A stretch of 15,344 nt of DNA from Rhodospirillales bacterium (GCA_038143065.1 JAYQLI010000015.1:1-15344), one strand, 5' to 3'. Positions 1 to 15,344 are shown, numbered from the stretch's first letter. A program made the numbers and translations. The notes: a model not told the origin generated them from the sequence alone.

Positions 1-294
1 AATTATCATTTTAAAACAATAGCTTGCATTATTTATATGTAAAAAGGAACGCAAAAAGAGACACAAAGGAACTCTTTTCCTGATTTATAAGTTTCTTCTG
101 AAATGCGATTTGTAGATTTTGAGTTCGTCTAAACCATTTTCTCGAATTTGTTGTATAATTATGCACAAGGGTGGTGTTCCAAGCGAACAAGCTTAATGAC
201 CGCCGCACGGGCCCATGGCTTCCGCAACCAGGCTCACTACTGGAGCTTGGCTGAGGGTGTATGTTGAAAGGAAACGGTCGGGGTAGGGTGGCCC

Positions 295-331
295 AGAAAA
301 GAAATGGCTCAGCCCCTGACAGGGCTGGGCT
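295..331 (-). terminator. Possible intrinsic terminator for the leftward operon
   Basis: GC-rich 9-bp stem GCTCAGCCC-ctgaca-GGGCTGGGC (307-330, one non-canonical pair), followed on the minus strand by CATTTCTTTTC; about 260 bp past the Mo-subunit stop. Confidence 0.35.
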
Positions 332-593
332 GAATCTGAATGCAGTTCAAAAACAAACCAAACGCACACTATTTTTGTGTTTATGGGGTATCGGATGTGC
401 ACGCTGTGTTTACAACCTGTTGAGGCCATGAATTCATACAAAGATTAATCGCATTCCGCTTAGGATATTTAACAAATTATCCACTTTCGAACAATAAGCT
501 AACCATGCTCAGACAAGGTTACCAAAATTATAGTTGGTGAATTTTGAGTTCCAGTTCAGGGGTTGTGAGTATCAATGGATCAGTAATATCACT

Positions 594-2707
594 TTAACTT
601 AGTGCTAAGGTTCTCAGTGTAATCTGGGGTCAAAGGTATGTTATGTGCTCGCAGCCCTGTTAGGTCTGGCGACTGCGTTGGCTATTGCAGTTAATACTGG
701 TCCTGGCGAGGGCCTCGCCAGCACCTAGGGATTTCCCGGTGGGATGATTAAGGAGAATGGTTTCGATTTTTGGCACGTCTGGAAACCGCAGAATTGGGTA
801 ACTGTTCCAGTCCCGAGAGATCACTCCATCTTTGTCCCAGGTAACTTTTTCGAATAGTGCCCAGCTAATAGCCTGCAAAGCGCCACCTTCCAGCTGCGCT
901 TGTAGACCGTCCGAATCTACAATTCGACCTGCATCAGCAACAAGCAGAATGTTTTGGATCTGTATCTGAGCCGCATCAGAGATGGTTAGATCCACTGCAG
1001 CAGGGACCCTTTATGCTTCATTCTTGTACTGTGTGTAGGCAATACCTCGCCCAGAACCACTCACTAAGACCCGTGTGCGGAGTTCCTGTTCAAGGCGATT
1101 TAGTACCAGTATGGCACGAGGATCATGAAGATGTGTCCTCCGTAGTTCAAATGAGTCAAGACCTTGGCCCGTTGCGATTTCATCTATAAAGCTCTCGATC
1201 GCGAAGATGTTGAGAGCTGCACCCAGACATCTAAGAGCCGAAGTTCTATGTGGCATTGTCGTTACAAGGTTTTTGACAAAACGTGTTTCTCCAAAAAATC
1301 ACAAATTGAACCAAGTTTCGATGTAATCCACCATGGCGATTCATGTTGGGTGAACCGTCGTGCGGGCCAATTTTTGTTGAGCGAAAATGATTTGCTAAAA
1401 GCTTAGCAGGCCCAGCTAAATCTGCACCACTACGCGGTCGCCCACGAAAAGTTCCTCCTATGGCTTCTGCGGAAAAGGCGGTTATCTGACCTTCTGGTGT
1501 CACTACGGCAGCTAATTCAGTTGCACTGGCAGGACCGTAAGGTTCCCATGCATGTTCATCCTCGCGGTTCCACTTTAGCAATACAGGAGTATTGCGGCGG
1601 CTCATGGCCACTAAAGCAGCTTCGAAGGCAGCGTCATCGGCTCCCGTTATGTCCGTAACAACCTGATCCTGGCATGAATTCCAGGATAACGTGATCAAGT
1701 GACAGACCAAGGCTTTCAGCGATACTTTCGCGTAAGATATAAATACCTTGACTATGTGTCGTAATCCAAAGCTTTTCGCCGTCCCACAAAGCACATGCAG
1801 ATGATGGCGCGAGTGAAGCGTGCATTGTAAATGGACGTTCGTAGCGGGCTTGATGTGTAGGTGCAGATAAATTCTCAGGATTGCTTGGCCTTCTAATGGT
1901 CTTCCGTCTTTCACCAAAAATCGTATGGCGTTTTCTTGATTAAGGCATTCCTGAACGGGGCTTTCTTCTAGTCCCTCACCCAGATCCCATTCGCAGGCTT
2001 GAAAAAGCCGTTGAGCGGCGCGAACAACTGACCATTCAAAGATCCGGAGACTGGCAAAAAGCTACCATCGTGCAAAATATGAATACACTCTGCTTCCAAT
2101 CTGGTAGCGATTTCTTTCCGAAATCCGCGCAGGCTGGCTTTTGCATTTGGAGGTCGCACAATACGTGCATGGACCATTTCGGGTAAGCTGGAGATCGTGC
2201 AGAAACTGATACCGCCCCTCAACCAGTTCAGGTAACCCTCGCATTGACAAACCATGCGCCGCTTCGATGGTGCGAATTTCTGCATAAGGATCAATAGGCA
2301 AATCAAAATCTAGTTTTGCGAGAATATTTATGAGTAAAATTGGCATGTTTGTTTCTGGTCTGGTGAATTCACCATTCTCAAGAATCCAATCTTTCGGTTG
2401 TCCGCCCAGTTGTGCGCAAATGTAGGCGATTGCTGAATTTCTCAAAGTTGCGCAGGCCAGTCTCAAAGCGTGTCCAGATTGTTCGATTGAGTTACTGCCC
2501 GAGGTCATCCCTTCATCAGGGCTGTTTAGCGTACTTACGGGCTGTACACTTATTAAGCTGTCAGAAAGGGTCATCTCTTGATGAACTATACCAACGAGTG
2601 CCGTCGAAATGCGCTGACCAATATCTACTTTTTCCCGTGCGTAGTTGCAGTTTCCCGTTAGTAAGACATAGCCAATCGGAAATGATAGGATAGGACTTAA
2701 TGCTCAT
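594..2707 (-). CDS. Xanthine dehydrogenase-family molybdopterin-binding subunit (isoquinoline oxidoreductase beta / nicotinate dehydrogenase B-like, no cytochrome c domains); multiple frameshifts
   Basis: Stitched from ORFs 2062-2574, 1968-2306, 1634-1825, 1246-1917, 1011-1256 and 660-995. Starts MSIKSYPIISDWL..TGK/VDIGQRISTAL. Motifs DEGMTSGSNSIEQSG, HASLAPS, HSQGIY, GSGCYGHNG(A)DDAA, RTSALRCLGA..NIFAIESFIDE, AYTQYKN, QLEGGALQAISWAL, DWNSYPILRF, LGAGE. Reconstructed end ..IANAVADLTGLRAHNIPLTPDTLRTLALS* with TAA at 594-596. The ATG overlaps the upstream stop (ATGA). Confidence 0.9.
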
Positions 2708-3162
2708 GATACTGTTACTGCAAGTTTCACAGCCTCAAGTATTTGGGGGTGCGCGCCGCAGCGGCAAATATGCGGCGCGAGTGTGGTCTTAATTTCATCT
2801 TCTGTGGGTGTTTGGTTTATATGGAGGAGGGCGGTAACTGCAATCACCATCCCAGCCGTGCAATAACCGCATTGGGCTGCATTAGTTTTAATAAATGCAT
2901 CTTGGACCCTTTTGCCAATTTTATTTTCTCGCAATCCTTCGATAGTAGTTATCTCACGACCCTCAAACCACGATACAGGAACATTGCAACTTAGCTGTAA
3001 CCTGCCATCTACAAGTATTGCACATGCGCCGCATTGTTCCAGTCCACATCCGATTTTGCTGCCTTTCAGTTCCAATTCATTGCGCAGTACATAGACCAAG
3101 GGTATTTCGGGGTTACAAGAAGTGACGAATTGTTTACCATTTATCTGCAGGGTTAGCGTCAT
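2704..3162 (-). CDS. (2Fe-2S)-binding small subunit of molybdenum hydroxylase (IorA/NicA/CoxS family)
   Basis: Intact 152-aa ORF with KIGCGLEQCGAC..LVDG....SC and AAQCGYCTAG...HICRCG motifs for two [2Fe-2S] clusters; directly upstream of the Mo subunit. Confidence 0.95.
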   Translation of the reverse strand: MTLTLQINGKQFVTSCNPEIPLVYVLRNELELKGSKIGCGLEQCGACAILVDGRLQLSCNVPVSWFEGREITTIEGLRENKIGKRVQDAFIKTNAAQCGYCTAGMVIAVTALLHINQTPTEDEIKTTLAPHICRCGAHPQILEAVKLAVTVS

Positions 3163-3632
3163 ATGGCTACCTGCTTCCAGTTCACATCAAGTTGAACATT
3201 GGCGGAACGGAATAAATTCATTACTGGGCAGCGGAATTCAACATTGCGACTCAGCCGATCTAAACGCTCTTTCGGCTCATTTTGTGTATACTGATATTGG
3301 AGACGGACCCAATTGAAATAGGGCGTACGCCCACCACGCCGCGGCTGCCACGCTGGTCCACCTCGCCGCTAGCTTCTATGTCGACACCTGTATACTCAAA
3401 ACTCATTGCCTGCGCGCACCTGTTGATAATAACGCCTTCGCAACCCAACAAAGAGGCAAGGCACATTTCGAGTGGTGTAGGGCCGTGTCGGTATCTTTCT
3501 CGTCGCTAACTAATACATGGTCGCGAACCCTTATAACAGTTTGCGTTGAGGCCTCGTTGCGAGCGACTACGTGTCGTATGCCAAGGGTCTTTATGTTTGG
3601 ATCAACGCTAGGGGGAGAAGGTTATCGTTCAT
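3159..3632 (-). CDS. OsmC/Ohr-family protein; frameshifted, only partly in the ORF track
   Basis: Reading across frames: MNDNL..VDPNIKTLGIRHVVARNEASTQTVIRVRDHVLVSDEKDTDT(G)PTPLEMCLASLLGCEGVII..GVRPYFNWVRL..DRLSRNVEFRCPVMNLFRSANVQLDVNWKQVAI*. Has the OsmC DE..GPTP.E..LA.L.GC and ..RCPV two-Cys pattern. ATGA overlaps at both ends. Confidence 0.85.
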
Positions 3633-4880
3633 AGGGTCATCTCCAATATATCGAGTCCGGTATTGCGATCGAGTAAATAGATCAAACCGTTGTCATCGAC
3701 GTCAACGTCATTTGACTGTGGAGGCTTGCCATCGAGAGTTTCTACCATGTAGTGAGCAACTTCGACAGGAGACAAAGGATCTGCTAGATCTAGCACACGC
3801 AGTCCGCCTGCAAACCAAGTGGCATAAACGAGCGTGCCGTCGAGTTTTTCTCGATATTGGTGTGCACCAAACTTATTCCAGGTTCGCCAACCCATGGGCT
3901 TGCGCGTTCGCTCCAGGTCCCATGCTGCGACAGCTTCCATGTTGTTTATGTCGGTAACATCCAAGACCCACACAAAGCCATGCAGGCGGCCGGGCTTCAG
4001 TGGTCATGCTCTTCGTCGATCGCAATAGCATAGCGGCGCCCGTTAATGAGCTGGGTTAATGGCATGACTGTATGCGTGGGTTCAGGTATCGCTCGTGGAA
4101 AAACGTAAGAGCCAATTTGACGGGGTTGTGTGATGTCAGAAACATCCAGGGTTCGAAAACCTGCGTGCCAAACAGCTGCCCATAGTGTCATCCTACACGC
4201 ATTGCGTGATACAACCAGTGGCTATACCCCTTGCCGGTGGGAATTTCTCCGAAGCGACGTGTTGTCCCCGGCATGTGCCAGCGCGAAATTTCCGTCGGAT
4301 TGCTAGGTCGGCAAGATCATATACCACCAGTATATTACAACATAACCCTCCATTTCGGTCGAAATATAGGCGTAGCGCTCGTCCATATCGATCTGCACGC
4401 AAGCCGAATGTCTTGACATAAGAAAGCAAGCGCGAGTGGATTTATCAGCTACATCCCAAACACGAAAACCGCCTGAATGATATCCACGAGTTTGGGCGTC
4501 TTCCAGTTCGGGAAATCTGAAAGCGATACACCCAGTTGCAGTGCAATGGTGCTATCATCTAGCCCCTGCTTACGGAGGCTTGCGATTTTTTCACCTTTGC
4601 GCAAAAAATGGCGGCGATCCATTTCAACATTGGTGATCATTATATCCCCTTTAACGCGTACTTTGTGGGTATGGGACCATTGATCGGGCGGAGTTACATG
4701 GCTGACTACCGTCGGATTGGTTGGGTCGCGAATATCAATAATCGAGGTGCCCATCGGTGGCTTCATGTGGCCGACGTACGCGTAGCCGTCTTGCACTGTT
4801 ACCTGCCCACCACCGGGGATATCCAATCGTCCCAGGCATCGGATATTGCGAGATAATTCGTATTCTACCTCACGCTTCAT
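3629..4880 (-). CDS. LVIVD-repeat beta-propeller protein, His-rich, unknown function; multiple frameshifts
   Basis: Stitched from ORFs 4449-4931 (from MKREVEYEL), 4193-4429, 3997-4191 and 3629-3973. Repeated units YAYVG..GTSIIDIRDPTNP, GFRVWDVAD, ILVVYDLAD, AGFRTLDVSDITQP, WVLDVTDINN, GGLRVLDLADPLSPVEV, and terminal SNDVDVDDNGLIYLLDRNTGLDILE. Confidence 0.85.
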
Positions 4881-6395
4881 TTGGGTCATTTGTATATACC
4901 TCGTGTTTTTGGAGCTTGCGGCGACGTTCAAGTAAAGTCGGCAACAGAAGCGATACTAGTAGCGCTACCCACAAGATATTACCAATGGTGGAAGAAAAGA
5001 TTGTCAACACATCACCATCGGCCTTTTTCAAGGCAAGCAAGAAGTAGCGCTCCAGTAATGGTCCAAGGATCACCCCAATCAGTATCGCGGCAACATGGTA
5101 ACCTGTGCGCCGCGCTATGTAACCAAGCACTCCAAAGGCTAGCGCTAAATACATGTCAAACATGTATTCACGAGGAACAAAGCCGCCCACTAGCGTAAAT
5201 GAAATGATTAATGGAGCAAGATAAATTGTTGGGATCGTGGTAACACGACCTCATATACCGTGAGATGGTAATATGGTTAGAAACATTATCAAATAGCTTA
5301 TAGCCATTGCCATAAACATGCCGTAGCCCACTTTTGGCTGGTTCTCGAATAGGTGGGTCCGAAGCTGACGCCGTGGTACTGCATCACCACAAGCATGATC
5401 GCTGCTGTAGCTCCACCTGGGATACCCAGGACTAACAGTGGCACCAATGTACCCGAAGTCACGCCGTTATTAGCACTTTCGGGAGCTATGAGCCCTTCGG
5501 GATGACCGGTACCGTATTTATCAGGCGTTTTAGAAAAGGTGCGCGACTGTTGATAGGCGACAAAGCTAGCAATTGACGCTCCGGCGCCAGGTACCACGCC
5601 TATCACTAACCCAATGATGGAAGTCCAGACAATGTGCCACCATCGCCTCAAAGCTACGATAGCGCCTTCAATTGTGTCGTGCCAGTTGGGGGCTTTGCGG
5701 CTCAGCATCCTCGCTTATGATCACTTTTTTTATGATGATAAAGGCTTCAGAAACAGCGAAGAGACCCGCAATGCTGGGATAAGCGGCACTCCATCGTAAA
5801 GTTCAAGAAAGCCCATGGTACCACGCGGCGTGGCGTAGACGACGTCTGTACCGATTGATCCGATCATCAAACCAAAGAAGCCTGCAATAAGCCCTTTAAG
5901 CATATCTTGTGCTGCGATTGACGCAATCAGGGAAATACCGAAAAGCATAATCACGATCATTTCGACTGAATGCATGTAAAAACCAACCCGTGCGAGAATT
6001 GGCATAGTGGCCAGCGCGATAATCGGGTCAAAAGACCGCCAATACATGAGGAAACGAAAGAGATTGAAAGCGCTTGCTGGCCCTTACCTGCCTTAGCCAT
6101 CGGGTAACCGTCCAGAGGAGTAGCCGCGGCTCCCGCAATGCCGGGAATATTGACTAGTATGGCTGGAATACCCGCGCCCATTCGCGCCGAACAATAAAGC
6201 GATACCATAAATACGATGCCTGTTTCCAAGTCCATAGCTAGGGTCAGTGGCATCAGAATAATGATGGTATTGGCTGCAGAAAAAACCAGGGATCCCTCCG
6301 ACGATTAGTCCCTAGAAATATCGTTGGTATTATGACCCACCAATAGCCTAGGGTACTAAAAAAACCTCTATCAGCAATGTACTAGTTTCACCCAT
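4870..6395 (-). CDS. tctA: Tripartite tricarboxylate transporter large permease TctA; multiple frameshifts
   Basis: MGETSTLL..GLIVGGIPGF..ILMPLTL, SLYCSARMGAGIPAILVNIPG..AAATPLDGYPMAKAG, GLVIGVVPGAGASIASF, EGLIAPESANNGVTSGTLVPLLVLGIPG, AILIGVILGPLLE are TctA-family signatures. Confidence 0.92.
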
Positions 6396-6901
6396 TTGCC
6401 AGCATCGCTTTCATTGTTGTTTCGAACCAACCACGCGGAAAATCTTGTGTCGAAGGCTACGACGAAGATCAACCAGCCGACCAAAGAGATCAACGCCGAC
6501 AGGCCAATAATTAGACCAATACGTTGTCCTTTCGCTAATATGCCCATGCTTAATGACAGAAAAAGAAAGGTCGCAAGAGTAAAGCCAAGCTGCTCTATGA
6601 ACATACAAAATCCAAAAGTGGCCGCGATAAGCCCGATCCTTCCCGTACGTATGTCATCTTTGTTAATCAGGTTAGCAAAGCCGAGCGATCCTTCGCCTTG
6701 CATGAGCCAATTTATACAGCGGATCAGGAAAATTCCACACACTAGTAGTAAGATACCGCCGACAAGAAATGTGCTGACCTGCGCTGTCCATGGAGAGTTC
6801 CATATGGTGGAAAAATAGTAGAGCGTAAAAGTGATCGCCATAATTGGGATTACCAGCTCTCCGCCTAACTGACGAAGGTGTTCTTTATCTTCTGATTTCA
6901 T
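6388..6901 (-). CDS. tctB: Tripartite tricarboxylate transporter small permease TctB-like
   Basis: About 170-aa hydrophobic protein between tctC and tctA, with LGF.LATFLF motif. The true C-terminus ..VVAFDTRFPRGWFETTMKAMLANG* is recovered after one indel. RBS GGAGA upstream. Confidence 0.8.
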
Positions 6902-6920
6902 ATACTATCTCCGTTTGGCG

Positions 6921-6946
6921 GACTAGCGGCTTGAATGCCGCTAGTC
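6921..6946. terminator. Intercistronic stem-loop after tctC (mRNA stabiliser or partial terminator)
   Basis: Perfect 10-bp inverted repeat GACTAGCGGC-ttgaat-GCCGCTAGTC between the tctC stop and the tctB RBS; no U-tract in the transcribed (minus) direction. Confidence 0.65.
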
Positions 6947-6952
6947 ATGTTT

Positions 6953-7938
6953 TTATGCGCCGGTCAGAAGTGGCTTAAAGCGCGCGCCCATTTCTAGCAT
7001 TGCCTGCTTAAATGCTTCGCATTCCTCTAAACCCGCATATTGTAAGTATGCAGGTTGGCCTTTGAAGCGATGTAAGCTTCCATTAGGCGGATCTTCGAAG
7101 GTAGCCTTGAAGGTTGAATTGAGAACTTCAAAGCGGTCAGGGTAATCGTCGATCGCCTTTTTGTGGATGCCAAATGCGCGTGCCGACAACATTTCGGGCA
7201 GGTCCATATCGTACGCATCATTTATATTTGGCGCATTGTCCAGAGCTTCACCTACGACGTTGTTGCCAAATACGAGCAAGGTTTTTACTGCATCTCCTGC
7301 AGCAATAACTGAACCGGAGGTGAGAACTGAGAAGTCTACCTCTCGGTCACTGCACCAGCAACTGTATTCTTGCCGCCTGACAGTGGGATTAGGGTTAAAC
7401 TCTACTCCGACTTTTTCACCTTAGCGCCAGAAGGCCTATGGAAGCCGGGTGTGCCATACGTGAGGTGCCAACATTCAATTTACGCTTTTTACCCTCTGAA
7501 ATGATGTCATCCATGGTCTTCAGCGAGCTTTCCGCACCCACAAATAGGCAGCATGGATCTTTGTCCACTTGGCCAAAATATACGTAATCATTCACGTCAA
7601 AAGTTGGCTCCTGGACAGCCCAATTCAGAACCTCGGGGCCCATGTTTCCAAAAATCAAGCTATATGCATCTGGCTTCGCTTTACCCATGTACAGCTCGTA
7701 GCCCACTCGACCGATGCACCGGGTAGAAACCTGGTTCGAACTCAGTGCCAAGCTTCGTTTTCCAAACGCTCGAGAAGGCGCGGAAGTTGCGGTCTGCACC
7801 GCCACCCTCACGGGTTGGAATATAGACTTCGATATTACCATCTGGATAGCCCGCGGCTTGCAATACATTGGGTGTCGCGAGCGCAACAGATCCAATAGCG
7901 GCGCTCGTTTGTAAAAAACGTCTTCGGTTGATTTTCAT
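6953..7938 (-). CDS. tctC: Tripartite tricarboxylate transporter substrate-binding protein TctC (Bug family) with twin-arginine-like leader; frameshifted
   Basis: Stitched from ORFs 7681-7938, 7416-7895 and 6953-7279: MKINRRRFLQTSAA..AAGYPDGNIEVYIPTREGGGAD..PGASGRVG....AKPDAYSL. Strong RBS AAGGAGG. First gene of the tctCBA triplet. Confidence 0.88.
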
Positions 7939-7975
7939 CTTTTTTCCTCCTTGTTGATGAGATCTATTTTTATTG

Positions 7976-8753
7976 TTATGTGCTCATGAACCTCGAATTT
8001 CCGGTTTCGACCAGTGTGGTTAAGCCAGAATACATTAGCCGTGCTGCAATACCCGCAAGGACAATATTCAGCGTTAAGCGGAACAATTTGTCGTCTACGA
8101 AGCAAAACACGGCGTCCTACAATGGTTCCCAGAAATCCCGATAAAATCAAGAGTGTCACTAGACCGCCCAGTGTGAGAATGAAAAACCCAAGAGACCGAA
8201 CGCGAAAATTTTAAGTGCGTGCTGTATAGTCATAAGGGTTGCATGGGTTGCGGTGTGACGCAACTTGTCAAACTGTTGACTCTTCACGAAGGCTGCTACA
8301 AATGCACCGGTAGCGCCAAAGAACATGGTCAGAAAGCTAGAGATTGCGCCAGTTATCCAGCTTGAACGTCTCATAATTGCTGGAGGCTTTGCAAGGATCG
8401 ACCAAATAATGAACATCCCGACCCCTAATCTGTATCATAGCGGCATTCAGGTCGACTACAAAAACTGAGCCAAGCCCAACGCCAATCAATGATCCAAGTA
8501 GAAAGGCCCAAACCACTTCCCAATGCACATGCCGGAATGTCAAAATAGTTCGCCCTACGTTGGAGCCCAGTTGTACCAAACCGTGCACTGGGATTATCGC
8601 TGTCGCGGGTAGTAGAGTAGCAAACACTGCAATCAATATTCCGCCACCGCCGATGCCAAAGGCAACTGTGATAAAAGATCCTAAAAAGCTGAATCCAATC
8701 AGGGCTGTAGCAATCGGCCATTCAAGACCTGCAAGGAAAAGCTCTGGGATCAT
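7976..8753 (-). CDS. Sulfite exporter TauE/SafE (TSUP) family membrane protein; frameshifted
   Basis: MIPELFLAGL..GSFITVAFGIGGGGILIA..LPATAIIPVHGLVQLGSNVGR; second repeat GAISSFLTMFFGATGAFVAA..ATHATLMTIQH; ends ..DDKLFRLTLNIVLAGIAARLMYSG..MST* (TAA 7976-7978). Confidence 0.85.
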
Positions 8754-8754
8754 T

Positions 8755-9792
8755 TCAAGTCTCCAGTACGGTATGGTGGAAAAGTTCTTCGGGTGAAACA
8801 CGACGCTCTGCCAAGAACTGTTCGACCGAATAACGGCAAACTTGGCGTCCAACTCAGCTTTATTTGCTGAGTATCCATAACTCCAGTAGTCGGTTCCAAG
8901 TGTAGCAAGAGTGCGCTCCATGCTTGCATTTAACCATGGAAGCGACAGCCGATTTGCATTGCCCAGCCATATCTTGCGTAAGCGTTCGATTGCTGCATCA
9001 CGAGATGCGACAAATCCTTCATAAATAACTCTTGGCAAACTTGGGTTGTCTCGGACCAATGATTTGCGAACGCCGATCAAATGCATAATTGGAAATAGCC
9101 CGTCTTAGCGTGATAAGCCTGCTCTGCGGCTTCGTAATCTGGAAACAGGCGCTGAAACCTGTCGTCGCCATCTAAAGGCTTTTTGGTGGCTTGGGCGCCA
9201 AAAGCCCATCTATCTCACCGACAGCAGTAGGTCTTGCAGTGTCTCACCTTCGGTGATCGGATCGACGGTCATGTCATCGGGCAAAGCCAATTCCAAGCGC
9301 TCTTTACGGACGCCTTGATCCAGTGCACCTGTGCGCCAGCGAATACTCTGAGCTGAGACACCGTATTCATCTGATAATATCCCTCTCATCCAAAGGGCTG
9401 CAGTCATTTGATATTCTGGAACGCCAATGCTGCGGCCGGCAAAATCAGCAAGATTAGCGATGCCTGATCCTTTCCGTGAAAAGTATCCCGAATGACGGAA
9501 GGCGCGACTTACAAAAGCTGGAATTGCAATATAATTGCTAACACCTCGTGAAACCTCTAGAATGTAGCTAGATATTGACATTTCGGTAATGTCGTAAGGT
9601 GCTGAAGTAACAGCCAGTGGAAACAGTTTAGAGGTTGGCTCTATTACACTCTGCAACTTGATCCGTGGAATGGCACAGACCATCATGCAGCGCCATCACA
9701 CGATCATGATCCCAGGTAGCGAGAGTCAGCAAGTGCGATGACCCCGTACTCTGGGATGGTTTCTGATCGTGCGAGGTTGCCCTGATTGGCAT
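8755..9792 (-). CDS. 4,5-dihydroxyphthalate decarboxylase-like protein (type 2 periplasmic-binding-protein fold, no signal peptide); frameshifted
   Basis: LTLATWDHDRVMALHDG, YDITEMSISSY, AIPAFVSRAFRHS, GRSIGVPEYQMTAALWMRGILSDEYGV, RLFPDYEAAEQAY, FPIMHLIGVRK, DYWSYG..ANK.ELD, EQ.L..RRVSPEELF match the family pattern. Confidence 0.85.
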
Positions 9793-9798
9793 GTTGTG

Positions 9799-10486
9799 TT
9801 AGCTAACTACAACGGTGAGTTTACTTAGACCGGAGATTTCTACCTCCATTACATCACCTTTCTCCACTGCTGCCACGCCAGAGAGGAGTGCCCGAAAGTA
9901 TTACATCTCCTGGGGCAAGTTCATAGTGCTCAGAAAGATAGGAAATTTGCTCTTGAACCTTCCAGATCATCTGATTCAGATCACCCTCTTGTCGGGTCTC
10001 ACCATTAACCTTTAAGGTAATAGACCCATTGTCTAGGTGCCCAACTTCCGATACTCGATGCACTGGACCAATTGGTGCTGACGATTCAAAAGCCTTGCCA
10101 ATTTCCATGGCCGTCCTTAACTTTTTTTGTATGCCCTGCAAGTCGCGTCGGGTCATATCGAGCGATGCGGCATACCCGTAAACGCATTTCAAAGCATTTT
10201 GCACTGATATGTTACGCCCGCCTGGATCCAAGCATAACGGCCATCTCGACTTCATGGTGTACGTCACTACTTTTTGGTGGGTATGGAAAGTTACCAGATG
10301 TATCGAGGTTGTCGGGATTTTTCTGAAAAAGAAGGGATCTTCTTTATCTGGATCATGGCCCATTTCCACAGCATGCGCAGCATAATTTCTTCCAATACAA
10401 TATACTCTACGTACTGGAAAAACCTCGTCTGTGCCGATTATTGGTAAGGTAGGTTGATGTGGTGGTTCTATTGCAAAATTTGACAT
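9799..10486 (-). CDS. Fumarylacetoacetate hydrolase-family protein (fumarylpyruvate hydrolase / acylpyruvase NagK/YcgM-like); frameshifted
   Basis: PTLPIIG..EVFPVRRVYCIGRNYAAHAVEMGHDPDKEDPFFF, (VH)HEVEM, GYAASLDMTRRDLQ, EIGKAFESSAPIG, LKVNGETRQEGDLNQMIW, LAPGDVILSGTP. RBS AAGAGGG before the ATG at 10486. Confidence 0.92.
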
Positions 10487-10511
10487 TTTTTCCCTCTTAG
10501 TTCGCTTGAAT

Positions 10512-10528
10512 AATTGGTTCAACCAATT
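10512..10528. promoter_or_regulatory. FadR/GntR-type operator palindrome 1
   Basis: AATTGGTT-C-AACCAATT, a perfect inverted repeat matching the AATTGGTnnnACCAATT consensus of PdhR/LldR-type regulators; 25 bp upstream of the leftward operon start. Confidence 0.85.
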
Positions 10529-10605
10529 TCATGGCAAACACTAAAAGTCAACTTTTTCCCTTGATGTTCGATCCAATAAAGAGAATGATTGGGACCAATA
10601 CGAAT

Positions 10606-10620
10606 ATTGGTTCAACCAAT
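10606..10620. promoter_or_regulatory. FadR/GntR-type operator palindrome 2
   Basis: ATTGGTT-C-AACCAAT, core identical to operator 1; 30 bp upstream of the regulator ATG. Confidence 0.85.
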
Positions 10621-10650
10621 TTAATACATTGGAGCATTGGTATCGATAAT

Positions 10651-11330
10651 ATGGCAAGTCCAGACAACAAAGATGCGCTATCACTACTCCGTACAATGAT
10701 TGCCGAAGGTGGTTGGGCGCCCGGTGGCCGTCTTCCGTCTGGAAAGAGCGCTTACGCAAAAATTGAATGTTGGAAGATCTAGTCTGCGACGCGCATTCGA
10801 TACATTGGAAAGAGAGGGTTTGATATGGCGGCGAGTGGGTCAAGGGACTTTTGTGTCTGAAGGCCCGACTGAAAGTGCGTTTGAAGATATTCAAAAAATG
10901 TCTGAAAAACATTACACCCGTGCAGTTGCTTCGTGCCCGATTAGCTTTGGAGCCGATGATTGCAAAAGAGGCTGCGATCAATGCAACAGAGGTGGATATT
11001 CGAAGCATTAAAGAAGCTATGACAGTCGCTGAAAAGGCGACCACGTGGCATGAATACGAAATCGCCGATGATAAATTCCATCTCCTTATCGCCAATGCGA
11101 CCCAGAATCCCCTTCTTACTTCAATGTTTTCATACATGAACACAATCCGCAGGGCAGTTTCTTGGAATAAAGTTCAGCGTAGTTCGGTTGGGCCAGAGAT
11201 TGGTCACCCAAGTTTTTTAGAGCATCAAGAAATTACAACTAGTATAAAACATAGAGATGCAAATGGAGCTGCAACGGTTATGCGGACACATCTCTATTCT
11301 GTTTCGCAGCGATTATTTGGGGAGAGCTAA
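10651..11330 (+). CDS. FadR/GntR-family transcriptional regulator (wHTH + FCD domain); two apparent frameshifts
   Basis: [68 protein letters not shown], then [46 protein letters not shown]. Confidence 0.93.
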
Positions 11331-11401
11331 AATTAATACCAACAGCAGTTAGACAGTAAAAAGCTGCACTGCAAATCAATCAAAATCCAAGGGAGGATTA
11401 T

Positions 11402-12382
11402 ATGTTAAAGTTCGTTAAGAAAAAAATTCAGGGCTTAATACTTGCCCCGTTGGCAGCGTCTGTATTGGCGACCAGCGTTTATGCAGACACCATAAAGATC
11501 CCGCACTTGCAGAGCCGCCCTCAGATGAACTAGCGGCGTTCTTCGTTGCGTTAGATCGTGCGAAGGCGAATGGTCTTAATTACGAATGGACTGCCTTTTC
11601 GGATGAAGAGCTTGCAATTCAAGCAGTGTTAAGTGGTCAAATGGACATCGGGTTTGGAACGCCTTATGCTGCAATGCAGCGTTCTAAAGCGCCCCTTAGG
11701 ATAATTTTTCAGCTATCAAAGTTGAAGTTTTTCCCTGTTACGACAAAAAAATATTCGAATCTATCAGATCTAAACGGCGAGCCAATTTTATTGCATTCGC
11801 GTGGTGGAGGCACCGACTCAATTGCTAACGTTATCGAAGATAGATTGAATATGAAGTTTGGCGAACGGTCTTACGTGCCGGGCTCCTCAAACAGGGTTGC
11901 GGCTTTGCTTGGTGGACGTGCAGATGCAACAATAATCGATTTGTCCAATAAAAATAAACTGATGAGAAGTGAAGCTGGCTCTAATTTCAATGTTCTTGAA
12001 ATGTTTGATGTCGAGGCCAGCGACGAAGCACTTTTTCGGCAATTTAGATTGGATCAAGAACAACGAGGCTGATGTTGATATTTTCGTGTCGGCTTTGTTG
12101 TCAGTTTGGCGTGATATGCATGAAGATCCCACTATAATCCGTCGTGAAACAAATCCAGATGGACCAATTGGACAATTACCTGCAGAAATTCTAGCGGAAC
12201 TAGATGGCTTCTATGCTGATGCCGTTGAGGGTGGATTGTACGATGCTGCTGGAGGCGGTCGAAAAGCTGCTCAGGCGGATATGGAGTGGTATTCTGCTGC
12301 AGGTCAATTGAAGGTAGTGCTAGCGATCTGAATATTGGAAGATTTCTGGTATCTAAAACCATTAGATAAAGCATCACAATAA
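11402..12382 (+). CDS. ABC transporter substrate-binding protein, NitT/TauT (NMT1/THI5/SsuA-like); frameshifted
   Basis: RBS GGGAGG; Sec-type signal MLKFVKKKIQGLILAPLAASVLATSVYA; EELAIQAVLSGQMDIGFG, DLNG..I..HSRGGGT, GSSNRVAALLGGRADATI; ends FWYLKPLDKASQ*. Confidence 0.85.
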
Positions 12383-12389
12383 GTTTTGC

Positions 12390-12416
12390 GCGCCACGCAT
12401 GCAAATTGCGTGGCGC
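12390..12416 (+). terminator. Intercistronic stem-loop after the ABC binding-protein gene
   Basis: Perfect 10-bp inverted repeat GCGCCACGCA-tgcaaat-TGCGTGGCGC just after the stop at 12382; no downstream U-tract. Confidence 0.65.
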
Positions 12417-12436
12417 ATTCCTCAGTGAGTGAGATC

Positions 12437-13197
12437 ATGAAAAACAGAGCTCTTCTTCTTAAATTTTTATCAGCATTAGCACTATGCATTGCCTGGGAAG
12501 TAGCTGGCAGAATACCGGTTAGTTATGCATTTCCCACCTTTCTGAGAGTCGATGGGCGCTCTTATAAATATGACACTTGATGGTACATTGATGTCCGCAT
12601 ACGGTGAAACATTGCGACCTCTTATCATAGGGATTGTCATCTCCGCGATCTTTGGCGTTGCAGTGGGGATCTGGGTGGGATTAAGCGAATTTTGATTGGT
12701 TGTTTTCACCAATTTTCATAGTAATGCAGGCAGCACCGCTGGCAGCCCTGATACCTTTACTTGTCTTAGCGTACGGCATTGGGCTGACATCGAAAGTGAT
12801 CGTCGTTTGTATCATGGCAATGCCGGTAATTGTACTGAATACCAGTGGCGCGGTAAAAAAACACTCCAAATCACTCAAAGAAATGGGAACATCATTTCTT
12901 GCTTCGAAGTTCGAAGTCATTTTGCGGATTGTCATACCCGCTGCGTCACCTGTTTATTTTCGCAGGTTTACGCCTTGGTGTGTCCGCAGGCTTTATTGGA
13001 GCGATACTTGCCGAGTTAAAAATTACTCCTACCGGCGTTGGGGATATAATCACCTATAGTCGTTCGTTGCTGATTACGCATCTATGTATGCTGCGATATT
13101 CTCGATAATTGTGCTGTCGGTTATATTTCTAAATCTTTTAGACAAACTTGAAACTGTTCTATTCAGAGGAAATCAACGTGGATACATCTCAGACTAA
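12437..13197 (+). CDS. ABC transporter permease (NitT/TauT, SsuC/TauC-like) 1; frameshifted
   Basis: MKNRALLLKFLSALALCIAWEVAG..FPTF, SPIFIVMQAAPLAALIPLL..YGIG, VIVLNTSGAVK, LRIVIPAASP.IFAGLRLGVSAGFIGAILAEL; ends FRGNQRGYISD*. Confidence 0.88.
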
Positions 13198-13989
13198 CGT
13201 AATCGATCCAAAGATCGACAAATCATCCAACGATGTTGCTGTTTCTGTAAGCAATTTATCTAAAAATTATGGTGAAGTTGAAGCGTTGAAGGATATGTCC
13301 CTAGAATTTCCTCGCGGGCAGTTAACTTCGTTGCTTGGTCCTTCTGGTTGCGGAAAAAACGACGCTGTTAAAAATAATTGCTGGATTGCTCGAGCCAAGT
13401 TCTGGTACAGTCAGCGTGAATGGAAAAAGCAGTAGCAGGACCTGGACCAGACAGAGGCATTTGTATTTCAGGATTTTGCTTTGATGCCGTGGGCTTCGGT
13501 CATCAAAAATGTTTCTTTTGGGCTCGAAATGCGCGGCGTCGCGAAAAATGAAAGAGATGAGATTGCTGCTAATTATATCGCTGAAGTTGGTCTTCAGGGG
13601 TTTGAGAATAGTTTTCCACATGAGCTGTCGGGTGGGATGCGACAGCGCGTCGGTTTAGCTAGAGCACTGGCTGTAGACGCGGACGTGCTACTGATGGATG
13701 AGCCATTTTCAGCAGTTGACGAGCAAACAAGACGAAAATTCCAGGAAGACCTACTGGAGCTTGTTGATAGTAAAAACAAGACGTTTATTTTTGTGACCCA
13801 TTCCATCGAGGAAGCAGTTTATGTATCTGATCAAATTGCAATATTACTCCCGAGACCAAGTCGGGTATCAGAATCACTCACGACCTTCAAATTTCAAAAG
13901 AAAAAGGAGCTGACGCAATACGTCGTGATAGCGAGTATTTAGATATCGTTGATGATATTTGGGCGTCGCTGCGAAACTATGTTGAGTGA
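13178..13989 (+). CDS. ABC transporter ATP-binding protein (NitT/TauT, SsuB/TauB-like); frameshifted
   Basis: GTG start after AGAGGA; Walker A LLGPSGCGK(T), VFQDFALMPW, signature FPHELSGGMRQRVGLARAL, Walker B LLMDEPFSAVD, H-loop FVTHSIEEAV; ends IWASLRNYVE*. Confidence 0.93.
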
Positions 13990-13998
13990 GAGGTAAAT

Positions 13999-14758
13999 AT
14001 GCAGATATTTGGTTTTAGGTTACCTGGGATGTCATCACTTATTTTATGGGGAATTTGTGGGAAATAGTGGGTCAATTAAAGGTCACATTCTTCGTTCCCG
14101 CATTGAGTACAGTGCTAAAAACGCTCTTTGAAATAATAGGTACACAGGCATTTTCAAAACGCGCTCAAAAAGAAACGGGTTATGCGTTTTCATCTGGCGT
14201 ACTCTACGCGGTTTCGATTGGAATAATGGTGGGCGTTTTGATGGGTAAAAATCGTCTTATTGATGAGTTACTGTTACCTTGGGTAAATGTATTCTAAGTG
14301 CTCCACTAACAGCATTGGTACCGGTGTTGATGGTTCTATTTGGGTTTGGGACAGAAGTCGATAATTATTACAACTTCATTGTTTGCCGTTTGGATCATAA
14401 TTTTAAATACGCGCGCTGGTGTTAAGCAAATCAATAGGTCTCTCATTGAAAATGGCCATTAGCAGTTTTGGAGCATCTCCTGCACAAGCGTTTTTCATAA
14501 AATATATTTCTGGGCAGCTCTTCCGGAAATTTTGGGCGGTGTAAGGATTGGAATTATTCGTGCTGTAAAGGGCGTAATAATCGGGCAATTATTAATATCC
14601 ATTGTGGGGTTCGGTGCTCTATTTGAGCTATATTCTGCGAACTTCTTGATGGGTCATTTTTGGGCAGTATTGATTGTCCTGTTTGCAATGGCTTTCAGTA
14701 TTTCAGAATTATTGGCATACCTTGAACGAAGGTTGCTTACTATGCCTCCAATCGCTGA
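13999..14758 (+). CDS. ABC transporter permease (NitT/TauT) 2; frameshifted
   Basis: RBS GAGAGG; MQIFGFRLPGMSSLILW..LWEIVG..FFVPALS, LLPWVNVF(L)SAPLTALVPVLM.LFGFG, IILNTRAGVKQINRSLIE, AALPEILGGVRIG..RAVKGVIIGQL. Likely end AYYASNR* at 14758 (14771 if there is no final indel). Confidence 0.87.
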
Positions 14759-14789
14759 CCGCATCAACTAGATTGAATGGATCAGTAAA

Positions 14790-15344
14790 ATGAAAACAAC
14801 ACTACACGATTTGATCGACCAACATCCAGATCATGCCATTGCAATCGGTGAACCCGGGCGGGAATGGTTAACATATGCGGGATTGCGCAGCATGGCGACA
14901 TCGGTACGCCAAAGCCTACGTCAGTTCGGAATTGGTGCGCAGGACCGCGTGGCAATCGTTCTGGCCAATGGATCGGACATGGCATCGGCCTTTGTCACCA
15001 TCGCGCAGGCGGCAACCACTGCGCCGTTGAACCCCAGTTACCGCGAGGATGAATTTGCCTTTTACCTTGAGGATTTGGGCGCCAAGGCGATTGTCCTGAA
15101 AAATGACTATGATGGTCCTGCACGTCAGGCGGCGGAAAAATTGGGATTGATTGTTTTGAACTTGATCCCAACATCGCGCGCGGGCGAATTTACATTGGCA
15201 GGCCCCGATGCAAACGCCGCGCAGGATGTCACCCCAACCGCGGATGATGTTGCGCTTATCCTGCATACATCGGGCACAACATCGCGTCCGAAAATTGTGC
15301 CCCTGTTGCAGCCAACAGCTATAAGTAGATCGCGAGCCCTCCGT
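14790..15344 (+). CDS. AMP-binding acyl-CoA synthetase, oxalate--CoA ligase (AAE3/Pcs60)-like; 5' part, runs off the window; absent from the ORF track
   Basis: Open frame of 185 codons: MKTTLHDLIDQHPDHAIAIGEPGREWLTYAGL..GIGAQDRVAIVLANG..TAPLNPSYREDEFAFYLEDL..DDVALILHTSGTTSRPKIVPL. The APLNP.Y...EF.FYL.D and LHTSGTTSRPK motifs are typical of oxalate--CoA ligases. Confidence 0.85.
   Translation, partial: MKTTLHDLIDQHPDHAIAIGEPGREWLTYAGLRSMATSVRQSLRQFGIGAQDRVAIVLANGSDMASAFVTIAQAATTAPLNPSYREDEFAFYLEDLGAKAIVLKNDYDGPARQAAEKLGLIVLNLIPTSRAGEFTLAGPDANAAQDVTPTADDVALILHTSGTTSRPKIVPLLQPTAISRSRALR

Follow-up and report, generated by a model that had tools for sequence, protein, structure and literature searches.

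Composition of the locus

The window, the whole stretch of 15,344 nucleotides of Rhodospirillales DNA that was analysed (GCA_038143065.1, JAYQLI010000015.1:1-15344), carries on its minus strand a ten-gene catabolic operon with a divergent GntR regulator beside it, and the four genes at 594..4880 are the distal part of that operon. The gene order is fumarylacetoacetate (FAA)-hydrolase, 4,5-dihydroxyphthalate decarboxylase homologue, TauE-like, tctC, tctB, tctA, LVIVD, OsmC, iorA and iorB. The first gene (approximately 9805..10522) encodes an FAA-hydrolase family protein of 228 amino acids in the intact copy, which matched PF01557 at 185.9 bits and NCBIfam PRK10691 at 163.5 bits, under the latter's cut-off of 201. 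The decarboxylase homologue (approximately 8758..9798; 346 amino acids intact) matched neither a Pfam nor an NCBIfam model, and its residues 20-346 aligned to residues 24-346 of 9jp7_A (E 2.6e-72), a full-length homology. A TauE/SafE-like membrane protein follows at approximately 7995..8930 (mapped from positions 2217-3152 of L018, a near-identical metagenome locus; on the intact copy, PF01925 scored 69 bits). This gene had suggested a link to sulfonate or sulfite, a reading that was rejected, as no other gene of the operon supports it.

The middle of the operon encodes a TTT importer. tctB and tctC, for the small membrane subunit and the periplasmic binding protein, lie at approximately 6391..7945, as placed by tblastn with the proteins of L018 and of a second intact locus, L003; tctA, for the large membrane subunit (501 amino acids intact), occupies 4870..6410, with approximate ends. 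The three subunits together were recognized by PF01970, PF07331 and PF03401 on L003, and by PF03401 on L018. Downstream of tctA come the four genes of the module, all on the minus strand: a cytoplasmic LVIVD beta-propeller (3629..4880; 419 amino acids intact; PF08309), an OsmC-like two-cysteine protein (3159..3632; 158 amino acids intact; PF02566), an IorA-type [2Fe-2S] small subunit (2704..3162; 152 amino acids, from the ORF list; Fer2_2 and Fer2) and an IorB-type molybdopterin-binding large subunit (594..2707; 702 amino acids in the intact copy; MoCoBD_1 and MoCoBD_2, by frameshift-aware alignment). The GntR/FCD-type regulator lies on the plus strand at approximately 10623..11144 (PF00392, PF07729), mapped from positions 3-524 on the minus strand of L018, where the gene is cut by the end of the locus. 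A tyrosine recombinase gene was seen just downstream of the operon. We found no description of this combination of genes in the literature searched.

Integrity of the reading frames

Profile matches (PF08309, PF02566, Fer2/Fer2_2, MoCoBD_1/2) bore out the four gene identities proposed in the first-pass annotation of this DNA, and the overlaps that it reported between them are present; as intact genes of the window, however, the four do not stand, since the [2Fe-2S] gene alone is open. The LVIVD, OsmC and Mo genes were not open under table 11, and alternative genetic codes (table 4, TAG=Q, TAA=Q) were rejected because they did not restore the frames. Measured against L018, frame-changing indels number 14 in LVIVD, 5 in OsmC and 13 in the Mo subunit, with none in the [2Fe-2S] gene; tctA has 10 indel events. 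Over 10,994 aligned bases we counted 77 indel events, 76 of them frame-changing, which run in both directions and are not limited to homopolymers. Their density, about 7 per kb over the whole contig, is even across coding and non-coding parts, and ORFs of at least 200 amino acids cover 27% of this contig versus 77% of the main contig.

Copies of the operon from natural populations give a different picture. The window's [2Fe-2S] protein is 99% identical to those of three metagenome loci (L016-L018), and in two of these, L017 and L018, all genes are open; in the third, tctA is split into two frames. Over 500-8000, contigs assembled from four runs of four studies differ from the window by indels at 56 places. 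Of these, the 12 that were listed are at full depth in each of the four runs, and 4 of these 12 lie at or within 8 bp of independently mapped tctA frameshift sites. Coding substitutions between the window and L018 comprise 109 synonymous versus 45 non-synonymous changes. The intact wild copies, the indels that the contigs of four studies share against the window, and the excess of synonymous substitutions together point to assembly errors and not to pseudogenes. Judged from these sequences, the operon is intact in natural populations and the window copy is damaged only by assembly indels.

Could the genes instead be true pseudogenes, on a mobile island decaying in its genome? The indel density across the entire contig would fit such decay, as would the recombinase just downstream, the poor coding content of many small contigs of the assembly, and a DNA search of 40 relatives that gave a single 145-bp match and missed the locus in 9 genomes of the same genus. 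Decay is nevertheless extremely improbable, for the four genes hold about 30 frameshifts versus a single in-frame stop, a TAA at 1013 in the Mo-subunit gene that itself lies inside an indel cluster; substitutions remain mostly synonymous; the damage is as dense in non-coding as in coding DNA; L017 and L018 are intact; and the window's indels do not appear in contigs, about 99% identical, from four independent studies. Neither frame breaks in the organism's DNA nor relaxed selection, the marks of a pseudogene, were found. In this assembly, the broken frames of the small contigs are artefacts that should not be taken for gene decay.

The molybdenum enzyme

In the two-subunit IorAB-type branch an FAD subunit is normally absent, and such enzymes work without one. 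The window's 152-residue protein has the two domains of a small subunit of this branch (Fer2_2, 87.6 bits; Fer2, 25.1 bits), and the large subunit of the intact copy matched MoCoBD_2 at 92.1 bits and MoCoBD_1 at 62.5 bits, with no match to the hammerhead domain PF01315. The missing hammerhead, together with the absence of PF00941 from the contig, places the enzyme in the same branch. The nearest solved chain to the large subunit is 8gy3_C (E 3.6e-26), matched over residues 475-697. An FAD subunit, a cytochrome c domain, XdhC and MocA had been described as missing from the window, and indeed we found no FAD_binding_5, Cytochrome_CBB3, XdhC or MocA-type match on the contig; all such matches of the genome lie on other contigs, among them C35, which has XdhC and, about 2 kb from it, a MocA-like gene whose 162 bits fall short of the cut-off of 186. 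Because a signal peptide is visible at neither N-terminus, the Mo enzyme is probably cytoplasmic.

The OsmC-like protein and the LVIVD propeller

The two conserved cysteines of OsmC/Ohr proteins act as a redox pair. The intact OsmC copy matched PF02566 at 62.3 bits (cut-off 27.5) and keeps both cysteines, those in 'LLGCEG' and 'FRCPV' aligning with the cysteines of 1LQL. Among the six places of close homologues, an importer lies directly before the OsmC gene in three, an FAA-hydrolase gene within 7 kb in three and an IorAB-type enzyme near it in one. In genome G305, IorB-IorA-IorB, FAA-hydrolase, TctCBA (TctA 72%) and OsmC (54%) share one 13-kb cluster in a different order.

The LVIVD protein of the intact copy scored 45.2 bits against PF08309 (cut-off 20.2), while the window fragment, at 18.7 bits, fell below the cut-off. 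Its predicted model (pLDDT 91.5) has a helical insert at residues 88-135. The structure 5HRM was the top match by Foldseek (E 1.3e-16 versus about 1e-9 for the next matches), by profile (E 4.8e-17) and by VIA (Z 33.3, rmsd 3.0, 344 residues aligned, 24% identity), where the Z score taken alone stands just about 2 above generic WD40 propellers. Across 20 homologous sequences, seven histidines are invariant or nearly so and a D-E pair is kept, and the invariant His, Glu and His of the motifs PTHT, DE and GxHQ align to a His, a Glu and a His of 5HRM that may be among the ligands of its binuclear metal centre. By fold and sequence match, then, the LVIVD protein is a homologue of the two-metal propeller phosphotriesterase of Sphingobium. 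A thiol-oxidase (SBP56) reading, raised by sub-threshold matches of several LVIVD homologues to PF05694 (selenium-binding protein/methanethiol oxidase), was dropped for the much stronger match to 5HRM.

Homologues of the propeller occur in varied catabolic operons, with a transporter near in 13 of 20 places, TTT genes in 3 of 20, any xanthine-oxidase-family Mo subunit in 2 of 20 and OsmC in none of the 20. The locus with the closest homologue (L071) reads FAA-hydrolase, TctCBA, LVIVD and has no Mo enzyme; an aldo/keto reductase takes the place of OsmC-IorAB, and one also adjoins LVIVD in L073, which points to a carbonyl intermediate.

Overlaps and conservation of gene order

Three ATGA overlaps had been noticed within the module, and we confirmed them on the minus strand, at 3632-3629, 3162-3159 and 2707-2704, where the stop of one gene runs into the start of the following one. 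L018 and L003, both intact, have the same three stop/start overlaps, in L003 with GTGA at the OsmC/[2Fe-2S] junction. An 11-bp overlap between tctA and LVIVD, also reported earlier, is present in the window (tctA stop at 4870) but hangs on one base, the TAT at 4896-4894; three near-identical metagenome copies have a TAG stop in its place, 13 nt ahead of the MKREV start, and L003 has an ATGA overlap at this junction. Four-base start/stop overlaps are the commonest type in bacterial operons, so three in a row mark a tight operon and nothing beyond chance: they are ordinary tight packing.

Since the DNA search of relatives gave just one match, their loci were collected by protein searches, with a GC3 filter on gene calls in GC-rich loci; some calls are imperfect, the LVIVD genes of L071 and L079 not having been called as such. 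Of 28 informative loci, one has an OsmC gene adjoining a related [2Fe-2S]-Mo pair; of 28 loci from 25 other genomes of the class, none does. Many of the loci counted are short, and the closest Mo subunit of the class sample is 45% identical. Outside the species, such adjacency is thus seen at one locus in 56, L003, which does keep the four-gene order. Between L018 and L003, TctA is 88% and LVIVD 78% identical, versus 57% and 56% for the hydroxylase pair; the order and its four-base overlaps persist in both lineages at just 56% identity of the Mo subunits.

The first-pass annotation had inferred that OsmC and the propeller are dedicated partners of the Mo enzyme, and the synteny counts do not support this from the Mo, the LVIVD or the OsmC side. 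That the two serve the FAD-less hydroxylase as an electron or peroxide sink, in sulfur handling for its cofactor or as obligate accessory subunits is unlikely. Overlaps join the four genes both here and in L003 despite the divergence of the Mo subunits, FAD and cytochrome c modules are absent from the contig, both redox cysteines of OsmC are kept, and in G305 an OsmC homologue shares its cluster with IorBAB. But related [2Fe-2S]-Mo pairs are mostly without an adjoining OsmC gene, the adjacency pattern that had been named beforehand as speaking against such a partnership; no such enzyme is near in the operons that hold 18 of 20 LVIVD homologues and 5 of the 6 close homologues of OsmC; L071 has an aldo/keto reductase where OsmC-IorAB would be; two-subunit IorAB enzymes function without an FAD subunit; and the likeness of the propeller is to a hydrolase rather than to a carrier of sulfur or redox equivalents. 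From gene neighbourhoods, LVIVD and OsmC appear tied to the importer and the pathway, and do not look like subunits of the Mo enzyme. A functional tie of some kind with Mo hydroxylases is nonetheless real, because the order is kept at 56% Mo-subunit identity and LVIVD lies near xanthine-oxidase-family enzymes in three loci (L011, L072, L089), and this tie could be closer than our best explanation states. An arrangement that we hold to be highly unlikely would have OsmC replace the missing FAD/cytochrome module, with electrons passing via [2Fe-2S] to OsmC, a hydroperoxide as terminal acceptor of the Mo hydroxylase, and the propeller hydrolase working on the same imported acid in the step just before or just after the hydroxylase.

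A decidedly doubtful alternative casts OsmC not as a peroxidase but as a pathway enzyme working through its thiols, for instance a tautomerase or a cis-trans isomerase by which the substrate of the FAA-hydrolase family enzyme is readied. L018, L151, L154 and L156 (3 of 6 extended places plus the window's operon) do hold its subfamily together with an importer and an FAA-hydrolase, whether or not a Mo enzyme is there; yet both cysteines are at positions typical of the peroxidase family, and FAA-hydrolase genes are common in the genomes concerned, of which six places were examined. We know of no OsmC-family member with isomerase- or tautomerase-type activity.

Proposed pathway

As a whole, the locus is best explained, with a probability of roughly 0.6, as a ten-gene catabolic operon with importer-linked LVIVD and OsmC, seen here in an assembly-damaged copy. 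We derived its working from protein families and gene order, each catalytic role following from family membership. TctCBA would import an aromatic or heteroaromatic polycarboxylic acid, which the cytoplasmic, FAD-less IorAB-type enzyme may hydroxylate, unless it oxidises an aldehyde intermediate. The decarboxylase homologue would take off a carboxyl group, the propeller may hydrolyse either the imported compound or a ring intermediate, and the FAA-hydrolase family enzyme would finish the carbon chain. The propeller's kinship with a two-metal hydrolase, and the placing of all these genes in one catabolic operon, fit another option of the first-pass annotation, that of a next catalytic step. OsmC is predicted to be an accessory thiol protein of importer-linked operons, most likely clearing peroxide from the Mo enzyme or other oxidative turnover. 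Because the operon includes no ring-cleaving oxygenase, it is chiefly the decarboxylase homologue and the TTT importer that speak for an aromatic acid.

Near-identical copies come from six metatranscriptome libraries and, over 14 studies, from metagenomes of marine, estuary and salt-marsh origin, and the pathway may therefore matter for the turnover of some dissolved aromatic acid. The operon also unites three poorly understood groups, FAD-less IorAB-type Mo enzymes, cytoplasmic LVIVD propellers and an importer-linked OsmC subfamily; the importer and the known-type decarboxylase that lie with them give a concrete setting for finding their substrates.

Comparison with known systems

The propeller is of similar size to the beta-propeller Sb-PTE, the haloalkylphosphorus hydrolase of Sphingobium sp. 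TCM1 (PDB 5HRM, 5IOJ), but lacks a signal peptide, carries the helical insert, is 18-24% identical to it and belongs to carboxylate-uptake operons and not to phosphorus scavenging. An LVIVD-repeat protein of about 409 amino acids, cadB1, is described among the pathway enzymes of the cad (chloranilic acid) cluster of Herbaspirillum lusitanum TQ07 (PMC13191619). By that description it resembles our operon in adjoining an oxidoreductase and a transporter binding protein, whereas its partner is an FAD monooxygenase and its transporter of the TAXI-TRAP type (PMC13191619); the three genes that the authors state as characterised do not include cadB1 (PMC13191619).

With OsmC/Ohr thiol peroxidases (e.g. 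PDB 1LQL) the operon's protein shares the PF02566 domain and the two family cysteines, but it matches solved members weakly (E 0.007), its best NCBIfam match being 'OsmC-related (seleno)protein' at 55.5 bits versus a cut-off of 95, and its subfamily is found behind importer genes in catabolic operons (3 of 6 close homologues). The Mo enzyme is built like IorAB-type enzymes such as isoquinoline 1-oxidoreductase and the membrane-bound aldehyde dehydrogenase of PDB 8GY3: a small subunit with two [2Fe-2S] domains precedes a large subunit of about 700 amino acids, arranged MoCoBD_2/MoCoBD_1/MoCoBD_2 with no hammerhead, and no FAD subunit accompanies them. It differs in having neither a cytochrome c subunit or domain nor a visible signal peptide, and in the low identity of its large subunit to the solved 8GY3 chain. 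As a whole, the operon resembles phthalate-type operons (4,5-dihydroxyphthalate decarboxylase, PDB 9JP7; TTT uptake) in its full-length decarboxylase homologue, TTT importer and GntR regulator, but in place of a ring-hydroxylating dioxygenase and a dihydrodiol dehydrogenase it has a Mo hydroxylase, a propeller hydrolase, OsmC and an FAA-hydrolase.

Frame breaks in the module are assembly errors

The window is an entire contig of 15,344 bases, one of 52 in a 4.63-Mb assembly. The module lies on its minus strand, and Pfam recognized its LVIVD, [2Fe-2S] and molybdopterin-binding pieces. Under translation table 11, only the 152-aa [2Fe-2S] gene (iorA, 2704–3162) is an open frame among the four module genes; frameshift-aware alignment against the proteins of L003, an intact but more distant relative, had to bridge one stop codon as well as ~9 frameshifts in the Mo gene (iorB, 594–2707), 3 frameshifts in osmC (3159–3632), 9–10 in LVIVD (3629–4880) and 9 in tctA. 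Alternative codes (TGA=W, TAG=Q, TAA=Q) left the module frames closed.

Searched with the [2Fe-2S] protein, metagenome contigs yielded three loci at 99% identity (L016–L018). All genes are open in L017 and L018 (TctC 329 aa, TctB 170, TctA 501, LVIVD ~419, OsmC 158, [2Fe-2S] 152, Mo 702); L016 has four open module genes, with Mo running off the locus end, and a tctA split over two frames. Over 10,994 aligned bases, the window differs from L018 by 282 substitutions and by 77 indel events, of which 76 shift the frame; relative to L018 these are 42 deletions and 35 insertions, they also fall outside homopolymers, and they number 14 in LVIVD, 5 in osmC, 0 in [2Fe-2S], 13 in Mo and 10 in tctA, with a similar density in non-coding parts. 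Across the ten operon genes there are 109 synonymous and 45 non-synonymous substitutions, a pattern characteristic of strain divergence under purifying selection. Contigs assembled from four public runs, each of a different study (three DNA libraries and one RNA library), cover 500–8000 at 95–99% identity and carry 56 indel places there, of which the 12 listed have full depth in every run; four of these (6025, 6280, 6310 and 6357) lie at or within 8 bp of frameshift sites that the L003 alignment placed in tctA. The breaks are assembly errors rather than gene decay. ORFs of at least 200 aa make up 77% of the 2.86-Mb main contig (C35) as compared to 27% of the present one, and many other small contigs are equally poor. 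The share lies between 0 and 0.5 for 33 of the 51 small contigs, against 0.77 for C35; the indel problem probably affects many small contigs of this genome.

Substitution density against L018 is 9–34 per kb in the operon genes, 138 per kb in the GntR gene (~10623–11144) and 65 per kb past the Mo gene (160–594); the two dense stretches reflect either genuine divergence of the flanks or a local fault in the alignment.

The first-pass annotation had described three ATGA stop/start overlaps, and all are present on the minus strand at 3632–3629, 3162–3159 and 2707–2704. The letters of L018 are identical to the window at the LVIVD/osmC, osmC/[2Fe-2S] and [2Fe-2S]/Mo junctions, and the corresponding junctions of L003 are ATGA, GTGA and ATGA. 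By contrast, an 11-bp overlap of tctA with LVIVD, also claimed, is a product of the window's TAT at 4896–4894 alone: this site is TAG in L016, L017 and L018, which puts the end of tctA 13 nt ahead of where LVIVD begins (MKREV); the L003 junction is an ATGA overlap. The observed arrangement is real, but its description was incomplete, as three of the four genes are frame-broken by assembly errors in the window copy.

The module is the distal part of a ten-gene operon

The operon is longer than the four genes first noted. Read on one strand of L018, it comprises a fumarylacetoacetate (FAA)-hydrolase family protein (PF01557, 185.9 bits); a 346-aa protein without a match in Pfam or NCBIfam that aligns almost end to end with the solved 4,5-dihydroxyphthalate decarboxylase 9JP7 (E 2.6e-72); a TauE/SafE-like membrane protein; the TTT importer proteins TctC, TctB and TctA; and LVIVD, OsmC, the [2Fe-2S] subunit and the Mo subunit. 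A GntR/FCD regulator lies upstream and divergent. On the opposite strand, ~500 bases past the Mo gene, is a tyrosine recombinase (DUF6538 + Phage_integrase; L017:6192–7541, minus), and the contig end (window near 1–100) falls inside this gene; the contig probably breaks at a repeat. The locus is probably part of a mobile island, because a DNA search did not find it in nine same-genus genomes. At the other end of the window (11626–15344, plus), short broken frames contain fragments of an ABC importer (permease, ATPase) and the beginning of an AMP-binding enzyme.

Fifteen runs each contain at least half of the stretch's sampled words, and six metatranscriptome libraries contain 32–50% of them; the 20 matching rows come from marine, estuary, seawater and salt-marsh samples of 14 studies. 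Contigs assembled from a single RNA library span nearly all of 583–7994, which attests that the sequence is present in that library but does not demonstrate transcription.

The LVIVD protein resembles a propeller phosphotriesterase

The AlphaFold model of LVIVD is a propeller (pLDDT 91.5, pTM 0.90). The top match in Foldseek was 5HRM, the phosphotriesterase of Sphingobium sp. TCM1 (E 1.3e-16), with WD40 proteins at ~1e-9, and a profile of the LVIVD alignment found 5HRM and 5IOJ, structures of the same enzyme, by sequence (E ~5e-17). VIA-align superposed LVIVD on 5HRM with Z 33.3 over 344 residues at 24% identity; the remaining matches reached Z ~31, mostly at 8–13% and at most 17% identity. 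The title of the phosphotriesterase structure paper, as cited in PMC11656708, describes a binuclear metal center in a seven-bladed propeller. The chloranilic-acid cluster described for Herbaspirillum lusitanum TQ07 also has an LVIVD protein named among its enzymes (PMC13191619). In the profile alignment, the LVIVD motifs PTHT, DE and GxHQ align to a His, Glu and His of 5HRM. Among 20 aligned homologs, H164, H227, H273, H343, R165, T274 and E293 are invariant, and H70, H72, H228, D292, Q344 and N393 nearly so. L018, L003 and L071–L074 carry an insert at residues 88–135 (L018:6530–6680; window ~4475–4620, minus) that is missing in the other 14: ~45 residues, four helices in the model, with a sequence that gives a slightly helix-turn-helix-like impression.

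LVIVD homologs (E 1e-20 or better) occur in 19 of 400 other genomes. We inspected ~9 kb around 20 such places in 17 genomes; G030, G263 and two second copies with weaker matches were set aside. No OsmC homolog lies near LVIVD at any of the 20, and two (L072, L089) have a xanthine-oxidase-family large subunit within ~4.5 kb, in both cases CoxL type with a hammerhead domain. A transporter component is near LVIVD in 13, of TTT type in 3 of those. Eight (L078–L080, L082–L086; LVIVD identity 36–39%) share a bicupin-LVIVD arrangement in which a ~390-aa Cupin_2 protein immediately precedes LVIVD, often followed by RidA, glutathione transferase, 3-hydroxyacyl-CoA dehydrogenase and a Bmp-type binding protein. 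The closest homolog (L071, 54%) stands in the order FAA-hydrolase (62%), TctCBA, LVIVD, aldo/keto reductase, the last occupying the OsmC-IorAB position; an aldo/keto reductase also adjoins LVIVD in L073.

Close homologs of the OsmC-like protein often follow importers

The OsmC-like protein matches PF02566 at 62.3 bits, its best NCBIfam match falling under the cut-off. The two cysteines typical of the family are retained and line up with the ones in the family member 1LQL; thiol-peroxidase type chemistry is therefore possible. Homologs at E 1e-10 or better occur in 33 of the 400 genomes, only five of them at 44% identity or more, together with a paralog in the same genome. At these six close places, two of which are on contigs under 7 kb, OsmC directly follows an importer gene in three (NMT1-type ABC in L153 and L156, TctA in L154), and an FAA-hydrolase lies within 7 kb in three (L151, L154, L156). 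The paralog (~50% identity; L156, G000:C39:7000–22500) comes last in its cluster, behind an FAA-hydrolase and an NMT1-type ABC importer, a layout shared by L153 of another genome. One 13-kb cluster, L151, holds IorB-IorA-IorB, FAA-hydrolase (51%), TctCBA (TctA 72%) and OsmC (54%) in a different order.

The Mo enzyme and its neighbors

The Mo large subunit has the domains MoCoBD_2/MoCoBD_1/MoCoBD_2, and no hammerhead domain was found in it; its nearest solved chain is the large subunit of a membrane-bound aldehyde dehydrogenase (8GY3_C). The claimed lack of partner genes holds, as the contig has no FAD_binding_5, Cytochrome_CBB3, XdhC or MocA-type match. IorAB-type two-subunit enzymes are not known to have an FAD subunit, and its absence here is thus not unusual. 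On the main contig, XdhC and MocA-like cytidylyltransferase genes are separated by ~2 kb (G000:C35:1547819–1550401) and probably serve the genome's several xanthine-oxidase-family enzymes.

With L018 proteins as tblastn queries, OsmC and LVIVD were found in the same order at 1 of 28 informative loci (outside the own species, with a credible [2Fe-2S] relative and at least 600 bases upstream), namely L003, an Alphaproteobacteria MAG; L011 has LVIVD without OsmC, downstream on the other strand. Of the 400 genomes sampled from the class, 25 encode a Mo subunit that matches with an E-value of 1e-60 or lower (best 45% identical); their 28 loci show neither OsmC nor LVIVD within the 1.5-kb flanks. 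Gene order around related Mo enzymes is accordingly conserved at 1 of 56 loci, many of them short and the class sample being without a close ortholog. The arrangement is therefore restricted to a narrow group, which is not to say that it lacks meaning. L151 (G305:C13:50500–70400) and L152 (G152:C7:1–19900), of the same family, have two large subunits flanking one small in tandem, with PLP enzyme, FAA-hydrolase and TTT genes nearby.

A putative polycarboxylate pathway

From protein families and gene order, the operon fits the breakdown of a polycarboxylate, aromatic or heteroaromatic, that the cell imports. The Mo enzyme, decarboxylase homolog, propeller hydrolase and FAA-hydrolase would catalyze successive steps of this pathway, with OsmC as a putative accessory. 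Between L018 and L003, identity is 88% for TctA, 78% for LVIVD and 71% for OsmC, whereas the two hydroxylase subunits reach 57% ([2Fe-2S]) and 56% (Mo). By conservation, LVIVD and OsmC go with the importer more than with the hydroxylase pair. The proposal that they are dedicated partners of the Mo enzyme is not supported, because both occur mostly without any Mo enzyme, and only its mildest form stands. LVIVD lies near xanthine-oxidase-family enzymes in a minority of cases (this species, L003, L011, L072, L089), which suggests that they often belong to the same kind of pathway. The operon is an uncharacterized variant of a familiar kind of unit, useful mainly as an entry point to FAD-less IorAB enzymes and to the LVIVD and OsmC subfamilies.
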